This document shows, in pieces, positions 1 to 64,000 of a stretch of 64,000 nucleotides of DNA. The position numbers and the translations under genes are program-made. This DNA is from Methylococcaceae bacterium UBA2780 (GTDB taxonomy: Bacteria; Pseudomonadota; Gammaproteobacteria; Methylococcales; UBA2780). The stretch covers positions 7,573 through 71,572 of the forward strand of contig DEIG01000009.1 of NCBI GenBank assembly GCA_002352345.1, in the 5' to 3' direction. Under the pieces are notes generated by a model, which ran no database searches, was not told the DNA's origin, and worked only from the letters and a program-made list of their open reading frames with translations. Position 1 is the stretch's first letter. Each line of letters starts with the position of its first letter.

Positions 1-34
1 GCTTAAAAAAGAGAGTGTCGGTTGCAGCGTCCAT
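1..34 (-). CDS. 5' end (11 codons) of an unidentified gene running off the left edge
   Basis: ATG at 34..32 (minus) is preceded by AGGAG (complement of 41-45) and lies 16 nt after the stop of the upstream co-directional ORF. It reads MDAATDTLFFK and is too short to name. Confidence 0.35.
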   Translation of the reverse strand, partial: MDAATDTLFFK

Positions 35-49
35 AATGTCCTCCTTCTC

Positions 50-355
50 CTATTCCTTGGATACCAAAGAGGGTGACTTGCCGTCGGGTTCTTGCTCTAA
101 AAAAACAGCGACCGTCTTTTTCAGTAAACCACTTTTCAGCTTAACCTGCTCTAGCAGACTGTTTGCCAGCGCAATCTGAAAAGATGACTGATCACGGCTG
201 GAATCAAGCTCTTTTTGTATTGCGCGTAATTGCGCCTGCTCTTCTTTACTTGTGGCAGAAGAGATAAAGCTGTTAATTAGGCGTTGCCGTTTTTTCTCAA
301 ACAGTTCGGGGCTTTTTGCTAATGACTGCAACTTATCAAAATCTTCTACATCCAT
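50..355 (-). CDS. small helical hypothetical protein (DUF3135-like)
   Basis: 101-aa ORF. The pattern DFDKLQSLAKSPELFEKKRQRLINSFI resembles DUF3135 small proteins as I recall them; this was not searched. Confidence 0.5.
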   Translation of the reverse strand: MDVEDFDKLQSLAKSPELFEKKRQRLINSFISSATSKEEQAQLRAIQKELDSSRDQSSFQIALANSLLEQVKLKSGLLKKTVAVFLEQEPDGKSPSLVSKE

Positions 356-624
356 CTATTTCATCCCTTTATTTCCGGTAACCAATTTCTAGGAAATAGT
401 CTAGTTTGATCTGGGTCAAATAATATGGGCAATAATCCCCAATACCTCTAGGAAATTGTCACAAGCGAGTTCGGCCGATGTTTTCCCTGTGGTGTATAGA
501 GTGCTTTAAGGTATCCTTAACGCTTAGCTTTTCTAGGATGAGAAAAGACAAACTTTATAATTACGAAGCTGCCAACACGGAAAACATCTTGTAGCGCTTC
601 CACTAGCAGTAATTAAGAAAAATA

Positions 625-1842
625 TTGTCCTACTCGAACCTATCTAAGAATGAGCTAATTGAGCTCCTTGAAATGCGTGATAGTACCCACTCTGAAAGTA
701 CTCGCAGCAGGCCAGCAGAAGAAAAAGTCGCGCACTCAACACTGAACTTATTGCAAGTAGTCCTTAATACGATTGACGAGCCCATTTATATCGTCGACCT
801 GGTAAATGATGAGATTATTTTTGCAAATAAAAAAATTGATGAACTGTTTGGAGATGTTATTGGAGCACGTTGCTGGGAAACACTCCAAAAAGGCCAAGAT
901 GGTCCATGCCATTTCTGTACAAACCACTATCTAGTCGATAAAAATAGCCGGCCAACCGGCGTTTACCGATCAAGATATAAAAATAACTTAACGGAAAGTT
1001 GGTATCAATGCTGTGACAAGGCATTTAAGTGGACAAATGGGCGCATGGTTGCGATAAAAACATCTGTCGATGTAACAGCGATTGTAGAATCAAATCTCTC
1101 GGTAAAAAAATTATTCGAACAGAACAGATCACTCACTCAGAAGGCACTCAATTTACGCGATAAAGAGCGCAAACAGCTATCTTTGGATCTGCATGATGAG
1201 TTAGGCCAGATTGGTACGGCTATCAAGTTAAATGCGGAGTTTCTTCTCGCGCAAGAAAAAGTAAAAACGACAGAGGAAAACAACGCTCTTAAAGATATAG
1301 TCAGCCTTACTAGTGACTTTTTAAAGACGACTCATAATATAAGCAACCGACTAAACCCCCAGACTCTTATCTCAAACTTAACTATCAGTGAATTACTGAG
1401 TGAGCTATTTGAAGAATGGTTACTTAGAAACAGGAAAATAAAAGGTGGAATTAGTTTCAATATAGATCACTGCTTAGACTCTTGCTTGGGCACTAATCAT
1501 AAAGAAATCTTGTTTAGAACCTTACAAGAGGCGCTGACGAATATTTCTCGACACTCAAAAGCAACTCAGGTCACCGTAAGCTGTAACGCTTCAAAAAGAG
1601 ACATGGATAAAGTTGGCTCCCCAAAAGGGGCCACCTACATTTTTAAGATGAAGATTAGTGATGATGGAGTGGGCTTTCCTGAATCCACCGATAGTAGAAA
1701 TTTGGGCCTAACATATATGAATGAAAGAATAACTTCACAAAGAGGCAACCTAAGTACGGGCCGGTCTATTATGGGTGGAGCAGAAGTTCTGATGCAGCTC
1801 CCATGCACGATTCAAAAGGGGCATATAAAAAACAATGGCTAG
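625..1842 (+). CDS. cytoplasmic sensor histidine kinase, NarX/NreB type (HisKA_3) with Cys-cluster PAS-like domain
   Basis: H-box LHDELGQ. HATPase motifs EALTNISRHS and DDGVGF. No TM segment. The N-terminal PAS-like region carries C83-x11-C95-x2-C98 plus C129-C130. The track start is TTG, so the true start is uncertain. Confidence 0.85.
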   Translation: MSYSNLSKNELIELLEMRDSTHSESTRSRPAEEKVAHSTLNLLQVVLNTIDEPIYIVDLVNDEIIFANKKIDELFGDVIGARCWETLQKGQDGPCHFCTNHYLVDKNSRPTGVYRSRYKNNLTESWYQCCDKAFKWTNGRMVAIKTSVDVTAIVESNLSVKKLFEQNRSLTQKALNLRDKERKQLSLDLHDELGQIGTAIKLNAEFLLAQEKVKTTEENNALKDIVSLTSDFLKTTHNISNRLNPQTLISNLTISELLSELFEEWLLRNRKIKGGISFNIDHCLDSCLGTNHKEILFRTLQEALTNISRHSKATQVTVSCNASKRDMDKVGSPKGATYIFKMKISDDGVGFPESTDSRNLGLTYMNERITSQRGNLSTGRSIMGGAEVLMQLPCTIQKGHIKNNG

Positions 1843-2482
1843 CATACTTATTGTTGATGATCATGAGATTGTACGGGCAGGCTTCAAACGTATTTTTGAA
1901 GCAAGTGGGCTGCATGAGGTTATCGGTGAGGCCTCTTCTTCTGAAGAGGGCGTCACCGCCTTTAAAGTCTTATCACCTGATCTTGTTATTATGGATGTCA
2001 TGATGCCTGGAGGAGATATTTCCAGCGCAATCCAACGGATCAAGAACCACGATAAAAACGCCCGTGTTCTAATTGTAACGCTTTATGATCACCCAAGTTT
2101 GGCCGAACGGTGTTTTAAAGTTGGTGCCCGTGGCTTTGTTACAAAGGCGAGTAGCGGCCAAGTTTTAATACAGGCGATAAATGAGCTGTTAAATGGTCAG
2201 CGATTTCTCAGCCCTGACCTCTCTGAAAAAATTGCACTCAATCAATTGGATGGCACCAATCTAAATTCTCTAGAATGCTTAAGCCCGCGAGAACTTGAGG
2301 TCTTTATGCGTATTGCCAGAGGACAGTCTATAGCTGAAATTTCAGACCAGATGCACTTGTCGAAAAAAACAGTATCGAATTACTCAAGCCGAATCAAAAA
2401 ACATTTGAATGTCACTACAACCGCTGAATTTGTGCATCTTGCTATTCAAGAGGGAATTGTTTCCTGTAGTGAACACCAATGA
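1835..2482 (+). CDS. response regulator, NarL/LuxR family
   Basis: REC domain (ILIVDDHEIVR, DLVIMDVMMPG). C-terminal GerE/LuxR HTH (LSPRELEVFMRIARGQSIAEISDQMHLSKKTVSNYSSRIKKHL). Overlaps the kinase gene by 8 nt. Confidence 0.92.
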   Translation: MASILIVDDHEIVRAGFKRIFEASGLHEVIGEASSSEEGVTAFKVLSPDLVIMDVMMPGGDISSAIQRIKNHDKNARVLIVTLYDHPSLAERCFKVGARGFVTKASSGQVLIQAINELLNGQRFLSPDLSEKIALNQLDGTNLNSLECLSPRELEVFMRIARGQSIAEISDQMHLSKKTVSNYSSRIKKHLNVTTTAEFVHLAIQEGIVSCSEHQ

Positions 2483-2546
2483 GGCACTTGAGTTAAATGC
2501 CAGGCTGTTTATAGGTTAAATTTCTATTGATAAATCGAGGGTAAAG

Positions 2547-2696
2547 ATGGAAAAAGTTGAAACAAATGAATCTTGGCTCTGGTCTCCTTCTTTACGTGTT
2601 GGTGTTGATGCAATAGATGAAGATCATAAACAGCTGTTTAAGCTTTTTAATGATGCCCACTCGCTTTGTCGAGAGCATAAACGCTTCCAATCTTGA
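2547..2696 (+). pseudogene. truncated bacteriohemerythrin-like gene (N-terminal 49 codons only)
   Basis: ATG at 2547 has a GAGGG SD. The product MEKVETNESWLWSPSLRVGVDAIDEDHKQLFKLFNDAHSLCREHKRFQS* matches the hemerythrin N-terminal signature W..(l)..vG...iD..Hk.Lf.l.n. The ORF stops after about 1/3 of the usual ~130 aa. No continuation was seen in the frames I read downstream. It is below the ORF-track cutoff. Confidence 0.6.
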
Positions 2697-2758
2697 TAAA
2701 GAGCGCATTCGTAATTAGGCTGTGGTTACACAAGATTAGCATCACGAGGTGGCCCCAA

Positions 2759-2793
2759 CAAAAAAGGCTTAGATGACAAATCATCTAAGCCTT
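2759..2793 (-). terminator. rho-independent terminator downstream of tRNA-Thr
   Basis: 13-bp stem aaggcttagatga/tcatctaagcctt (2764-2776 / 2781-2793) with a 4-nt loop, followed on the minus strand by a T-run. Confidence 0.75.
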
Positions 2794-2802
2794 TGATATG
2801 TA

Positions 2803-2878
2803 TGGAGCTGGTGATGGGACTCGAACCCGCGACCGGCTGATTACAAATCAGCTGCTCTACCAACTGAGCTACACCAGC
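2803..2878 (-). tRNA. tRNA-Thr (anticodon UGU)
   Basis: Minus-strand read is GCTGGTG-TA-GCTCAGTTGGTAGAGC-A-GCTGA-TTTGTAA-TCAGC-CGGTC-GCGGGTTCGAGTCCCAT-CACCAGC-T-CCA. The cloverleaf folds by hand and CCA is encoded. There is one C50-A64 mismatch in the T stem. Confidence 0.88.
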
Positions 2879-2936
2879 ATTTTGAAGCTGTGCTTCAAAG
2901 AGGGGGAATTCTAATCAATCTTTCCGTCGTTGGCAA

Positions 2937-3695
2937 TCAGTTGCAGCTTTTATTGCTCAAATTTATCTTAATTTCCGCATCTGACTGCATCTTTGTTATC
3001 TCAACCAGCTTTTTAAGCTGCTTATCTGTACGAAATCTAAGTAGAAACTGTTCTCGATTCACTTTATGGGGTTTTATCTCCAGCTCTACCCCTTTAGCTG
3101 CCCATTCTGCCCTAACGTCCTCTGCACGTTTCTGCTCCTTAAACATGCCGAGTGAGATTGCGCCTTTCCTGAGCCCTTTTCTAAAGAGCCAATAATCCTT
3201 AACCCCTTGGTTTTTTAATAGCTTAACGTTGGCCCTGGCCTCTTTCATATTTGGTGCAGCAGGGTACATCACCCAATAACCCGCATTTTCAGCCATTTTA
3301 TTAACTATAATTTCAGACTGCACCTCGCTTTCTTTCAAGCTATTTTGTAGGGCTTCTGCAATCGCCTTTTCTCTGATTAGGCTTGTCTGGTAACAGACAG
3401 GCTGCGTACTGAATGACGGCACAGCGTCTTCTTTTTGCTTAGAAACATCATTGGCTACAAGCTTCATTTCTTTAGGCTTCTCTACCACCTCCTTGATTTG
3501 TTTCGGGAGCTCCTTAGCTATGATTTTCTCAGCTTTTTCTACGGACTCTACTTTTAGCTCACTCACTAAAACGATCGATTCTAAGGATGGATCTACCACC
3601 AGCTGTGAATTTTGCCCCTGTTTTGGCTGAATATTAGTAGCCCACAAGTAGAAGACAACATTCCCCAACAATAAAAGGAAAAATAGTTTTTTCAT
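2937..3695 (-). CDS. SPOR domain-containing membrane protein
   Basis: N-terminal TM anchor, a charged linker and a C-terminal SPOR-like fold (GYWVMYPAAPNMKEARANVKLLKNQGVKDYWLF...ISLGMFKEQKRAEDV). It occupies the usual position after birA-coaX. Confidence 0.7.
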   Translation of the reverse strand: MKKLFFLLLLGNVVFYLWATNIQPKQGQNSQLVVDPSLESIVLVSELKVESVEKAEKIIAKELPKQIKEVVEKPKEMKLVANDVSKQKEDAVPSFSTQPVCYQTSLIREKAIAEALQNSLKESEVQSEIIVNKMAENAGYWVMYPAAPNMKEARANVKLLKNQGVKDYWLFRKGLRKGAISLGMFKEQKRAEDVRAEWAAKGVELEIKPHKVNREQFLLRFRTDKQLKKLVEITKMQSDAEIKINLSNKSCN

Positions 3696-4447
3696 TTTGC
3701 TTGATCCTGAATAATCACAGACAATCCTTTTAATGCCAAATCACTTACTAGTCTAACATCACAATTTAGGTGGCTTTTTATCAGTTCAGCATCGCCGCCT
3801 GTCAAAATAAGTTGAAATATTTCCCTGTGCTCTTTTTCTAGCTCACGAACCACTCTTTCAATTAAACCTGCTATTGAGTGGATCGCACCATTTTGAACCG
3901 CATCCGCTGTACATTTCCCAAGAAAGCCTGATGACTTGTTCCCAGCTTCTGCAATATCGCTTGTATTGTTTAGCAGGGCACTTTTCATAAGCTGGACCCC
4001 TGGCGTAATCATCCCCCCCAAATGCTCTCCATTTTTGTTGAGTACATCAACAGTCACCGCTGTTCCGCAATCGACAACACAGACTGGTGCCTTATTTATT
4101 GCATGGGCGCCGATAAGACAAACCCATCTATCAACACCTAACTTTAACGGGCTTTGATAGCTATTGGTGACGCCATAACTTTGTTTTACTGGCTGAATAA
4201 AAGCGCTACTCACTCCCCAACGATCTAGGCACCAGATTTCTATCTCTTTAGCAATTTCGGCACCACCAACATTAGAAACAGCAACAGTCACGATACCGCT
4301 TAGCTCTCCCCAGTGGTTATCAAACAGTGTGTCTACTTGCTGCCCTTTGTAAGCAAATGCATCTCCTGCATGCAATTTCTCCTCTTTCAAAAGCGCCCAT
4401 TTGAGCCGACTATTGCCCACATCCAGCAGTAAAGCATGATCAAGCAT
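3692..4447 (-). CDS. coaX: type III pantothenate kinase
   Basis: MLDHALLLDVGNSRLKW... (DxGNS/T motif) and a CoaX-like body. The start was trimmed from the track to the ATG at 4447, which overlaps the birA stop by 8 nt. Confidence 0.9.
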   Translation of the reverse strand: MLDHALLLDVGNSRLKWALLKEEKLHAGDAFAYKGQQVDTLFDNHWGELSGIVTVAVSNVGGAEIAKEIEIWCLDRWGVSSAFIQPVKQSYGVTNSYQSPLKLGVDRWVCLIGAHAINKAPVCVVDCGTAVTVDVLNKNGEHLGGMITPGVQLMKSALLNNTSDIAEAGNKSSGFLGKCTADAVQNGAIHSIAGLIERVVRELEKEHREIFQLILTGGDAELIKSHLNCDVRLVSDLALKGLSVIIQDQAK

Positions 4448-5450
4448 CTTGATTATCATCCACGACACGCAAACTGACCTCACCAGAGGCGTACGATTTG
4501 CGTTGACCCAGCTCATCTTCAAACATGAGCAAGCCTGATTTATCTATCCCTAGAGCTGTTCCAATTAGCAATTCTTTGCCAATTCGAAGGGTCGCTCTTT
4601 TTTCTGCCATGCAATCCATTTGTGACCATTCTTCGTGGTATTCGGTTAAGCCTGTTTGGTCAAAATTTTCTAAAATAGGGAAGAGTTCGTTGAGCAGACG
4701 AGCCGCTATTCTGTTTCTAGAGACAACCCCACTACCCATCATTTTCGTAAGATCTGTCCAGGGTTGATCAATCTCTTCCGCGGACTGACCGGGCAGATCA
4801 ACATTCAATCCAACTCCGACAATAACGGTGCAGGGCCCCAGTGCATCCCCCATGATCTCTATCAGAATCCCTCCCAGTTTTTTTCCATTACTAAAGATAT
4901 CATTGGGCCACTTCAAACCAACATCAGAAAACCCCTCTTGGTTCAATGCTCGAATTGCCGCGACTCCAACAGCTAAGCTTAACCCTGAAAGGATTGCAGG
5001 CCCAGCTTCGTATTGCCATAAGGATGAAAGATAGATATTGCGGCCAAATGGTGAAACCCATGTTCGCCCCAGCCGGCCTCGCCCATTCGTCTGGCTTTCG
5101 GCCAAGCAAACTGCTCCCGAACTCGCTCCCAAATGAACCGCCTTGGATAGCTGCCCATTGGTCGAATCTATTGAGTCATAAATCTCTAGGCTAGATAGCT
5201 GTTTCGCAACAGCCAGCTCTAAGTGGGAGTGAATCAAGTCTGATTCAAGGAGCTCGAGTGGTGGATTAAGGCGGTACCCTCTTCCTGTTACGGAATGGAG
5301 CCCTAACCCAAGCCTCTTCAATTCATTAGTGTGATTCCAAATTGCTGTCCGACTCAAACCAAGTTGGCCTGACAACTTACGGCCAGAGTGAAACTGACCA
5401 TCTGCCAATAACTTTAGTAATTCTTTCTGTACCGATTTCAGCGCCATCAA
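4440..5450 (-). CDS. birA: bifunctional biotin-[acetyl-CoA-carboxylase] ligase / biotin operon repressor
   Basis: N-terminal wHTH (SGRKLSGQLGLSRTAIWNHTNELKRLG). Ligase motif QTNGRGRLGRTW and KWPNDI. Confidence 0.93.
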   Translation of the reverse strand: MMALKSVQKELLKLLADGQFHSGRKLSGQLGLSRTAIWNHTNELKRLGLGLHSVTGRGYRLNPPLELLESDLIHSHLELAVAKQLSSLEIYDSIDSTNGQLSKAVHLGASSGAVCLAESQTNGRGRLGRTWVSPFGRNIYLSSLWQYEAGPAILSGLSLAVGVAAIRALNQEGFSDVGLKWPNDIFSNGKKLGGILIEIMGDALGPCTVIVGVGLNVDLPGQSAEEIDQPWTDLTKMMGSGVVSRNRIAARLLNELFPILENFDQTGLTEYHEEWSQMDCMAEKRATLRIGKELLIGTALGIDKSGLLMFEDELGQRKSYASGEVSLRVVDDNQDA

Positions 5451-5689
5451 ATAGTCTCAGTTATCGCAATTTCGACTATTTGACCATAAACAGCAGAGCG
5501 ATTTAAACCCGCCTTAAACTTTTCCGAATTAATCGCTTTGAATATTCCCTCTGTATAACGTGGGGTTTATCTTTGTAATCTGATATTTAAGCAACGACTC
5601 CTCGAGTGAAATTCCTTATTCGAGCTGAAACAAAGAGAGAACCCTCTAGGCTCGGGAAAGAGATTACTCAGAGGCTATTCACCCAGATT

Positions 5690-6283
5690 TTAATCACTCT
5701 CTTTTCGTATCTGCCGCATTTGCCGCTTAACGATATGCCGAATAAGCACATCACGATCCTGCTCACGAATATTTATATAATCAACTGCCAAACGGTGAGA
5801 GTAATCTTCATTTTCTACCGGTTCACAATAGACCACCCTCCCATACGTAACCAACCCAGTTAGTGCGGGCGGAAGAATCATTTTTACCTCCAACAAACTT
5901 CCAGCCTTTACTTCAAGGTCGGCAAAAAATGAGATGCCCGAGGCACTAATATTTACCTTGCTCGCTGGAAGTTCAGCAACACCTTCCTCTTTCAGTAATA
6001 CCGCTTTTGAAATCAGGTTTATTTTTTGATTTAAAACATCTAAATAACTGGCTATATCTGGATGACTTTTCTCGATTGTTCTAAACAAAAAACCCGATTC
6101 CTGATCAAGATATTCGAGTGTAGCCGTCAGTGAAAAGCCGTCCATCGCCTCCTCTTTAAAGCTCTCACTATCAGGTAGCGCTCCCTCCTCAACTTCCCTA
6201 TAGAACAAGGTAATCTCATCTTCAATCCGAAAGTACCGTCTTCGTTCCCCGGATTTTCCGCCATTATCTGGTCCAGCCATCAC
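5690..6283 (-). CDS. PilZ domain protein (c-di-GMP receptor candidate) co-transcribed with motAB
   Basis: RRRYFR (RxxxR) near the N-terminus and NISASG (D/NxSxxG) about 95 residues later. Lies 21 nt downstream of motB on the same strand. Confidence 0.7.
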   Translation of the reverse strand: MMAGPDNGGKSGERRRYFRIEDEITLFYREVEEGALPDSESFKEEAMDGFSLTATLEYLDQESGFLFRTIEKSHPDIASYLDVLNQKINLISKAVLLKEEGVAELPASKVNISASGISFFADLEVKAGSLLEVKMILPPALTGLVTYGRVVYCEPVENEDYSHRLAVDYINIREQDRDVLIRHIVKRQMRQIRKESD

Positions 6284-6304
6284 TCAACTCCAATCTTTAT
6301 TTAT

Positions 6305-7159
6305 CTATCTAATTACTTGAATAGTACTTTTTCCGTTGCCGCCATCACCACGAACCAGAACGATCTCAACCCGCCTATTTGTTGCTCTATTCGCTCTAGA
6401 GTCATTAGGCACTAACGGCTCAGTATCTGCGTGCCCTTCTACAACTACTCGATCTGGGCTAACACTTCCATCACTTAAAATTCCGTGCGCCACGGTGACG
6501 GCTCTTGCTGAGGAAAGCTCCCAATTAGAACGATACCACTCGGTATTAATCGGAATATCATCTGTATGCCCAGCAACAATTACCTCTCCAGACTGCGCTC
6601 TAACAGCCATCGTAATCTTGTCCATAATCGGTGAAAAACTGCTATTTAAGACAGCACTGCCCGATTGAAAAGAGCCTTTTTCCTGAATCCTGATAACAAT
6701 CCGTTCACCTTGCAGCTGAACAGCCACAAGACCTTTTTTAATCTCATCTTTAAGCGACTCTCGAATTTTTTCGGCCTCTTTTTCTGCCTCTTTTTCCCGT
6801 TGTTCAGCCAACTCTTTTTCAATTCGCTTTTTATCGACGTCGGCCATATCAAGATGTTCTTTCTCCGTAGTGGATTGCTTAACATCATCAACCAACGTCG
6901 GCTTTGTCGTTGCTGGGCTAAAATGCTGCGCAATAACACTTGTTCCCATAGGGAGGTCGTGTGCCCTCACCTCTCTTTGCACACCAAAGGCATCCTTCAT
7001 CGAGCCAGCCATATCTCTAAACTTTTTAACATCCATCGTTGCAAAAGAGAGTAGCAACACAAAAAAGCACATTAAGAGAGACATCAAGTCGGCAAAGGTC
7101 ATTACCCATGCGGGAGAACCTGCTTTACAGGGAGGACAATCTTCTGATTCTTCAGCCAT
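6305..7159 (-). CDS. motB: flagellar stator protein MotB/PomB family (OmpA-like C-terminus)
   Basis: Single TM with the conserved Asp (WVMTFADLMSLLM). C-terminal OmpA/MotB peptidoglycan-binding domain (GHTDDIPI...NWELSSARA...NRRVEI). Confidence 0.9.
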   Translation of the reverse strand: MAEESEDCPPCKAGSPAWVMTFADLMSLLMCFFVLLLSFATMDVKKFRDMAGSMKDAFGVQREVRAHDLPMGTSVIAQHFSPATTKPTLVDDVKQSTTEKEHLDMADVDKKRIEKELAEQREKEAEKEAEKIRESLKDEIKKGLVAVQLQGERIVIRIQEKGSFQSGSAVLNSSFSPIMDKITMAVRAQSGEVIVAGHTDDIPINTEWYRSNWELSSARAVTVAHGILSDGSVSPDRVVVEGHADTEPLVPNDSRANRATNRRVEIVLVRGDGGNGKSTIQVIR

Positions 7160-7182
7160 TTCTTACCCCTTTGGCTAATGCC

Positions 7183-7950
7183 TTACTCACCATCGTCTTC
7201 TTTTGTTCTTTTGTTCTCAGGCAGATAAGTTTGCAGCAATGCCTCCAAAACACGTGGATTAACACCTTCTTGAATTCCTGAAATTGTTTCCATAATCAGA
7301 GACTTGTTTAGCTTCTCGTATTCACTGACCAACGCTAACTTTTCCGATAAAGGAATCGCAAATGCATTCGCAATCACCGCTCCGTACAACGTTGTCAAAA
7401 GAGCAACCGCCATGGCAGGGCCAATACTTGCGGGATCTGACATATTCGCCAGCATCTGCACCAAACCAACCAATGTTCCAATCATTCCCATTGCGGGCGC
7501 CATATCCCCGACAGAACTCCACATTTTCTGCCCCACCTCATGCCGTTTAATCGTAAGGTTAATATCTTGCCCCAGCATTTTCTGAACAAGCGTTGGGTCA
7601 TGGCCATCAACACAAAGGCTGATTCCTTTCTTTAAGAATTCGTTGCCGATCTCCTCGCCTTCAAGCGCCAGAAGACCATTTTTGCGCGCCACATCCGCAA
7701 GCCGAACCGCCTCTTCAATCAAAACAGTCGGATCTTCCCGTTTATTCATGAAGGCCTTTAACGCGACCCCGAATGACCGCAAAAAATCGGCCAGTGGAAT
7801 CCCCATCAATGTCACCATAAAGGTTCCACCAACAACGATTAAAACTGACGGCGTATTAACAAACAGCATGACATCACCACCCGTTGCAATCGCACCGATG
7901 ATAATACCCAAACCGCCCAAAAAACCGATTAGTGTTGCTAAATCCACCAA
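7183..7950 (-). CDS. motA: flagellar stator protein MotA/PomA family
   Basis: 255 aa with 4 TM segments and the MotA/ExbB channel signature (MAPAMGMIGTLVGLVQML...AVALLTTLYGAVIAN). Confidence 0.9.
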   Translation of the reverse strand: MVDLATLIGFLGGLGIIIGAIATGGDVMLFVNTPSVLIVVGGTFMVTLMGIPLADFLRSFGVALKAFMNKREDPTVLIEEAVRLADVARKNGLLALEGEEIGNEFLKKGISLCVDGHDPTLVQKMLGQDINLTIKRHEVGQKMWSSVGDMAPAMGMIGTLVGLVQMLANMSDPASIGPAMAVALLTTLYGAVIANAFAIPLSEKLALVSEYEKLNKSLIMETISGIQEGVNPRVLEALLQTYLPENKRTKEDDGE

Positions 7951-8265
7951 CTACTCCCTAGATTTATTAGCTTTCAAACAGAGCAACTCATTCGAAACTG
8001 CTGAGTTACGCATACACTAATAAAAGTAGCAGTAAACTAAAAAATGTGGAGGGCTAGGCCAATTTTTCAACAAAAAAATCTTTCAAACTTTCCTATAACC
8101 TTTTAATTTCAAGCACTCCCACTTTCACTCAATGAACCGCACCCTCAAGCGGTTTAAGAACAAGAAGATAATTCAATTAAACAGAATAGTTCCGAGGCAG
8201 TTTCTATTCGCTAAATTCAATTCCTGAATACTGTATAATGCCCGCTGAAATTTTAAGGAGCTCCT

Positions 8266-8997
8266 ATGTCTGAACAAACCTATCTCTCGGCCAAACCGAT
8301 TCCTACTCAAGAACGTCTAATTATGGCGCTTGATCTCCCCTCAATAGAAGAGGCAAAAAAACTGGTCGAAAAACTTGGTAATTCTGTTCACTTCTATAAG
8401 GTAGGAATGGAGCTATTTATGACAGGCGATTACTTTGAGTTGATTCACTGGCTAAAAGCTCAAAACAAGAAAGTCTTTGTCGACCTGAAGTTTTTTGATG
8501 TGCCTGAAACAGTTGGCCGCGCAATCCGAGCTTTAAGTAAGGTAGGTGTCGAATTTGCAACCATTCATGGTAACAACGCCATTATGGAGTCGGCGGCAAA
8601 AGAGAAAGGTGACCTTAAGGTCCTTGCCGTGACTGTTTTAACCAGCCTTGACCGCGGTGATCTTGATGACCTAGGTTTTAAATGTGACATCAAAGAGCTT
8701 GTTACCTCTCGTGCACGGCGAGCACTCGAACTTGGCTGTGACGGTGTCATCTCATCTGGCCTCGAAGTTCCTGCACTAAGAAATCAAATAGATAACAAAC
8801 TTCTTGTTATCTCTCCCGGCATTCGTCCTGTCGAGAATCGCCCCAGTGATGATCAAAAACGGGTCGTAACCGTGACCCAAGCTTTTAATAATGGCGCAGA
8901 CTATATCGTCGTGGGTCGCCCCATTAGAGATGCAGCCGACCCACTTGAGGCGGCAAAAATCATTCAATCTCAAATTGCTGAGAGCTTCAAAGCATAA
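8266..8997 (+). CDS. pyrF: orotidine 5'-phosphate decarboxylase
   Basis: LIMALDLP...HFYKVGMELF...VFVDLKFFDVPETV...; GGAG SD. Confidence 0.93.
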   Translation: MSEQTYLSAKPIPTQERLIMALDLPSIEEAKKLVEKLGNSVHFYKVGMELFMTGDYFELIHWLKAQNKKVFVDLKFFDVPETVGRAIRALSKVGVEFATIHGNNAIMESAAKEKGDLKVLAVTVLTSLDRGDLDDLGFKCDIKELVTSRARRALELGCDGVISSGLEVPALRNQIDNKLLVISPGIRPVENRPSDDQKRVVTVTQAFNNGADYIVVGRPIRDAADPLEAAKIIQSQIAESFKA

Positions 8998-9078
8998 GAG
9001 ACCTAGCATTTCAGTCAATTATGAAAGATAAGCTATAATTAACTGCGAAAAGCGACAATGGAAATAAGAGAGGAAAAT

Positions 9079-9417
9079 ATGGTTCCTGATTACAAAAGAA
9101 TAACCGCCCCAGTTGAGAAACTGGTTGAAATGAACGTTAACCAAGTCAAGAAGATGGTTGAGGCTCAACAAAAATCCACCCAAGATTATATGGAACTGGC
9201 GAAGAGCCGAATGGAAGCGGCTGCTAATATTAAAGATACAAGTACACTCTCTGCATTCTTTAAAGAGCAGATGGAACTCTCGCAGGCAAATTACGAAAAG
9301 ATGATTGCTGACAGCCAAAACCTGGTTGAAGAGGTACAGGGCTACGGTGAAGAGGTTAGAAGGCTGCTTAATGAAAGCTCTGAAACACTGCAGGATGAAA
9401 TGAGCAAAAAAGGATAA
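9079..9417 (+). CDS. phasin family protein (paralog 1, divergent)
   Basis: Aligns by eye with the two downstream phasins (…EKLVEMNVNQVKKMVEAQQKST…FFKEQMELSQANYEKMI…YGEEV). The start was moved to the ATG at 9079, which has a GAGGAA SD; the track start is 9058. Confidence 0.75.
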   Translation: MVPDYKRITAPVEKLVEMNVNQVKKMVEAQQKSTQDYMELAKSRMEAAANIKDTSTLSAFFKEQMELSQANYEKMIADSQNLVEEVQGYGEEVRRLLNESSETLQDEMSKKG

Positions 9418-9614
9418 TCCAATCGTCTTTCTAATCAACCAAAAAAACCACCGTTCTCGATGGTTTTTTATTTCCGCCTCTTTACTTGCTCTTTTTCTCG
9501 CGAAAAAAGCAGCCATCAACCATTCAGAGAGGGAATAACTGTTATTTTTTGATTTTCAACTTATTGTTTTTTAATGGAATAACGCAATTATTTATTGCGT
9601 TGCACAAATTATTG

Positions 9615-9643
9615 TTGCATCGCGTCAATTGTCCCCCTATAAT
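9615..9643 (+). promoter_or_regulatory. sigma70-type promoter of phasin paralog 2
   Basis: TTGCAT (9615-9620), 17 nt, TATAAT (9638-9643). The -35 sits inside a 17-nt block (attgttgcatcgcgtca, 9611-9627) that repeats identically upstream of paralog 3. Confidence 0.6.
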
Positions 9644-9695
9644 TATCTCCGTCTTATAAATTTATTATTTAATTTTACTTTTTTGGAGAAATATC

Positions 9696-10082
9696 ATGCT
9701 AAAAGAATTCACACCTGTTGATTTCACTAAAGCTTTAGAATCTATGCAGAAAATTGCTGACCTAAACGTTGCTAAAATTGAAGCTGCTGTTGAAGCTCAA
9801 AAAGCTGCTGCTCAGTCTTTAGTTGAACTAACAGAAGCTCGCGTTAAAGCAGCTACTGAAATCAAAGATTACGATGGTTTTGTCTCTTTCGTAAAAGAGC
9901 AATCAGAACTTGCACAGTCTTCTGTTGAAAAATTAGTTGAAGATAGCAAAGTCGCTGTTGAAGATGCACAAGCATACGGCGAAGAAGTTCAGAAAATTTT
10001 AGGCGAAGCAACTGAAGTTCCTGCTGCTAAACCTGCTGCTAAAAAAGCTGCTGCTAAACCTGCTGCTAAAAAAGCTGCTTAA
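9696..10082 (+). CDS. phasin family protein with C-terminal AAKP/AAKK histone-H1-like tail (paralog 2)
   Basis: Phasin core about 70% identical by eye to paralog 3. Tail is VPAAKPAAKKAAAKPAAKKAA. GGAG SD. Confidence 0.85.
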   Translation: MLKEFTPVDFTKALESMQKIADLNVAKIEAAVEAQKAAAQSLVELTEARVKAATEIKDYDGFVSFVKEQSELAQSSVEKLVEDSKVAVEDAQAYGEEVQKILGEATEVPAAKPAAKKAAAKPAAKKAA

Positions 10083-10104
10083 TTCGTTAAGCCTCTTTTT
10101 AAAA

Positions 10105-10137
10105 AGCCCGGTTCACTTTGTGAGCTGGGCTTTTTTT
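10105..10137 (+). terminator. rho-independent terminator after phasin 2
   Basis: 12-bp stem (agcccggttcac / gtgagctgggct, with 2 G-U pairs), ttt loop, then T7. Confidence 0.8.
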
Positions 10138-10178
10138 ATGCCTACCACGCGCAAAAATGACGCAGTGCAAAATAATTG

Positions 10179-10207
10179 TTGCATCGCGTCATTTTGTAAA
10201 GTACTAT
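10179..10207 (+). promoter_or_regulatory. sigma70-type promoter of phasin paralog 3 with overlapping inverted repeat
   Basis: TTGCAT (10179-10184), 17 nt, TACTAT (10202-10207). The inverted repeat TGACGCagTGCAA...TTGCAtcGCGTCA (10158-10191) covers the -35. Confidence 0.6.
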
Positions 10208-10260
10208 AGATCCGTGGTTACTTAAATACTTTATTTTTTAAATTTTCTTAGGAGATTCCC

Positions 10261-10605
10261 ATGTTAAACGAAATACCTGCATTTGATTTTCAAAAAGCGC
10301 TTGCACCTTTCCAGAAATTAGTTGAACTAAACGTTTCTAAAATCGAAGCTGCTGTTGAAGCCCAAAAAGCTGCAACTCAAGGCTTGGTTGAACTGACAGA
10401 AGCTCGCGTTAAAGCTGCTTCAGAAATCAAAGATGCTGATTCATTCAGCGCTTTCGTAAAAGAGCAAGCTGAGCTAGCACAGTCTAACGCTTCAAAAATG
10501 ATCGAAGACAGCAAAGTTGCTGCTGAAGAAGCTAAAGCATACGGTGAAGAAGTTCAGAAAATCATCACTGAAAGCATCGAAGAAGCTAAAGCTAACCTGA
10601 AATAA
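10261..10605 (+). CDS. phasin family protein (paralog 3)
   Basis: MLNEIPAFDFQKALAPFQKLVELNVSKIEAAVEAQKAATQGLVELTEARVKAASEIKD...; AGGAG SD. Confidence 0.85.
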   Translation: MLNEIPAFDFQKALAPFQKLVELNVSKIEAAVEAQKAATQGLVELTEARVKAASEIKDADSFSAFVKEQAELAQSNASKMIEDSKVAAEEAKAYGEEVQKIITESIEEAKANLK

Positions 10606-10630
10606 GCCTCTCTTATTTCTAGCTTTAAAT

Positions 10631-10667
10631 AAAAAGCCCCTCCCTAAAAATAGGGAGGGGCTTTTTT
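10631..10667. terminator. bidirectional rho-independent terminator (phasin 3 / TonB receptor)
   Basis: 11-bp GC-rich stem gcccctcccta/tagggaggggc, flanked by an A-run and a T-run, between convergent genes. Confidence 0.85.
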
Positions 10668-10696
10668 ATGCCTTACAAATTGTATCTATCAACAAA

Positions 10697-12808
10697 CTAC
10701 CATTCGTAGTTTGCTGTTACATACATATTGCGGCCTGGCCCAGGCAACCGATTTGCTTGGTTGTTACCCATAACCGTTCCGCCTACATCAGCATTTTGAT
10801 TATTACGATTATAACCACCTAAATGATCTGAGTATTTTTTATCCAGGACATTCTCAATGCCAAAAGCGATCGTCACCTGACTAGCTGGCACATACTCACC
10901 TCGCAAGTTCAGCAACCCATAACCGCCTGTTTTCTCTTCAGAATTTTCGTCTGAAACTTTGTTCTGAGCAGCATAACCAACCACCTCTGCTTTCGCAGAC
11001 CAGGTTGCTTTTTCGTAAGTTAGTGCCACGCGACCATTTAAAGGTGCAATCCGGTATAGATCATCACTTGTATCGCGGCGCTTACCACGAATATAGCTCA
11101 GACTACCGTCCAACCTTACATTAGCAGCCAAAGAAAAACCCCAAGCAGCATCAATACCATAAAGTTTTGCATCGGTATTAGTAAATTGGAGCGTTCCTGC
11201 GTTTAGAACCAGTGCGTCAGCATTTGTGGCTGGAGTCCCTTGAATATAATCATTGACGTGATGATAGAAAACACGCGGTGTTAGATAAGCTCCATCTTGA
11301 TGCCAATTCACACCAAACTCGGCCTGATAAGAAACCTCAGGATCAAGTTCAACATCACCAATATAAACGCGACCATCTGCTAAACCAGCAGTTGATTCAA
11401 GTGGCAACCAAAGATAACGCTCCTGATAACTCGCTGAACGTGTTTTACGTGCCAAACCATATTCTAAGTCAACCGTATCAGAGAGCGCCTGTCTTAAAAC
11501 CAAAACTAAATCAACATTAGTATCTTCTTGGGTTCTATCACTCGCATTAAAAGCCGTTTGGAGCGCCAAATGCCTAGCCCCCATCATAGCCATCATTCCA
11601 CCCGCGCCACTTATGCTGCTAAAAACGTCATCAGCATCCATATCAACTCTTGTTACACGAGCACCAGCCTCTAAATTAAATGAAGGAGCAATATCCCCAG
11701 TCCATTCAGAAAAAACACCATAGCGATCACGCTCTACCCCACTGTAATTGGTGATATGAAACATCGCATTTGTTGGATCGTAGATATCTGCATCGTGATT
11801 TGCATCATCGCCATCAAAACCGATTACCAAATTTCCACCCAGTGCCGGCATATTAAAAGCCAATTTATAGCTACCGCCATCAACAGTTGTATAGGCAAAA
11901 CGGTGCATTGGGTTACCCATCATTAAGGGTGGTGTTCTATATAGTTCATTACTCATCAAATGACGCGAATCCTGATAAGAAATTTTTGCTTCTATGCCAT
12001 ATCCATCCGTTGTTTGGAATTTATAGTCACCGCTAACAATCCCACCACGCGCATAAACGATATCCATTGGTAGTGCTGGCGTGCCAGTATGGCCCGTATC
12101 ATTATTACTGTAATCAAAACCAAACTCATGATCGCCTGTGCGAAGTCCATAACCTATCGCATAAGAGTCACGATCATACTGTGTATTAAAATTGGTATCG
12201 TTGCCATCAAAGTTGTAACTATCACCCTTCTCGCCAGACCACGCTAAGTGGGCACGTTGCGTATCATTCGCAAGCGAGGTCAGTAAAGAATAACGTTTAC
12301 CATTATCAACATCGCTGTAACCGGCTGAAAGCTTACCGTGTGACTCAACTTCAGAGCTTGAGCCAAACCGACTACCCGATGACTTCATCACCATGCTACC
12401 GCCAATTGTTTCAAGGCCACTGCTAACAGGCGCAATCCCGCGATAAACTTCAAGCGCACCCGCCATTGCTGCAGGGATGTGACTAAGCGGTGGATCCATA
12501 CTGTTAGGCCCCGCTGCTTTCACATGCACGCCATCAACCATCACATTGACTCGATCCCCATACATGCCACGATATTGTGCAATACCGGTAAGCGGGCCAT
12601 TACGGTTTACATTTGCACCTGGGATGCGTTTTAAAAGCTCTGCCGCATCCACAGAGCTTTCTGTACCTGGATTAACGCCTGTCAGGCCAGGGCGAACAAT
12701 TTCACCCTCAACCAAAACTGGCGCTAGCTCAGTATGTTCAGCGAGTACCTGTAATGGTAGGCTGGCCGCTGTTGCGATAAACAACGAGCGTGCAATTTTA
12801 TTAGTCAT
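10697..12808 (-). CDS. TonB-dependent outer-membrane receptor (substrate unknown, possibly metal)
   Basis: Signal peptide. Plug domain (APVLVEGE...DAAELLKRIPGANV...YRGMYGDRVNVMVDG). Long beta-barrel ending ...NMYVTANYEW. No Cys, so it lacks the OprC-type CxxxM/HxM copper site. Confidence 0.9.
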   Translation of the reverse strand: MTNKIARSLFIATAASLPLQVLAEHTELAPVLVEGEIVRPGLTGVNPGTESSVDAAELLKRIPGANVNRNGPLTGIAQYRGMYGDRVNVMVDGVHVKAAGPNSMDPPLSHIPAAMAGALEVYRGIAPVSSGLETIGGSMVMKSSGSRFGSSSEVESHGKLSAGYSDVDNGKRYSLLTSLANDTQRAHLAWSGEKGDSYNFDGNDTNFNTQYDRDSYAIGYGLRTGDHEFGFDYSNNDTGHTGTPALPMDIVYARGGIVSGDYKFQTTDGYGIEAKISYQDSRHLMSNELYRTPPLMMGNPMHRFAYTTVDGGSYKLAFNMPALGGNLVIGFDGDDANHDADIYDPTNAMFHITNYSGVERDRYGVFSEWTGDIAPSFNLEAGARVTRVDMDADDVFSSISGAGGMMAMMGARHLALQTAFNASDRTQEDTNVDLVLVLRQALSDTVDLEYGLARKTRSASYQERYLWLPLESTAGLADGRVYIGDVELDPEVSYQAEFGVNWHQDGAYLTPRVFYHHVNDYIQGTPATNADALVLNAGTLQFTNTDAKLYGIDAAWGFSLAANVRLDGSLSYIRGKRRDTSDDLYRIAPLNGRVALTYEKATWSAKAEVVGYAAQNKVSDENSEEKTGGYGLLNLRGEYVPASQVTIAFGIENVLDKKYSDHLGGYNRNNQNADVGGTVMGNNQANRLPGPGRNMYVTANYEW

Positions 12809-12984
12809 CCTCTACTCCTTAGATTTTGAAATCATTAAAACAAATGTACTTTATGTACAACAAACGTTGCGATTATTGCAAAAACCACACCGGCTTATGC
12901 GGGAATTGATAAAACTGTGTCAAATAACACACTTGTAAACCGCTAATTGGATTACCCAGTCTAATCTGTTAGATTTACTCGGCT

Positions 12985-13680
12985 ATGCATCTTGATCAAT
13001 CATTCAGCGCCTCTTACCCCGCCGCACTCACTATGGGGCTACTCACTTCAGCCCACTGCATGGCAATGTGCGGCTCGATTATGGGCGCCTTAACACTCAG
13101 CCTCCCTGAAGAGATCAGGAACAATAAGTTACGCATACTACCCTATGTCGCCAGCTACAATCTCGGCCGAATCAGTAGCTACGCCTTAATTGGGTTTCTC
13201 GTCGGATTTGCTGGCCATATGATCACCTTTTCACTCGGTGAAGGGGGTCTTGGGCACCGTGCAGTGCAACTTTTTTCAGCTGCCTTTATGATCAGTGCAG
13301 GACTTTACATTGCAGGTTGGTTCCCCCGCTTTGCCTTTATTGAAAAAGGAGGCGGTCTACTTTGGAAAAGAATTGAGCCATGGGGCAGGCGCTTTATGCC
13401 AGTTAGCAGCATTAGACAGGCCTATCTATTCGGGGTTATTTGGGGATGGCTTCCTTGTGGATTAATCTATGCTGCACTTATTCTGGCAGCAACAACTGGA
13501 GACCCAGTTCGTAGTGGCATCACAATGCTGATGTTCGGGATCGGCACATTGCCAGCCGTTATGACAACAGGTATCATGTTGAATTATATGGTTAAACTTG
13601 CACGATTGCCGTGGTTTAGACCCATAACAGGGCTTGTAATTATCGCCACTGCACTTGTAACGATTTTTCCATATATGTAA
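12985..13680 (+). CDS. TauE/SafE - DsbD_2-like polytopic membrane protein with HCxxMCG motif
   Basis: About 6 TM segments and N-terminal TSAHCMAMCGSIMG. It resembles the COG2836-type proteins often found next to metal/cbb3 maturation genes; this is recalled, not searched. Confidence 0.6.
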   Translation: MHLDQSFSASYPAALTMGLLTSAHCMAMCGSIMGALTLSLPEEIRNNKLRILPYVASYNLGRISSYALIGFLVGFAGHMITFSLGEGGLGHRAVQLFSAAFMISAGLYIAGWFPRFAFIEKGGGLLWKRIEPWGRRFMPVSSIRQAYLFGVIWGWLPCGLIYAALILAATTGDPVRSGITMLMFGIGTLPAVMTTGIMLNYMVKLARLPWFRPITGLVIIATALVTIFPYM

Positions 13681-13723
13681 TAAAAATAATAAAAAGCAAA
13701 AAAATTAATTTTAGGGGTAGTTC

Positions 13724-14671
13724 ATGGAAGCATTTAAGACACTCATTGGGCAGTCGGCCCAAATGGAATCACTTGTTCGTAGCGCCCGAATGGTTGCGGG
13801 AACAACAGCCGCGGTCTTAATCAAAGGCGAAACAGGCACAGGAAAAGAGCTCCTTGCAAATGCTGTTCAGGCATCTAGCCCTCGCTCCTCTAAGCCTTAT
13901 CTAACTATTAACTGTGCGGCTTTGCCCGAAAGCATTGCAGAATCAGAGCTTTTTGGGCATCGCAAAGGCGCCTTCTCTGGCGCAGACAGCAACCAGCAGG
14001 GGCGATTAACTGCTGCTCATGGCGGCACCGTTTTTCTAGATGAAATTGATTCATTACCACTACCCATTCAGGCAAAACTTCTACGCTTTTTAGAGACAGG
14101 CGAGTGCCAAGCCGTCGGGGAAACCGTAAACCAAAAAGTTGACGTTAGAATTATTGCTGCGACCAACAGCGATCTACACGAAAAGGTGGCGAGCGGCCAG
14201 TTTAGAAAAGATCTCTATTTCCGCTTAAATGTAGTCCCTCTTGAACTGCCATCACTTAGCGAGCGCCGCAGTGATGTAAAACTTCTTACAACACACTTTT
14301 CTAAAATGATCGCTAAAGGTCATGATCGTATCCCGATCAGCTTCAGTAAAACGGCACTTCAATCGTTAGAGGCCTATCACTGGCCAGGTAATGTTAGAGA
14401 GCTTCGCAATCTTTGTGAGCGGCTTTCAATCTTAATGCCTGGGCGCCTGCTTGAGCCAGAAAATTTGCCTCTTGAACTAAAACGGAATCAGGTGCTTCAA
14501 GAAGGATCCGTTCACCTACCGGCCTCTGGAATAAAACTTGAAAATGTTGAGATCGATCTGATTCACCAAGCGCTTGAAAGAAGTAGCGGCAATAAGAGCA
14601 AATCAGCTCGTTTGCTTGGAATTAGCAGAGATACTCTTCTTTACAGGATGCGCAAGTACGAGATGCGCTAA
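13724..14671 (+). CDS. sigma54-dependent transcriptional activator lacking an N-terminal sensory/receiver domain (PspF-like architecture)
   Basis: AAA+ core begins at residue ~5 (LIGQS...GETGTGKELLANAV, ESELFGHRKGAFSGA, GGTVFLDEI, RIIAATN, WPGNVRELRN). C-terminal Fis-type HTH (NKSKSARLLGISRDTLLYRMRKY). Confidence 0.9.
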   Translation: MEAFKTLIGQSAQMESLVRSARMVAGTTAAVLIKGETGTGKELLANAVQASSPRSSKPYLTINCAALPESIAESELFGHRKGAFSGADSNQQGRLTAAHGGTVFLDEIDSLPLPIQAKLLRFLETGECQAVGETVNQKVDVRIIAATNSDLHEKVASGQFRKDLYFRLNVVPLELPSLSERRSDVKLLTTHFSKMIAKGHDRIPISFSKTALQSLEAYHWPGNVRELRNLCERLSILMPGRLLEPENLPLELKRNQVLQEGSVHLPASGIKLENVEIDLIHQALERSSGNKSKSARLLGISRDTLLYRMRKYEMR

Positions 14672-14690
14672 GCGCTATCCCCCATTAGCT

Positions 14691-14718
14691 AAAAAGCGCC
14701 GCTCTTGCGGCGCTTTTT
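14691..14718. terminator. bidirectional rho-independent terminator
   Basis: aaaaa-GCGCCGC-tctt-GCGGCGC-ttttt between convergent genes. Confidence 0.85.
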
Positions 14719-14737
14719 AATTTCTGCCGCGAATAAA

Positions 14738-16279
14738 TCAGCCCTTCAGGTCAACCCCTCTCTCGATCTCCCCCTGCCGCCTCAGCTCTCGCTTCAATAT
14801 CTTTCCCGCTGCATTTTTCGGCAGCTCATCTACGATAAATACTTTTTTAGGCACTTCATAACCGCCAAGGTGATCTCTGCACCAGCCTCTCACCTCAACA
14901 GCCGAAACTGCCTCACTATCAACAACCACATAGGCAACCACATTCTCACCATGTAGATGGTCTGGCTCGCCAATCACAGCCGCCTCTATAACCGGTTTGA
15001 ATCGGTATAGCACCTCTTCAATAATGCGCGGATAGACATTCATTCCATTAACGATAACCATATCTTTCTTGCGATCCACGATTGAGAAATAACCATCCCC
15101 ATCTTCTGTTCCCAAATCCCCCGTTAAAAACCACTCGCCCATAAAAGAGGCCGCAGTTTCCTCCGGTAGATTCCAGTATCCTTTCATAACACTTACCCCT
15201 TTTACCGCGATTTCTCCCACTTCACCAATAGGAAGTACTTTTCCAGCATCATCAACTATCGACATTTCCACACCAGGAACAGGCAAGCCAACAGTGCCCG
15301 GCTTTGTTAGCCCCCCAATCGGATTGACACAGGTGACGGGGGAACATTCTGTTGGCCCATCCCCTTCATATACTTTCTTTTGAAACTTATCTTCAAACCG
15401 CCTCATCACCTCAAGCGGCATAGAGGCGCCACCTGACACACAAAAACGAATCGATTCGAAACAGGCGACACGCTCATCTTTAATGCGAAGCAAAATGTTA
15501 TACATACTTGGGACAGCTAAAAAAATTGTTGCCGTAGTCTCTTCAACTGTGCGGACCACCTGATCCGGATCAAACTTTTGCAGAGGAATAAAAGCACAGC
15601 CACAGGTGAGCGGCGTGAGCATCCCTACAGTGGCAGCAAATGCATGAAACATGGGCAATACGAGTAAAACCTTATCTTTTCCGGCTTGCCACTTCATCGC
15701 TTTAACAACACTCTGTGTATTGGCGACAAGATTGGTGTGCGTCAGCATCGCCCCTTTTGGCCTTCCAGTTGTTCCCGATGTATAAAGAATCGCCGCTAGA
15801 TCATCATCAGGCTCAAATTGAATAGTCGGTACTTGCAGATCATTTACTAAAAAAGAATCCCATCCTAATGATGAAGGGACAGGCTCTTCTCCAATACAGA
15901 TAGAAAACTCCAACGAAGAGATTGAACCGATCTGCTGGTGAGCATTCTCCTTAAATAGAGAGTGGTAGATTAGCCCCTTTGCAGTTGAATCATTTAAAAC
16001 ATAGGCAACTTCTGCCGGTTTTTGCATAAGGTTAATCGGCACAACAACCGCACCCGCTTTAATAATAGCCACATAAGCAATCGCAAATTCAGCTGAGTTC
16101 ATACAATAGAGTGCAACTCTGTCACCTTTTAAGACTCCTTTAGCTGCAAGCCCGGCTGCCGCCCTGTCAGAAAGAAGACCAATCTCTGCGTGGCTATATT
16201 TCTTCTTCTCCGTGATAACTGATGGATATTTTCCATAGCATTTAGCACTTTCTCGAATAAGATCAGGTAGTGATGGCAT
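14738..16279 (-). CDS. long-chain fatty acid-CoA ligase / AMP-binding enzyme
   Basis: AMP-binding motifs LYTSGTTGRPKGAM, GDLGTEDGDGYFSIVDRKKDMV and C-terminal PKNAAGKILKRELR. Confidence 0.9.
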   Translation of the reverse strand: MPSLPDLIRESAKCYGKYPSVITEKKKYSHAEIGLLSDRAAAGLAAKGVLKGDRVALYCMNSAEFAIAYVAIIKAGAVVVPINLMQKPAEVAYVLNDSTAKGLIYHSLFKENAHQQIGSISSLEFSICIGEEPVPSSLGWDSFLVNDLQVPTIQFEPDDDLAAILYTSGTTGRPKGAMLTHTNLVANTQSVVKAMKWQAGKDKVLLVLPMFHAFAATVGMLTPLTCGCAFIPLQKFDPDQVVRTVEETTATIFLAVPSMYNILLRIKDERVACFESIRFCVSGGASMPLEVMRRFEDKFQKKVYEGDGPTECSPVTCVNPIGGLTKPGTVGLPVPGVEMSIVDDAGKVLPIGEVGEIAVKGVSVMKGYWNLPEETAASFMGEWFLTGDLGTEDGDGYFSIVDRKKDMVIVNGMNVYPRIIEEVLYRFKPVIEAAVIGEPDHLHGENVVAYVVVDSEAVSAVEVRGWCRDHLGGYEVPKKVFIVDELPKNAAGKILKRELRRQGEIERGVDLKG

Positions 16280-16322
16280 CTTGTTCCTCTAAAAATTCAT
16301 TGATGGCTATACTCTACTAGAT

Positions 16323-17108
16323 ATGACGCTAACGCCTTTTAAAATTTTCCGCATTTTATTGCTGCTTGCCATTTTGGCTGCCACCGCTTTTTACACGAAA
16401 GCGCAACGACTCTCTTCAACTGGCTGGTTAGAACCACTGGAAATTATTATTTACCCAATCAATGCAGATGGAAAAGAGTCAACCGCACGTTATATCAACC
16501 AGCTAAAAGAGGGCGATTTTCAATCAATAGACCGCTTTACTGCTAAACAAAGCAAAAAATACGATATCCTAACTAAAAAGCCAACCATTACGCGGCTTGG
16601 AAACACCGTCACCAAATTACCACCCAAAGCTCCAACACCAAATGACTCAGCCCTCTCAAATATACTTTGGAGCATGAAATTTCGCCTGTGGGCTTGGCAA
16701 GAGACACCCGATGATCTTTCCAACAAACATCGCGCTAGAATGTTTGTGCTTTACCATACGCTGACTGAAGGCCAACGGCTTGAGCACTCCTACGGATTAA
16801 ATAAAGGACTTCTTGGCCTTGTAAACGCATTTGCATCAAAAGAACAGACCGCGCAAAACAGCATCGTCATTACCCACGAGTTTTTCCATACCGTTGGCGC
16901 TACCGACAAATATGGCCCAAATGGAAACCCAGTTTTTCCTGAAGGGTACGCCTCTCTCGAGAATCAAAGGTACCCTCAACGGCGCGCAGAAATCATGGCT
17001 GGAAGAATACCAATCTCAGAAGGGCACTCACGCATGGCTGACAGCTTAAGACAATGTGTTGTCGGCAAGAAAACAGCACAAGAAATAAATTGGCTCCCTA
17101 ACATTTAA
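16323..17108 (+). CDS. membrane-anchored hypothetical protein with HExxH motif
   Basis: N-terminal TM segment (FKIFRILLLLAILAATAFY). VITHEFFHTVGATDKY suggests a zincin-like site. I recognise no family. Confidence 0.55.
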   Translation: MTLTPFKIFRILLLLAILAATAFYTKAQRLSSTGWLEPLEIIIYPINADGKESTARYINQLKEGDFQSIDRFTAKQSKKYDILTKKPTITRLGNTVTKLPPKAPTPNDSALSNILWSMKFRLWAWQETPDDLSNKHRARMFVLYHTLTEGQRLEHSYGLNKGLLGLVNAFASKEQTAQNSIVITHEFFHTVGATDKYGPNGNPVFPEGYASLENQRYPQRRAEIMAGRIPISEGHSRMADSLRQCVVGKKTAQEINWLPNI

Positions 17109-17177
17109 ACTGTAACGTTTATCGCTTAAAATCAGTCTCATTAATTTTGAATAAAAACAGCAAAAAGGAATAGCACA

Positions 17178-18230
17178 ATGGCAGTTATCTCACTTCGTCA
17201 ACTCCTCGATCACGCAGCAGAGCATGGTTATGGTGTTCCAGCATTTAATGTCAATAACCTGGAGCAGATGCAGGCCATCATGGAAGCAGCTGACGAGACA
17301 AATAGCCCTGTCATCGTCCAAGCCTCTGCAGGAGCCAGAAAATACGCAGGAGCCCCCTTCTTGCGCCACCTGATGGAAGCAGCTGTCGAGCTTTACCCTC
17401 ATATCCCTCTAGTAATCCACCAAGACCACGGTACTAGCCCTGCAATCTGCCAACGCTCTATTCAACTTGGTTTTACCTCTGTGATGATGGATGGCTCATT
17501 AGGTGAAGATGGGAAAACACCCACCAGCTATGAATATAACGTCGATGTAACTCGTAAAACCGTTGAAATGGCGCATGCTTGCGGTGTCTCTGTTGAAGGA
17601 GAGCTTGGCTGCTTAGGCTCATTAGAAACAGGGCAGGCAGGTGAAGAAGATGGGATTGGTGCTGAAGGCATACTTACTCACGAACAGATGCTAACCGATC
17701 CTGAAGAGGCTGCAGATTTTGTTGCTAAAACGGGGGTTGACGCCCTTGCTATTGCCATTGGCACAAGTCATGGTGCCTACAAGTTTACCCGTCCACCAAC
17801 GGGTGATGTTTTAGCGATTAGCCGGATTCGTGAAATTCACGAACGTATTCCTAACACGCACCTTGTGATGCATGGCTCTTCATCAGTTCCTCAGGACTGG
17901 CTAAAAACCATCAATGAGAATGGCGGTGATCTTGGTGAAACTTATGGCGTTCCAGTCGAAGAGATTCAGGTGGGCATTAAGAACGGTGTTCGTAAAATCA
18001 ATATTGATACCGACTTAAGAATGGCAAGTACCGGAGCGATTCGTAAGTTCCTAATCGAGAACCCAAAAGAGTTCGACCCTCGCAAATATCTAGCTGTTGC
18101 ACGCGATGCAATGAAAGGGATTTGCCTAGAGCGCTTTGAAGCTTTCGGCACTTCAGGTAATGCCTCAAAAATCACCCCAGTTTCTCTGGAAGCCGTATTT
18201 CAACAATACGAAAGTGGGCAACTCAAATAG
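17178..18230 (+). CDS. fba: class II fructose-bisphosphate aldolase (long, Calvin/RuMP-cycle subtype)
   Basis: [26 protein letters not shown]..., [24 protein letters not shown]; 350 aa. Confidence 0.93.
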
Positions 18231-18732
18231 GCCAAAAGTTGGTGTAAGCAGCTGCCTACTCGGGCATCTGGTTCGTTATGATGGCAGGGAGAAGTTACAC
18301 CCTGCCATCAATCTGCTCTCCTCTCAATTTGAGCTAATAGCCCTATGCCCAGAAGTCGGCGTAGGACTAAGCGTTCCCCGCCCTCCCGTACAACTGGTTA
18401 AGCTAAACAGAGGATTATCTGCGCTGGGTGTCGAGAATCGCGAGATCGATGTAACTGATCTACTCAAAGGCTATCTACAATCACAGCTCCACATCATAAG
18501 CTCACTTTCAGGAATGATCTTAAAAACAAGATCTCCAAGTTGCGGGATTAACACCACCCCTTTATTCGACCTAAATGGAGAAGAAAGTGGCTATGGTTCA
18601 GGTCTATTTGCTGCCGGAATACAACAACAGTTTCCCTCTCTTCCATTAGCTGACGAAGAGATGCTCGAAGAGCAACTTCAGCGCGATACTTTTTTTCAAG
18701 AGGTGCGCCATTATCATGCGAGAAACAGCTAA
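18214..18732 (+). CDS. DUF523 domain protein
   Basis: [18 protein letters not shown]...LKTRSPSCG matches the DUF523 pattern. The track ORF runs back into fba, so I used the in-frame GTG at 18214. Start uncertain. Confidence 0.6.
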
Positions 18733-18734
18733 TC

Positions 18735-19253
18735 CTATGGTGCTACAGAAATAAGCTCTCTAAGATAACGAAATAGGATTCGTGAGGTTTTTGGGGGCTT
18801 TTGCCGCTTAATCTCCTGCTGCGCAGAGCGAATCATCTGCCTTAATGACTGCCTATCCGCACCAGAAAATTGATTAAGAAAATCACTAAGCGCTGCATCT
18901 CCCTCTTCTAGCAGGCGATCTCGCCACAGCTCGGCCTGATGGAGCTCTCTTACTGCCTCAGCACTAGCATTATTGATACGCTCCAGATAATCAATCATTG
19001 GCTGGCAATCCATCGATCTCAGCAGCTTACCGACATATTTTATCTGACGCTTGTAAGCCCCCTTCTTAGACTGACGAGCCAACAAGAGCGCTAACTTAAG
19101 CTCCTCAGGAAAACCTGCCGATTCAATCTTTTCCGCAGACAATTCGGCCAGCTCCCCGCCCAATTTCTGAAGCTCTACACTTTCACGCTTCAGTTGGCTT
19201 TTGCTGACCAGATCCTCATCAATAAATTCTGCATCTTCGCGCCCATTACTCAT
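18735..19253 (-). CDS. yjgA: ribosome-associated protein YjgA (DUF615)
   Basis: SKSQLKRESVELQKLGGELAEL...KRQIKYVGKLLR...; typical YjgA length and charge pattern. Confidence 0.8.
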   Translation of the reverse strand: MSNGREDAEFIDEDLVSKSQLKRESVELQKLGGELAELSAEKIESAGFPEELKLALLLARQSKKGAYKRQIKYVGKLLRSMDCQPMIDYLERINNASAEAVRELHQAELWRDRLLEEGDAALSDFLNQFSGADRQSLRQMIRSAQQEIKRQKPPKTSRILFRYLRELISVAP

Positions 19254-19267
19254 TCAATCTTCCCGCT

Positions 19268-19474
19268 TTAAACCATCATGATCAGAAATAAAACAAACAA
19301 CACCACTGCCGTCATTGGTAGCAAGAAACCAGCCCAATCTTTCTCAGCCTGCTGGCTTTGCGCTAAAGCACCCTTAATCCCCGGCCCAAACCAGAATAAA
19401 ACAAGTACCGCCATTGCACTTATTAGAACCAATTCCCAAGTTGATAACTCGTTCACGTTTAACCTTCCTACCAT
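19268..19474 (-). CDS. small two-TM membrane protein (hypothetical)
   Basis: 62-68 aa with two hydrophobic helices, 15 nt upstream of yjgA. The alternative GTG start at 19456 has an AGGAAGG SD. Confidence 0.45.
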   Translation of the reverse strand: MVGRLNVNELSTWELVLISAMAVLVLFWFGPGIKGALAQSQQAEKDWAGFLLPMTAVVLFVLFLIMMV

Positions 19475-19480
19475 AAAACA

Positions 19481-19510
19481 AAAACCCAGCAGAAATTCTA
19501 CTGGGTTTTT
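19481..19510 (-). terminator. rho-independent terminator after the SDR gene (first of two tandem hairpins)
   Basis: acccag/ctgggt stem with flanking A/T runs (minus strand reads ...cccagtagaatttctgctgggtttttgtttt). A second hairpin cccaagaag/cttcttggg lies at 19523-19548. Confidence 0.6.
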
Positions 19511-19616
19511 GTTTTATTACTACCCAAGAAGACTAATGCCTTCTTGGGCAACTAGACTAAATTACACCCCAAGGGTATAAATTGCGTAGAAACGGAGTAC
19601 CCCCGTTTAACTCAAA

Positions 19617-20411
19617 TTAGCCTTTAGAACCGAGACGAAGACCACCGTTGATGTGGTAAACCTCTGCATTCATCGCTTCATTCTTGTAGATATCACCAGC
19701 CAACTGAGCAATCTCTTCAGGCTCAATCAAACGACCCATTGGGACAGTTGAAAGTACTTTATCAAGCGCTGATTGGTTCATGTTTTTGACCATGTCAGTT
19801 CCAACATAACCTGGAGCAACAGCAACACAACGAATTTTGTCAGAAATACCACGACGAAAGAATTCTGCCGTTACAACTTTTGGCATAGTAGACATTGCCG
19901 CTTTTGTTGAAGAGTAGTTAATTTGACCCGCTGTTCCTAAAGAACCAACAGATGAAACTAGACAAATCAGACCTTTGCAATCATTGTTGATCATGCGCTC
20001 TGAACACTCACGGATTGTTAGAAAAACACCCGTCAAATTAACGTTAATTACCTTTTGGAAATCACCCAAAGACATTTTTCTAGTCACTTTTCCAGTTTCT
20101 CTATCAGGAGAGACCATCATGCCGTCAGCAATAATGCCGGCGAAAGGTGCGACAAGGTTGATTGCACCAAATTTCTCAATTGCTGTATCGGCAAGTTTCG
20201 CGCAATCATCTTCGTCTGTCACATTGCAAACAACGATCGCCACTTCACCACCTATAGCACGCAATTCTGCCGCTGCTTTTTCGAGTGGCTCTTGAGCCAT
20301 ATCACCTAGAACAACTTTTCCGCCATTGTTAACCCAATGTTTTGCCAACGAAAAACCGATGCCACCTGCACCACCTGTAATTACCGCAACCGAATCTTTG
20401 ATTTCTAGCAT
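19617..20411 (-). CDS. SDR family oxidoreductase
   Basis: TGGAGGIG Rossmann motif, NLVAPFAG, YSSTKAA catalytic YxxxK. The start was trimmed to the ATG at 20411 (GAGG SD) from the track's GTG start. Confidence 0.88.
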   Translation of the reverse strand: MLEIKDSVAVITGGAGGIGFSLAKHWVNNGGKVVLGDMAQEPLEKAAAELRAIGGEVAIVVCNVTDEDDCAKLADTAIEKFGAINLVAPFAGIIADGMMVSPDRETGKVTRKMSLGDFQKVINVNLTGVFLTIRECSERMINNDCKGLICLVSSVGSLGTAGQINYSSTKAAMSTMPKVVTAEFFRRGISDKIRCVAVAPGYVGTDMVKNMNQSALDKVLSTVPMGRLIEPEEIAQLAGDIYKNEAMNAEVYHINGGLRLGSKG

Positions 20412-20588
20412 TCCAAAAACCTCTGTATGATGAATAAAAGCCACCTGTTGCTATAAAGTGCAATACAGATGGATAACCAAGTGTTAGCCCGACCTATTAA
20501 CAAGTTATAGGCAAAACAAATGGCGTTTGTGCACCGCAATAATACCCGAACCTCTGCTGCACCGCAATGGTTGATTTAGAAGCAGATT

Positions 20589-21113
20589 ATGAGCAATCAA
20601 AACCAAGAGCAAAGCGCCAAAATTGGCAAGGGAATGATCTATGCTGCGTGGATCATCGCATTATTGATGCTTACATGGCTCTTTGATAGCTATCTGGACA
20701 GGCAATACAATCCAAACCAGATGGCTATTAGCGACCTAAATAGCAGTGGCGAGCGGATAATTACACTCCAGCAAAACCGACAAGGCCACTATGTCGCAAC
20801 CGGCTTCATCAATGAGCATGAAGTCACTTTTCTACTTGATACTGGCGCTACAATTATTAGCATTCCTGGAAATTTAGCCGGCCAACTCAACCTACCTATT
20901 GGCCCCGCGCAGAAAGTTAGAACAGCTAACGGTGATACTATCGCGTATAGAACCACGCTCGATAGTGTTCAGCTAGGAAGTATTAGGCTGCACAAGCTAA
21001 AAGCCACCATTGCGCCACAGATGGCGGGAGATGGGGTTTTGCTAGGCATGAATTTCATGAGACAGCTGGAAATGATCCAACGCAACAATAAATTAACGCT
21101 AATACAACATTAA
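20589..21113 (+). CDS. retropepsin-like (clan AA) aspartic protease, membrane anchored
   Basis: N-terminal TM segment. FLLDTGATIISIP (DTG active site). GMNFMRQL flap/C-terminal motif typical of the TIGR02281-type family. Confidence 0.75.
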   Translation: MSNQNQEQSAKIGKGMIYAAWIIALLMLTWLFDSYLDRQYNPNQMAISDLNSSGERIITLQQNRQGHYVATGFINEHEVTFLLDTGATIISIPGNLAGQLNLPIGPAQKVRTANGDTIAYRTTLDSVQLGSIRLHKLKATIAPQMAGDGVLLGMNFMRQLEMIQRNNKLTLIQH

Positions 21114-21114
21114 A

Positions 21115-22032
21115 ATGAAAGCTCCCCTTAATGCTTTGTACCTACTGCTTTTAGCCGCATTACCATCTGCCTCGCTAGCACAAACCTATCCCCTTCCCCC
21201 TATAGACAACCAGCTAATTGGCCAAATCCAAACAGCAACTGCGAAACATGAAGACACGCTGCTAGATATTGCCCGTCACTATGGTATTGGGCAAAAAGAG
21301 ATCTTGCTTGCGAACAAAAAAGCCGATCGCTGGCTTCCAGGCGATGGCACAAAGGTAACTATCCCTTCGCGCTTCATCCTTCCGAAGGCACCAAGAAAGG
21401 GGATTGTTCTTAACGTTCCGGAAATGCGCCTTTACCAATTTAAAAAATCAAAGAATGGCGGCCCAGCAACCGTCACCACACACCCTGTCAGCATTGGAAG
21501 AATGGATTGGACAACCCCTTTAGGGAAAACCCGGATCATCCAGAAAAAAGAGAATCCTGTCTGGCGCCCTCCAGAATCAATAAAAAAAGAACATGCCGAA
21601 AAAGGAGAGATTCTTCCTGATGTCGTTCCAGCCGGTCCCGATAACCCATTAGGGCTTTTTGCACTTCGGCTTGGAATTCCTGGCTATCTAATTCACAGCA
21701 CAAACAAACCATTTGGCGTAGGGATGCGCGTTAGTCACGGTTGCGTACGGATGTACCCTGAAGACATAGAAAAGCTGTTTCAACAGGTGAAGGTAGGCAC
21801 ACCCGTTCTGATAACAAACCAACCCATTAAAGTAGGCTGGTTTGCTGGCAAGCTTTACATTGAAGTTCACCCCGCTTTGGATGAAGAGGCAATTCCATAC
21901 GAAGAGCAACTTCCTGTTGTGCTTAACCTAATTGAGGAGGCGAACAACGCACAACTCCCCACACTAGATGGTTTTACCCTAAAAAAAGCATTAATAGAAC
22001 AAAGCGGCATTCCAGTTCAGATAACAAAATAA
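21115..22032 (+). CDS. L,D-transpeptidase with LysM domain (YkuD/ErfK family)
   Basis: Signal peptide. LysM (HEDTLLDIARHYGIGQKEILLAN). YkuD catalytic motif LIHSTNKPFGVGMRVSHGCVRM. Confidence 0.9.
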   Translation: MKAPLNALYLLLLAALPSASLAQTYPLPPIDNQLIGQIQTATAKHEDTLLDIARHYGIGQKEILLANKKADRWLPGDGTKVTIPSRFILPKAPRKGIVLNVPEMRLYQFKKSKNGGPATVTTHPVSIGRMDWTTPLGKTRIIQKKENPVWRPPESIKKEHAEKGEILPDVVPAGPDNPLGLFALRLGIPGYLIHSTNKPFGVGMRVSHGCVRMYPEDIEKLFQQVKVGTPVLITNQPIKVGWFAGKLYIEVHPALDEEAIPYEEQLPVVLNLIEEANNAQLPTLDGFTLKKALIEQSGIPVQITK

Positions 22033-22106
22033 AGCCCCGCAACCATTTGGTTAGCGAGGCTCCATCTTTGAATAAAAGCTTACCCAGTAATCCGGGCTTT
22101 AAGCTT

Positions 22107-22367
22107 TTATTTAGACATCGACTTCTTGAACATACGGTCCAATTTAGCACTAGTCTCATTTGCTGCCGCTTCTGCCGCTTCTGCCGCACGCTCGGCCGCA
22201 CTTGCTGATGCCGCTGCTTGGTCAGCCGCAGATGATGTTGCAGCTGTTTGTGCTTTCACATCATCAATTTGAGATTGTAAGTTTGCAATATCACCATTAC
22301 TTGCACAACCAACAACCAAACCACCACATAATGCCAAAATAGCTAATTTTGCTGTCTTTTTAACCAT
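22107..22367 (-). CDS. lpp: Lpp-type murein lipoprotein
   Basis: Lipobox LVVGC. Ala-rich coiled coil (DDVKAQTAATSSAADQAAASASAAERAAEAAEAAANE). C-terminal ...SMSK with terminal Lys. Confidence 0.75.
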   Translation of the reverse strand: MVKKTAKLAILALCGGLVVGCASNGDIANLQSQIDDVKAQTAATSSAADQAAASASAAERAAEAAEAAANETSAKLDRMFKKSMSK

Positions 22368-22496
22368 TGTCCGCCTCTCCGTTAATTTCCTAGATATTAA
22401 ATCAATAACTGTAACTCATACACAGTGACCGCTAGTGTGCCTTGAATTGCAAACTCTTTCCAGCCTATCGGCATAATATGCCTAATTGCTCCCATT

Positions 22497-23075
22497 TTAA
22501 ACCACAACTACGCGCATCCCCCTAAAAACCCACTCATTAAGGCTATCCACCTGCTCATTTGTTAACGCAATACAGCCACCGGTCCAATTTACTGCATGAT
22601 GTATTACGGGGTCTGCGCTTCCAAGCCCATGAATCCCAATTTGGCCACCTAAAGAGCTATTTTGCGGCGGAACCCTGCCCAGCTCTTTTGCCGCTCTGAT
22701 CTCATAATACATTTTGAAATCAATTTTTCCGCCTGCGAAGCCTCTCTTTGCAATCTCCAATGAGGGATAGGTGAAGCCAAAGAAGAGGTGATAGCGACTA
22801 TTCCGGTTAATCCAACCAATCTTAAAGGTTCCTAACGGTGTCTTTTCATCACCTCTCTCTTTATCTATTCCCGCACCATTTTTTCCGATCGAGATATTTT
22901 CATATACCACCTCGACCTTTTCCCCACGCATCACTTTTAAAAGCAATTTATCGGTATCGATTAACAACCAAAGCGAATCATTTTCTGACGCCAATACCGT
23001 TAGTGGTGCCATCAACAGACCGACAAACAGAACCTTCACAATGCTCGAGCAAGATTTCCTCAGAAGAGTTAGCAT
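22497..23075 (-). CDS. L,D-transpeptidase family protein (YkuD domain)
   Basis: Signal peptide. GIHGLGSADPVIHHAVNWTGGCIALTNEQ (His/Cys catalytic motif). Confidence 0.8.
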   Translation of the reverse strand: MLTLLRKSCSSIVKVLFVGLLMAPLTVLASENDSLWLLIDTDKLLLKVMRGEKVEVVYENISIGKNGAGIDKERGDEKTPLGTFKIGWINRNSRYHLFFGFTYPSLEIAKRGFAGGKIDFKMYYEIRAAKELGRVPPQNSSLGGQIGIHGLGSADPVIHHAVNWTGGCIALTNEQVDSLNEWVFRGMRVVVV

Positions 23076-23078
23076 TGC

Positions 23079-23297
23079 TCAATAGTGGGGTGGAGGCGGC
23101 TCTTCTGGCTCAACACCATCAAATAGAGATTGGCTTGATTGCCCTTTCTCTTCTAAATGAATTAATGCTTGCTCAAGCTGGTCAATTTTATTTTGCTGTT
23201 CAATAATTACTTCATTTAGAACCGCAATCGTCTCATCCTGAAAAGAAATTCTCATTTCAATTTCAGCAATGCGCTTTTCCATACCCGTTTCTCTCAA
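23079..23297 (-). CDS. slyX: SlyX family protein
   Basis: 72 aa coiled coil, RIAEIEMRISFQDETIAVLNEVIIEQQNKIDQLEQ. Confidence 0.8.
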   Translation of the reverse strand: MRETGMEKRIAEIEMRISFQDETIAVLNEVIIEQQNKIDQLEQALIHLEEKGQSSQSLFDGVEPEEPPPPHY

Positions 23298-23725
23298 CTA
23301 AAAATGTAAATAATGAAAGCATATCGAGCCAGCTTACCCAACGCAATCATCAACACGGAGATTGTAAGTGGCAACCTTAGCCAACCCGCAGCAAAGCAGA
23401 GTGCATCCCCTATAACTGGCAGCCATGAAAAAACTAGAATAACTGGCCCCCACACTCTAACTAGAGAGAGCGCCCGCTCGTTTCTACCGTGAAGCGCTTT
23501 TTCTACAGAATAGCCTCGCGCTGTTAATACACCCAAGTACCAAGTTGTTAATGCTCCCAACGTATTTCCGAGTGTCGCAGCAGAGAGAAGGTTCACTGAT
23601 GAAAAGCTCCCTTCCACCAGCAGGTAAATAAGCGCTGCCTCAGATCCACCTGGGGCAATTGTTGATGAGACAAATGCGCTCACAAACAGACCAATAAGGC
23701 CATATTCCACTATTAAATTTTGCAC
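23294..23725 (-). CDS. YqaA family (DedA/SNARE-associated) membrane protein
   Basis: 143 aa, 4 TM segments, YGLIGLFVSAFVSSTIAPGGSEAAL...; 4-nt overlap with slyX. Confidence 0.75.
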   Translation of the reverse strand: MQNLIVEYGLIGLFVSAFVSSTIAPGGSEAALIYLLVEGSFSSVNLLSAATLGNTLGALTTWYLGVLTARGYSVEKALHGRNERALSLVRVWGPVILVFSWLPVIGDALCFAAGWLRLPLTISVLMIALGKLARYAFIIYIFS

Positions 23726-23788
23726 TGTTTCCCAAATAAAAAACCCTCTCTCACCAATGCAAAAGAGGGTTTTGCTATAAAAGTAGTG

Positions 23789-24604
23789 TTATTTTTTAGA
23801 TGGTTTCATCCGCTTATAGGAATCTGGGTATATTGATCCAGAAATTCCAGGGATGCTCGGCAAGTCACCACTTCCGCCATTAACTTTAAACTGCCCTTTC
23901 ATTCCCTTCTGCATATGCTGTGAAATGTCACAATGCACTAGCATTGTTTTTGCGTCACTCGCCACAATAAAGGTTCCAGTTCTTTCACCCGGTCCATTCA
24001 CCTCCAGATGAAACATCCCTTCAGGATATATATACTTTGGCAAGCCATGCATCATCCATTGATGCCGAACGCTGTCCTCATTGATAAATCTTACCGTCAC
24101 TCGACTACATGGCTTAACATTCCACTCGTTGCTATCAAAACCAAATATTGTCCCGTTATGGGTCGCATGTGCTGTACCTGCTTTTACGGTAAAACTAACA
24201 TCTTCTGATATTTTTTTGCAGTCACGAGGCAACGTGTCACTATTGGCATTCATTACCATGCCCTTTTCATCCATATCCATGCCGGCCATACCCATATCGG
24301 CACCACAGCTTCCCTCACCCATCTTCATTCCTGCGCCGCATTTTCCTTCAGCCATTTTGGCGGCCTCACCTTTTCCTCCTTCAGCTACCGGCGCTTTTGT
24401 CTTGCCCATACTTCCACATTTTCCTTCGCCGCATTTACCCTCTGGCATCTTGACTGTTTCAGCCTCTGCAAGCATATAGCCTGAAGCCAAATCATTTGTA
24501 GAAAACAGTTCCTCTGAGCATTGAGCTGCCATTGGCAACCCGACAGATGCTGTAGCAACCGCCGACCCTACCAATATACTTGATGATTTATTTAATCTTT
24601 TCAT
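23789..24604 (-). CDS. secreted cupredoxin-domain protein with N-terminal EGKCG-repeat / Met-rich low-complexity segment
   Basis: ATG at 24604 with a GAGGAA SD; the track start is a TTG at 24637. Signal peptide MKRLNKSSSILVGSAVATASVGLPMAAQ. Then PEGKCGEGKCGS...AEGKCGAG..GEGSCGADMGMAGMDMDEKGMVM. The C-terminal ~150 aa are beta-rich with type-1 Cu-like ligands (RHQWMMHG ... HCDISQHMQKGM, spacing C-x4-H-x4-M). Confidence 0.8.
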   Translation of the reverse strand: MKRLNKSSSILVGSAVATASVGLPMAAQCSEELFSTNDLASGYMLAEAETVKMPEGKCGEGKCGSMGKTKAPVAEGGKGEAAKMAEGKCGAGMKMGEGSCGADMGMAGMDMDEKGMVMNANSDTLPRDCKKISEDVSFTVKAGTAHATHNGTIFGFDSNEWNVKPCSRVTVRFINEDSVRHQWMMHGLPKYIYPEGMFHLEVNGPGERTGTFIVASDAKTMLVHCDISQHMQKGMKGQFKVNGGSGDLPSIPGISGSIYPDSYKRMKPSKK

Positions 24605-24639
24605 TACAATTTCCTCTTCAGTAAAAGTCGCTCCCAACC

Positions 24640-26247
24640 TTATTGGTTACGATCAACTATTCCGAATTTGTCTGCATTCTCTAAAGTCCCCCAAACAGGA
24701 TAAGTTCTGTCGTAGTACTCATTTGTGAAGAACTTGGTCAGATCCGTTCCATTTACTCTTGGCAACCCATTTTCGGTTAGGAAACTTTCGTAAACGATCA
24801 CGCTGACGTTACCACCTGGCATAGCGCTATCTGTTGTTATTCCAAATTCATTATGGTCATGAAACAACCAGACACCTTCGCCATAGTTATGCAAACCGTC
24901 ATTAGTCGTATTCAGCTCAAGATCAACCCGCTGCGCGCCCATTAGGGAATAAATATCACGCGTAATTTGTGCGCTAGGGTTATGCTCAATACCATCATAA
25001 TGAGTAATCGTCGCCTTATGCCCATGCGTATGCATTGCAAGCATATCTTCTCCACCATTAAACATTCGTAACTTAACCTTCTCATTTGGGGCCACAATAA
25101 CCAATGACTCGGGAATGGTATAAGGGAAGGATTTTCCGTTTAACGTGAAGTATTCAGGCTTTCTGTCCGCAAGTTTGTAATGCTGATTCATTGCCTCTGC
25201 AATCAATCGTGGATCGTTATACTGCTGTATGATGTTATGCAATTCTTTGTCGGACCCAATATATTGCAGGTCATACTCACGATCATAAACCTCTTTAATG
25301 GCGACAGATGAATGTCTTACATGGCCATCGCCAACATTGAATGTTTGCACCCAATTATTAGGTCTGTTCTCTTCAATGATGAACATCCCAATTAACCCCA
25401 TTAGAATATGCGTGCCAGTTTGTACATGACAATGGTAAACCATTGTTCCTGTCTGCCTAGGTTGAAAACGGTAGGTGAAACTCTCTCCAGGTTGAACCAT
25501 CGCCCCTTCAGGTGATGGAAAGGTTTGAGGGACACCATCATTCCCACTTCCATCTTCCTGCATATATGGGTGATCAACACCATGCAAATGGATTGTATGT
25601 GGAAAATAGTGTGTGTTTTCTAATACAAGCTCAATCTTATCTCCCTGTTCTACTCTGATCGCAGGAGATGGCATACGTATATATGGATTCGCGTAAGTTG
25701 TCTCATTATTCGCTACAACCATACCTCGAGTTTTCGGTGCAAACACCCAAAATCCTGGTTGCACACCTGGTGCAATATCGTAAGCTGGGAATGGCGTATC
25801 TAAATCGGGGTCTCGTCCATTTATCTCTGCAACTTCTAGACGAATTCTTATAACATCAGGGTCACCATCACCATCAAGATCGTCACCTTTTGTGACGGTA
25901 TCAGGTGAAAGTTGCGTTTCCATTAAAGTCGCCATTGAGACATTATTCGTCCCCTTAACGAAGGTAGCGATATCAAAGGGGTTATCTGGACTGCACAGTT
26001 TTGAGGCAGAAATTTCAACACCTTCAATAACCTGCTTTTCACGCCAGCTAGCATCAATTGTTTCAGGACAGACCTCAGCCATCCTGACTTTGCCCATTTC
26101 TGCTTTTTGTGTCGGAGGTGGCTCTTTGTATGCAGGAATAGATATAGTTTTCCCGCTGTCTGTTTTTAGAGAGCTACCATTCTCACAGGCAGTTAACAGC
26201 CCCATAGAAACTACGACAGCTGTTGCTAACACATTTCTTTTTATCAT
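24640..26247 (-). CDS. multicopper oxidase family lipoprotein (two-domain-type motif arrangement)
   Basis: Lipobox LLTAC. Cu motifs in order: HTIHLHG, YHCHVQTGTHILMGLIGM, AMHTHGH, WLFHDH. Acidic DDLDGDGDPD loop in a ~190-aa N-terminal extension. Confidence 0.85.
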   Translation of the reverse strand: MIKRNVLATAVVVSMGLLTACENGSSLKTDSGKTISIPAYKEPPPTQKAEMGKVRMAEVCPETIDASWREKQVIEGVEISASKLCSPDNPFDIATFVKGTNNVSMATLMETQLSPDTVTKGDDLDGDGDPDVIRIRLEVAEINGRDPDLDTPFPAYDIAPGVQPGFWVFAPKTRGMVVANNETTYANPYIRMPSPAIRVEQGDKIELVLENTHYFPHTIHLHGVDHPYMQEDGSGNDGVPQTFPSPEGAMVQPGESFTYRFQPRQTGTMVYHCHVQTGTHILMGLIGMFIIEENRPNNWVQTFNVGDGHVRHSSVAIKEVYDREYDLQYIGSDKELHNIIQQYNDPRLIAEAMNQHYKLADRKPEYFTLNGKSFPYTIPESLVIVAPNEKVKLRMFNGGEDMLAMHTHGHKATITHYDGIEHNPSAQITRDIYSLMGAQRVDLELNTTNDGLHNYGEGVWLFHDHNEFGITTDSAMPGGNVSVIVYESFLTENGLPRVNGTDLTKFFTNEYYDRTYPVWGTLENADKFGIVDRNQ

Positions 26248-26431
26248 TTTCTTTTACCTCCAAACTCATTCATCGCACCAACAGTCTAAAGCCATTTTCG
26301 CGAAGTGTTTTCACAGCCAATCAATATGCAACGGGCATTTAACGAGCTATGGTTGAATTCCCCTGGGGAGGTCTCTTTTCACACAAAAGATGCTTGGCTT
26401 TATTATTTTAATTCGCCATTACATCAGATTT

Positions 26432-26962
26432 TTAGGCCATTTTCTTGTATGTTATTGCTCCGCCTACAGCCACCGCAACGGCAAGAAGAATCCAAACTGG
26501 AAAGCCTCCACCCATGCCGACAGCAAATGGGAAGCGTGAAACAATTTCCTCATCACCATCTTTGATAGTAACGATACCTACAAACTTACCTTCTTTAGGA
26601 AAGCGATGCTCAAAACTAATGTTACCAGTTGGATATACTTTGAATGGCATATGTAAAATCGTATTCGCATCCGTCGCTTCAGCTTCTGCCTCACCTTCAA
26701 TAACCCTAATTTCTGTTGGGAAATTTTTCATTTTTCGATCCATTGCATCCATTGCGACAATGGTTAGACCTGTTGAAGGGATATCTTCACAAAACTCTTT
26801 TGTTGCTGAACTGTCTGGTTGGTAACCAGTGAAATGCATTTTATATGCACCAATTGTTAGGATGCATAAATCCTTATCTGCTGATAAACCTCCATGAGCA
26901 CTTGCTGTCGTCGAAAAAAAGAAGAGTCCGAACAATAATGCAGCAATCGTTTTATTAAGCAT
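26432..26962 (-). CDS. PmoD/AmoD-like periplasmic protein with C-terminal TM anchor
   Basis: Immediately downstream of pmoB. Signal peptide ending ASA|HGG, about 125-aa soluble domain with C33-x8-M42-H43, Gly-rich linker and one C-terminal TM helix (FPVWILLAVAVAVGGAI). Assigned by position and architecture, not by a search. Confidence 0.55.
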   Translation of the reverse strand: MLNKTIAALLFGLFFFSTTASAHGGLSADKDLCILTIGAYKMHFTGYQPDSSATKEFCEDIPSTGLTIVAMDAMDRKMKNFPTEIRVIEGEAEAEATDANTILHMPFKVYPTGNISFEHRFPKEGKFVGIVTIKDGDEEIVSRFPFAVGMGGGFPVWILLAVAVAVGGAITYKKMA

Positions 26963-27008
26963 AAATCCTCCAAATTAGAATATAGTTATATTTTACTTCT
27001 TTCAGGAA

Positions 27009-27048
27009 TAAAAAAACCCCGCTCGATTAATATATAAATCGAGCGGGG
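27009..27048 (-). terminator. rho-independent terminator after pmoB
   Basis: 12-bp stem ccccgctcgatt/aatcgagcgggg (27017-27028 / 27037-27048), followed on the minus strand by T6. Lies 21 nt after the pmoB stop. Confidence 0.85.
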
Positions 27049-27068
27049 TTCTGTCTAGCTAAATATTC

Positions 27069-28307
27069 TTACTGGAATGTAGGAATAATTGGGCCAGAAA
27101 TTTCTTCCATATAGGTTTTGCCATCAGCGCCTTGGAAGTATAGAACTCCACCAAAAGCACTATCAGGATCACCAATAAGACTTGAAAGTCTTTCTGTTTC
27201 CCATAAAGCGTCACTCGCTTCAATTTCTAAACGCGCAGTTTCACCCGGATAGATAGTTGGTTCACCTTGAACATTCAAACCATCTTTAGCCCAAAGTTCA
27301 GCACTGTCTGTTTTAGCTAGCGTTGGAATCAAGCTATTAGTAAAACGAACGTTAGCTGAGTTGAACTCCGCAAGTTTGATTGGTGTTGCAGAACCGTTAG
27401 TTATATCCAATGTCATTGTCATTGAACGACCTGGAATTCTGTAGTTAGCTTTAAGGATCTTAGCTTTTACTGCAGAGTTCTGAGGTGTTACAGGCAGTGC
27501 TTCAACGGGAATGATCGCACTTTGCAGTGGAATCTGAACAGGATACTGCTCTTTTGCTGAATTAGAGCTCATTGTAACCAGAACGATCGTACCAATAAGA
27601 AGTGCAATACCAACTTTCTTATCTGTTGACGTGATCAATGCATCTTCTTCACCATTCTGCACCATTAAGAAGCGTGGAATGAACAGAGGACGACGCACCC
27701 AATATAGAACCCAGAAAAGTGCTGGAATAGCCCAAATAATGTGCCATTTAACAACATTCGCAAAGCCATATGTATTTAGGTCGATTGCTTCACCAGTCAA
27801 AGTCGTCACAGGGTATGTAAAGTCTTCGTAAACACCTTCGATTAGTGTCCACTGCCCTGGACCAACTAGGCCACCAGCACTCTGCACATTAAGCATAGGA
27901 TGGATATGCGCCTCACCAGGCTTACGTCCACGAACAATAACTTTATATTCGTAGGTTTTTCCTAGTTCAAGCTTAAATGATTTAGCAGCTGGAACGCCGT
28001 TCAACCAAGTTTCAACTTTTGCTACAGCAGGACCTGGCTCAGCAACGTGAAGATAGGCAACATCAGGCTTCATGATAACTTCTGGCCATGCTTCCGCCAA
28101 AAGGAATTTACCTGTAATAGTCATCTCTTCATTAACAGCAACTCTGTTTGTTGAAAAGTTAGTGTCATACCAGTGAACGGTACGCATACGGAGAAAAGGC
28201 TCCTGCGAACGTTCCCCATGAGCACCCGCTTGAGGTGCATACAATGCTGTCAATGAAGTGACAATAACCGCCACTCCACCTAGCAATGAGATAATTTTAT
28301 TTTTCAT
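27069..28307 (-). CDS. pmoB: copper membrane monooxygenase subunit B (PmoB/AmoB family)
   Basis: Signal peptide then mature N-terminus HGERSQEPFLRMRTVHWYD. HIHPMLNV (HxH Cu-B ligands). Two central TM helices and a C-terminal cupredoxin domain. 412 aa. Confidence 0.93.
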   Translation of the reverse strand: MKNKIISLLGGVAVIVTSLTALYAPQAGAHGERSQEPFLRMRTVHWYDTNFSTNRVAVNEEMTITGKFLLAEAWPEVIMKPDVAYLHVAEPGPAVAKVETWLNGVPAAKSFKLELGKTYEYKVIVRGRKPGEAHIHPMLNVQSAGGLVGPGQWTLIEGVYEDFTYPVTTLTGEAIDLNTYGFANVVKWHIIWAIPALFWVLYWVRRPLFIPRFLMVQNGEEDALITSTDKKVGIALLIGTIVLVTMSSNSAKEQYPVQIPLQSAIIPVEALPVTPQNSAVKAKILKANYRIPGRSMTMTLDITNGSATPIKLAEFNSANVRFTNSLIPTLAKTDSAELWAKDGLNVQGEPTIYPGETARLEIEASDALWETERLSSLIGDPDSAFGGVLYFQGADGKTYMEEISGPIIPTFQ

Positions 28308-28355
28308 CTAATTAATTCCTCGGTAATCGTTATTAATTTACCTTGGTGCACCTTG

Positions 28356-29144
28356 TTAGGCGCGAACCTTAGCTGCTTTATCGAAGATGCTCTTCATCCA
28401 GCGCATTTTTGCGCCGACAGCACCTAGTTTCCACCATGCTGTATACATAATCATGCAGATAAATGCAGCGAAGAAAGAGGCGATCAATGCAGATTCACCA
28501 CCGAATGTACGTAGTGTTCCACGTTCAATCATTCTTAGGTATTCAGGTGTCGCTGTTCTAACGAATGCGTAGCCAACCATATCAGCAACTGACATCAGCT
28601 GACCCATGTGCTCAACTGGAACATGGTAAGGAGCAAGAATAACGATATTTTGCGCATAGAAAAGTAGCGCAAACAGTGGAGCACCAACAATAGCAGTTGC
28701 GACCCAATTCTTCGTCAACATAAGGACAGCATCAAGAACTAAAGCGCTCGCAATAAGCATCGCAGGCCAAGTTAGCGTAGCTGGAAAACCAGACCATATT
28801 GTAAAACCCCAGTAACGGTTCATCCACTCACCAAATAGCAGTGCAACGATACATAATGTCGCGCCAAGTGGAACCCTAAAGTATTCCCATAGTACATATT
28901 GAATAGCAGCAGGGAACGTAATCGCTACGATTGGTGTAATTGTGATCCAGAAACGTCTATCTTTCCAATCCACCCAAAAATCCCAGTCACCCGCGAGCAA
29001 CATAAAGTGAATGTGAAATGCGCCAGTAATGGCTAAAAACAATATAGGCACAAGCAGCAAGTCAAACTTTCTTGACATACCCGCCATAACAGGTGATAAA
29101 TCACCCGCTGATTTCGCGCCTACAGATTGAGCTGTTGCACTCAT
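28356..29144 (-). CDS. pmoA: copper membrane monooxygenase subunit A (PmoA/AmoA family)
   Basis: HIHFMLLAGDWDFWVDWKDRRFWITITPIV, GEWMNRYW, TPEYLRMIERGTLRTFG. AGGAG SD. 262 aa, about 15 aa longer than the canonical proteins I recall. Confidence 0.93.
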   Translation of the reverse strand: MSATAQSVGAKSAGDLSPVMAGMSRKFDLLLVPILFLAITGAFHIHFMLLAGDWDFWVDWKDRRFWITITPIVAITFPAAIQYVLWEYFRVPLGATLCIVALLFGEWMNRYWGFTIWSGFPATLTWPAMLIASALVLDAVLMLTKNWVATAIVGAPLFALLFYAQNIVILAPYHVPVEHMGQLMSVADMVGYAFVRTATPEYLRMIERGTLRTFGGESALIASFFAAFICMIMYTAWWKLGAVGAKMRWMKSIFDKAAKVRA

Positions 29145-29218
29145 AACTGCCTCCTAACAAAGAATTTATATTTAAATTTAATCCCATCAACCAAAGTCAA
29201 TTCGGTCGAGGGGAATTG

Positions 29219-29248
29219 AGTATACGACCATTCCATCACGTGTTGCAA
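29219..29248 (-). promoter_or_regulatory. candidate internal sigma70 promoter for pmoA-pmoB
   Basis: Minus strand reads TTGCAA (29248-29243), 18 nt, TATACT (29224-29219). Lies about 75 nt upstream of the pmoA ATG and downstream of the pmoC terminator. Confidence 0.4.
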
Positions 29249-29451
29249 GGGTTTCGGAGCAATAAACCATATAATTAAACCGCTTTTTTACCCCTTAAAC
29301 TATTGACTTTTATTTTTTCTGCATTCCAATCAATTTCTGCTCTTCACAGAACTTCTTTTCATTACTGAAATCCCATTGCCATTCCAGATGAATTTTCTTG
29401 ATCCAGTAATTTACTTCCACACCTCTATTATTCTTTTGCTTTAAATTTTAC

Positions 29452-29485
29452 AAAAAAAATGCCGGAGGTTTTCACCTCCGGCATT
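29452..29485 (-). terminator. strong rho-independent terminator between pmoC and pmoA
   Basis: 12-bp stem aatgccggaggt/acctccggcatt (29458-29469 / 29474-29485), 4-nt loop, then T8 on the minus strand. Lies 46 nt after the pmoC stop. Confidence 0.85.
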
Positions 29486-29530
29486 TTGAGCCATATTTAA
29501 CGCTTAGAACTTACACTCTAATGCTAAATA

Positions 29531-30361
29531 TTATTTACCATACATATCACAGTATTCCATTGACTCATCTCTTAGTGGCATAACTTCTCCACCTTTTCCG
29601 TCGCTAGACATTTTCATCAATACAGCCATACGAATAGCAACTTGAAGAGCCAAACCAGCCAACATAAGTACTGTCCACCCTAGAACAACGAAGCCCCAGT
29701 GTAGTGGCGCAGTGAAGTACTCTTCCATTAGCCAGAAAGCATGTCCCCATTCGTTGTAGCCAACGTTTGGAAGAATCATGAAAGGACCAACAACTGCGAA
29801 CAGGTATGGGATTGAGATTTTAGATGCGAAATCAGGAAGTCTTGTTCTCGCATAGATAAAACCAGCAACACCAATCATGATGTAAACAGGCATTGTGCCG
29901 TAGAACAATACAATGTGGCTTGGTGTAAAGCTTGTATCACGTACCACTACCTGATGCCATGAAGCATCCTGCTCAGCGAAAAAGCTCGCTGCCCAGTAAA
30001 CTGCCATCGCATAAACAAAGATCCAACCGATCAAAGTGAAATAACGTTTCAACTCTTCATCAGCTGAAATATTGAAAACGTTTAAGTCACGCGTCTTCCA
30101 CATGTAAGACCAAAGCAATACACAACCCGCTGCTTCAAGTGTTACTTCCCAGTAGAAAAGTGACATCCAGTACTCGTCAAAAATTGGATCAGTTGAATCA
30201 AGACCCGCATACCATGCAGCCCACTGCTGATAAACACGAAGAGACACCACATAGATCAAATAGACAGCTGTCGCCATCCACGCGTATTTTAAGTTGCCGT
30301 AGACATTAACCGAGGGCTTCGCTCCCGATTTAGCTGCGACATCATGTGTAGTTGTAGCCAT
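29531..30361 (-). CDS. pmoC: copper membrane monooxygenase subunit C (PmoC/AmoC family)
   Basis: FAEQDASWHQVVVRDTSFTPSHIV (D-x3-H-x12-H site) and NEWGHAFWLMEEYFTAPLHW (N-x3-H-x13-H site). About 6 TM segments. AGGAG SD. Confidence 0.93.
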   Translation of the reverse strand: MATTTHDVAAKSGAKPSVNVYGNLKYAWMATAVYLIYVVSLRVYQQWAAWYAGLDSTDPIFDEYWMSLFYWEVTLEAAGCVLLWSYMWKTRDLNVFNISADEELKRYFTLIGWIFVYAMAVYWAASFFAEQDASWHQVVVRDTSFTPSHIVLFYGTMPVYIMIGVAGFIYARTRLPDFASKISIPYLFAVVGPFMILPNVGYNEWGHAFWLMEEYFTAPLHWGFVVLGWTVLMLAGLALQVAIRMAVLMKMSSDGKGGEVMPLRDESMEYCDMYGK

Positions 30362-30614
30362 AATGTTAACTCCTAAAAATTATAAGCACATAGCGGGCAA
30401 CATGCCCACCACCTTTGCCTCCACCATTCGAAATTTGGTGGATATGAGACATAAGCTATCACAAAGCATTTCCTGCCTCAAGCTTTGTTTAACTTTCCTT
30501 ACACAGCAATTTCCGACTAACAGCCCTCTCTCTCCCAATTTAAATTACATTTTTGATACTCTATCTAAACGCATCTATTATTAAAGTAGGTTTTTTGCCG
30601 CCAATTCAAACAAT

Positions 30615-32021
30615 ATGAGATTGACCAGTCTATTTATCTTTTTGGGTTCATCCCTTCTTCTCAGCTGCACACAGCAAGAGACAACCCTTATTGAGAGAAT
30701 CAAAAAATCTGGTGAACTTCGCATCATAACCCGCTACAGCCCTACTACCTATTTTGAAGGGCCTGAGGGACATGCCGGCATTGAGCACGACCTCGCCCAA
30801 CTTTTTGCAACCCGGCTGGGTGTTGACGCTAATTTTATTCTTCCTGAAAACTTCAACCAATTACTGTCACTTATTTCCGAAGGTGAAGCTGATATCGCCG
30901 CCGCAGGTATTACCGTTACAGAAAAAAGAAAACACTGGATGCGTTTTGCTCCCGCCTACCAAGAGATAACTGAGCAACTCATTTACCGTAGCGGCACCCG
31001 CCGCCCTAAAAATATTGATGATTTGTCTGAAGGAATACTTGAAGTCCTGCATGGCTCAAGTCACATTGAAACCCTGTCAACCCACAGACAAAATCACTTT
31101 GATCTCCAATGGCTCACCAGTGACACTTTAAGCTCTGATGAACTTATCGAGCTAGTTGACCTTCAACTCATTGATTATACCGTTGCAGACTCCAACCAGT
31201 TCACCTTATATAGACAGCTTTACCCTAAACTCCATGTGGCTTTCGATATCAGCAAACCTCGCAAGCTTGCTTGGGCGCTAAATAAATCTGAAGACTCCAC
31301 TCTTTACGATGAAGTAACTAAATTCTTTGAAGAGATCAAAGACAATGGCGTCTTAGAACGCCTTATCGAGAAAAATTTTGGTCACGCCAAAACATTCAAT
31401 TATGTCGGCAACTGTACTTTTCGACGCCACATCAAACAACGCCTACCCGCATTACGACCCTTTTTTGAAGCTGCCGCGCAACAATACAACCTGGATTGGC
31501 GACTTCTTGCTGCAATTGGCTATCAAGAATCACACTGGAACCCCAAAGCAGTTTCACCAACTGGTGTTCGTGGCATTATGATGTTGACACAAGGCACCGC
31601 AAAACAGCTTAAAGTCAAAAATCGTTTAGACCCTAAAGAGAGCATATTTGGTGGCGCTCAATATTTTTCCCAGCGCATTAAAAAGATGCCAGAGCGCATT
31701 CCTGAACCCGACCGATCTTGGATGGCTTTAGCCGCTTACAACATTGGGTTTGGCCATTTAGAAGACGCTAGGATTTTAACCGAACAACAAAAAGGAGACC
31801 CCGACAGCTGGCTCGACATCAGACAGAAACTACCCCTGTTAAGCCAGAAAAAATGGTACAAAAAAACAAAGCATGGTTATGCTAGAGGCCGCGAACCCGT
31901 TATCTACGTCAAAAACATTCGCAACTACTACGACCTGCTTGTCTGGTTAACCAAAGAAGAACAGGTCGAGACTGACTCCACTGAGCCCCTAGCTCTAGAG
32001 AAAGAGGTCCCCGCTTTATAA
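30615..32021 (+). CDS. mltF: membrane-bound lytic murein transglycosylase F
   Basis: Lipoprotein-like signal (LLLSC). N-terminal solute-binding-like domain. C-terminal SLT domain (GYQESHWNPKAVSPTGVRGIMMLT...AAYNIGFGH). Confidence 0.88.
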   Translation: MRLTSLFIFLGSSLLLSCTQQETTLIERIKKSGELRIITRYSPTTYFEGPEGHAGIEHDLAQLFATRLGVDANFILPENFNQLLSLISEGEADIAAAGITVTEKRKHWMRFAPAYQEITEQLIYRSGTRRPKNIDDLSEGILEVLHGSSHIETLSTHRQNHFDLQWLTSDTLSSDELIELVDLQLIDYTVADSNQFTLYRQLYPKLHVAFDISKPRKLAWALNKSEDSTLYDEVTKFFEEIKDNGVLERLIEKNFGHAKTFNYVGNCTFRRHIKQRLPALRPFFEAAAQQYNLDWRLLAAIGYQESHWNPKAVSPTGVRGIMMLTQGTAKQLKVKNRLDPKESIFGGAQYFSQRIKKMPERIPEPDRSWMALAAYNIGFGHLEDARILTEQQKGDPDSWLDIRQKLPLLSQKKWYKKTKHGYARGREPVIYVKNIRNYYDLLVWLTKEEQVETDSTEPLALEKEVPAL

Positions 32022-32025
32022 CAAC

Positions 32026-32529
32026 CTATTTTCTGCGCTTTTTTGCAAAAAATAATTTCAGCAGTTCGCCACACTCATCAGCCAGCACCCCGCCTTCTGT
32101 TTCAACATGATGATTAAGAAATGCGGCATTAGATAATGAGAGAATGCTTCCTGCTGCACCTCGAGCAGGATCACTTGCACCAAACACAAGCCTTTTGATT
32201 CGTGCATTTGCAATCGCCCCCATGCACATCACGCATGGCTCCAGAGTGACATAAAGTGTTGTCTCAATCAGCCGATAATTTTCAGCCGCCTGCCCCGCAT
32301 CTCGCAAAGCGTTAATTTCAGCATGCGCAGAAGGATCATGCCTCAGGATTGGCTGATTCCAACCTTCACCCACACAAACCCCCTCTTTTACTAACAAAGC
32401 GCCAACAGGGACCTCGCCCTGCTGCTCTGCTTTTTGAGCCAAAGTGATTGCTCGCTGCATCCACTCCAGATCCGATCTCACCAGACTATTCCCACTCGAT
32501 GGTCGCAGGCGGCTTACCGGAAATGTCAT
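32026..32529 (-). CDS. tadA: tRNA adenosine(34) deaminase
   Basis: HAEINALR and [11 protein letters not shown] (CDA zinc motifs). The track start overlaps guaA by 44 nt; an alternative GTG at 32481 is possible. Confidence 0.88.
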
Positions 32530-34063
32530 AGGTTACACGGGAAACCCCTTCGATTTCGTTAATAATACGATTCGAAACGAGGCCTAAAAAATCATAGGGG
32601 AGGTGCGCCCATCGAGCCGTCATAAAATCAATTGTCTCCACGGCACGTAACGAAACAACATAGTCATACCGGCGCCCATCGCCCATTACGCCAACTGATT
32701 TAATTGGTAAAAAGACAACAAATGCCTGGCTCGTTTTGTCGTACAGGTTATGTTTATAAAGTTCATCGATAAAAATCTTATCGGCTTTACGCAGCAAGTC
32801 TGCATATTCCTTTTTAACCTCACCAAGAATACGAACACCCAAACCCGGGCCAGGGAATGGGTGGCGATAAACCATATCGCGTGGAAGCCCAAGCTCAACA
32901 CCGAGCTTACGAACCTCATCTTTAAACAGCTCTCTTAGGGGCTCCAACAAATCAAGCTTCATATGATCCGGTAACCCACCAACATTATGATGCGTTTTAA
33001 TCACCTGAGCTTTGCCTGTTTTCGCCGCGGCAGATTCGATCACATCAGGGTAGATCGTCCCCTGCGCCAACCATTTAACGTTGGTGAGTTTATTTGATTC
33101 TTCTTCAAAAACCTCAACAAAAACTCGCCCAATAATACGGCGCTTAGCCTCCGGCTCACTCTCACCAGCCAGCTGATCCAGAAAGCGCTTCTCTGCATCA
33201 ACACGAATCACTTTTAGACCCATGTGCTTAGCAAACATCGCCATCACTTGATCACCTTCATTTTCACGAAGAAGGCCGTTGTCGACAAAAACGCACGTTA
33301 ATTGGTCACCAATCGCTCTATGTAGAAGCGCAGCTACAACTGACGAGTCCACTCCACCCGATAATCCAAGCAAAACCTCATCATCACCCACCTTCTCACG
33401 GACCATAGCAATGCTATCTTCGATAATTTTTGCTGACGTCCATAATGCATCACAACCGCATATCTCTGTCAGAAACCGCTTAATAATTCGTTGACCTTGT
33501 ACGGTGTGCGTCACTTCCGGGTGAAACTGCACACCATAAAAATGGCGCTCTTCATCGGCCATCCCTGCAAATGGTGCACTATCGGTACTCGCTATCACCT
33601 TGAAACCTTCCGGCAGCTCTGCAACTCGGTCGCCATGACTCATCCAAACATCAAGAAGACCATAACCCTCTTCGGTTGTATGGTCTTCTATATCTCGCAA
33701 CAGCTCAGAGTGACCTCGCGCACGAATTTGCGCATAGCCAAACTCGCGATGCGACGAGGATTCAACCTTTCCGCCCAGCTGCATCGCCATAGTCTGCATT
33801 CCATAGCAGATACCTAACACGGGAACACCAAACTCAAATACAGCGTGCGGCACAACAGGAGCTGAATCGCCAATTGTCGAATCAGGCCCACCAGAAAGAA
33901 TAATGCCTTTAGGCGAAAACTCTTTAAGCTCATCCTCACTTATTTCCGGATCTCTCAACTCACAATAAACACCTGCTTCGCGGATACGACGGGCAATTAG
34001 TTGCGTGTATTGCGAACCAAAATCGAGAATAAGGATTCTGTGGTCGTGGATATTGCTACTCAT
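32486..34063 (-). CDS. guaA: glutamine-hydrolyzing GMP synthase
   Basis: [36 protein letters not shown], ...KPPATIEWE. The start was trimmed to the ATG at 34063 (MSSNIHDH...). Confidence 0.95.
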
Positions 34064-34143
34064 AAGATTCTCTGGAATTAAATTTTCAAAAAACAAAGCC
34101 CGCACCACATCGCTGCAGCACGGGCTATTTGCGAGGCTAAAAT

Positions 34144-35625
<1,482 letters not shown>

Positions 35626-35642
35626 TTAAAAAATAACAGGGG

Positions 35643-35671
35643 ATTATACCTCCGAAGCGTAAATATGGTAA
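35643..35671 (-). promoter_or_regulatory. candidate sigma70 promoter of guaBA
   Basis: Minus strand reads TTACCA (35671-35666), 17 nt, TATAAT (35648-35643). Lies about 33 nt upstream of the guaB ATG. Confidence 0.45.
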
Positions 35672-35687
35672 ATGGCCGCCCGAGCTT

Positions 35688-36320
35688 TCAGCGAAGTTTT
35701 CTCTGCAGCCCCTCTTCCAGCACCCGATCCCTATACTCCTGGCTCGGCTTGTCAAGGAGAACACCACTAAAGCTTCCCACACCACCTCTTTGAGACTTTT
35801 CATTCCTAACAACTAAACCGGCCATCTCAAAAACATCACCACCAGGAAACTCAACCTTTAATGAGACTTTTTTATTAACACCAAATCTTTTGCCGCAAAC
35901 CAGTCCTATCCCATTCACACTAAAATCCAGCAAGCAGGCTCTTTTTAGCTCTGACCACTCAAAAAAACCAACTGGTTTAACAAAAACTCTAACCTCACTT
36001 GCTGTATAGCGTGCTGCGGCTCTGTTTTCACTACTCTCAACGGATTGTATTGGTGGCTTAACACGATCCCAGCCGTGATGAATCATCGTGTCATGCCCAC
36101 TTCCCTCAACAAGCTCCAGCGCCTCGCACCCAACAAGGTCAATTTCAATAAACCCTTCAGGCGAAATCTGCTCAGCCTTCATATGCTTTCGGTCTAGGCG
36201 GTCAAACAGGGGTTTCTTCTCGTCCATATGCGAGGATTCATCTGCCGACACAAGATAAGGCGAGAACTTTACTCCAGCACCTCTATTCTTTTTTAGCTGA
36301 ACAATTTTATCTTTTTTCAC
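35688..36320 (-). CDS. PilZ domain protein with unknown N-terminal domain
   Basis: C-terminal RAAARY (RxxxR), then about 30 aa, then DFSVNGIG (DxSxxG). I do not recognise the N-terminal ~110 aa. Confidence 0.65.
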   Translation of the reverse strand: MKKDKIVQLKKNRGAGVKFSPYLVSADESSHMDEKKPLFDRLDRKHMKAEQISPEGFIEIDLVGCEALELVEGSGHDTMIHHGWDRVKPPIQSVESSENRAAARYTASEVRVFVKPVGFFEWSELKRACLLDFSVNGIGLVCGKRFGVNKKVSLKVEFPGGDVFEMAGLVVRNEKSQRGGVGSFSGVLLDKPSQEYRDRVLEEGLQRKLR

Positions 36321-36660
36321 AGGATTCCTGATTTATCTATTCAAAACTGGCGCCAATCAATCAGCGCATCATTTTATGGCTCGACCCTGAACGACAGCTG
36401 AAATGATTTTAAAATTTCGCTCTCAAAACAGAGGATAGCGTTCTTTTAAGGAAGACAATGCAAGTTAAATACCAATAAACCTTTTATCAGTTATAAAAAC
36501 CCATCAGGCCTTACCATTGCTTACCAGACAGGAATTTAACTTAAATTCATTCCAGCCATTTATAGCGCCAAATTTGGCAAGAACTGACAAATTTGGCAGT
36601 GACTGACAGATTAAAATGCTAAGATTCAGGCTCTAAAACATTTAAACCATTTCGCTCACC

Positions 36661-38031
36661 ATGCCACCTAGACCTGCACCGGGCTCCCTTCCACATAAGG
36701 AGGAGATTTACACCGTCTCTCGCCTAAATCGTGAGAGCAAGCTAGTCTTAAGCCAGAGCTTCCACCATATCCAAGTCGAAGGCGAGCTATCAAACTTGGC
36801 GCAACCCTCATCTGGCCATATCTATTTCACCTTAAAAGATAGCGGCGCCCAGATTCGATGCGCCATGTTCAAGTCACGTCACCGACGCACGACCTTTAAA
36901 CCACAAAATGGGCAGCAAGTTATTGTCCGAGCCGATGTTAGCCTGTTTGAGCAACGGGGCGACTACCAGCTTATTGTCGACTCAATGGAAGAGTCCGGAA
37001 GCGGCCTTCTGAGACTTCAATTCGAGAAATTGATGCAGAAACTTTCTAACGAAGGACTGTTTGATGAGGACAAAAAGAGAGAAATCCCACGCTTCCCAAG
37101 CACAATAGGGATCATCACTTCGCCATCTGGTGCTGCTATTCAAGATATTTTAGCGGTTTTTCACCGGCGAGCACCGCATATTCAACTTAACATCTATCCC
37201 ACCCCCGTACAGGGCCTAGAATCCGAAAAAGCTGTCCAACAGGCGATTCGTTTAGCTGACCGCGGCTGCAAATGCGATTTGCTTATTCTTGCTCGTGGAG
37301 GCGGCTCTACCGAAGACCTGAGCCTATTTAACAGCGAACTAATTGGCAGAGAGATACATCGCTGCAAAACCCCCATAATAACGGGCATTGGTCATGAAAT
37401 TGACTTTTCAATTGCCGACTTTGTCGCAGACAGGCGTGCAGCAACTCCATCTGTTGCCGCCGAATCAAGTTGCACGGATAACAAACAACTTCTTGAACAA
37501 ATTTCACAATACAGCTCTCTATTAACTCGGCGAATCTTGGCACGGCTAGATAGCCATCGCCAGCAACTAAACTGGATAGATAAAGGACTACTACAACAGC
37601 ACCCCAACCAACAGCTCCTTGAAAAATCCCAGCGTCTTGATGAGCTAGAAATCCGTATTTATAAAGCAATAAAGAGCCACCTACATATTGCTGAATCACT
37701 CTTAAAAAGCAGAGTGAGCTGGCTAAAAAGCCACAGCCCACACCACCATATAAATCTTTTATCTGGCCACACAGAGCACTTAAGACAACGGTTAATTTCT
37801 TCAGTAAATGTGCAGAATCAGAATCGAAAACATCATTTGAGTGAAGCTGTTCGTACGATTGAAGCTGTCAGCCCTTTATCCACTTTGGCGAGAGGCTATG
37901 CTATTGTTTGCGACTCTAAAAACCACAAATTACTTCGCTCAACAGAAGAGACCAAAGTGGAGGAAAATATCGATGTACGCCTCTCGAATGGCATTCTCAC
38001 CTGCCTGGTTAAGGAAATCCATAATGACTAA
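36661..38031 (+). CDS. xseA: exodeoxyribonuclease VII large subunit
   Basis: IYTVSRLNRESKLVL...VEGELSN (OB fold), GIITSPSGAAIQDI, RGGGSTEDL. Confidence 0.92.
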   Translation: MPPRPAPGSLPHKEEIYTVSRLNRESKLVLSQSFHHIQVEGELSNLAQPSSGHIYFTLKDSGAQIRCAMFKSRHRRTTFKPQNGQQVIVRADVSLFEQRGDYQLIVDSMEESGSGLLRLQFEKLMQKLSNEGLFDEDKKREIPRFPSTIGIITSPSGAAIQDILAVFHRRAPHIQLNIYPTPVQGLESEKAVQQAIRLADRGCKCDLLILARGGGSTEDLSLFNSELIGREIHRCKTPIITGIGHEIDFSIADFVADRRAATPSVAAESSCTDNKQLLEQISQYSSLLTRRILARLDSHRQQLNWIDKGLLQQHPNQQLLEKSQRLDELEIRIYKAIKSHLHIAESLLKSRVSWLKSHSPHHHINLLSGHTEHLRQRLISSVNVQNQNRKHHLSEAVRTIEAVSPLSTLARGYAIVCDSKNHKLLRSTEETKVEENIDVRLSNGILTCLVKEIHND

Positions 38032-38875
38032 AAAACGACCGCCTCTACTGCTTGCATTCATAATTCTGGGCAGCTTTCTGTTTTCGCCTGCCTCTGTTGC
38101 CTTCCCCATAGAAGAGCTTGTTCCAGGAGGAATATCACTAATTAATCTAGGAAAAGCCGACAATTCAGAAAAGCTTCCCACTTTAATGTTCAACAAAAAG
38201 CGGGTTCTCGTTACCAAAAAAGAGGGCGATTGGGTTGCCGTCGTAGGCATCCCTCTTTCAAGCTTGCCCGGAGAGCAAAAACTAATTGGCAAAGTTAAAC
38301 AGCAGAAATTTAGCTTTTCTATCCAGAAAAAGAGATACCCAAGCCAATACATCACCATAAAAAACAAACAGATGGTTAATCCTAATCACGACAATTTAAA
38401 GAGAATCAAACGTGAACGCATTATCCTCAACAGAGCACTTTCGACTTGGAGCAACAACCCTGAAGTTCAAACCGATTTCACGCTTCCAACAAAAGGGAGG
38501 CTCAGCAGCCCTTTTGGCTTACGTCGATTCTTTAATGATCAACCACGCAAACCACATAGTGGGCTAGATATTGCTCCCGGAGCTGGAGCCCCTATTATTG
38601 CCCCAGCAAAAGGCACCGTGATCAACACGGGAAACTACTTCTTTAACGGAAATACGGTTTTAATCGACCATGGCCAAGGATTAATTAGCGGCTATTTTCA
38701 TATGAACAAGATCAAGGTTGAGGCGGGACAAACGGTGAACCAAGGAGATATACTAGGGACCGTTGGTAGCACAGGTCGCGTAACCGGCCCCCACCTACAC
38801 TGGAACGTTTACTTGAATGGGACAAAAATTAATCCCGCTCTTTTTGTCGCAGAACAACTCAATAAAACACCTTAA
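38024..38875 (+). CDS. M23 family metallopeptidase
   Basis: The ATG at 38024 overlaps the xseA stop. Signal peptide. HSGLDIA...GTVGSTGRVTGPHLHWNV (HxxxD / HxH motifs). Confidence 0.9.
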   Translation: MTKKRPPLLLAFIILGSFLFSPASVAFPIEELVPGGISLINLGKADNSEKLPTLMFNKKRVLVTKKEGDWVAVVGIPLSSLPGEQKLIGKVKQQKFSFSIQKKRYPSQYITIKNKQMVNPNHDNLKRIKRERIILNRALSTWSNNPEVQTDFTLPTKGRLSSPFGLRRFFNDQPRKPHSGLDIAPGAGAPIIAPAKGTVINTGNYFFNGNTVLIDHGQGLISGYFHMNKIKVEAGQTVNQGDILGTVGSTGRVTGPHLHWNVYLNGTKINPALFVAEQLNKTP

Positions 38876-38878
38876 ACC

Positions 38879-39169
38879 ATGCAAATAAAAGACCTTTGCA
38901 CTTGCTGCAACTACCTAACAATAACGCTTATTGAGCGCAATGAGGAAACTGCTACATTTACCTGTAGCTACTGCAAAAACAGCTTCGATCTCCCATGGAA
39001 CAATGAAACCCGCAGCCTGATTAGAACCCTAAGAGGCGGAGGCGGGCGCATGAAAAAAATTCAAAAACGCAATCCAAAGCTGCTTGAGCTTTTAGCTCAA
39101 CTAAAAGAGCCAGGCGACCATATTAGCGTGGACCCTCTCCCCTCTGACATTCAGAACAGAGAAAACTAA
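38879..39169 (+). CDS. small Cys-rich hypothetical protein (zinc-ribbon-like)
   Basis: CTCCN-x19-CSYC arrangement in the first 35 aa, with a basic/acidic tail. No clear SD. Confidence 0.4.
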   Translation: MQIKDLCTCCNYLTITLIERNEETATFTCSYCKNSFDLPWNNETRSLIRTLRGGGGRMKKIQKRNPKLLELLAQLKEPGDHISVDPLPSDIQNREN

Positions 39170-39193
39170 CCTAAACCTTACTTGAGAATAGAA

Positions 39194-39853
39194 ATGGATA
39201 GACTACCTAAAAAGGTCATCAACTTACCGCTTCTTTGCTCCCTTCTCTTTATGCTTTCTGGTTGCCAGACAGCCTACTACGGAACAATGGAGAAGCTAGG
39301 CATTCATAAACGCGACATACTTTCCGACCGAGTTGAAGAGGCTAGAGACAGTCAGCAGGATGCTAAAGAGCAATTTAAATCTGCACTTGAGCAATTTAGC
39401 GCACTCACTAATTTCAATGGCGGTGATTTAGAAGAGGTTTATAACCGCTTAAATAGTGAGTATGAAGAGAGTGATGATGCGGCAAATGCAGTCCATGATC
39501 GTATCGAAGCGGTGGAAGATGTTGCAGAGGCACTCTTTGACGAGTGGCAGGATGAACTTGGAACCTACTCAAACCAAAATCTTCGCCGCAGTAGCGAGCG
39601 GAAACTGCGGGCAACCAAACAAAAATATGGTCAACTTCTCAGCGCAATGAAACGCGCTGAAAAGAAAATTGATCCTGTACTTTCTGTCTTCCACGATCAG
39701 GTTCTTTTTCTAAAGCACAACCTGAATGCTCAAGCGATTGCTTCTTTAAAAAGTGAACTGCGTGGTGTCCAATCAAATGTCTCTTCGCTTGTTGCTGCGA
39801 TGGAGAGGTCAATCGGTGAGGCAGACGCCTTTATCAAAACTTTGGAAAAATAA
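39194..39853 (+). CDS. DUF2959 family lipoprotein
   Basis: Lipobox FMLSGC followed by YYGTMEKLGIHKRDILSDRVEEARDSQQDAKEQFKSALEQF, which matches the DUF2959 pattern as I recall it. I used the ATG at 39194 rather than the TTG at 39182. Confidence 0.6.
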   Translation: MDRLPKKVINLPLLCSLLFMLSGCQTAYYGTMEKLGIHKRDILSDRVEEARDSQQDAKEQFKSALEQFSALTNFNGGDLEEVYNRLNSEYEESDDAANAVHDRIEAVEDVAEALFDEWQDELGTYSNQNLRRSSERKLRATKQKYGQLLSAMKRAEKKIDPVLSVFHDQVLFLKHNLNAQAIASLKSELRGVQSNVSSLVAAMERSIGEADAFIKTLEK

Positions 39854-39868
39854 GATAGGGCCTGCACC

Positions 39869-39897
39869 AAATAGCCGGAGAAACCCTTCGGCTATTT
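39869..39897. terminator. hairpin terminator between convergent DUF2959 gene and der
   Basis: aaatagccg/cggctattt stem followed by a T-rich run. The right arm overlaps the der stop codon. Confidence 0.55.
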
Positions 39898-41295
39898 CCT
39901 TTTTTTCTTATTGTTCACCATCCGTTTTATCCCCTCGCGCTTTTTCACATCAATCTTGCTCAGCTTCTTGGGTCTCTCTTTAAACGGATTTGCACCAGAG
40001 CGGAATAAAACCCGAATTGGCGTCCCTTCCAGCTGTAGCTTATCTCTAAACCAGTTAATCAGGTAGCGCTTATAGGCCTCAGGAACTTCGCTCGCCTGGT
40101 TCCCGTGGATAATAATAACAGGGGGGTTTTGCCCGCCCTGATGGGCATATTTAAGTTTTATTCTTCTATTTCTGACCATAGGTGGCTGATGTTGCGCAAT
40201 TGCCTCCTTCAAAATAGTCGTCAATTTTGGTGTCGACATATCCATCATTGATGCCGCATAAAGACTTCGAATCACATCAAATAGATTGCCAACACCCGTT
40301 CCATGCAATGCCGAGATAAAATGTTTTTCCGCAAACTCAAGGAAAGGTAACTTTATCTCCAGCTGCTGTTTCACTTTCTCGCGCTGGTCACTACTCAAGC
40401 CATCCCACTTATTCAACCCGATCACGAGTGAACGCCCTGCCTCAAGAACCATTCCCAACAGCCGAGCATCTTGGTCGGTAATCCCTTCGCTGGCATCAAT
40501 CAAATAGATGGCCACATTGGCCTTATCGATTGCCTGCATGCTCTTGATAATACTAAACTTCTCAACCGTCTCTGAAATCCTAGAACGGCGGCGCATTCCA
40601 GCTGTATCAATAAGGACGAACTCTTCGCCATCACGCTCAAAAGGGATATAGACACTATCGCGTGTTGTGCCAGGTTCATCAAATACCACCACACGCTCTT
40701 CACCGAGCAACCGATTGACTAATGTGGATTTCCCGACATTTGGCCGGCCGACAATGGCTATCGCAATCCCTTTGTCTTCATCCTCTGAACCGTCCTCATC
40801 TTCAACCGGCAGTTGTGAATCAATCAATTCTAAGAGCTGCGTGACACCTCGCCCATGTGTTGCTGTAATTGGCTGCGGAACGCCTAGGCCAAGCGAATGG
40901 AAGTCGGCACTAACATTATCAATGTTTTTTCCGTCAATTTTGTTGCAAACCAAGATGATTTTCTTCGCATTCTTACGAAGCTGCTTTGCAATTTCTTCAT
41001 CTGCAGAACCGAGACCATCTTTGGCATCAACTAAAAAAAGAACAATATCTGCCTCATCGATTGCTGCATCCACCTGCCGAATAGCCACCGCATCGATTCC
41101 GCCTGCATCTTCATTGATACCGCCTGTATCAATCACGAGACATTCACGATCTCCCCGCTTTACACGACCATATTGCCGATCACGCGTTAAGCCAGGATAG
41201 TCTGCAACCAGCGCATCACGGCTGCGTGTTAGATAATTAAATAATGTTGATTTTCCAACATTTGGACGCCCAACTAGCGCGATAACCGGTAGCAT
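39892..41295 (-). CDS. der: ribosome biogenesis GTPase Der (EngA)
   Basis: Two G domains (GRPNVGKST twice, DTGG / DTAG, NKxD) plus a KH-like C-terminus and a Lys-rich tail. Confidence 0.95.
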
Positions 41296-41307
41296 TTAAA
41301 TGACCAC

Positions 41308-42450
41308 TTATTGAATAGAAACGGCTGCGAGAGTGCCGCCTTTTCCGTAAACATAAAGAACACCAGACTCAACAACCGGTTTCACCAAAATACCATCACT
41401 ATCTACTTTAACTCTCGAGATTTCTCGCCCATCGTCTTGAGAAAACCAGTGTAAATAACCCTCATAGTCACCCACAACAAAATAGTCATCATAAATAACT
41501 GGTGCGGTAAGTTGACGGTTTTGAAGCGCATCTTGTTTCCAAACCGTTGCGCCATTATCTAAATCCAAAGCCCAAATGTTGCTTTTCTCATCGGTTACAA
41601 AGAGATAGCGCCAGCCAGCATCCATACCTGCAAAAGATGAGACACTCTTCCTATTCCACAACATCTCTCCTGTACTCAAAGACATTGCGGTAATACCCGC
41701 GTTGTAACTGGCAATGTAAGCGACATCGTCAGCAATGACAGGGTCAGCATCAATATCGACAATGCGTTCAATCTCTGATCGCCCACTTGGAATTGAAATA
41801 CTAATTTCCCATGCAACCTGCCCATCCTTTAGACGAAGCGCAACCAGCTTCCCACTTGCATACCCATTGATCACCATATCGCCTAATATCAAAGGTGAAC
41901 TGGTCCCCCTAAGACTAAGCGCAGGAACTACTCGATCATAAAACCAGATTCTGTGGCCATCCTCTTCACTCAAAGCAGAGATTCTGCCGTCGACTGTTCT
42001 AACAATCACAACACCATTTGCAGCTTGCGGCACCGCCAAAACCTCACTAGGGACCTTTGTGCGCCATAGCTCACCACCATCCAAGTCACTTAAGGCCACC
42101 ACCTCACCGTCGCTGGTTCCGACAACAACCATTCCATCGCCAACACCTGGGCCACTCGACAACAAAAGCTCGGTTTCAGCTTCCCAGAGCTCTTCACCAT
42201 CTTCTAATTTATAGGCGACAACATTGCCTTCATGATCAGCAGCAACGACTTTGTCATAAAATAGTGCTGGCACCAAATTCACTCTCTGCTCACCACTACC
42301 CGCACCAACGCCCTCATCCCAAAGTATCGACGCCTCAATTTCTTCATCAATAGAAAGTAACTCTCTTGGTAGATCCAAATCATCAGGGGTGCTTGCACAA
42401 CCTGAAATTAAGAGAAAAATCGCTATCGCTAGACCAGAAAAACGTCTCAC
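41308..42450 (-). CDS. bamB: outer membrane protein assembly factor BamB
   Basis: Lipobox LISGC. Repeated PQQ-like beta-propeller blades. Canonical position between yfgM and der. Confidence 0.9.
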   Translation of the reverse strand: MRRFSGLAIAIFLLISGCASTPDDLDLPRELLSIDEEIEASILWDEGVGAGSGEQRVNLVPALFYDKVVAADHEGNVVAYKLEDGEELWEAETELLLSSGPGVGDGMVVVGTSDGEVVALSDLDGGELWRTKVPSEVLAVPQAANGVVIVRTVDGRISALSEEDGHRIWFYDRVVPALSLRGTSSPLILGDMVINGYASGKLVALRLKDGQVAWEISISIPSGRSEIERIVDIDADPVIADDVAYIASYNAGITAMSLSTGEMLWNRKSVSSFAGMDAGWRYLFVTDEKSNIWALDLDNGATVWKQDALQNRQLTAPVIYDDYFVVGDYEGYLHWFSQDDGREISRVKVDSDGILVKPVVESGVLYVYGKGGTLAAVSIQ

Positions 42451-43082
42451 CCGGCAACCCCTCCAACACCAAGATCATCCAGCTTCAACTGAATCAAGCC
42501 ACTATTTCTTGTTGGCTTAAGTAACGCCTTTTGGTAGGCCAACCTAGCTTTTTCCTTTTCACCCAAAACCACGTACGCATCACCTAATAGTTCGTCATAC
42601 AAGACGGAAAAACTCCCAGAATCTATTGGCGAAAGCAGTTGAACAACACCAGCCGGACTATTTTCATCGAGTAGCAACTGCGCAAGACGAACTCTCGCCA
42701 GATGAACAATATCTTCATGCTTTGATTTTTCGACCAAAGCTTGTAGAAGCTCTTTTGCCTTCCCATTTTCTCCTGCTAAAACTTTTTGTTTAGCTAGAAA
42801 AAGAGAGGCATATTCCGCATATGCACTATCGCTATAGCCATCAATCAGCTGATGGCTCAATTTGGAAATAGCATCACCCTCTCCCTTCTCATTTGCGACC
42901 AAAAGCTGCTCGTAAATGTTTGAGGCCTGTTCAGCCTGGGTATGAATCTGGTTTTGCCAAGCTTTCCAGCCCATAATTGCTGAAACACCCACGACAACGC
43001 CGACAATAATCGAGCGGCTATTCTCCTTCCACCATGCTTTAAGTGCTTCTACCTGCTGCTCTTCAGTTTGATAGGCATCCAT
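42447..43082 (-). CDS. yfgM: YfgM family (ancillary SecYEG-associated, TPR-like) membrane protein
   Basis: TEEQQVEALKAWWKENSRSIIVGVVVGV... N-terminal anchor plus a TPR-like body. 4-nt overlap with bamB. Confidence 0.8.
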   Translation of the reverse strand: MDAYQTEEQQVEALKAWWKENSRSIIVGVVVGVSAIMGWKAWQNQIHTQAEQASNIYEQLLVANEKGEGDAISKLSHQLIDGYSDSAYAEYASLFLAKQKVLAGENGKAKELLQALVEKSKHEDIVHLARVRLAQLLLDENSPAGVVQLLSPIDSGSFSVLYDELLGDAYVVLGEKEKARLAYQKALLKPTRNSGLIQLKLDDLGVGGVAG

Positions 43083-43133
43083 AACTTTCCTCTTTAACGA
43101 CTATATAAAAGCTTTGAAAAATGATTCCACTTT

Positions 43134-44408
43134 TCAAAGGCTCTTGTTCTTAAAAAACTCGACCAACTCAGAGAATGAGACTGACTTCTGCTCGCCTTTC
43201 TCTCTCAATGGCTTCAGACCAATCTGGCTATTTTCGACCTCTTCTTCAGCTAATATCATGGCGAATTGCGCGCCACTTTTATCCGCCTTTTTGAATTGGC
43301 TTTTAAAGCTACCACCGCCACAGTGCAGCAATATCTTTAGATCTGGCAACGCATCGCGTAGCTTCTCAGCTAAAATAATTCCTTTTTCTTGCGCCTTATC
43401 ACCCACACAAATCAGATAACCATCCATTTGCGTTTGACCCAGTTCATTTTCGCCATTTTCCAGCAAAGAGATTAGACGCTCCAAGCCCAGAGCAAAGCCT
43501 ATCGCAGAGGTTGGCTTTCCACCCAACTGCTCCACCAATCCATCATATCGGCCACCCGCACAGACCGTGCCTTGAGCACCAAGCTCTGTTGTCACCCACT
43601 CAAATACGGTATTGCAATAGTAGTCCAGCCCTCGAACAAGGCGTGGATTTAGACGGTAAGGGATACCTACCGCATCGAGCATTTCCGTTAACTTTCGGAA
43701 ACTACTACTGGATTCTTCCCCAAGAAAATCACTTAATAGTGGCGCCTCTTCAATAAGAGATTGCATCTCTGGATTCTTGCTATCAAGAATTCTTAATGGA
43801 TTTGAACCGAGACGACGTAAGCTATCTTCATCGAGCTGCTCTTTACGCGCCTCTAACCAGTTCACCAGCTGCTCACGATAAACGATCCGCTCTTCACTGG
43901 TACCGAGTGAATTAAGCTGAAGTTCCATTCGGTCGGCCAGCCCCAGTTTTTTCCAAAGCCGTGCTGTTAACATTATTAATTCGGCATCAATATCAGGCCC
44001 CGCCAAACCAAAGGATTCAACACCTATTTGGTGAAACTGGCGGTAACGTCCTTTTTGCGGTCTTTCATGCCTGAACATTGGCCCAACATACCAAAGTCTC
44101 TGCACCTGATTATGAAGTAAACCTTGCTCAATCGCTGCGCGAACACACCCAGCAGTCCCTTCTGGCCTAAGTGCGAGCGAATCACCATTTCGGTCATCAA
44201 ACAGATACATCTCTTTCTCGACGATATCGGTTACCTCCCCGATTGAACGGCAAAAAAGTTCGGTTTTCTCAACAATAGGCATCCTGATTTCACGATAGCC
44301 ATAACCATTGAGCAGTTCTCGTGCAACGGCTTCAACCTGCTGCCAAAGCGAAGTCTGCTCTGGCAGAATATCCCGCATTCCGCGGATAGCTTGAATTTTT
44401 TTGGACAT
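43134..44408 (-). CDS. hisS: histidine-tRNA ligase
   Basis: [16 protein letters not shown]..., [31 protein letters not shown]. The start was trimmed to the ATG at 44408. Confidence 0.95.
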
Positions 44409-44421
44409 AATTCTTAAACTG

Positions 44422-45177
44422 TTACCGATATTGTGGGTATCTTTCTTCAAGCCTGTTTACTTCATCCGAATCGGGGAATTTTGAGCGCAAAGTGAGCACA
44501 TAGCTAGCAACTGCATCTTGTTGCCCCAATTCATGTTCAACCTGAATACCAAGCCATAGTGTCTCAGCAGTATGTAGACTAACGTCTCTAAACCGCTGTA
44601 AATATGCTCGTGAAGATAAAAAGTTTCCCTTCCGGAATTTGATCTTAGCCATACTCAAAAGAGCAATTGGGAGCTGTGGGTGAATCTCTAATGCCTTCCT
44701 AAACAGCTCACTCGCCTTATCTACGCGCCTGTTCTTTAAAAAACACTGTCCTGCATTTGAAAACGCGAGCCATTTCTTTGCGTTTAACGGATCTTCATAA
44801 GCAACTTTAAAGTGGTTGATTGCCTCATCTGGCTTGCCCGCTTTACACAAGAAAAGCCCATAGTTGTTTTGGGCTCCCGCGTTTGTTGAATCAATAGCGA
44901 TTGCTTTTTTAAAGTGGCGCTCCGCCAGCACCCCTTCACCTAACTTATCGTATAGCACTGCAATCACAGCATGTGCATCACTTGAACGAGAGTCCACCTC
45001 AATCGCTTTCTTTAGGTTATCAAGCGCCACCTCGTTATTGCCCATACCCATATAGCCCACGCCCAACTGAACATAGACATCTGCAGGGCTTTTTTCAGAT
45101 TGATCAAGATAATCTTTCTTCGTTGCGCAAGAAACCGTAACCAAGCAGGCTAATGCCAGCATTAATAATCGACTCAT
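44422..45177 (-). CDS. pilW: type IV pilus biogenesis/stability TPR lipoprotein PilW (PilF)
   Basis: Lipobox VTVSC. Six TPR-like repeats. Conserved position between rlmN and hisS. Confidence 0.75.
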
Positions 45178-46262
45178 ACCGCCTCCTGTTTCAGCTCTTT
45201 TTTCAACTGACGCTTTGTCTTATCTTTGACTCTTCCAACAAGCTGTCCACACGCGGCATCAATATCATCACCCCGAGTTTTCCGCCGTGTTGTCACAAAA
45301 CCTTTTTCTTGAAGAATCGACTTAAAGCGCTCCATTGCATTCCGACTAGAACAGCGATACGGGCTACCGGGATAAGGATTGAATGGAATTAGGTTGATTT
45401 TGGAAGGAACATCTTTCAAGAGCCTAGCAAGTTCGAGCGCCAGCTCTGGAGTGTCATTAACTTTATCGATCATCACGTACTCGATGGTAATCGAGTTGCG
45501 CTCTCTCCCTCCAGAAATATAGTTTTTACAACTTTCCAGAAGCATTTTAATCGGATATTTCTGGTTGATCGGAACCAACTCATCGCGCAATTCATCATTT
45601 GGCGCATGCAGAGAAAGCGCCAATGCCACATCAATCTCTTCTTTCAAGCGATCTAGCGCCGGAACAACACCCGAAGTGCTAATCGTCACCCTTCGCTTGG
45701 ATAACCCATACGCAAAATCATCAAGCATCAACTGCATCGCCGCAACAACATTATTGAAGTTGAGTAGAGGCTCGCCCATCCCCATCATCACAACATTGCT
45801 GATCCGCACATCTTCACCCAACTCTCGAGTGGCGACCCAAAGTTGACCAATAATTTCTGCCACACTCAGGTTGCGGTTAAAACCCTGCTGGGCTGTCGAG
45901 CAAAAAGAGCACTCTAACGCGCAGCCAACTTGAGAAGAGACACAGAGCGTCCCGCGATTCTGTTCTGGAATAAAAACCGCCTCAACACGATTATTGCAAC
46001 CGAGTTGAAGAAGCCATTTACGCGTTCCGTCCTTAGATGTTTGCTCAAAAACAACTTCTGGAACTAAAACCTCGCAATGCTCTTTTAACCAAGCACGTAA
46101 AGCTTTGCTCAAGTTGGTCATCTCGTCGAAATCGGTGACCCTTTGCTGATGGATCCATTTGAGAAGTTGTCTCGCACGAAAAGGCTTCTCACCCATTTCA
46201 ACAAAAAAGGCTTCCATGCCCTTTCTGTCTAGGTCGAAAAGATTCTGCTTTTTCGTACTCAT
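45174..46262 (-). CDS. rlmN: 23S rRNA/tRNA (adenine-C2)-methyltransferase RlmN (radical SAM)
   Basis: [17 protein letters not shown] radical-SAM cluster motif, GMGEPLLN, C-terminal ACGQL. Confidence 0.95.
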
Positions 46263-46284
46263 TTTTTACGCTTGAAGTCCGTTA

Positions 46285-46716
46285 TTAACGGATACGAGGG
46301 CAAATTTCGTCATCAGAAAAGAAGTAAGCAATCTCTTCTTTTGCTGTTTCAGGCGCATCAGAACCATGTACTGCATTCTCATCAATGCTGCTTGCGAAAT
46401 CGGCGCGAATCGTTCCAGCGTCAGCTTCTGCAGGGTTAGTTGCGCCCATTAGCTCACGGTTTTTCAGAATAGCATTTTCACCTTCAAGCGCCTGAACCAT
46501 TACTGGGCCAGAAATCATGAATTCAACTAGATCATTGAAAAAAGGACGCTCTTTATGAACAGCATAAAAACCTTCAGCCTGCTCGCGTGTTAGCTGAACC
46601 ATTTTTGAAGCAATAATTGTCAAGCCACCTTTTTCAAAACGGCTATAAATTTCACCAATAACATTTTTAGCTACCGCATCAGGCTTAACAATAGAAAAAG
46701 TACGTTCAATCGCCAT
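46285..46716 (-). CDS. ndk: nucleoside-diphosphate kinase
   Basis: [12 protein letters not shown]..., NAVHGSD active-site His, 143 aa. Confidence 0.96.
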
Positions 46717-46735
46717 CTAAATCTCCAAATTTTCA

Positions 46736-46768
46736 ATAAAAACAAAACCCGTGATTATACACGGGTTT
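46736..46768 (-). terminator. rho-independent terminator after iscA
   Basis: 9-bp stem aaacccgtg/cacgggttt with a 6-nt loop, followed on the minus strand by ttttgttttt. Confidence 0.7.
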
Positions 46769-46797
46769 GTATGCGTAAAACGTAACTAATTAAGCGG

Positions 46798-47121
46798 CTA
46801 GACTGAAAAACTCTCTCCGCAGCCACAGCTATCCTTAACATTCGGGTTATTAAAGCGGAAGGCCTCATTAATCCCTTCACGGGTATAGTCAAGCTCAGTG
46901 CCATCGAGAAAGCTCATGCTCTCATTTGAGACAACAACCTTGACCCCATAACTCTCGATCACCTGATCATCTGCACCCGCCTCATCAGCATATTCGATAA
47001 CATAGGCAAAACCGGTACAACCTGATTTTTTAACACCAAGTCTTAAGCCCAATCCATTCCCTCGCTTTTTAAGCTGCTTTTCTATCTGCTTTGCAGCCCT
47101 CTCAGTCAACGTTATTGGCAT
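46798..47121 (-). CDS. iscA: iron-sulfur cluster insertion protein (IscA/ErpA, HesB family)
   Basis: 107 aa, GCTGF... and C-terminal CGCGESF. Confidence 0.85.
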   Translation of the reverse strand: MPITLTERAAKQIEKQLKKRGNGLGLRLGVKKSGCTGFAYVIEYADEAGADDQVIESYGVKVVVSNESMSFLDGTELDYTREGINEAFRFNNPNVKDSCGCGESFSV

Positions 47122-47162
47122 CCCATACTCCTAATTTTCTCTTTAGCCATCTAAATTCTTCA

Positions 47163-48284
47163 TTAAAGCCGGCTAATAATCTGTTTAAATTCCCGCAAAA
47201 ACGTATCGATATCATTTTCACTATTATCTCGGCCTAGGCTCACACGTATCGCACTACGTGCCAGCTCTCGCTCTACGCCCATAGACAGTAGAACATGGCT
47301 AGGCTCTTTACCCCCACTCGAACAGGCCGAGCCACTCGAAACCTCAATCCCTTTTCGGTCCAATTGCATCAAGAGCATTTCGCCATCAACACCTTCAACA
47401 CCTAATTGCAGCGTATTGGGCAACCGCTTTGCTTGATCAGCAAACACCACCACCCTTGCCATCCCAGAGAGCCCCTTTTCCAACTTAGAACGCAACCTCT
47501 CTGCATCTTTAGCTCTTTGACTCCGCTCCTGCATAGCAAGTTCAGCCGCCTTTCCAAAACCAACAATTGCTGCAACGTTTTCCGTACCGGAGCGATCACC
47601 TTTTTCTTGCCCACCACCATGAAATAGAGGCTCCAACTCAATCGAGCGATCAACCACAAGCGCACCAACCCCTTTGGGACCGTACATTTTATGTGCCGAC
47701 AACGACATCATCTGAACACCACTTTGCGGGAAATTAATGGGCAACTTCCCTGCAACCTGAACCGCATCACTATGAAAAGTAATTCCACGATTTTTTGCCC
47801 AAGCGGCAAGCGCCGCAATATCCTGCACGACCCCTGTCTCATTACTGGCCATCATGACTGACATCAGTCGCGTCTTATCACTTACCACAGACGACAACCT
47901 GTCTATATCAATCAATCCATTTCCATCAACGGGAATCCGTCCAAGCCCCCACCCCGATTTCTCCAGCGATTCTGCTGGAGACAGCACAGAGTCGTGCTCA
48001 GTCGCACCGACCAAAAGTTCCGCACAACAGGGCTTATTCCAACAAAAACCCTTGAGGGCAAGATTATTTGCCTCGGTTCCACCACTTGTGAAAATAACCT
48101 GCGCAGGCTGCGCACCAACCAAAGAGGCCACCTGAATACGTGCCGCCTCAACAGCACTGCGAGCCAAACGGCCGGAACGATACAAGGTTGAAGGGTTCCC
48201 GTAATGACTCACCAAATAAGGCATCATTGCCTCAAGAACTCGGCTATCTATTGGAGTTGTTGCATTATGATCTAGGTAGATCAT
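47163..48284 (-). CDS. cysteine desulfurase (class I, NifS/IscS-like, short form)
   Basis: IYLDHNATTP, SLSAHKMYGPKG (PLP Lys), SSGSACSSG active-site loop. It is 373 aa, about 30 aa shorter than the typical IscS. Confidence 0.88.
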   Translation of the reverse strand: MIYLDHNATTPIDSRVLEAMMPYLVSHYGNPSTLYRSGRLARSAVEAARIQVASLVGAQPAQVIFTSGGTEANNLALKGFCWNKPCCAELLVGATEHDSVLSPAESLEKSGWGLGRIPVDGNGLIDIDRLSSVVSDKTRLMSVMMASNETGVVQDIAALAAWAKNRGITFHSDAVQVAGKLPINFPQSGVQMMSLSAHKMYGPKGVGALVVDRSIELEPLFHGGGQEKGDRSGTENVAAIVGFGKAAELAMQERSQRAKDAERLRSKLEKGLSGMARVVVFADQAKRLPNTLQLGVEGVDGEMLLMQLDRKGIEVSSGSACSSGGKEPSHVLLSMGVERELARSAIRVSLGRDNSENDIDTFLREFKQIISRL

Positions 48285-48341
48285 CGGTTAACAGGTGCAA
48301 GTTGAATACAATAATTTACGATAGGTACAAATCAGGAGCAC

Positions 48342-48818
48342 CTATATCCTCATATACAAATCCAGCTTCACATCCTGCTCTGCCTTTTTATCTTGGCGCT
48401 CTACAACTTCCTGAAATTCTTTTTTCTCCATCAAATCACTCAAACTGATCTGCTGAAGGTAGTCTTTAATGTGCTGACTCAAACCCATCCACAAATGGTG
48501 CGTTAAACAGGGCAGATCATCTTGACAGTCACCTTTGCCCCCACAGTTTGTTGAATCAATGACCTCATCAACTGCGACAACAATATCGGCAATGCTAATA
48601 GCATCCAAACCCTTCTTTAATCGATAACCGCCACCTGGACCACGAACACCCACAACCAACCCAGCTTTACGCAGTCGCGCAAACAGCTGCTCAAGATATG
48701 AAAGAGAAATGCTTTGACGCCCTGATATTTCAGTTAGAGTGACAGGCCCCTTCTCATAATGAAACGCCAGATCCAACATTGCTGTGACGGCGTAGCGCCC
48801 TTTCGTGGTTAACCGCAT
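48342..48818 (-). CDS. iscR: Rrf2 family transcriptional regulator IscR
   Basis: MRLTTKGRYAVTAMLDLA..., three Cys (C..GKGDC...C) for a [2Fe-2S] cluster. The start was trimmed to the ATG at 48818. Confidence 0.88.
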   Translation of the reverse strand: MRLTTKGRYAVTAMLDLAFHYEKGPVTLTEISGRQSISLSYLEQLFARLRKAGLVVGVRGPGGGYRLKKGLDAISIADIVVAVDEVIDSTNCGGKGDCQDDLPCLTHHLWMGLSQHIKDYLQQISLSDLMEKKEFQEVVERQDKKAEQDVKLDLYMRI

Positions 48819-48896
48819 AGTAATTACCCTTATTAAGCTAAGGGGATCATGATACATAACCTAGTATTTTAGTCAACTAATCATGATTTCAATAAT

Positions 48897-49688
48897 CTAG
48901 CTCCCTTTTTTCTCCGTACCCACCACCGCCTCTGTCTCAACGCCTAAATCAATTTCACAATCTTCCAGTTCTGAAATCGGCTGCTCTTTAACTTTATAAC
49001 CAGCATCGTGCAGCATTTCTTTCATTGACTCCATCTGCCGATCCATCCCATGAATATGGTCAAGCATCTTATTAATTGCATTGGCAACCGGATCAGGCAT
49101 ATCCCGAGTTGAACCATAGGCATCAAAGCCCATTTTTGATGCAATCGCTTCTCTATCCGGTTTTTTTGCATCTTGATTAACAGCAACAATGCGCCCAGGA
49201 ATTCCGACAACCGTTGCACCTTCAGGAACAGGATTAACCACCACTGCATTTGAGCCAATTCGAGCGTTATCTCCAATTGCTATCGGACCAAGCACTTTGG
49301 CGCCTGCCCCCACAACCACTCCCTGTCCTAAAGTTGGATGCCTTTTTCCCTTATCCCAGCTTGTCCCGCCCAACGTTACCCCATGATAAAGCGTACAGCC
49401 ATTGCCAATTATTGCTGTCTCACCAATCACAACACCCATTCCATGATCAATAAAGAAGCACCGCCCAATCTGTGCACCAGGGTGAATCTCAATACCTGTC
49501 ATCCAGCGACCAAAATGCGAAAGCAATCTGGCAAGCAGCTTAAAACCGCCAACCCAAAGCCGATGACTCACTCGATGCAGCATAATTGCATGAAACCCAG
49601 GATAAGCTGTCACAACCTCCAGAGCTGTACGTGCAGCGGGGTCTCGATCAAATACACAGTCAATCTCTTCTTTTATCCGAGCAAACAT
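48897..49688 (-). CDS. cysE: serine O-acetyltransferase
   Basis: [20 protein letters not shown], hexapeptide repeats ([24 protein letters not shown]). Confidence 0.92.
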
Positions 49689-49689
49689 T

Positions 49690-50433
49690 CTAGCTGCCGC
49701 TCCGGTTTCTTTCCTTCTTCTCTCTCATCATGCTAAATATACCTCTAAGAATATCGACCTCTTTCTTTTCAAGCCGCACCCTATTATACAAACGTCTCAT
49801 TCGACGCATTAAAGAACGCGATCTTTCTGGTTGCGTAAATCCAATATCATACAAAGTCTGCTCAAGATGACCATAAAAAGCCTCTACCTCATTGGCCGTT
49901 GAGAGCCGGTCTTCAGACTTCTTCGCTGTTTTAACCACCTCATCATCGCCCATTAGAGCCATCCTTAACTCATAAGTAACAACCTGTACCGCGGCACCTA
50001 AATTAAGAGAGCTAAAATCAGGGTTGCAAGGGATATGCAAAAGGTAATGACAACGATCTAGCTCTTCATTCGTAAGCCCTGAATTTTCTCGACCAAACAA
50101 TATAGCAACCTTAGACTCCCGTGACTCTTCAGCCGCTAACAGCGCTCCATCATGGCTGGACAATTCGGGCCAATCAATTGTCCTCCTACGGGCACTTGCA
50201 CCCATGACTAGATCACAACCAACCAAAGCCTCATCTAAAGTATCGCAAACAACCGCACCGCTCAAAACATCATCTGCTCCAGACGCTCTAGAAGTGGCAT
50301 CTGCAGAAGGAAACAGCTTAGGTGAGACAAGCCTTAAATCATGCAGCCCCATATTTTTCATGGCCCTGGCCACCGCGCCAATATTGCCCGGGTGTGTTGT
50401 CTCAGCAAGGATAATTCGGATATTTGAAAGCAA
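49690..50433 (-). CDS. trmJ: tRNA (cytidine/uridine-2'-O)-methyltransferase TrmJ (SpoU family)
   Basis: [26 protein letters not shown]..., [18 protein letters not shown] knot motifs. Confidence 0.88.
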
Positions 50434-50718
50434 AACAGCTCCTCTTAAAACCAGGCAACGCTTTCACCACTTGAGCATCACCTTCACTAAAATAAAAAGG
50501 TATTCTCCACCCTTAGGGGTTAAGCGTCCAATATTCTTTGCTCACCCAGCAAGAAATTATTTACTAGAAAATAGCCATCCTATTGACAAGCTTGCCCCAA
50601 GTTAATTTGATTCTAGGCATGTTATAAAAGACTATGTTATGAAACTCTAATTTATGGCAGACTACCAGCTTAAATATTTAAATATAAACTTATAATTTTT
50701 ATTGTTGAGGAGACTTTA

Positions 50719-51210
50719 ATGAACACTACCACTTATATGGTTATGGTTGGCTTGCCCGTAGGGTTGGTTCTCATGATTTTGTATATGATCTACAGCAATA
50801 GAGGCGCCGGCGCCGTTCGAAAGTCACTTGCCAGCATCTTGCCAATCTATGAACCTGACTTACAAGCTGGCGAATACAACCGCGCCGCGCGCACAATCCT
50901 TAGCAATACAGACCATATTAGTGATGACGTAGAAAAGGCTATTTACTACGTCTTGGCTGCTCGAGCATTGGCTGCCGCAGAGGATTATCGCCAAGCTTTA
51001 TTTAGCATCGAAATTGCAATGCCCGGCTTCCCAAAGCACCTTCAAGGTAATTATAAAAAGTTTCAGGAATACAAAGATGAGTGCATAGCTTTAGGTGATC
51101 AATGCAGAGAAAAGCTAGATACAGACACCATAAAAGAGACCACTTCTGCAGCTGACAGCCTCAAAAACGGCACTTCAAAAGAGATTGCTGCTTGGTTTGA
51201 TGTTGCCTAA
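50719..51210 (+). CDS. hypothetical membrane-anchored protein
   Basis: GAGGAG SD, one N-terminal TM segment and a helical body. I recognise no family. Confidence 0.55.
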   Translation: MNTTTYMVMVGLPVGLVLMILYMIYSNRGAGAVRKSLASILPIYEPDLQAGEYNRAARTILSNTDHISDDVEKAIYYVLAARALAAAEDYRQALFSIEIAMPGFPKHLQGNYKKFQEYKDECIALGDQCREKLDTDTIKETTSAADSLKNGTSKEIAAWFDVA

Positions 51211-51233
51211 ACAGCACGGCAATCTATCAGTAA

Positions 51234-51266
51234 AACGGGGTTGGCTCAGCCAATCCCGTTTTTTAT
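51234..51266 (+). terminator. rho-independent terminator after the 50719 gene
   Basis: aacggg-g-ttggc tca gccaa-t-cccgtt followed by tttttatt. It overlaps the TTG start proposed by the ORF track for the next gene. Confidence 0.65.
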
Positions 51267-51279
51267 TGCCTGTAAACTA

Positions 51280-51489
51280 GTGACTAACATCTACAGCCCT
51301 CAAGACAACATTGAAGCAAACATTATAAAGGGGCTTCTCGAGGCAAATGGAATAGCTGCATCAATAAATGGCCACTACCTGTCTGGCGCAATAGGAGAGC
51401 TGCCAACAACAGGGCTGATATCAATAAACGTAGAGGAACAGCTAGCAGAAAAAGCCAAACAGATTATTTCTGAGTACGAACAGGCTTAA
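51280..51489 (+). CDS. DUF2007 domain protein (putative signal-transducing protein)
   Basis: VTNIYSPQDNIEANIIKGLLEANGIAASING... matches the DUF2007 pattern. The GTG at 51280 was chosen because 51241 lies inside the terminator hairpin. Start uncertain. Confidence 0.55.
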   Translation: MTNIYSPQDNIEANIIKGLLEANGIAASINGHYLSGAIGELPTTGLISINVEEQLAEKAKQIISEYEQA

Positions 51490-51526
51490 TTTTTTCTCCT
51501 ATGAACCAATACAAATTCCTCGCTAA

Positions 51527-51564
51527 AAACAAAAAGGCTACAGTGATTAAACTGTAGCCTTTTG
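51527..51564. terminator. bidirectional terminator (DUF2007 gene / tRNA-Gln)
   Basis: 9-bp stem ggctacagt/actgtagcc with an A-run upstream and a T-run downstream. Confidence 0.7.
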
Positions 51565-51570
51565 CTATTT

Positions 51571-51644
51571 TGGCTGGGGAACAAGGATTCGAACCTTGGT
51601 TGGCGGAGTCAGAGTCCGCAGTCCTGCCGCTAGACGATTCCCCA
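51571..51644 (-). tRNA. tRNA-Gln (anticodon CUG)
   Basis: Minus strand reads TGGGGAA-TC-GTCTAGCGGCAGGAC-T-GCGGA-CTCTGAC-TCCGC-CAAC-CAAGGTTCGAATCCTTG-TTCCCCA-G-CCA. The U1-A72 acceptor end is typical of bacterial tRNA-Gln. Confidence 0.9.
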
Positions 51645-51675
51645 AATCCCGAAGTAAGCCCTACCCCACAAGAAA

Positions 51676-52068
51676 TTAACGTTTTGAGTACTGAGGACGC
51701 TTTCTCGCTTTGTGCAAACCAATCTTTTTACGTTCAACTTCACGCGAATCACGTGTAACGTAACCTGCTTTTCTTAGTGCTGGACGCAATGTTTCGTCAT
51801 ACTCCATCAGTGCACGTGTAATTCCGTGACGAATCGCACCAGCCTGACCAGACGAACCACCACCTCTAACTGTGACTGAAATATCCAACTTATCAGCCAA
51901 TTCAGTCAAAACAAGCGGTTGCCTAGAGACCATTCTGTCAGTTTCACGACCAAAATAGTTATCAATTTCTAAACTATTTACAACGATCTTGCCGCTACCT
52001 GCTTTTGCAAAAACACGCGCCGTTGAACTTTTACGACGACCTGTTCCGTAATATTGTGTTGCTGCCAT
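51676..52068 (-). CDS. rpsI: 30S ribosomal protein S9
   Basis: [14 protein letters not shown]..., C-terminal ...[11 protein letters not shown]. Confidence 0.97.
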
Positions 52069-52086
52069 AATATTTCCGTCTAATTT

Positions 52087-52515
52087 CTATATATCTAAAA
52101 CTTTAGGCTGCTGAGCTTGATGCGTATGCTCTGGCCCAACAAAAACTTTGAGCTTTTTAAACATCGCTCTGCCCAGAGGATTTCTTGGCAACATACCCTT
52201 TACGGCAGTTTTAATAATCCGATCTGGAAAAGTTTTTCTCAATTTACCCAAGCTAACTGATTTCAAGCTTCCTACATACCCTGTGTGGTGGTAGTAGATT
52301 TTGTCTTGCTCTTTATTACCAGTTACTTTAATTTTCTCTGCATTGACTACAACGATATAATCGCCAGTATCAACATGCGGTGTGTATTCTGCTTTATGTT
52401 TGCCACGCAGGCGCCTTGCTATCTCAGAAGATAATCTACCAAGTGTTTTGCCATCTGCATCGACTACGAACCAGTCACGTGTGACTTCTGCCGGTTTCGC
52501 GCTAAAAGTTTTCAT
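52087..52515 (-). CDS. rplM: 50S ribosomal protein L13
   Basis: [20 protein letters not shown]... The second ATG was used as the start. Confidence 0.97.
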
Positions 52516-52606
52516 CAAGTTTGCTCCGAGTTTACGGTCGCGGAAAAGCCGGAAATTATACCTTTTTTTAAGAACTGTTCAACCATTCTTCAAACAATTA
52601 ATCCTT

Positions 52607-53341
52607 TCAGGGCTCTTTTTTTACAAAAAACCTCGAACAGATGAGCCCCATTTCAAACAGCAACCAGACAGGTACGGCCAACAACGTCTGTGAAATAACA
52701 TCTGGGGGAGTCAAGATCATCCCAAAAACAAAGGCCCCTACGATGACGTAAGGTCTTTTTTCGGCTAGACTTTTCTGACTCACTGTACCGCTCCAAACCA
52801 GAACAATCGTTGCAATAGGAATTTCAAAAGAGAGCCCAAAAGCAAAAAAGAGCGTCAAAATAAAATCCAGATATCGACTGATATCAGTCATGATGGCAAC
52901 ACCTTCCGGGGCTGTCGCCGTCAGAAAACCGAAGGCCAATGGGAACACCACGTAATATGCAAATGCCATCCCAACATAAAAGAGAGCGCTGCTTGCGACC
53001 AGAAGTGGAAAAACCAGCCGCCTTTCATGATGATATAAAGCTGGTGCAATAAAGGCCCATGCCTGAAATAAAATCCAAGGCATTGAGAGAAAAATGGCTA
53101 ATACCATTGTTAACTTGAAGGGCGCCAAAAAAGGGGAGGCAACCTCAATAGCTATCATCGTACTCCCTTCAGGGAGGTGCACGGTCAGCGGCCCAGATAG
53201 ATAGCTATAAATTTCATTGGCAAACGGAAAGAGCAGCAAAAAGATAACCAGCACACCCATCACAACCTTCAGCAGCCGATCTCGCAACTCAACTAGATGC
53301 GAAAGAAATGGCTGCTCCGCTAACGCCTCTCGCTCACTCAT
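52607..53341 (-). CDS. tatC: twin-arginine translocase subunit TatC
   Basis: [15 protein letters not shown]..., 6 TM segments. Confidence 0.94.
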
Positions 53342-53676
53342 GTTTTCGTTGTAGATCCGTCTTCTTTTGCTTCATCCAAAGCCCCCAGCTCCTCTCCAGC
53401 CTCTTTAACTACGTCGGATGCTTTTTTCACTTCAGCATTAAATTCTTTAGATATTTGAGAAACCCCTTCCAAAGGGTTCTCTTTTAATACTGCCTGCTTT
53501 ACCTCTTCAATTTGTAGCTCTTTATCTAGCTCCTGCTTGACTGTCGACACATAACCGCGTGCCTTTCCAAGCCAAAAGCCGCCCACGCGCGCCACCTTAG
53601 GCAAGCGTTCTGGCCCAATAACTAACAGAGCGACAACACCAATCATTGCCAACTCCCAAAAACCGATATCAAACAT
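53338..53676 (-). CDS. tatB: twin-arginine translocase subunit TatB
   Basis: [26 protein letters not shown]... Confidence 0.9.
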
Positions 53677-53694
53677 TTTTCAGACTCTAGATAG

Positions 53695-53925
53695 CTAGCT
53701 CTTTTCTTTTTCCTTATCGGTCACCTCACCATCTATCACTTTATCTGAGCCGTTTTCGAGCGGATCGGTGCTAGAGGAAGTGGTTTCCTCTCCCTCTTTC
53801 ATTGCACTTTTAAAGCCTTTGATCGTTGCCCCTAGATCTCCGCCTAAATTGCGCAACCGCTTTGTACCAAACAACAACAAAACAATGACCAAAACAATCA
53901 ATAACTGCCAAATGCTAATACCCAT
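53695..53925 (-). CDS. tatA: twin-arginine translocase subunit TatA
   Basis: [32 protein letters not shown]... Confidence 0.93.
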
Positions 53926-53979
53926 TCTCTTTTCCCCTATAATCCACCGACTTAAGTCGCCGCTTTTCTAGTTAAAATT

Positions 53980-54294
53980 CTATTTTCGACTGGCCTTTTC
54001 TTCGAGACCAGACAACCCAAAGCGACGGCTCAACTCATTCAGCACATCTTCAGGCCCTAAATTATTATGCGCGAGAAGCACCATGCTATGAAACCAGAGA
54101 TCCGCCGTTTCATAGACTATCTGCTCCTTGTCACCACCTTTTCCAGCAATAATTGTTTCAGCCGCCTCTTCACCCACCTTTTTAAGGATAGTATCTGTTC
54201 CCTTATTATAAAGGGATGCAACATATGAGCTATCAGGGCTCTCTTTCTTACGCTGCTCCAACACCTCAGCCAACGCCTTAAGAACATCACTCAT
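53980..54294 (-). CDS. hisE: phosphoribosyl-ATP pyrophosphatase
   Basis: [25 protein letters not shown]...[13 protein letters not shown]. The ATG at 54294 overlaps the hisI stop by 8 nt. Confidence 0.92.
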
Positions 54295-54691
54295 CTGTAC
54301 TGCTCCTATAAATCTCACCAGGATCTTTCAAAACAGGATCAGCAACTACCCACTGACCATCTTTAAAGCGCCTAAAAAAACAGTTATGCCGGCCTGTATG
54401 GCAAGCAATCCCACCAGCTTGCTCAACCAACATTAAGACAACATCCGCATCACAATCCAAGCGAAGCTCAAGTACTTTTTGCCGGTGCCCAGACTCCTCA
54501 CCTTTTTTCCATAGTTTCTGGCGAGAACGAGACCAATACGTCGCATAACCCTCCTCAGCAGTCAGCAATAATGATTCCTTATTCATCCAGGCGACCATTA
54601 ACACTTTACCGCTTGATGCCTCTTGAGCAATCGCCGGCACCAAGCCTTTCTCATCCCACTTTATCTCTTCTAGCCAAAGATCATCACTCAC
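54287..54691 (-). CDS. hisI: phosphoribosyl-AMP cyclohydrolase
   Basis: GLVPAIAQE...MVAWMN..., CDADVVL...GIACHTG. Confidence 0.93.
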
Positions 54692-55461
54692 AAGCGAACC
54701 TCAATTCCTTTATCTCGCATCGCCTGTTTTGCTTCACCGACGGTATATTCTGCAAAATGGAAAATACTCGCTGCCAACACCGCATCAGCCTTTCCTTCTA
54801 GGACGCCCGCAGAAAGGTGATCAAGATCGCCGACACCACCTGACGCAATCACCGGCACATCCACCGCTTCGCTGATTGCTCGCGTTAACGGCAAGTCAAA
54901 CCCTTCTCGAGTTCCGTCTCGATCCATACTTGTTAGTAGAATCTCACCCGCACCATAATCGACCATTTTTCTCGCCCATTGGATTGCATCCAGCCCAGTT
55001 GGCTCACGCCCGCCATGAGTGAAGATTTCCCATTTAAGCGGCTCCCCTTCTCCACTTACCTTCTTTGCATCAATCGCAACAACGATACATTGCGATCCAA
55101 ATTTATCCGCAGCCTCTTTAACAAATTCTGGATTAAAAACAGCAGCGGTATTAATACCTACCTTATCTGCACCCGCATTGAGCATGCGCCGAATATCTTC
55201 CAACTTACGAATTCCACCACCAACGGTCAGTGGAATAAAAACCTCTCCAGCGACCTGTTCAACCATATGAACAATCGTATCCCTATTGTCAGAACTGGCT
55301 GTGATGTCGAGAAAGGTAATCTCATCGGCGCCTTCAAAATCATAACGTCGAGCCACCTCTACAGGATCACCTGCATCCCGAATATTGACAAACTTGACCC
55401 CCTTCACAACGCGGCCATTATCAACATCCAGACAGGGGATAATTCGTTTCGCCAGTGCCAT
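54688..55461 (-). CDS. hisF: imidazole glycerol phosphate synthase cyclase subunit
   Basis: [10 protein letters not shown]..., GADKV..NTAA, VIASGG. Confidence 0.96.
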
Positions 55462-55465
55462 GAGC

Positions 55466-56203
55466 CTATTTCCCGTAAGAGAGTGCTATTTTCTCTGCCG
55501 CTTCAAAGTCGAGCGTTCCTTCATAAATGGCGCGGCCTGTTATTGCCCCCATAATCCCGCTATCGGCCACTTTTCCAAGCCCATGAATGTCGTCCATATT
55601 GGTAATACCCCCAGAAGCAACAACCGGAATATTGATTGACTCAGCCAATCTGACTGTCGCCTCAATATTGACTCCACTCATCATTCCATCACGGCTAATA
55701 TCGGTATAGACAATCGCCTCAACACCGTCAGATTCAAATTGTTGTGCAAGGTCAACCACATTATGACTCGATATGTTTGCCCAACCATCGGTTGCCACCA
55801 TGCCATCCTTTGCATCTAATCCGACAATAATATGGCCCGGAAACTCTGCAGCCGCCTCTCCAACAAAACTGGGATCACTCACCGCTTTACTTCCAATAAT
55901 CACGTACTGAACGCCCGCATCAAGATAGGCAGCGATGGTCTCTTTATCACGAATCCCACCACCAATCTGAACAGGTGTGTTGGGATAAGCTGTCGTGATA
56001 GCCTTAATTACTTCATGATTGACCGGCTTACCGGCAAAGGCACCATCCAAATCAACAAGATGGATACGCCTTGCGCCTGCAGCAACCCATTTACCGGCAA
56101 CCGCAACAGGATCGTCAGAAAAAACAGTATCGTCCTCCATTCTTCCCTGACGAAGACGAACACACTGACCTTCTTTTAGATCTATGGCTGGTATTAACAG
56201 CAT
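55466..56203 (-). CDS. hisA: 1-(5-phosphoribosyl)-5-[(5-phosphoribosylamino)methylideneamino]imidazole-4-carboxamide isomerase
   Basis: [17 protein letters not shown]..., [14 protein letters not shown]. Confidence 0.96.
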
Positions 56204-56220
56204 AAAAAAACCTCTATTAA

Positions 56221-56871
56221 CTATTTAGTAACGATGCCGTCCCAACCCAAAAAATTCTCCAACAACTGCAATCCCGCTGTCTGGCTTTTTTCAGGGTGAA
56301 ATTGAGCGGCAAAAATATTCTTATGGCTCAGCGCGCAGCTGAATGATTCAGGATATGCGGTTACCGCAGCGCTATTTTCAGCATTCTTCGGCACAGCATA
56401 GTAGCTATGCACAAAGTAAAAGCGCGCCTCTTGAGGTATATCCTTCCAGAGTGGGTGGTTAACCGTTTGGTGAACGTTATTCCAACCCATATGTGGAACT
56501 TTTAGCTTTTCTCCAGCCCCATCCACAAGCCCTTTCTCGAAATGCTTAACTTTGCCCGGAATAAGCCCTAAACAGCGCACCCCGCCACCCTCTTCGCTTT
56601 CATCGAGTAGCGCTTGCATTCCGAGGCAAACCCCCAAAAAAGGGCGGTCTTTCGCAACAGTTTTGATTACATCAACAAGAGAGGACTTTTCAAGCGCCTC
56701 CATACAATCTTTAATTGCACCAACACCCGGAAATACGACCCTATCCGCACGAGCAATCTCATCAGGGCAAGAGGTTATAATCACTTTAGAACCTTGGGCC
56801 ACATGCTCAAGTGCTTTTGAGATTGAGTGAAGATTACCCATCCCATAGTCAATAACGGCTACTGAAGTCAT
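56221..56871 (-). CDS. hisH: imidazole glycerol phosphate synthase glutaminase subunit
   Basis: [26 protein letters not shown]. Confidence 0.96.
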
Positions 56872-56894
56872 TACCTTATCCGGCTGTTTAGATT

Positions 56895-57488
56895 TTAAAG
56901 AGTGCCTTTTGTGGAGGGCATAATACCCTGCATTGCAGCGTCAGGTGCCGCAGCCACTCTTAACGCCCGACCAAATGCCTTAAAAATAGTCTCTGCAACG
57001 TGATGCGCATTCACACCTTTCAAATTATCGATGTGAATAGTTGCTTTGGCGTGATTAACAAACCCCTGAAAGAATTCCCTGAACAGATCGACATCAAATG
57101 AGCCTATTTGACCGCGCGGAAAAATCACGTTGTATTCAAGCCCAGGCCGCCCCGAAAAATCGATGACAACACGAGACAAGGCCTCATCAAGTGGGACATA
57201 AGCATGACCATAACGCGTCAACCCTTTCTTATCTGCTAGTGCTTCTGAGAAGGCCTGCCCAAGAGCGATACCAATATCTTCTACTGTATGATGATCATCA
57301 ATCTCTAAATCACCCTTAGCAGTCACCTCTAAATCAATCATCCCATGGCGAGCGATCTGATCCATCATGTGATCCAAGAATGGAACTCCGGTTTGAAAAG
57401 ATGATTGACCCGTTCCATCAAGGTTAATACGCACTGTTATCTGAGTTTCTAGCGTATTTCTAACAATCTCTGCGCTTCGTCCAGCCAT
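56895..57488 (-). CDS. hisB: imidazoleglycerol-phosphate dehydratase
   Basis: VRNTLETQI..., [31 protein letters not shown]. The ATG at 57488 is preferred over the track GTG at 57500. Start uncertain. Confidence 0.93.
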
Positions 57489-57600
57489 TTGAATATTCAC
57501 TTAAAGTGTTTAAAAGCAGAATGATAAAGATTTTTGCCCCTGTTTGCACGAATTGAGCTGAATTGACGGCGAAGGTAAAAGCAGTGCCTTCGCCAGAATA

Positions 57601-57618
57601 TGTAGGCGCGCACCTACA
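57601..57618 (+). promoter_or_regulatory. GacA/UvrY-box-like upstream activating palindrome
   Basis: TGTAGG-cgcgca-CCTACA is a perfect 6+6 palindrome with an N6 spacer, and matches the Pseudomonas GacA box TGTAAG-N6-CTTACA at 10/12 positions. TAGAAT -10 at 57662-57667. No -35-like hexamer. Confidence 0.55.
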
Positions 57619-57673
57619 CGCATTGCAGCAGCAACCGACTACCCTGTTTTTCCCAAGGACGTAGAATTATCAA

Positions 57674-57799
57674 CGTCGTCACAGGATAAGGATTTCAAAG
57701 GACCATTCAACAGGACGTTGCCAAGGAAGGAACCATTTAGACCAACCAAGCAAAAGACGACCTTAACCCTGATAAATAAGAATTTATCAGGGTTTTTTT
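57674..57799 (+). ncRNA. Csr/Rsm-family (RsmY/RsmZ/CsrB-like) small RNA candidate
   Basis: About 125 nt and ORF-free. Six AGGA motifs start at 57683, 57689, 57699, 57712, 57724 and 57728. It ends in a 13-bp hairpin (57765-57777 / 57782-57794) plus T7. A GacA-like box is centred about 65 nt upstream of the inferred TSS. The 5' end is approximate. Confidence 0.6.
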
Positions 57800-57818
57800 A
57801 TGCATAAAATCTCAACAT

Positions 57819-57848
57819 AAAAAAAGGGCTAACCAACAGATCAGCCCC
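57819..57848 (-). terminator. rho-independent terminator after typA
   Basis: Minus strand reads ggggct-ga-tctgttgg-tt-agccc followed by T7. The stem is short, with 5 GC-rich bp plus a bulged extension. Confidence 0.5.
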
Positions 57849-57874
57849 TTTCAATTCACGCCGCCAATATAAAC

Positions 57875-59692
57875 CTATACTGCGCCACGAGCAGCTCTCT
57901 TACGCTCATTCTCCAACAATAGTTTCTTGCGGATACGAATAGAGTCTGGGGTCACCTCGACCAGCTCATCATCATCGATAAATTCTAGCGCCTGCTCTAA
58001 TGTCAGCTTCTGGATAGGGACTAAAACCAAGTTCTCATCCGTACCCGCTGCGCGGATATTTGTCAGCTGCTTGGCCTTAGTTGGATTAACCACGAGATCA
58101 TTTGCTCGCGCATGAAGACCAACGATCATCCCCTCATAAACAGGGTCCGCGTGGACTAATAACAGTTTCCCGCGCTCTTGAAGATTAAACAATGCAAAAG
58201 CCAGTGCTTTACCATTTGCATTAGAAATCAGAACACCATTATTTCTCTGCCCAAGCGCCCCCTCTTTAACAGGTCCATAGTGATCAAATACGTGATAGAT
58301 CAAACCGGAACCCGATGTGGTCGTCATAAATTCAGTCTGGAATCCAATCAAGCCACGCGAAGGCATCATATATTCAAGCCTGACGCGACCACCACCATCA
58401 GGAACCATATTTTTTAGCTCCGCCTTACGCTCACCAAGCTTCTCCATCACCGAACCTTGATGCTCATCCTCCACTTCGATGGTGACAAATTCATACGGCT
58501 CACAAAGCTCACCATGGATCTCTTTAACAATCACTTCCGGACGAGAAACACCCATCTCGAAACCTTCGCGACGCATATTTTCAATCAAAACAGAAAGATG
58601 CAGCTCACCACGCCCAGAAACTTTAAATTTATCAGGATCATCAGTCGGATCAACGCGTAACGCAACGTTATAGCGAAGCTCAAGTTCCAAACGGTCTTTG
58701 ATCTGGCGAGATGTCACATATTTCCCCTCTTTACCTGCAAAAGGAGAGGTATTCACTTGAAACGTCATCGTAATAGTCGGCTCGTCAATCGACAACGGCG
58801 GCAATGCTTCAACACAATCTGGCGAACAAATTGTGTCTGAAATATTCAATGGATCAAGCCCTGAAAAAGCAATAATATCGCCGGCTCTCGCCTCATCCTG
58901 CTCAACTCTCTCCAGCCCCTTAAATCCCATAATCTGGAGAATTCGTCCGCTACGCTCATTGCCATGTCTATCAACAATGGTTAATGCCTTGTTTTTCTTC
59001 AGTACGCCGCGCTGAACACGACCAATACCAATCAAACCAACATAAGAATTGTAATCGAGGCTAGAAACCTGCAACTGCAAATCGCCCTCTACATCAACAT
59101 CCGGCGGACTCACTTCATCGACAATCGCCTGAAACAGTGGCGTCATATCACCATCTCTCGCCTCTTCATCCAGGTTGGCGTAACCATTCAGCGCCGATGC
59201 GTAGATAACAGGGAAATCAAGCTGCTCATCAGTCGCGCCCAAACGATCAAACAGTTCAAAAGTTTGATCAAGAACCCATTCAGGCCTTGCTCCCGGACGA
59301 TCAATTTTATTGATCACAACAACCGGCTTTAATCCCAGCGCAAATGCCTTTGAGGTAACAAAACGGGTCTGTGGCATTGGGCCGTCAACCGCATCAACAA
59401 GCAGAAGAACCGAGTCAACCATTGAAAGTACACGCTCAACTTCTCCACCAAAATCAGCGTGGCCCGGAGTGTCGACAATATTGATGTGGTAGCCATTCCA
59501 ATCAATAGCTGTATTTTTAGCCAAAATGGTAATTCCACGCTCTTTTTCAAGATCATTAGAATCCATCATCCGCTCGGAAGTCGTTTCATGCGCCTCAAAC
59601 GTTCCAGACTGCTGCAGCAACTTGTCCACCAAGGTCGTCTTTCCATGGTCAACGTGGGCAATAATCGCTACATTTCTTAACTTTTCAATCAT
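57875..59692 (-). CDS. typA: translational GTPase TypA/BipA
   Basis: [35 protein letters not shown], 605 aa. Confidence 0.96.
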
Positions 59693-59744
59693 CTCTTCTT
59701 TCTACTCGCTAATGTGACTTCCCAAAAAAACTGAGGATGTCACC

Positions 59745-59781
59745 AACAAAATAAAGGGGCGTGCAAAACAGGGCACACCCC
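59745..59781 (-). terminator. rho-independent terminator after the rhodanese gene
   Basis: Stem ggggcgtgc/ggcacacccc (1 mismatch), followed on the minus strand by tttattttgtt. Confidence 0.6.
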
Positions 59782-59803
59782 ATTCAAACAAATTCTTTAT
59801 CGC

Positions 59804-60208
59804 CTACTTCTGTTTCCACGGCAAACCATGGAAACGCCAGCCACTTTTCAGGTTTCGGTGACCCTCTCCATCCAAATCACCCTCAAAACCCTCTTCAATA
59901 TTTATTAACTTGGTAAAACCGGCCTCTGCCAATGCTTTTGCAGCGCTCATCGAGCGTTGCCCACTACGGCAAATTAACAATATTGGCTTATCAGAGTCCT
60001 CAGCCTTTTCGCGCACCATTCCGACAAATCCAGCCAAAGGCCTCATATCAGGGAACTCCATCCATGGCATGTGAAGCGAGCCTTCGGGATAACCAACAAA
60101 CTTTATCTCCGCCGAACTCCTTACATCAACAAAGAGCGCATCGGGATTATTCTGCAAAAAATCGTAACCCTGCAGAGGACTTAACCGCTCAATACTTTCA
60201 TTAGACAT
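59804..60208 (-). CDS. rhodanese-like domain protein (sulfurtransferase)
   Basis: LFVDVRS..., active-site loop [11 protein letters not shown]. Confidence 0.8.
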
Positions 60209-60328
60209 AGAGCCTCCCCACTAAAACGGCTGCCTACAATAAATTTTCCAAAGCCAATCAACTCTAAATGTTATAAAGGCCAACTCCCTATGATACCCTA
60301 CACCGTCAATATTTTCAGGTATTTGTCC

Positions 60329-61255
60329 GTGACACAAAAAATCATTCGCATCGCTACACGCCGAAGCCCACTTGCACTCTGGCAAGCCGAAGAGGTCACT
60401 CGCCTCTTAAAAAAAGCTCACCCTGACCTGCAGACTGAACTCGTCAAAATGACCACACGTGGCGACAAAATTCTTGATACCCCTCTTGCAAAAGTGGGAG
60501 GCAAAGGTCTGTTTGTCAAAGAATTAGAACAGGGCATGCTGGAAGGCCGAGCAGATATTGCTGTCCACTCAATGAAAGATGTTCCTGTCGAATTTCCTGA
60601 AGGACTTCACCTCAACACCATACTCAAACGCGAAGATCCACGCGATGCTTTTGTCTCAAACCATTACAGCTCACTGGATGATCTTCCTAAAAATGCAAAA
60701 GTCGGCACATCCAGCCTGCGCAGACAATGCCAAATTCGCGCAAAATACCCTGAATTCACCATTCTCGACTTAAGAGGAAATGTTAACACTCGCCTCGCAA
60801 AACTTGATGCAGAAGAATACGATGCCATCATTCTCGCCTCAGCGGGCCTTATACGTCTTGACATGGAAGAGCGAATCAAACTTTCACTCCCACCAGAAGA
60901 GAGTCTGCCGGCTATTGGCCAAGGTGCAATTGGCATTGAATGTAGAGATGATGACGAACTGACGCAACAACTTCTAAAGCCGCTACATCACACTGAAACA
61001 GCCATTCGTGTTGCCGCAGAACGAGCAATGAACCATCACTTAGAGGGTGGCTGCCAGGTTCCCATCGCGGGCTACTCTGAACTTAGCAATGGCTACATTC
61101 GGCTACGCGGACTAGTCGGTGCACCCGATGGTTCTAGAACAATATTCCATGAACAAACTGGCCCAGATAGCGATCCAGAATCATTAGGCATTACAGTTGC
61201 CGAAGCTCTGCTCGCTCAAGGTGCTGGAGAAATACTCAAGTCTCTTTATGGCTAA
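60329..61255 (+). CDS. hemC: hydroxymethylbilane synthase
   Basis: [16 protein letters not shown]..., [11 protein letters not shown]-terminal Cys region [13 protein letters not shown] start at 60329 gives the canonical N-terminal length; the track ATG is at 60290. Confidence 0.93.
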
Positions 61256-62021
61256 AAGCAGCCCCCTCCAAGGGCTCGGCATACTTATCACCCGCCCAGA
61301 ACAACAATCAAAAGCACTGGCCAATCTAATTGAAGCCGCAGGTGGTCGCGCCATCACCTTTCCAACCATCGAGATAAAAACAACCTCTAGCCAACAAAAA
61401 GCGCTTGCCACACTAAAGCGGGCCCCCTCTTTTGACTGGCTATTCTTTGTTAGCGCCAACGCTGTGCACCATGCCGCCAAACTCCTTAATGAAGACCTTC
61501 AGCTCCTATCACAAACCAAAATAGCAGCAATTGGAGAAGCCACCAGAAAAGCACTATTAAAATACAATCTAGAGGCAGACTTAACGCCTTCGCGCAGCAG
61601 CAACTCTGAAGCACTTCTCTCTCTTTCAGAGATGCGGAATATGGATAATAAAAAGTGTATGATTGTCCGCGGAGAAGGGGGACGAGAGAAGCTAAAGCAA
61701 TCTTTAGAAAGCTATGGCGCAGAAATCATTTATGCAGAAGTATACAGAAGGGCCTGCCCAACGAGCGACATAAATCCCTTAATCTCAAGCTGGAAAAATG
61801 GCGAGATTGATTACGTAACAGCCACAAGTGGAGAGACTCTACAAAACCTGATCACACTTCTAGGCAAATGCAATCAGAAGCTACTGACTCAAACTCCACT
61901 ATTAACGGTCAGCAAAAGAATCGAAAAAATGGCACATAATGCAGGGATAATACGAGTAATCGTCAGCAAACAGCCCTATAATGAAACACTGATAGACACC
62001 CTGATTGAGCAAACTGGTTAA
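61248..62021 (+). CDS. hemD: uroporphyrinogen-III synthase
   Basis: [12 protein letters not shown]...FVSANAV. The ATG at 61248 overlaps the hemC stop (ATGGCTAA). Confidence 0.88.
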
Positions 62022-62076
62022 AAGAAGACTCCATTTCATACCTTCTTTAAAACCCAAAACAACGAGGAAGAGACTC

Positions 62077-63258
62077 TTGGCAACGCAGGATAAAAGTAAG
62101 AAACCGGCTCAGACTAACAGTAAAAAAGCAGCCGAATCCCCAACAAAACCGGCTCAAACAGCAGCCAAAGCAACTAAAAAAGAGTCCTCAAGTGGTGGTG
62201 GAATTGGTTGGTTTGCACTGATTCTCACACTTGCTCTTGCTGGAGCGGGCTACTATTTCTACATGCAGTTTCAGGCATCATTTAAAACGCTAAATAGCTC
62301 TGTCCAAAAACTTAATAGCGATGCTGCCAACCAACAGGCGGCCGCTGAGAAAGCGAAGAGCCAGTTGAAAAGTGAGATCAACAACGCGCTCGATCAAGCC
62401 CAACAAAAAATCAGCTCCGCAGCAGACGCTCAAGCAGAATCAATGGCGCAGGCAAGCAGCCAGCTTTCTGAAACTGGAGAAAAGCTATCCAGCCTTGAAA
62501 CAAACACGAGTGACTCATTGCGTATTCTCGAGCGCCAGATTGGTAAAAATCGCCCAGACTGGTTAGTCGCAGAAGCTGAATATCTTTTGAGTGTTGCAAA
62601 CCAAAGATTGCAACTTGCTGGCGATATCAAAACAGCCATTATCGCGCTTGAATCTGCCGACAAAAGATTAAAAGAAAATGGGGATGCCTCTCTTTTTCCC
62701 GTTAGAGCCGTAATCGCTCAAGATATTGCCAACCTGAAAAGCACAACTCAGCCCGATCTTGTTGGCCTAGCCTCAAGCCTGCTCGCTCTAGAAGGTGGCA
62801 TTCATAATATGCCCGTTCTGCTCCCTCATGCTGGAAAAATCAAAACAACAGCAACCACGCCGAGCGAACGGCCAAAACTTGGCGACTGGAAGGCTTTAGC
62901 AGAAACTGCTTTAGAAAACCTAAAGTCAGTCGCTGTTGTGCGCCGTTCCGATCGTCCAATTCAAATCATGCTGACGCCAGAACAGGTTGAAGTAATGCGC
63001 CAAAGCCTAGCAATCAAACTAGAGATGGCTCGTCTTGCACTTGTCCAAGAAAACGAACTGCTCTACAAAGCCAATCTGGACGCAGCAAAAGCATGGTTAA
63101 CCCGCTATTTCGACATGTCTGCAAGCGAAAACCTGTTTGTTGGAGGTGAAATTGACAGACTTTCATCCTCTTTGATTAAAACCCCAGCTGTTGACATCAG
63201 CGAATCACTCAGAGCACTAAGGGCTGTACCGATTCTTAAAGTTAATAAAGAGGGCTAG
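62077..63258 (+). CDS. hemX: HemX family membrane protein (uroporphyrinogen-III C-methyltransferase-like)
   Basis: Lys/Ala-rich N-terminus, one TM segment (GWFALILTLALAGAGYYFY), a long coiled coil and a conserved C-terminal HemX region. A TTG at 62077 with a GAGGAAGAG SD is preferred over the TTG at 62005. Start uncertain. Confidence 0.8.
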   Translation: MATQDKSKKPAQTNSKKAAESPTKPAQTAAKATKKESSSGGGIGWFALILTLALAGAGYYFYMQFQASFKTLNSSVQKLNSDAANQQAAAEKAKSQLKSEINNALDQAQQKISSAADAQAESMAQASSQLSETGEKLSSLETNTSDSLRILERQIGKNRPDWLVAEAEYLLSVANQRLQLAGDIKTAIIALESADKRLKENGDASLFPVRAVIAQDIANLKSTTQPDLVGLASSLLALEGGIHNMPVLLPHAGKIKTTATTPSERPKLGDWKALAETALENLKSVAVVRRSDRPIQIMLTPEQVEVMRQSLAIKLEMARLALVQENELLYKANLDAAKAWLTRYFDMSASENLFVGGEIDRLSSSLIKTPAVDISESLRALRAVPILKVNKEG

Positions 63259-63260
63259 CC

Positions 63261-64000
63261 ATGAAAAAGATCTTCTTTATTGTTGGCGGACTTTTTCTCG
63301 CTGCAGGCGCTGCACTTCTCGTACAAAAAGACCCAGGCTACCTTCTTCTTGGCTATGGGACGTTGTCTGTTGAGACCTCTCTCGCAATTGCACTGATTGC
63401 CATTGTCCTTCTCTTTTCGACACTTTATCTGCTAATTCGGAGCTTTATCTATTTTGTGAACACCCCCTCTCGCTTTCGCTTATGGGGAGCACAAAGAAGG
63501 AAGAACCGCTCCCAAAAAGAGCTAACCTCTGGCCTAATTCAATCAGCTGAAGGACACTGGGAAAAAGCTGAGAAATATCTGATCAAACATGCCGAAGAGA
63601 GTGACACACCGCTTCTCAATTATTTAACTGCTGCCAGAGCCGCTCAGTTTCGCCAAGACTACGGCAGCCGAGACCATTACCTACAGCTCGCACACAAAAG
63701 TGTGCCAAAAGCAGATATCGCGATTGGCATAACCCAAGCTGAATTACAGCTTGAACACGATCAACTTGAAGAGGCGCTGGCTACACTCAAACACCTTAAG
63801 GCACTTTCGCCAAAGCACCCCTATATTCTGAGACTGCTCAGCACCGTTTACCAAAAATTAGACGAGTGGGAAGTACTGCAGAAATTTCTGCCTACGCTAA
63901 AGAAATTCAAAGCATACAATCAGGGTGACTTCATCAACCTGGAAAAAACTGTCTGGATAAATATTTTCCGCAAGCAGGCTGATTCTAGCTCTGCATCCAA
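63261..64000 (+). CDS. hemY: HemY N-terminal domain protein (partial, runs off the right edge)
   Basis: The ATG at 63261 lies 3 nt after the hemX stop. MKKIFFIVGGLFLAAGAALLV...two TM segments then TPR-like repeats. Open to the end of the window. Confidence 0.85.
   Translation, partial: MKKIFFIVGGLFLAAGAALLVQKDPGYLLLGYGTLSVETSLAIALIAIVLLFSTLYLLIRSFIYFVNTPSRFRLWGAQRRKNRSQKELTSGLIQSAEGHWEKAEKYLIKHAEESDTPLLNYLTAARAAQFRQDYGSRDHYLQLAHKSVPKADIAIGITQAELQLEHDQLEEALATLKHLKALSPKHPYILRLLSTVYQKLDEWEVLQKFLPTLKKFKAYNQGDFINLEKTVWINIFRKQADSSSAS

Follow-up and report, generated by a model that had tools for sequence, protein, structure and literature searches.

A multicopper oxidase–cupredoxin pair encoded beside a PmoD homologue and a membrane copper monooxygenase

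Three genes for secreted copper proteins follow the subunit genes of a membrane copper monooxygenase (CuMMO) at this locus: do they belong with the enzyme, and what would they do for it? Within the window, as we call the whole 64-kb stretch of DNA analysed, we confirmed six co-oriented minus-strand genes: three encode the CuMMO subunits, in the order C, A, B, and the next three a PmoD/AmoD homologue, a multicopper oxidase (MCO) and a cupredoxin (CUP). The identities and order assigned by a sequence-only reading were borne out by Pfam, NCBIfam and PDB matches, and the six open reading frames (ORFs) lie where it had placed them. As it also noted, no opposite-strand gene interrupts the block: plus-strand ORFs within it are antisense shadows without family support.

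29531..30361, minus strand: CuMMO subunit C, 276 aa, ethane-oxidiser clade (Pfam AmoC, 6.7e-94)
29456..29487, minus strand: terminator-like hairpin, 14-bp stem and T-run, in the 386-nt gap between C and A
28356..29144, minus strand: CuMMO subunit A, 262 aa (Pfam AMO, 4.2e-97)
27069..28307, minus strand: CuMMO subunit B, 412 aa, with signal peptide (Pfam Monooxygenase_B, 4.8e-146)
27013..27052, minus strand: strong terminator-like hairpin, 16-bp stem with 8 G-C pairs and T-run, in the gap between B and pmoD
26432..26962, minus strand: PmoD/AmoD homologue, 176 aa (match to PmoD in PDB 6CPD, E=8.9e-20, residues 31-149)
24640..26247, minus strand: lipoprotein two-domain MCO, 535 aa (Pfam Cu-oxidase_3 and Cu-oxidase_2)
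23789..24604, minus strand: secreted type-1 cupredoxin CUP, 271 aa from ATG; the ORF reaches a TTG at 24637
24302..24442, minus strand: Cys-repeat tail of CUP (EGKCGEGKCG...EGKCG...EGSCG), HvfA/oxazolin-like, read from the translation and predicted to be disordered
23825..24280, minus strand: cupredoxin domain of CUP, from alignments of relatives
23740..23773, minus strand: terminator-like hairpin, 15-bp stem and T-run, 16 nt past the CUP stop, ending the block

The monooxygenase genes and their transcription units

Subunit C scored 344 bits with the NCBIfam model AmoC_BACT (cutoff 319) and, aligned with M. capsulatus PmoC, keeps the ligands of both CuC (D..H..H in EQDASWHQ...PSH) and CuD (NEWGH...APLH). 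Subunit B, most closely matched among solved structures by PmoB of 6CXH (E=2.6e-125), keeps those of CuB, namely the N-terminal His (AHGERSQ) and an H-x-H (EAHIHPM). Subunit A shares 49% identity with N. oceani AmoA, 94% with 'methane monooxygenase protein A2' of Methylococcaceae bacterium ET-SHO and 87% with A2 of ET-HIRO. Because of these last two values, the CuMMO is placed by sequence in the marine ethane-oxidiser clade and not with canonical pmo or amo, so that the earlier label 'pmoCAB-type' is imprecise. ET-SHO and ET-HIRO (the 'emoA' group), for which the sources are sequence deposits and brief mentions only and the comparison covers the A subunit only, were reported to assimilate ethane but no methane (PMC4036023, PMC4678205). 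The source organism of the window is a marine bacterium.

The hairpins come from a consensus scan only and are putative terminators. The one after B lies 17 nt past the stop codon and ~50 nt ahead of the start of pmoD, which has GGAGG as its ribosome-binding site. At the pmoD-MCO and MCO-CUP junctions the same scan gave no terminator-like site. Strong terminator-like hairpins after C, B and CUP suggest the sub-operons C, AB and pmoD-MCO-CUP; the last is probably a three-gene sub-operon and, given the strong hairpin after B, possibly expressed independently of CAB. A single transcript for the whole of the candidate 'self-contained module' is thus doubtful.

The ORFs read on both sides gave the housekeeping flanks previously described: an MltF-type SLT/SBP_bac_3 ORF followed by tadA-, guaA- and guaB-like ORFs on one side, and VTT/YqaA-like, SlyX-like, YkuD and Lpp-like ORFs on the other. 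The reported lack of copCD also stood, since neither Pfam and NCBIfam scans of the ORFs of the window nor a reading of all those of at least 100 aa gave CopC or CopD; nor did they give MNIO or DUF2063.

The three accessory copper proteins

In the PmoD homologue a signal peptide precedes a copper-binding domain, and a transmembrane helix lies at the C-terminus. The C33-x8-M-H motif of this domain reads CILTIGAYKMH and falls in the Cx8MHxnC (AmoD-type) class of PMC6189053, according to which CuA is formed only by the Cx7MxH class.

The N-terminus of the MCO, MIKRNVLATAVVVSMGLLTAC, carries a lipobox, LTAC being read straight from the sequence, and a conserved N-terminal extension of ~190 aa contains invariant C60, C85 and D123-x-D-x-D-G-D-P-D131. 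In the family alignment H217/H220/H222, H272-C273-H274, H280, H406/H408 and H463/H465 are invariant, and the ligand set of the trinuclear copper cluster is complete. The best matches in both sequence and fold were 2ZWN and 3G5W, the blue copper oxidase of N. europaea. The archaeal structure 9CCK was also a Foldseek match of the MCO, as well as the best PDB sequence match of CUP.

For CUP, the start is most likely the ATG at 24604 and not the TTG at 24637 given earlier, because that is where it falls in an annotated homologue (P0001) and in the family alignment. We found 1867 homologues; their C-terminal domain is 50-67% identical in Nitrosococcus, Nitrosoglobus, Methylococcales, Binatia and others. 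In the AF2 model this domain (residues 110-260) has pLDDT above 90, and Foldseek matched cupredoxins, NirK, two-domain laccases and also CueO. Alignments showed that it opens with a conserved hairpin, M109-D-M111-D112-x2-G-M116-V-M118-N, whose Met/Asp residues are invariant, as are the type-1 ligands H181, C225, H230 and M235. Further invariant residues are H186, H199 and H224, for which a simple electron relay offers no explanation; in the alignment with domain 1 of 9CCK, H181-x4-H186 and H224-C225 land on ligand positions of MCO/NirK type.

Ahead of this domain, residues 43-105 have pLDDT below 50. This tail is hypervariable across relatives but never loses its richness in Cys (as here), His (Nitrosococcus and Binatia) or Met and His (Nitrosoglobus and methanotrophs). 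It passes the cutoff of the NCBIfam model KCGExKCG_twice (20.1 bits against 19.5), as do five relatives (all six within 20-35 bits). We found no description in the literature of this HvfA-like tail.

Linkage to the monooxygenase and candidate roles

The MCO gene stands immediately upstream of the CUP gene in about 75 of 80 species-level loci (GTDB species). Unsupervised clustering of neighbours gave PmoD and the CuMMO subunits as the sole neighbours common to the pair across lineages, and this adjacency occurs in at least nine phylogenetically separate lineages and in three gene orders, in Gammaproteobacteria, Binatia, Methylomirabilota and one deltaproteobacterium. The order C-A-B-D-MCO-CUP or variants of it was seen at six gammaproteobacterial loci, two of Binatia, one of the deltaproteobacterium and one of Methylomirabilota, and in N. 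oceani, with a different gene order, and at two further loci (L085, L086) the pair lies within 5 kb of CAB-D. A search for such synteny had been proposed with the sequence-only reading, and the linkage was indeed found. Because the pair is tightly conserved and its cross-lineage neighbours are only PmoD and CuMMO genes, its functional link with both is well supported by genome comparison, and the three accessory proteins seem to be functional partners of the CuMMO.

The set is not confined to this locus. The MCO-CUP pair occurs widely among methanotrophs and ammonia oxidisers (its genome-wide co-occurrence with CuMMO being inferred from organism names only), usually away from CuMMO genes, as in most canonical methanotrophs, at most Methylococcales loci and in Nitrosomonas aestuarii, so that it may serve general copper homeostasis and not the CuMMO specifically. 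As to its presumed novelty beside a CuMMO, PmoD-MCO adjacency had been mentioned, if only in passing (PMC6189053; PMC6688271), while for the cupredoxin partner we found no description in the literature.

Could the pair then be general copper-resistance machinery placed next to the CuMMO by chance? The housekeeping genes on both flanks, the strong hairpin between B and pmoD and the unlinked pairs of most Methylococcales and N. aestuarii would agree with this. Against it, chance adjacency would be expected in ~0.5% of genomes (20-kb neighbourhood, ~4 Mb genome), and the lineages in which it recurs have CuMMO subunits only 24-49% identical to those of the window. Coincidence, already disfavoured by the shared neighbours, is therefore very improbable.

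Our preferred reading, to which we give an even chance, is that of a CuMMO cluster of the marine ethane/short-chain-hydrocarbon clade followed by a pmoD-MCO-CUP unit that would encode a periplasmic, membrane-tethered copper-handling oxidase. In such a scheme the disordered N-terminal tail of CUP would capture copper, chiefly Cu(I), which would move on to the Met/Asp hairpin (MDMD..GMVM) where the cupredoxin fold begins. The type-1 copper of CUP would take an electron and hand it to the type-1 site of the two-domain MCO, whose trinuclear cluster would reduce O2 to water. The lipid anchor of the MCO and the transmembrane helix of PmoD could give membrane proximity. Together these steps would control how much copper the periplasm holds near CuMMO and PmoD, and in which redox state, either for loading their copper sites or for protection from Cu(I) at the high copper flux that these organisms need.

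How the tail would bind copper bears on a related proposal, in which it is a genuine HvfA/oxazolin-type RiPP domain, a protein-bound, methanobactin-like scavenger feeding the CuMMO, with cysteines turned into oxazolone/thioamide or thiooxazole Cu(I) chelators by an MNIO-DUF2063 pair whose genes would lie elsewhere in the genome. This is compatible with the copper-handling reading but alters the chemistry. CUP has a Sec signal peptide like oxazolins and the exact EGKCGEGKCG unit (compare the HvfA repeat AEGKCGEGKCG), weak matches to the HvfA model extend over the segment ahead of the repeats, and Buf_EGKCG precursors are reported to lack MNIO genes in very few genomes and to exist as stand-alone genes (PMC12452194). 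Yet the HvfA equivalog score, 31.6 bits, is far under the cutoff of 95, CUP lacks the two N-terminal cysteines that matter for recognition by HvfBC, and neither MNIO nor DUF2063 was found in the window or beside the EGKCG-tailed homologues at L084, L085 and L086. Moreover, a relative with a cupredoxin domain 85% identical (P0005) has no Cys tail, and His- or Met-rich tracts replace the tail in other lineages, hence unmodified thiolates would suffice for Cu(I) binding. We thus regard a modified tail as unlikely.

Two further proposals leave copper handling aside. PmoD, with a CuA-type centre, and CUP, with its type-1 copper, might carry electrons towards the CuMMO or away from it, with the MCO as an alternative terminal sink or regulator. 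Each accessory protein has a copper site of redox type and a gene syntenic with CuMMO. CuMMOs have no known physiological reductant, and one proposal makes PmoD a partner in electron transfer (PMC13058606). An MCO, however, drains electrons to O2 and does not supply them; the PmoD motifs beside MCO-CUP pairs vary (Cx8MH, Cx8M, Cx9H), CuA being formed by the Cx7MxH class only (PMC6189053), the hypervariable metal-binding tail has no obvious part in such a chain, and in most methanotrophs the pair lies away from CuMMO genes. Such a chain seems improbable, and the evidence favours copper handling and oxidation over electron supply. Alternatively, the pair could oxidise a reactive by-product or metabolite and not copper, for instance hydroxylamine or NO (the case of archaeal Nmar_1354), Fe(II), or phenolic or quinol compounds. 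The closest fused analogue, archaeal Nmar_1354, oxidises NH2OH (PMC11761707), an ammonia oxidiser is the source of 3G5W, the closest solved relative from bacteria, and the NirK-like positions H186 and H224 are kept in CUP. But the pair is conserved alike in methane, ethane and ammonia oxidisers, which makes a nitrogen-specific substrate unlikely in the ethane-type organism here, and the composition of the tail points to metal binding; we strongly doubt this proposal.

Comparison with known systems

A little-studied MCO-cupredoxin pair thus recurs beside membrane copper monooxygenases in unrelated bacteria. The amoCABD locus of N. oceani, a gamma-proteobacterial ammonia oxidiser, similarly has C-A-B followed by an amoD/pmoD of Cx8MH type, and orthologues of the MCO (561 aa, 60% identical) and of CUP (339 aa, domain 64% identical) are encoded ~1.6 kb or less from amoC. 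There, however, the pair is upstream and set apart by an opposite-strand HAD hydrolase gene, the cupredoxin has a His-rich tail and a C-terminal membrane anchor, and the CuMMO subunits are only 42-49% identical, the substrate being ammonia.

The periplasmic cuprous oxidases CueO and PcoA/CopA are three-domain MCOs with a Met/Asp-rich Cu(I)-binding element near the type-1 site, and some have a small partner that binds copper (PcoC/CopC). Argued from these, the MCO would be a cuprous oxidase; unlike them, it is two-domain and, judging from the motifs, would get its substrate-binding element from a separate cupredoxin.

The HvfA/oxazolin (Buf_EGKCG) proteins share the signal peptide and the EGKCGEGKCG motifs, which bind Cu(I) once modified. 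The CUP tail differs in having far fewer repeats, no adjacent MNIO, DUF2063 or DoxX gene, and a fusion to a cupredoxin, whereas PMC12452194 lists EF-hand fusions only.

In the extended pmo/amo operons (pmoD/amoD(E), copCD) of alpha-proteobacterial methanotrophs and beta-proteobacterial ammonia oxidisers (Fisher et al. 2018, PMC6189053), a PmoD-family gene likewise follows CAB and is itself followed by genes for periplasmic copper proteins. According to that paper, which does not dissect the MCO-cupredoxin pair, some PmoD classes lie near MCO genes. Unlike these operons, the window is without copC, copD and PCuAC, and has the two-domain MCO and tailed cupredoxin downstream instead. In M. capsulatus a pmoD homologue, MCA2130, also adjoins an MCO-family gene, MCA2129, a putative counterpart of the MCO of the window, and both are lower without copper (-3.9 and -2.4, respectively; PMC6688271; PMC4831470 supplement); these genes lie apart from pmoCAB, and no mention is made of a cupredoxin partner.

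Finally, MCO4 of the CuMMO-dependent N. maritimus (Nmar_1354, 9CCK) likewise combines a two-domain MCO with an extra type-1 cupredoxin, pendant on it, with 13.5 A between the type-1 sites (PMC11761707). It was described as unique to archaea, its known activity is the oxidation of NH2OH, and its cupredoxin is fused at the C-terminus, whereas here a separate gene encodes one with a metal-binding tail, which aligns to MCO domain 1 of 9CCK and not to the pendant domain. CUP and the MCO may represent a split version of this archaeal enzyme.

Organization of the block and its monooxygenase genes

Six consecutive genes on one strand, as the sequence-only reading had described, were recovered as minus-strand ORFs of 276, 262, 412, 176, 535 and 282 aa at 23789-30361: the monooxygenase subunit genes C, A and B, pmoD, a lipoprotein multicopper oxidase (MCO) and a secreted, tailed cupredoxin (CUP). 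Its description of the surroundings was borne out too: the plus-strand ORFs in the block overlap the six genes and lack support, so that no opposite-strand gene intervenes, both flanks are housekeeping, and CopC and CopD were not found across the 64-kb window. A consensus scan gave the following hairpins.

29487-29456, minus strand: predicted hairpin after C, strong and terminator-like
27052-27013, minus strand: predicted hairpin after B, strong and terminator-like
23773-23740, minus strand: predicted hairpin after CUP, strong and terminator-like

The same scan placed no terminator-like hairpin between pmoD, MCO and CUP, and pmoD and MCO are each preceded by what reads as a good ribosome-binding site. 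The likely transcription units are C, AB and pmoD-MCO-CUP, with read-through possible. The C-A gap measures 386 nt (29145-29530), with its hairpin directly after C; because of this hairpin, C may be transcribed or processed apart from A and B. At L084 (3652-10768), one of the species-level loci encoding CUP relatives, a 29-aa ORF is called between C and A; candidates for a similar ORF in the window's gap (27-36 aa, starting at TTG, GTG or ATG) were unconvincing and were set aside.

The oxidation of methane, ammonia and short-chain alkanes begins with a reaction catalysed by copper membrane monooxygenases (CuMMOs). The window's three subunits, in C-A-B order, match Pfam AmoC (6.7e-94), AMO (4.2e-97) and Monooxygenase_B (4.8e-146), in the range 1e-94 to 1e-146. 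In alignments with solved pMMOs, copper ligands are kept in B (the N-terminal His and HxH of PmoB) and in C (D..H..H and N..H..H of PmoC), in M. capsulatus pMMO numbering. Because all these PmoB and PmoC ligands are conserved, the enzyme is, as judged from sequence, a complete CuMMO, and it belongs to the marine ethane/short-chain-hydrocarbon clade. Its A subunit is 94% identical to the 'methane monooxygenase protein A2' of Methylococcaceae bacterium ET-SHO and 87% to that of ET-HIRO, with further relatives at 52-54% identity among Haliea and Cycloclasticus hydrocarbon enzymes. ET-SHO and ET-HIRO are reported to be marine isolates that assimilate ethane and do not grow on methane, and their sequences anchor the 'emoA' cluster from 13C-ethane stable-isotope probing (PMC4036023, PMC4678205). 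The closest GTDB genome, a Guaymas Basin gammaproteobacterial MAG (B19_G6, L004), carries the same six genes at 84-94% identity.

The label 'pmoCAB-type' in the sequence-only reading, taken to mean canonical pMMO, did not survive: with A closest to the A2 of ethane-assimilating strains and a TIGR03080 score of 314.1, below the cutoff of 318.15, a canonical pMMO appears excluded. A bacterial AMO was judged unlikely. Identity to N. oceani AmoC, AmoA and AmoB is 49, 49 and 42%, and although C, A and B exceed the NCBIfam AmoC/A/B_BACT equivalog cutoffs, this 'bacterial Amo' label is uninformative because Cycloclasticus hydrocarbon enzymes carry it as well. Solved pMMO and AMO chains scored alike for C and A, gamma-proteobacterial pMMO being favoured for B; neither hao nor other nitrifier genes were seen in the 64-kb window.

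Elsewhere in the window, a TonB-dependent receptor (10697-12808, minus strand) has the NCBIfam TonB-dependent copper receptor as its best model (204.8 bits, where the cutoff is 472). Its divergent neighbours encode a membrane protein of the DsbD_2 family (12985-13680) and, without a receiver domain, a sigma-54 activator (13724-14671). Copper uptake and its regulation may be encoded in this stretch (10697-14671), which lies ~11 kb away from the CuMMO block. Tandem phasin genes (Phasin_2; 9696-10082 and 10261-10605) suggest polyhydroxyalkanoate storage, and the ORFs at 16323-17108 (261 aa) and 35688-36320 (210 aa) gave no Pfam or NCBIfam match.

PmoD, the multicopper oxidase and the tailed cupredoxin

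The fourth gene product has no Pfam match; among solved structures it matched 6CPD, a PmoD (E=8.9e-20). It shows the features of PmoD/AmoD proteins: a signal peptide at one end, a transmembrane helix at the other, where the hydrophobic C-terminus reads FPVWILLAVAVAVGGAITY in the ORF translation, and between them a C33-x8-M-H motif and another Cys at position 58. The motif is of the Cx8MHxnC class, tied by Fisher et al. to amoD in amo and pmo operons (PMC6189053).

The MCO bears an N-terminal lipobox, LTAC, and Pfam domains Cu-oxidase_3 and Cu-oxidase_2. Its nearest solved relatives, by sequence and fold, are the two-domain oxidases 2ZWN and 3G5W, and its AF2 model (pLDDT 72) matches these and also 9CCK. 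Type-C two-domain MCOs are defined by two cupredoxin domains and a homotrimer with trinuclear clusters at the interfaces; the motifs HxxHxH, HCH...H, HxH and HxH, invariant in 48 homologues, point to membership of this type. An N-terminal extension of ~190 aa (residues ~60-190) is conserved as well as the catalytic domains, and in the alignment of the 48 homologues C60, C85 and D123-x-D-x-D-G-D-P-D131 are invariant, the last motif resembling a putative calcium-binding loop. In Methylococcales, Nitrosococcus and marine Nitrosomonas, homologues align over >90% of the length at 58-66% identity.

CUP, the sixth gene product, has a weak Cu-oxidase_2 match and EGKCG repeats in its N-terminal third. 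Its start is most likely the ATG at 24604, giving 271 aa, because the identical database protein P0001 is so annotated and the family alignment agrees. In the AF2 model, a signal peptide is followed by a disordered tail (pLDDT <50) and a cupredoxin domain (pLDDT >90). Conservation was assessed across 70 homologues: H181, C225, H230 and M235, which mark CUP as a type-1 (blue) cupredoxin, are invariant or nearly so, as are the cysteines C129 and C166, the histidines H186, H199 and H224 outside the type-1 site, and an N-terminal hairpin M109-x-M111-D112-x2-G-M116-V-M118-N. Foldseek with the model returned auracyanin, NirK and laccase domains, that is generic cupredoxin matches and no specific solved relative. 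Compared with domain 1 of 9CCK, H181-x4-H186 and H224-C225 correspond to the type-1 and inter-domain copper ligand positions of NirK and MCOs, and from this alignment an extra interfacial copper site in CUP is possible. H186 and H224 occupy the positions of type-2 copper ligands in domain 1 of NirK; it is unusual for a cupredoxin of one domain (23825-24280) to bear half of a putative interfacial copper site. CUP was also considered as a paralogue of MCO domain 1, and this was rejected: BLASTP aligned the Cys-His loop only (E=0.04), which suggests shared ligand geometry and falls short of demonstrated homology.

Among the homologues the tail is hypervariable in sequence and always rich in copper ligands. 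EGKCG repeats occur in the window clade and at several other hydrocarbon-type loci. In Nitrosococcus and Binatia the tail has His-rich tracts, in Nitrosoglobus Met/His repeats and in freshwater methanotrophs a short HH/M stretch. P0005, a close relative 192 aa long with a signal peptide of its own, lacks the EGKCG tail and shares 85% identity with the window CUP in the cupredoxin domain, whereas another close relative retains the tail; from this comparison of P0005 with P0366 and L004, the tail is evidently gained and lost over short evolutionary distances.

The window tail holds one exact EGKCGEGKCG and the partial motifs EGKCG and EGSCG behind a Sec signal peptide. The repeat arrangement of HvfA is present in this sense, with a marginal score of 20.1 bits against the cutoff of 19.5 for NCBIfam KCGExKCG_twice, which the window CUP and five relatives pass. 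All of them fall below the HvfA equivalog cutoff (NF050188; 31.6 bits for the window protein and 18-39 for the relatives, against 95), so that likeness over the full length of HvfA is missing.

Synteny of the MCO-CUP pair with CuMMO genes

A scan with one genome per GTDB species gave at least 587 loci encoding CUP relatives; the best 80 were analysed, and gene orders were obtained from tblastn with the six window proteins. The MCO-CUP pair is not unique to the window: MCO stands directly upstream of CUP in ~75 of these best 80 of at least 587 loci. The window order C-A-B-D-MCO-CUP (D being pmoD) recurs in L004, L049, L069, L083 and L022; L084 shares it, with PmoD present as two paralogues. The order is D-C-A-B-(D)-MCO-CUP in Binatia (L074, L078) and in a deltaproteobacterium (L059), A-B-MCO-CUP on a Methylomirabilota contig, and D-MCO-CUP in L030, L063 and L080. 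In N. oceani, MCO-CUP is followed by one opposite-strand gene and then amoCABD, and in L085 and L086 a FadL-like gene and C-A-B-D follow ~4 kb downstream of the pair. Because the CuMMO subunits at these loci are only 24-49% identical to those of the window, the arrangements do not represent one recently spread island.

Unsupervised clustering of every ORF up to 3.5 kb from the pair left PmoD and the CuMMO subunits as its only neighbours common across lineages, and named organisms among the matches come almost all from CuMMO-bearing groups. The synteny check proposed for the accessory genes has in this way found MCO-CUP recurrently beside PmoD/CuMMO genes across phyla. Most canonical Methylococcales, like Nitrosomonas aestuarii, carry the pair away from CuMMO genes.

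Some individual loci are described here for their gene content. In N. oceani ATCC 19707 (CP000127, L002; 8308-16548), amoCABD is directly preceded by genes for the orthologous MCO (561 aa) and cupredoxin (339 aa), the latter with a tail rich in His and an anchor at its C-terminus. A HAD hydrolase gene on the opposite strand is all that separates the pair from amoC; no literature was found on the locus tags Noc_2504 to Noc_2506. The L084 paralogues of PmoD (186 and 210 aa, between B and MCO) are reminiscent of amoE/amoD, and a PQQ dehydrogenase and a cytochrome c gene follow ~7 kb downstream of the cluster. In L085/L086 (1-20698), the EGKCG-type MCO-CUP and C-A-B-D lie within a hydrocarbon-oxidation island that also encodes a FadL/Toluene_X outer-membrane channel, an aldehyde dehydrogenase, an acetyl-CoA-synthetase-like ligase and a soluble di-iron (Phenol_Hydrox) monooxygenase subunit.

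Proposed role and relation to known systems

The best-supported reading of pmoD-MCO-CUP is a periplasmic, membrane-tethered copper-handling oxidase. For the mechanism, beyond gene identity and synteny, we infer that Cu(I) would be bound by the CUP tail and the Met/Asp hairpin, that an electron would be relayed from the CUP type-1 site to the two-domain MCO, and that O2 would be reduced by the MCO. In M. capsulatus, the pmoD homologue MCA2130 and the neighbouring MCO gene MCA2129 are expressed less without copper (PMC6688271, PMC4831470), which, by analogy, would fit a role at high copper flux better than one in scavenging. Within the M. capsulatus literature on MCA2128-2130, MCA2129 and MCA2130 alone appear, in a supplement.

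Other explanations were weighed against such an oxidase. Mere coincidence in the adjacency of the pair to CuMMO genes is rejected on the recurrent synteny. The accessory proteins might instead form an electron-transfer chain for the CuMMO, or the pair might oxidise a small molecule. A further rival makes the CUP tail an MNIO-modified, tethered chalkophore. HvfA itself bears AEGKCGEGKCG repeats, the cysteines of which the MNIO HvfB and HvfC turn into Cu(I)-binding heterocycles (PMC11252979); a survey of the Buf_EGKCG family lists fusions to EF-hand domains only and leaves cupredoxin unmentioned (PMC12452194). Against this rival, MNIO (DUF692) and DUF2063 genes were not found across the 64-kb window or up to 10 kb away from the EGKCG-tailed homologues of L084-L086, and unmodified thiolates of the tail would bind Cu(I) too. 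MNIO modification in trans is possible but unsupported. We give little credence to the joint proposal that the pair is an unrecognised conserved CuMMO accessory that loads or maintains copper with PmoD and that the ethane-clade tail is a chalkophore, MNIO-modified in trans. If it were true, the pair could be a 'missing component' that explains why pMMO/AMO has low activity once isolated, and the ethane-clade CUP would be a protein-tethered, methanobactin-like chalkophore.

Purified CuMMOs are much less active than whole cells. Of CuMMO accessory proteins, PmoD alone has, to our knowledge, been studied. A two-domain MCO with a cupredoxin whose copper-binding tail is lineage-specific, as a further conserved accessory unit, offers concrete candidates for genetic and biochemical tests, and tractable methanotrophs and nitrifiers carry the same pair. 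An HvfA-like tail would connect MNIO/oxazolin copper chemistry to hydrocarbon oxidisers, and the locus puts on record the accessory genes of a poorly described CuMMO clade of marine ethane oxidisers.

CuMMO clusters with pmoD/amoD are known already, and PmoD-MCO adjacency has been mentioned in passing (PMC6189053; PMC6688271). No description was found in the literature of the conserved MCO-cupredoxin pair as a unit, of its repeated occurrence beside CuMMO and PmoD genes in different phyla, of its position directly upstream of the N. oceani amo operon, or of the cupredoxin's variable tail, the HvfA-like version included. The known two-domain MCO family, solved members included, is without the ~190-aa N-terminal extension that the window MCO has. 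In Nmar_1354, a fused archaeal analogue, a pendant type-1 cupredoxin lies 13.5 A from the type-1 site of the two-domain MCO (PMC11761707), whereas in the window the cupredoxin and the two-domain MCO are separate proteins.

What the first reader, a model, noticed from the sequence alone, without database searches (positions are those of the whole stretch)
24251..24442. EGKCG-repeat / Met-rich segment fused to a cupredoxin: an HvfA-like metallophore motif without its modifying enzymes
Residues ~65-129 of the secreted protein read MPEGKCGEGKCGSMGKTKAPVAEGGKGEAAKMAEGKCGAGMKMGEGSCGADMGMAGMDMDEKGMVM. That is three exact EGKCG units, one EGSCG unit and a Met-rich run. As I recall, EGKCG repeats are the hallmark of HvfA-family precursors. 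In those, a DUF692 (MbnB-like) iron enzyme with a DUF2063 partner converts the Cys residues to Cu-binding oxazolone/thioamide groups, in a way related to methanobactin and bufferin chemistry. Here the repeats are not in a short stand-alone peptide. They are fused to a ~150-aa cupredoxin domain with azurin-like type-1 ligand spacing (H…C-x4-H-x4-M). No DUF692 or DUF2063 gene lies anywhere in the 64 kb. One possibility is that the motif binds Cu(I) unmodified, as a tethered Cu-capture arm feeding the cupredoxin or pMMO. The other is that it is modified in trans by enzymes encoded elsewhere. Either would be new for a CuMMO locus.
Basis: partly seen in the sequence, partly recalled or inferred. 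Interest (0 to 1): 0.78.

Follow-up and report, generated by a model that had tools for sequence, protein, structure and literature searches.

The report
HvfA-type copper arm fused to cupredoxin
A secreted copper protein encoded next to a copper monooxygenase operon has swapped its normal front end for a complete copy of a copper-binding peptide precursor (HvfA/EGKCG type), with no modifying enzyme nearby, which probably gives it a tethered copper-catching arm.

Summary
Window 24251-24442 (minus strand) encodes E55-M118 of a 271-aa exported protein (23789-24604). It carries 3 EGKCG units, 1 EGSCG unit and a Met-rich run, followed by a cupredoxin.

The resemblance to HvfA is real homology of the whole ~105-residue N-terminal module: signal peptide, leader motif and repeats. 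With the repeats removed, profile comparison still gives 99.2% probability. A fully syntenic relative has the same gene with a plain signal peptide, and homology starts exactly at MDMDEKGMVMN. The module is therefore a swapped cassette.

The cupredoxin core belongs to a compact family. It is almost always encoded just downstream of a two-domain multicopper oxidase (MCO), and here it follows a CuMMO operon and pmoD. In other members the N-terminal slot holds His-rich arms, His/Met arms, a CusF domain, CopCD or the MCO itself.

No MNIO (DUF692), HvfC (DUF2063) or DoxX gene lies in the 64 kb. None of 160 related loci has an MNIO or HvfC gene; one has a DoxX-like ORF.

Best reading: a tethered periplasmic copper-capture arm. 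I could not test whether its cysteines are converted to thiooxazoles by enzymes encoded elsewhere (about 40-45% likely). It is a new variant of a known kind.

The parts
23789..24604 (-). Gene for the 271-aa exported fusion protein: an HvfA-type module followed by a cupredoxin. The ATG start at 24604 has a GAGGAA RBS. An alternative TTG start lies at 24637.
24524..24604 (-). Sec-type signal peptide, residues ~1-27 (MKRLNKSSSILVGSAVATASVGLPMAA). It is homologous to the signal peptides of stand-alone HvfA-like precursors. It is unrelated to the signal peptide of the syntenic orthologue.
   Evidence: Cleavage site judged by eye only.
24455..24517 (-). Leader motif, residues 30-50 (SEELFSTNDLASGYMLAEAET). 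It corresponds to the NPFxxxxLxxGYxLA motif of HvfA/Buf_EGKCG precursors.
   Evidence: hhalign of leaders without repeats gives 99.2%, E 3e-19 over 46 columns. The motif is present in 15/24 Cys-repeat arms and 0/96 other arms.
24413..24442 (-). Tandem EGKCG-EGKCG, residues 55-64. This is the minimal substrate form for FonBC and the core of the NF050137 match.
   Evidence: bioRxiv 10.1101/2025.11.18.689057 section 10
24335..24349 (-). Third EGKCG unit, residues 86-90.
24302..24316 (-). EGSCG unit, residues 97-101.
24242..24298 (-). Met-rich junction, residues 103-121 (MGMAGMDMDEKGMVMNANS). The family-wide motif MxMDxxGMVMNxN forms the first strands of the fold. Homology with the arm-less orthologue begins here.
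23825..24277 (-). Cupredoxin domain, residues 110-260. T1 ligands are H181 (24062-24064), C225 (23930-23932), H230 (23915-23917) and M235 (23900-23902). A second conserved site is M184/H186/H224. C129 and C166 are invariant and probably form a disulfide.
23740..23773 (-). Terminator-like hairpin (15 pairs plus a T run) directly after the gene.
24640..26247 (-). Upstream partner, 35 nt gap: a 535-aa two-domain multicopper oxidase with lipobox LLTAC. The best solved relatives are 2ZWN and the Nitrosomonas europaea enzyme 3G5W.
   Evidence: It is adjacent in 74/80 and 63/80 related loci. It is fused to the cupredoxin in P0416, P0434 and P0439.
26432..26962 (-). PmoD/AmoD-type protein, 176 aa, with a Cx8MH motif and a C-terminal TM helix.
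   Evidence: Sequence; motif classes from PMC6189053.
27069..30361 (-). CuMMO operon: pmoC 29531-30361, pmoA 28356-29144, pmoB 27069-28307. It is of the emoA/ET-SHO type. Hairpins lie at 29456-29487 and 27013-27052.

Best explanation
**What it is.** The gene encodes a periplasmic protein built by module replacement. The ordinary signal peptide and short His/Met arm of a conserved cupredoxin were replaced by a complete HvfA/Buf_EGKCG ('captophorin'-type) precursor. That module has its own signal peptide, a leader motif, four EGxCG units and a Met-rich tail. It is about 80 residues after signal-peptide cleavage and is predicted to be disordered.

**Proposed function.** The arm acts as a tethered copper-capture arm. 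It is one of several interchangeable copper-binding modules found at this position in the family: His-rich arms, His/Met arms, a CusF domain and CopC-CopD.

**Proposed mechanism (inferred).**
1. The arm binds Cu(I) through its four Cys residues and many Met residues.
2. It holds the copper or hands it to the conserved M184/H186/H224 site on the cupredoxin. In MCOs these positions face the trinuclear cluster.
3. The adjacent type-1 copper exchanges electrons with the two-domain MCO lipoprotein encoded 35 nt upstream.
4. Periplasmic copper is thereby captured, redox-processed and buffered for the neighbouring copper monooxygenase and PmoD.

**Modification state.** For this organism I lean slightly (about 55:45) to the Cys residues acting unmodified, as thiolates. 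No modifying enzyme is linked in any locus, and the slot functions with unmodified arms elsewhere.

**Shown versus inferred.** Shown: homology of the module, the cassette boundary, synteny, fusions, the fold, conserved ligands, and absence of MNIO and HvfC genes nearby. Inferred: copper binding, hand-off, electron transfer and physiological role.
For: **The arm is an HvfA-type module**
- It matches stand-alone precursors over 85-100% of its length.
- The leader alone gives hhalign 99.2%.
- NF050137 scores above its cut-off.

**It is a swapped cassette**
- L012 is syntenic over 20 kb, yet homology starts at MDMDEKGMVMN.

**Structure**
- The arm is predicted disordered (pLDDT below 55). The domain has pLDDT above 90.
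- Foldseek finds cupredoxins and MCO domains.

**The slot is variable**
- Among the top 120 homologues: 24 multi-Cys arms, 30 single-Cys, 20 His-rich and 46 short/Met.
- CusF, CopCD and MCO fusions also occur.

**The MCO is the constant partner**
- An MCO lies immediately upstream in 74/80 genome loci and 63/80 metagenome loci.

**Conserved sites**
- T1 ligands are invariant. M184, H186 and H224 are each conserved in 56/57 cluster representatives.

**Link to CuMMO**
- The order CuMMO-PmoD-MCO-fusion recurs in L011 and L013. In L002-L004 the MCO-fusion pair lies within about 5 kb of a CuMMO operon.
- Multi-Cys arms lie near a CuMMO operon in 6/7 loci, against 10/60 for other arms (Fisher p = 5e-4).

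**No modifying enzymes nearby**
- There is no MNIO, HvfC or DoxX in the window.
- There is no MNIO or HvfC in 160 related loci. The positive control is good.

**Published analogue**
- The disordered His-rich and His/Met regions of CopI bind copper (PMC13308877).
Against: - No copper-binding data exist for any member of this family.
- The closest orthologue works without any arm, so the arm is accessory.
- Strict conservation of E-G-x-C-G goes beyond the Cys itself (E 97%, G 92%, G/A 93%), and the HvfA leader motif is also conserved. A simple thiolate arm does not obviously need either. Both fit recognition by an MNIO/PME1 pair.
- The proposed hand-off to the M184/H186/H224 site and electron transfer to the MCO rest on homology with MCO domains. 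I could not inspect model coordinates or predict a complex.
- The link to CuMMO comes from small numbers that are not corrected for phylogeny.
Confidence: 0.6

Rival explanations
1. **Modified in trans.** The arm is still a substrate of an MNIO (HvfB-type) and PME1 (HvfC-type) pair encoded elsewhere in the genome. Before Sec export, its Cys residues are converted to copper-binding 5-thiooxazoles. At least the tandem EGKCGEGKCG would be modified. The protein would then be a cupredoxin with a covalently tethered captophorin or chalkophore.
For: - Whole-module homology includes the leader motif.
- The tandem EGKCGEGKCG is nearly invariant in 20 diverged fusions.
- The constraints by position match bona fide precursors and the tolerance of FonBC: position 3 is free and position 5 is G/A (bioRxiv 10.1101/2025.11.18.689057 sections 10-11).
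- HvfBC still modifies HvfA that lacks its signal peptide and N-terminal region (PMC11252979).
- MNIO-PME1 clusters occur in about half of Pseudomonadota reference genomes (same preprint, section 5). Methylococcus capsulatus has a DUF2063 gene, MCA3109 (PMC2954202).
- Precursors away from an MNIO gene exist: the P0135 locus has none within 6 kb, and stand-alone precursor genes are described in PMC12452194.
- Buf_EGKCG fusions to EF-hand domains are known (PMC12452194).
Against: - No MNIO or HvfC lies within the window (64 kb). None lies within the flanks of about 13 multi-Cys fusion loci or of 160 family loci. By contrast, most true Buf_EGKCG precursors sit beside these genes (PMC12452194).
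- Some fusion lineages have C-A or C-S units or a single unit. FonBC does not process such units.
- The slot works with unmodifiable arms in most family members.
- Presence of the enzymes in this genome is unknown.
Confidence: 0.4
2. **Decaying relic.** The arm is a neutral or decaying remnant of a chance fusion with an hvfA gene. It only supplies a working signal peptide, and the EGKCG units have no function of their own.
For: - The arm is absent in the nearest syntenic orthologue.
- It is scattered over at least 6 clades of an NJ tree.
- Some lineages show degenerate units.
Against: - The units are conserved at the protein level with synonymous codon differences.
- They are conserved across fusions of 50-88% identity while the spacers diverge.
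- E-G-x-C-G is kept even in single-copy arms of many Methylococcales.
- The other occupants of the slot are recognised copper-binding modules.
Confidence: 0.05
3. **Copper buffer only.** The arm is a copper-sequestering buffer for detoxification, like bufferins and oxazolin. It has no hand-off to the cupredoxin, the MCO or the CuMMO. Tethering only keeps it in the periplasm.
For: - Bufferins and Buf_EGKCG peptides are assigned to protection against copper excess (PMC12452194). The EGKCG products are proposed to bind copper stochastically and to aggregate (bioRxiv 10.1101/2025.11.18.689057, section 9).
- CopI is described as a modular copper buffer (PMC13308877).
Against: - The arm sits immediately before the conserved Met motif and next to a second conserved metal site.
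- Multi-Cys arms are enriched at CuMMO-linked loci.
- CopCD and CusF fusions point to trafficking.
- None of these points excludes buffering.
Confidence: 0.25

Closest known systems
HvfA (oxazolin), FonA (fontiphorin), NgoA (gonophorin): EGKCG-repeat 'captophorin' / Buf_EGKCG precursors modified by MNIO (DUF692) and PME1 (DUF2063)
   Same: - A Sec signal peptide.
- The leader motif NPFxxxxLxxGYxLA.
- Tandem EGKCGEGKCG units with the same conservation by position.
- Homology over the whole ~105-aa module.
   Different: - It is not a ~95-130-aa stand-alone peptide. It is fused to a 150-aa cupredoxin.
- It has only 4 Cys units and one perfect tandem.
- No MNIO, PME1 or DoxX gene is nearby.
- It sits in a CuMMO/PmoD/MCO gene cluster.
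- The HvfA equivalog HMM scores 31.9 bits against a cut-off of 95.
- Modification is untested.
Buf_EGKCG proteins fused to EF-hand domains, and bufferin-MerC fusions (PMC12452194)
   Same: A short EGKCG or bufferin module, predicted to be unstructured, is fused to a folded metal-binding domain.
   Different: - The partner domain here is a redox cupredoxin.
- Those fusions were collected from MNIO gene clusters. This one has no linked MNIO.
CopI of Rubrivivax gelatinosus: a periplasmic cupredoxin-like protein with disordered N-terminal His-rich and internal His/Met-rich copper-binding regions (PMC13308877)
   Same: - A cupredoxin with intrinsically disordered copper-capturing segments.
- A periplasmic copper-handling role.
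   Different: - No sequence-family match was found. Pfam and NCBIfam give only Cu-oxidase_2.
- The arm chemistry here is Cys/Met of RiPP-precursor origin.
- The partner here is a two-domain MCO.
- This family has an extra M/H/H site.
Two-domain (type C) multicopper oxidases, e.g. Nitrosomonas europaea 3G5W and metagenomic 2ZWN, and the Met-rich substrate region of CueO
   Same: - The upstream gene is of this class.
- The cupredoxin resembles a single MCO domain with MCO-type T1 spacing.
- As I recall, Met-rich segments feed Cu(I) to CueO.
   Different: The target itself lacks a trinuclear cluster. Only 2 of the 4 ligand positions are His. It is a separate polypeptide in most genomes and is fused to the MCO in a few.
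PmoD/AmoD and CopCD accessory copper proteins of CuMMO operons (PMC6189053)
   Same: - Same genomic neighbourhood.
- A cupredoxin-type periplasmic copper protein associated with CuMMO organisms.
- CopCD is fused to this cupredoxin core in some genomes.
   Different: It is a different family. PmoD is the 176-aa gene two genes upstream. I found no published description of this cupredoxin family.

Membership tests
HvfA / Buf_EGKCG (captophorin) precursor | N-terminal Sec signal peptide | tested here: inconclusive
   The N-terminus is hydrophobic and aligns with the signal peptides of stand-alone precursors. No signal-peptide predictor was available.
HvfA / Buf_EGKCG (captophorin) precursor | Conserved leader motif (NPFxxxxLxxGYxLA) between the signal peptide and the repeats | tested here: met
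   The window has ELFSTNDLASGYMLAEAE. Leader-only hhalign gives 99.2%, E 3e-19 over 46 columns. The control aligns over only 15 columns.
HvfA / Buf_EGKCG (captophorin) precursor | Repeated EGKCG units, typically tandem (A)EGKCGEGKCG | tested here: met
   One perfect tandem plus EGKCG and EGSCG. NF050137 scores 20.3 bits against a cut-off of 19.5.
HvfA / Buf_EGKCG (captophorin) precursor | Score above the NCBIfam HvfA equivalog cut-off (NF050188, 95 bits) | tested here: not met
   31.9 bits, residues 40-102.
HvfA / Buf_EGKCG (captophorin) precursor | Gene clustered with an MNIO (PF05114) and a PME1/HvfC (PF09836), often with DoxX | tested here: not met
   None in 64 kb. No MNIO or HvfC in 160 related loci. 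The positive control is good. Elsewhere in the genome was not testable.
HvfA / Buf_EGKCG (captophorin) precursor | Cys residues converted to 5-thiooxazole (earlier assigned as oxazolone/thioamide), and the product binds copper | not testable with these tools
   This needs mass spectrometry, UV spectroscopy and alkylation of native or co-expressed protein.
Type-1 (blue) copper cupredoxin | Greek-key beta-sandwich fold | tested here: met
   AlphaFold2 pLDDT is above 90 for residues 110-260. Foldseek finds auracyanin, NirK, two-domain laccases and CueO at E ~1e-6.
Type-1 (blue) copper cupredoxin | His, Cys, His (and Met) ligand set | tested here: met
   H181, C225 and H230 are invariant in 57/57 cluster representatives. 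Position 235 is Met in 43 and Leu in 14.
Multicopper oxidase | Trinuclear cluster ligands (HxH and HCH motifs) in at least two cupredoxin domains | tested here: not met
   The protein has a single domain. The motifs read H181-x2-M184-x-H186 and H224-C225-D226. The Pfam Cu-oxidase_2 hit reflects domain ancestry only.
CuMMO-associated MCO-cupredoxin pair (unnamed family defined here) | Conserved MxMDxxGMVMNxN motif and cupredoxin core, encoded directly downstream of a two-domain MCO | tested here: met
   An MCO lies upstream in 74/80 and 63/80 loci. In the window the gap is 35 nt.

The most novel reading that the evidence does not exclude
The arm is converted by a distally encoded MNIO/PME1 pair into a string of 5-thiooxazole copper chelators. 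These stay covalently tethered to a redox-active cupredoxin. The result would be a protein-bound chalkophore that captures copper and passes it, through the M184/H186/H224 site and the partner MCO, to a copper monooxygenase. Gammaproteobacterial alkane and methane oxidisers generally lack methanobactin (my recollection, not tested here). It would be RiPP chemistry installed on a folded enzyme partner.
Probability: 0.3. Interest if true: 0.85.

Novelty: new variant of a known kind. Interest (0 to 1): 0.62.

Why it matters
**For RiPP and MNIO research**
- EGKCG peptides were only recently shown to be enzyme-made copper binders, and their physiological role is still open.
- Here a complete precursor module is welded onto a cupredoxin in the accessory-gene block of a copper monooxygenase. 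This gives a concrete physiological context: copper capture for a CuMMO/MCO system.
- It also sets a clean test case. Either the motif binds copper without modification, or MNIO enzymes act on distant, protein-sized substrates.

**For CuMMO research**
- The analysis defines a compact and, as far as I could find, unstudied MCO-cupredoxin pair. It is present in cultured model methanotrophs such as Methylotuvimicrobium buryatense 5G and Methylobacter marinus A45.
- The N-terminal slot of this cupredoxin collects copper-handling modules.
- How gammaproteobacterial methane and alkane oxidisers obtain and manage copper is a long-standing open question. This pair makes that question experimentally approachable.

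Tried and rejected
**Whole-genome test for MNIO/HvfC could not be done**
- The exact look-up of P0001 found no record.
- The look-up of the neighbouring MCO returned only a 7.5-kb Logan contig.
- Walking the source contig from the window edge failed.
It returned only close relatives of the query; the named hits are Gallionellaceae, Sulfurirhabdus and Sulfurimicrobium.

**Other leads that gave little**
- Sequence and fold searches of the PDB gave only generic cupredoxin and MCO-domain matches, with no specific solved relative.
- I could not inspect model coordinates or predict an MCO-cupredoxin complex.

**Ideas rejected**
- Split third domain of the neighbouring MCO. The MCO has all four of its own HxH/HCH-type motifs and matches complete two-domain MCOs.
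- Lipoprotein anchoring through Cys29. The residue before the Cys is Gln, which does not fit a lipobox.
- Recent slippage repeat. The codons differ between units.
- Azurin-like site. The spacing and the Pfam hit are those of an MCO domain.
Full report
**1.

The minus-strand ORF 23789..24637 contains the quoted sequence. The probable start is the ATG at 24604, preceded by GAGGAA. This gives a 271-aa product. Coordinates 24251-24442 encode E55-M118.

There are three EGKCG units, one EGSCG unit and a Met-rich run. Chance does not explain this:
- Only 3 of 200,000 shuffles of the protein give two or more EGxCG units. The real sequence has four.
- The units differ at synonymous sites, so they are not a fresh slippage product.
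- The units are kept in orthologues of 50-88% identity while the spacers between them diverge.

NCBIfam's domain model KCGExKCG_twice passes its cut-off (20.3 vs 19.5 bits). The HvfA equivalog model does not (31.9 vs 95 bits).

The C-terminal part matches Pfam Cu-oxidase_2 at residues 137-242. AlphaFold2 models residues 110-260 as a confident cupredoxin (pLDDT above 90). Residues 1-105 have pLDDT below 55 and are predicted disordered. Foldseek returns auracyanin, NirK, two-domain laccase and CueO domains.

**2. The arm is a whole HvfA-type precursor, not just a motif**

A search with residues 1-105 returned hundreds of ~100-aa stand-alone proteins that align over 85-100% of the query. They share one architecture: a signal peptide, a conserved (E/D)NPFxxxxLxxGYxLA leader, and EGKCGEGKCG repeats.

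One of them (P0153) sits in a canonical cluster beside an MNIO (PF05114) and an HvfC_N/HvfC_C protein. Another (P0135) has an ECF sigma factor, an anti-sigma factor and DoxX, but no MNIO within 6 kb.

To separate homology from repeat composition, I cut every sequence before its first Cys unit and compared profiles:
- Fusion leaders against stand-alone leaders: 99.2% probability, E 3e-19, 46 columns.
- N-termini of family members without repeats against stand-alone leaders: only 15 columns, which are signal-peptide columns.

The leader motif occurs in 15 of 24 Cys-repeat arms and in 0 of 96 other arms.

**3. The arm is a swapped cassette**

Locus L012 (GCA_053986525.1) is syntenic with the window over 20 kb. 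The shared order runs from IMPDH and guaA through the CuMMO genes, PmoD, the MCO, the cupredoxin, VTT, SlyX and YkuD. Its MCO is in the same 90% cluster as the window's.

Its cupredoxin is only 192 aa and has an unrelated, plain signal peptide. DNA and protein homology with the window begin exactly at MDMDEKGMVMN. In the window's lineage, therefore, the entire N-terminal module has the form of an HvfA-like precursor, including its own signal peptide.

**4. What the core protein is**

The cupredoxin core belongs to a compact family:
- 2425 hits at 90% clustering.
- About 72 clusters at 50% identity with E ≤ 1e-30.

Hosts include Methylomarinum, Methylobacter marinus A45, Methylotuvimicrobium buryatense 5G, Methylovulum, Nitrosoglobus, Binatia and Methylomirabilota.

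The members share a motif MxMDxxGMVMNxN that forms the first strands of the fold. Across 57 cluster representatives:
- C129, C166, H181, C225 and H230 are invariant.
- Position 235 is Met or Leu.
- M184, H186 and H224 are each conserved in 56 of 57.

Aligned to MCO and NirK domains, M184, H186, H224 and D226 occupy the positions that bind the trinuclear or T2 copper. The protein therefore probably carries a second metal site next to the T1 site. This is an inference from MCO structure.

The gene directly upstream is a 535-aa lipoprotein (lipobox LLTAC). Its best solved relatives are the two-domain MCOs 2ZWN and Nitrosomonas europaea 3G5W. An MCO is immediately upstream in 74/80 genome loci and 63/80 metagenome loci. 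In P0416, P0434 and P0439 the two are one polypeptide.

In the window, terminator-like hairpins bracket pmoD-MCO-cupredoxin as a unit downstream of the CuMMO genes. The 176-aa gene has the Cx8MH motif of the PmoD/AmoD class (PMC6189053). The PmoA clusters with 'pmoA2' of the ethane-grown Methylococcaceae strain ET-SHO. It is thus of the emoA type, a putative ethane monooxygenase (PMC4678205).

**5. The N-terminal slot collects copper modules**

Among the 120 best homologues the arm falls into these classes:
- Tandem or multi-Cys EGxCG: 24.
- A single EGxCG: 30.
- His-rich: 20.
- Short Met/His: 46.

Other representatives carry different modules in front of the same core:
- A CusF domain (P0393, PF11604, E 2e-20).
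- CopC-CopD (P0389, P0399, P0403).

Multi-Cys arms are scattered over at least six clades of an NJ tree. They are enriched at loci that lie next to a CuMMO operon: 6/7 against 10/60, Fisher p = 5e-4. These numbers are small and not corrected for phylogeny. The gene order CuMMO-PmoD-MCO-fusion recurs at 54% identity in L011. In L002-L004 (50% identity) the MCO-fusion pair lies about 5 kb from a CuMMO operon.

This pattern is what one expects of an exchangeable copper-capture arm. It parallels the disordered copper-binding regions of CopI (PMC13308877).

**6. Are the cysteines modified?**

The window has no MNIO, HvfC or DoxX gene:
- phmmer of all three against 647 six-frame ORFs gave E above 0.1 throughout.
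- Pfam scans of about 65 ORFs found none.

None of 160 related loci has an MNIO or HvfC; one has a DoxX-like ORF. These include about 13 multi-Cys loci. The queries are sensitive. They find 3BWW at 4e-82, MbnB at 7e-8 and 3DEE at 2e-11.

Evidence for modification in trans:
- The leader and the E-G-x-C-G pattern are conserved as in true precursors: E 97%, G 92%, K 60%, G 83% plus A 10%. Stand-alone precursors show 88, 95, 92 and 98%.
- FonBC needs two tandem repeats, tolerates changes at position 3, and requires G or A at position 5 (preprint, section 10).
- HvfBC modifies HvfA that lacks its signal peptide and N-terminal region (PMC11252979).
- MNIO-PME1 clusters occur in about half of Pseudomonadota reference genomes (preprint, section 5).

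Evidence against:
- There is no linkage to modifying enzymes anywhere.
- Some lineages have C-A, C-S or single units.
- Most family members, and the nearest orthologue, function without such an arm.

I could not search whole genomes. I put modification at about 40-45%.

**7. Comparison with known systems, and novelty**

The module is a member-like relative of HvfA/FonA/NgoA precursors. It fails two family criteria, the equivalog score and the gene cluster, and a third (the modification itself) is untestable here.

Fusions of EGKCG or bufferin modules to EF-hand or MerC domains are published (PMC12452194). No held paper combines 'cupredoxin' with 'MNIO', and the MNIO landscape paper does not mention cupredoxin, plastocyanin or azurin.

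I therefore class this as a new variant of a known kind. It sits in an apparently undescribed MCO-cupredoxin family of CuMMO organisms.

Noticed in passing
window 27069-30361 (minus strand): The PmoA (28356-29144) falls in the same 90% cluster as 'pmoA2' of the ethane-grown Methylococcaceae strain ET-SHO. This is the emoA-type putative ethane monooxygenase. The 'pMMO' of this locus may therefore oxidise short-chain alkanes rather than methane.
   Followed up: partly
window 23927-24055 (codons for M184, H186, H224, D226): The cupredoxin family has a second site as conserved as the T1 ligands. M184, H186 and H224 are each kept in 56/57 cluster representatives. They occupy the positions that bind the trinuclear or T2 copper in MCOs and NirK. 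This suggests an extra, exposed copper site.
   Followed up: partly
proteins P0416, P0434, P0439; P0389, P0399, P0403; P0393 (one search hits): There are Rosetta-stone fusions of the same cupredoxin core. Partners are a two-domain MCO, CopC-CopD, or a CusF domain.
   Followed up: yes
window 29456-29487, 27013-27052, 23740-23773 (minus strand): Strong terminator-like hairpins lie between pmoC and pmoA, after pmoB, and after the target gene. pmoD-MCO-cupredoxin looks like a separate or read-through unit.
   Followed up: no
window 24640-26247 (minus strand): The two-domain MCO has a lipobox (LLTAC) and an N-terminal extension of about 130 aa that matches no Pfam family.
   Followed up: no
L005 4893-7166: A stand-alone EGKCG precursor in a Porticoccaceae MAG sits with an ECF sigma factor, an anti-sigma factor and DoxX. 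No MNIO or HvfC lies within 6 kb. This is an example of a precursor away from its presumed enzymes.
   Followed up: no
L009 8001-9167 (Candidatus Nitrosoglobus): The ammonia-oxidiser orthologue has a very long His/Met-rich arm (HQGMDM repeats). It lies 2 kb upstream of amoCAB, and no MCO gene was called upstream of it in the locus.
   Followed up: no
window 24518-24520 (Cys29): A Cys follows directly after the predicted signal peptide (AAQ-C-SEE). It is conserved in P0003 and L013 but not in P0002. Its role is unknown. HvfA of H. influenzae has an N-terminal disulfide pair.
   Followed up: no
window 10697-14671: A TonB-dependent receptor, a DsbD_2 membrane protein and a sigma-54 activator lie together about 10 kb from the locus. 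A possible link to metal uptake was not examined.
   Followed up: no
window 2937-3695, 16323-17108, 35688-36320, 50719-51210: These are sizeable ORFs with no Pfam match. ORF 16323-17108 appears to have a counterpart in the syntenic locus L012: an unannotated 261-aa gene at the matching position.
   Followed up: no

Follow-up and report, generated by a model that had tools for sequence, protein, structure and literature searches.

Five criteria have been proposed for recognizing small RNAs that regulate CsrA: an intergenic position, richness in AGGA or ARGGA motifs, a rho-independent terminator, placement of GGA motifs in loops or free regions of the RNA, and a conserved upstream site (PMC1488887). 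The consensus of the GacA box is TGTAAG-N6-CTTACA, and in P. aeruginosa the site is positioned at -75 for rsmY and at -196 for rsmZ (PMC4950607). Cycloclasticus sp. P1 contains a GacA-annotated regulator, PahR, as well as csrA (PMC8547461, PMC10570129), and mutants of both PahR and csrA lose the ability to grow on polycyclic aromatic hydrocarbons (PMC8547461). In the model published for Cycloclasticus, PahR and CsrA are linked without an sRNA, and none is mentioned (PMC8547461, PMC10570129). A full-text literature search turned up no report of a Csr/Rsm sRNA from either Methylococcales or Cycloclasticus, and for uncultured methanotroph relatives, Methyloglobulus, and Cycloclasticus, neither the annotations nor Rfam contain an RNA of this kind.

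The window, which is the whole 64-kb stretch of DNA analyzed here, contains the genes hisB (56895-57488) and typA (57875-59692) on the minus strand. NCBIfam identifies both genes, in agreement with the initial annotation, which had named them as the minus-strand neighbors of an sRNA. Comparison of related sequences makes it almost certain that the spacer between them harbors a real sRNA gene. The predicted sRNA, about 126 nucleotides long, occupies positions 57674-57799 of the plus strand, where a near-invariant block coincides with covariance-model matches and no conserved open reading frame is present. Its 5' end has been placed according to the -10 hexamer, and positions 57673-57675 are possible. 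Gene, strand, and boundaries can be read from the sequence data, as can the conservation of helices and palindrome and the preferential retention of GGA motifs. The palindrome, the -10 hexamer, the GGA block, and the terminator that the initial annotation had described in the spacer were all recovered in place. The approximately 125-nucleotide RNA is likely to be a GacA-type-activated, putative CsrA-sequestering decoy.

The most likely start of hisB is the ATG at 57488, because the resulting 197-residue protein corresponds to the form in the databases. Therefore, the hisB-typA spacer is 386 nucleotides long, not 374 as had been proposed; the shorter length applies if an upstream GTG is taken as the start of hisB. 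Short open reading frames of 24-38 codons are present in the spacer, and none of them is conserved among the homologues. The hisB-proximal part of the spacer, 57489-57560, is strongly conserved among relatives, and its minus strand contains a plausible hisB promoter, TGCAAA-N16-TATCAT. At the opposite end of the spacer, an intrinsic terminator of typA (57821-57852, minus strand), which is part of the genomic context and not of the sRNA, is convergent with the plus-strand terminator of the sRNA.

Eleven distinct homologues of the RNA were identified in uncultured gammaproteobacteria, metagenome-assembled genomes (MAGs) of Methyloglobulus and Methylococcaceae, and Cycloclasticus, with covariance-model scores of 35-140 bits across the 11 lineages. 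Relatives of HisB with 89-97% sequence identity, traced to their contigs, share the gene order hemC, rhodanese, typA, spacer, hisB throughout. Alignment of the spacers reveals a sharp footprint, in which an almost invariant block extends from CGTCGTCAC to the T-run, and the palindrome, the AACCGACT box, and the -10 hexamer are retained. The intervening and flanking sequences have diverged and contain insertions and deletions, which are also present inside the sRNA block. The initial annotation had interpreted the locus as an independent plus-strand transcription unit; the conservation of the four elements as a unit in 11 lineages, with divergence of the flanking spacer, argues for this interpretation. 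A more distant relative, L093/L094, with 81% identity in HisB, carries a homologue. The relatives P0009 and P0021, with 81-82% identity in HisB, were considered as carriers and rejected: they have a different synteny and no sRNA.

A metagenome scan with the invariant 19-mer ATTCAACAGGACGTTGCCA returned nine loci. Three of them contain new homologues, with the RNAs of L095 and L098 identical to each other and that of L100 distinct; L099 is the contig of L085, and the remaining five loci are chance matches. The covariance model R1, built from eight sequences, matched a Methyloglobulus MAG (L002, 59.6 bits), a Methylococcaceae MAG (L003, 56.5 bits), and Cycloclasticus sp. NAT157 (L022, 35.5 bits); the score of the last increased to 56.8 bits with the second-round model R2. 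The Cycloclasticus homologue is 164 nucleotides long and was located by the covariance model on the minus strand of L022, at positions 1411-1574. Among the matches listed in a HisB search of genome contigs, the relatives had identities of at most 78%, and BLAST detected no similarity in their spacers. Three loci without BLAST similarity in the spacer nevertheless held distant homologues, which were detected only by the covariance model. A search with R2 near hisB in 80 other loci yielded no additional homologues. The HisB and TypA proteins of the window are at most about 78-81% identical to their nearest named or MAG relatives, mostly Methylococcales, among the matches listed.

The palindrome TGTAGGCGCGCACCTACA (TGTAGG-N6-CCTACA), which is 18 base pairs long, spans positions 57601-57618 and is a putative GacA/UvrY-type activating site. 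It had been claimed to be perfect, with a 6-N6-6 organization, and to match the GacA box at 10 of 12 positions; both properties were verified, and there are no other exact copies of the sequence in the 64-kb window. The center of the palindrome lies about 64 nucleotides before the RNA start in the window, and between -62.5 and -64.5 in 11 of the 11 homologues. The 11 upstream regions, anchored on the first base of the RNA, were scored against the Pseudomonas consensus TGTAAG-N6-CTTACA, and matched it at 7-12 of the 12 positions. The match is complete in L088, 11/12 in L084, L087, L100, L093, and L022, and 10/12 in the window, L083, and L095. L002 matches at 8/12 positions and L003 at 7/12, the latter having its own perfect 16-bp palindrome. 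The palindromes of the relatives thus drift toward the canonical GacA box rather than away from it. According to our own arithmetic, the chance expectation for a match of at least 10/12 in DNA of the size of the spacer is approximately 0.014. In the multiple alignment of the 110 nucleotides upstream of the RNA, the invariant columns are the GTA and TAC of the half-sites, one T, and positions of the -10 hexamer. The half-sites are oriented with GTA on the outer left and TAC on the outer right, which is the GacA/UvrY arrangement. This orientation is opposite to that of the NarL 7-2-7 arrangement.

Downstream of the palindrome, the -10 hexamer TAGAAT (57662-57667, plus strand) is at a conserved position and has no recognizable -35 counterpart. 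The homologues contain the variants TACAAT, TATACT, GAGAAT, CAGAAT, CACAAT, and GACAAT at the same position. A two-hexamer sigma-70 scan of the spacer detected no promoter, which fits the absence of a -35 element and agrees with the initial description of this promoter. A conserved box, AACCGACT, is located at 57633-57640 of the plus strand, 21 nucleotides upstream of the -10 hexamer. It is not a standard -35 element, because it is too far upstream. The box is invariant in the window, L083, L084, L087, L088, and L100, degenerate in L095 and L093, and absent from L002, L003, and L022. A second regulator could bind to it.

A search of the window for further palindromes and for a paralogous sRNA, as the initial annotation had suggested, produced matches with two mismatches at 18243 and 33321, which corresponds to chance frequency, and no paralogue or second GacA box. 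The match at 33321 is inside a long open reading frame. The sequence TGTAAGCAGCTGCCTACT at 18243-18260 of the plus strand agrees with the GacA box at 10/12 positions; it lies within the coding sequence for the N-terminal part of a 2-thiouracil desulfurase (DUF523). Weak model matches at 10085-10137 and 10538-10667, considered as paralogues, are the terminators of two phasin genes. These genes, at 9696-10082 and 10261-10605 of the plus strand, are tandem paralogues encoding proteins of 128 and 114 residues (Pfam Phasin_2), each with its own intrinsic terminator. A motif of approximately 17 nucleotides, ATTGTTGCATCGCGTCA, precedes each of them (near 9609-9630 and 10174-10193), and could be a PhaR-type operator.

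The 64-kb window contains neither csrA nor a response regulator that reaches the GacA cut-off. It includes a two-component pair (625-2482, plus strand) composed of a UhpB/NarX-type histidine kinase of 405 residues and a NarL-family regulator of 215 residues (1835-2482). This regulator is the only one of the NarL family in the window, and its best NCBIfam match is UvrY/SirA/GacA, with a score of 176 bits compared with the UvrY/GacA equivalog cut-off of 280. Because of the sub-cut-off score, and since the partner kinase is of the UhpB/NarX type and not a GacS-type hybrid, the regulator is probably not a GacA orthologue. It is possible that it binds the palindrome.

The conserved secondary structure of the RNA consists of three helices. 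The clamp helix P1 is formed by GUCGUC (57675-57680) pairing with GACGAC (57756-57761). All P1 cells are paired (100%) in 11 sequences, and changes on both sides occur in three of its six pairs. Hairpin H2, CAAC-[AGGAC]-GUUG (57708-57720), predicted by RNAalifold, exposes one GGA in its loop; 97.5-100% of its cells are paired, and L093 contains one compensatory change from A-U to G-C. The intrinsic terminator (57765-57799, plus strand) is composed of a hairpin of 13 pairs (57765-57794) followed by seven T residues (57793-57799). The initial annotation had described the same 13-bp hairpin and T7 tract; the plus-strand terminator scan agrees with it, and the stem covaries, with changes on both sides in 10 of 11 pairs across the family. 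In P1, H2, and the terminator together, 96% of cells are paired. Double changes are found in 14 of the 21 pairs, a count from an alignment fitted to the model, which hence leans toward the structure; an independent MAFFT alignment points in the same direction. None of 500 shuffles reached the observed pairing values, and controls with a slid register were all far lower. RNAalifold also proposes a fourth helix, between the tandem GGAAGGA and CCAACC, with zero covariation.

The six GGA motifs announced in the initial annotation, which are putative CsrA-binding cores, are all present and more constrained than their surroundings. They form a cluster at 57684-57731 of the plus strand, distinguished by its conservation and density, with CAGGAU, AAGGAU, AAGGAC, CAGGAC, AAGGAA, and AAGGAA having their first G of GGA at 57684, 57690, 57700, 57713, 57725, and 57729, respectively. 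All six are within 57674-57763. A seventh motif, AAGGAC at 57655-57660, is upstream of the -10 hexamer and is probably outside the transcript. The cluster has the highest GGA density of the plus strand of the window, seven per 90 nucleotides compared with a mean of 0.73. Counting both strands, no more than five regions reach at least six GGA motifs, and comparison with the list of open reading frames places the other four within long ones. In the seven closer sequences, the 18 GGA columns have a mean identity to the window sequence of 98.4%, the other columns of the RNA body 81.8%, and the base directly 5' of each GGA 69%. For the motif at 57725, each of the four nucleotides occurs as the preceding base (AAGGA, AGGGA, ACGGA, and AUGGA). 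Fixed GGA with a variable preceding base is the pattern expected if A-N-GGA, the core recognized by CsrA/RsmE, is the selected unit.

The initial annotation had proposed folding of the RNA as a check on whether the GGA motifs are in loops, and the outcome is mixed: one of the six is in the conserved loop of H2, and the others, situated in a stretch without a conserved helix, are ambiguous. Single-sequence partition-function folding gives the GGA motifs of the window RNA unpaired probabilities of 0.34-0.61, which is no higher than the mean of 0.55 for the body of the RNA, and the homologues do not share the internal pairings of the minimum-energy structure. The RNAs of the window clade contain five to six GGA motifs, and those of L002 (Methyloglobulus) and L003 (Methylococcaceae) two to three. 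The Cycloclasticus RNA has seven, with unpaired probabilities of 0.65-1.0, and three of them are in clean hairpin loops.

The best-conserved element of the family, Cycloclasticus included, is the signature box GACCAACCAAGC (the CCAACCAAGC box; G/ACCAACCAAGC) at 57740-57751 of the plus strand, which is invariant or nearly so in all homologues. It contains no GGA, and its sole predicted pairing is that with the tandem GGAAGGA, which is without covariation support. The invariant CCAACCAAGC box may serve in base-pairing with mRNAs, in the control of turnover, or in an internal switch hiding two GGA sites; to our knowledge, Rsm RNAs do not have such roles. The strict conservation of the box even in the most distant members, together with the decrease to two or three GGA motifs in L002 and L003, would suit a base-pairing, probably Hfq-dependent trans-acting sRNA with the CCAACCAAGC box as its seed and the GGA motifs of secondary importance or restricted to a side function. 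The NarL-family protein binding the palindrome would then not have to be GacA, and the window encodes a NarL-family regulator that resembles UvrY/GacA best while scoring below the cut-off. We consider this alternative unlikely. Conservation singles out the GGA motifs and leaves the adjacent base free to vary, the palindrome has the orientation and spacing of a GacA box with a 12/12 match in L088, and a search for the complement of the CCAACCAAGC box within the window found matches at chance level only. Base-pairing and sequestration of CsrA are not mutually exclusive.

The RNA is directly downstream of typA and convergent with it in 11 of the 11 lineages. Its unfailing association with the typA 3' end, as well as the location of the palindrome in the window, some 95 bp ahead of the start inferred for hisB, could be explained by a noncoding transcript or a DNA element that serves its neighbors and has no role in the Csr system, for example by insulating or terminating transcription at typA, or by regulating hisB divergently or as an antisense RNA. 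However, typA has its own terminator, and a function as an insulator would account for neither the conserved clamp helix and hairpin nor the pattern of GGA motifs. In Cycloclasticus L022, a gene encoding 619 residues separates the sRNA from hisB, which is 2.4 kb away, yet the spacing between the palindrome and the sRNA is unchanged. Therefore, the palindrome belongs to the promoter of the sRNA and not to that of hisB, and we regard a neighbor-serving element as very improbable. Least credible of all, with hardly any chance of being correct, are the readings as a gene for a small protein or as motifs that came together by chance: the 24-38-residue reading frames of the spacer have no counterpart conserved in position or length among the homologues, in which the longest frames are 0-45 residues long and in differing places, insertions and deletions fall within the block, covariation supports RNA helices, and conservation in 11 lineages excludes a chance assembly.

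The preferred reading is that of a CsrA-sequestering decoy, and the initial proposal of a putative Rsm/Csr-type sRNA with a GacA-box promoter withstood each of the computational tests applied. We infer the activator, the binding of CsrA, and the physiological output as follows. A phosphorylated GacA/UvrY-type regulator of the NarL family would bind as a dimer to the palindrome about 64 bp upstream and recruit RNA polymerase to a promoter lacking a -35 element but equipped with a good -10 hexamer. The 6-bp helix would clamp together the 5' and 3' ends of the transcript, which would end at the strong terminator. Within the clamp, a hairpin loop would display one GGA, and A-rich RNA with little structure would carry another four to five. 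The GGA sites would bind CsrA dimers, with two GGA motifs per dimer and thus up to three dimers, so that the translational regulator CsrA/RsmA would be drawn off its mRNA targets.

In Methylococcales in the broad sense, in which we include Cycloclasticus, the control of degradation of polycyclic aromatic hydrocarbons by GacA-like and CsrA regulators is already known, and a decoy RNA has not been described. We tentatively propose, as a possibility with the odds against it, that the typA-linked RNA is the missing sRNA of the Gac/Csr cascade in methanotroph-related and hydrocarbon-degrading Gammaproteobacteria, and that it perhaps has a dual function. The homologue in a Cycloclasticus MAG, with an 11/12 GacA box, suggests that a canonical sRNA link between PahR and CsrA may have been overlooked. 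The locus provides a candidate sRNA output of the Gac/Csr switch, with coordinates, for a poorly studied branch of gammaproteobacteria, and the covariance models R1 and R2 can be used for annotating the family. The advance is incremental, a useful annotation rather than a new principle.

The initial annotation had noted that the primary sequence of the RNA is unlike that of described families, and in line with this, scans of the window and seven homologous loci with Rfam 15 at the gathering score gave no match in the spacer. Permissive Rfam scans returned noise driven by the terminator (pntA, SdsR, L10 leader, and Xoo2) and a weak RsmZ signal. Of the Csr/Rsm-type families in Rfam, PrrB_RsmZ (RF00166) alone appears, with 13 bits in the window and 20.5 bits (E = 0.005 in a 211-nucleotide search) in Cycloclasticus. 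Since these scores do not reach the gathering score of 44, the sRNA is not a member of RF00166. The scan for Csr/Rsm families that had been recommended therefore recovered RsmZ weakly and below threshold; the models of RsmY, RsmX, CsrB, CsrC, and other Csr/Rsm RNAs were not listed even at E values of up to 10 in small-region scans.

CsrB and CsrC are 250-420 nucleotides long and contain 9-22 GGA sites, and the LetA box of Legionella differs in sequence. CsrB and CsrC of Enterobacteriaceae and Vibrio, as well as RsmY and RsmZ of Legionella, would be analogous to the RNA described here in that a BarA/UvrY-type system controls a CsrA-titrating sRNA recognized by the same criteria (PMC1488887); they differ from it in that none of their models matches it. 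Judged by the criteria of Kulkarni et al. 2006 (PMC1488887), the candidate is intergenic, GGA-rich, and followed by a terminator, and it has a conserved GacA/UvrY-type upstream site, with 10/12 matches in the window and 7-12/12 in 11 homologues at a fixed position. The placement of GGA motifs in loops is partial in the window and clear in the Cycloclasticus homologue, where they are 0.65-1.0 unpaired.

The PrrB/RsmZ model aligns with the RNA over its full length (positions 1-133), and the GGA loops of the Cycloclasticus homologue align with loops of the model. By contrast, the scores are sub-threshold, and the site of P. aeruginosa rsmZ is at -196 (PMC4950607). The RsmY and RsmX RNAs of Pseudomonas are similar in organization: they are also products of intergenic stand-alone genes, approximately 110-125 nucleotides long, with an 18-bp palindrome of the TGTAAG-N6-CTTACA type near the promoter, a -10 hexamer without a good -35 element, several A-N-GGA motifs, and a strong terminator. 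The palindrome at about -64 is nearer to the rsmY site at -75 than to that of rsmZ at -196 (PMC4950607). Unlike RsmY and RsmX, to which it has no detectable sequence or covariance-model similarity at E values of up to 10, the RNA described here is downstream of typA, has a single GGA in a conserved hairpin loop, and adds the invariant CCAACCAAGC box and the AACCGACT promoter box. It looks like a new sequence family of RsmY/CsrB-type decoy RNAs. Judging from its sequence, the best reading is that it would function as RsmY or RsmX do, from outside the described sequence families.
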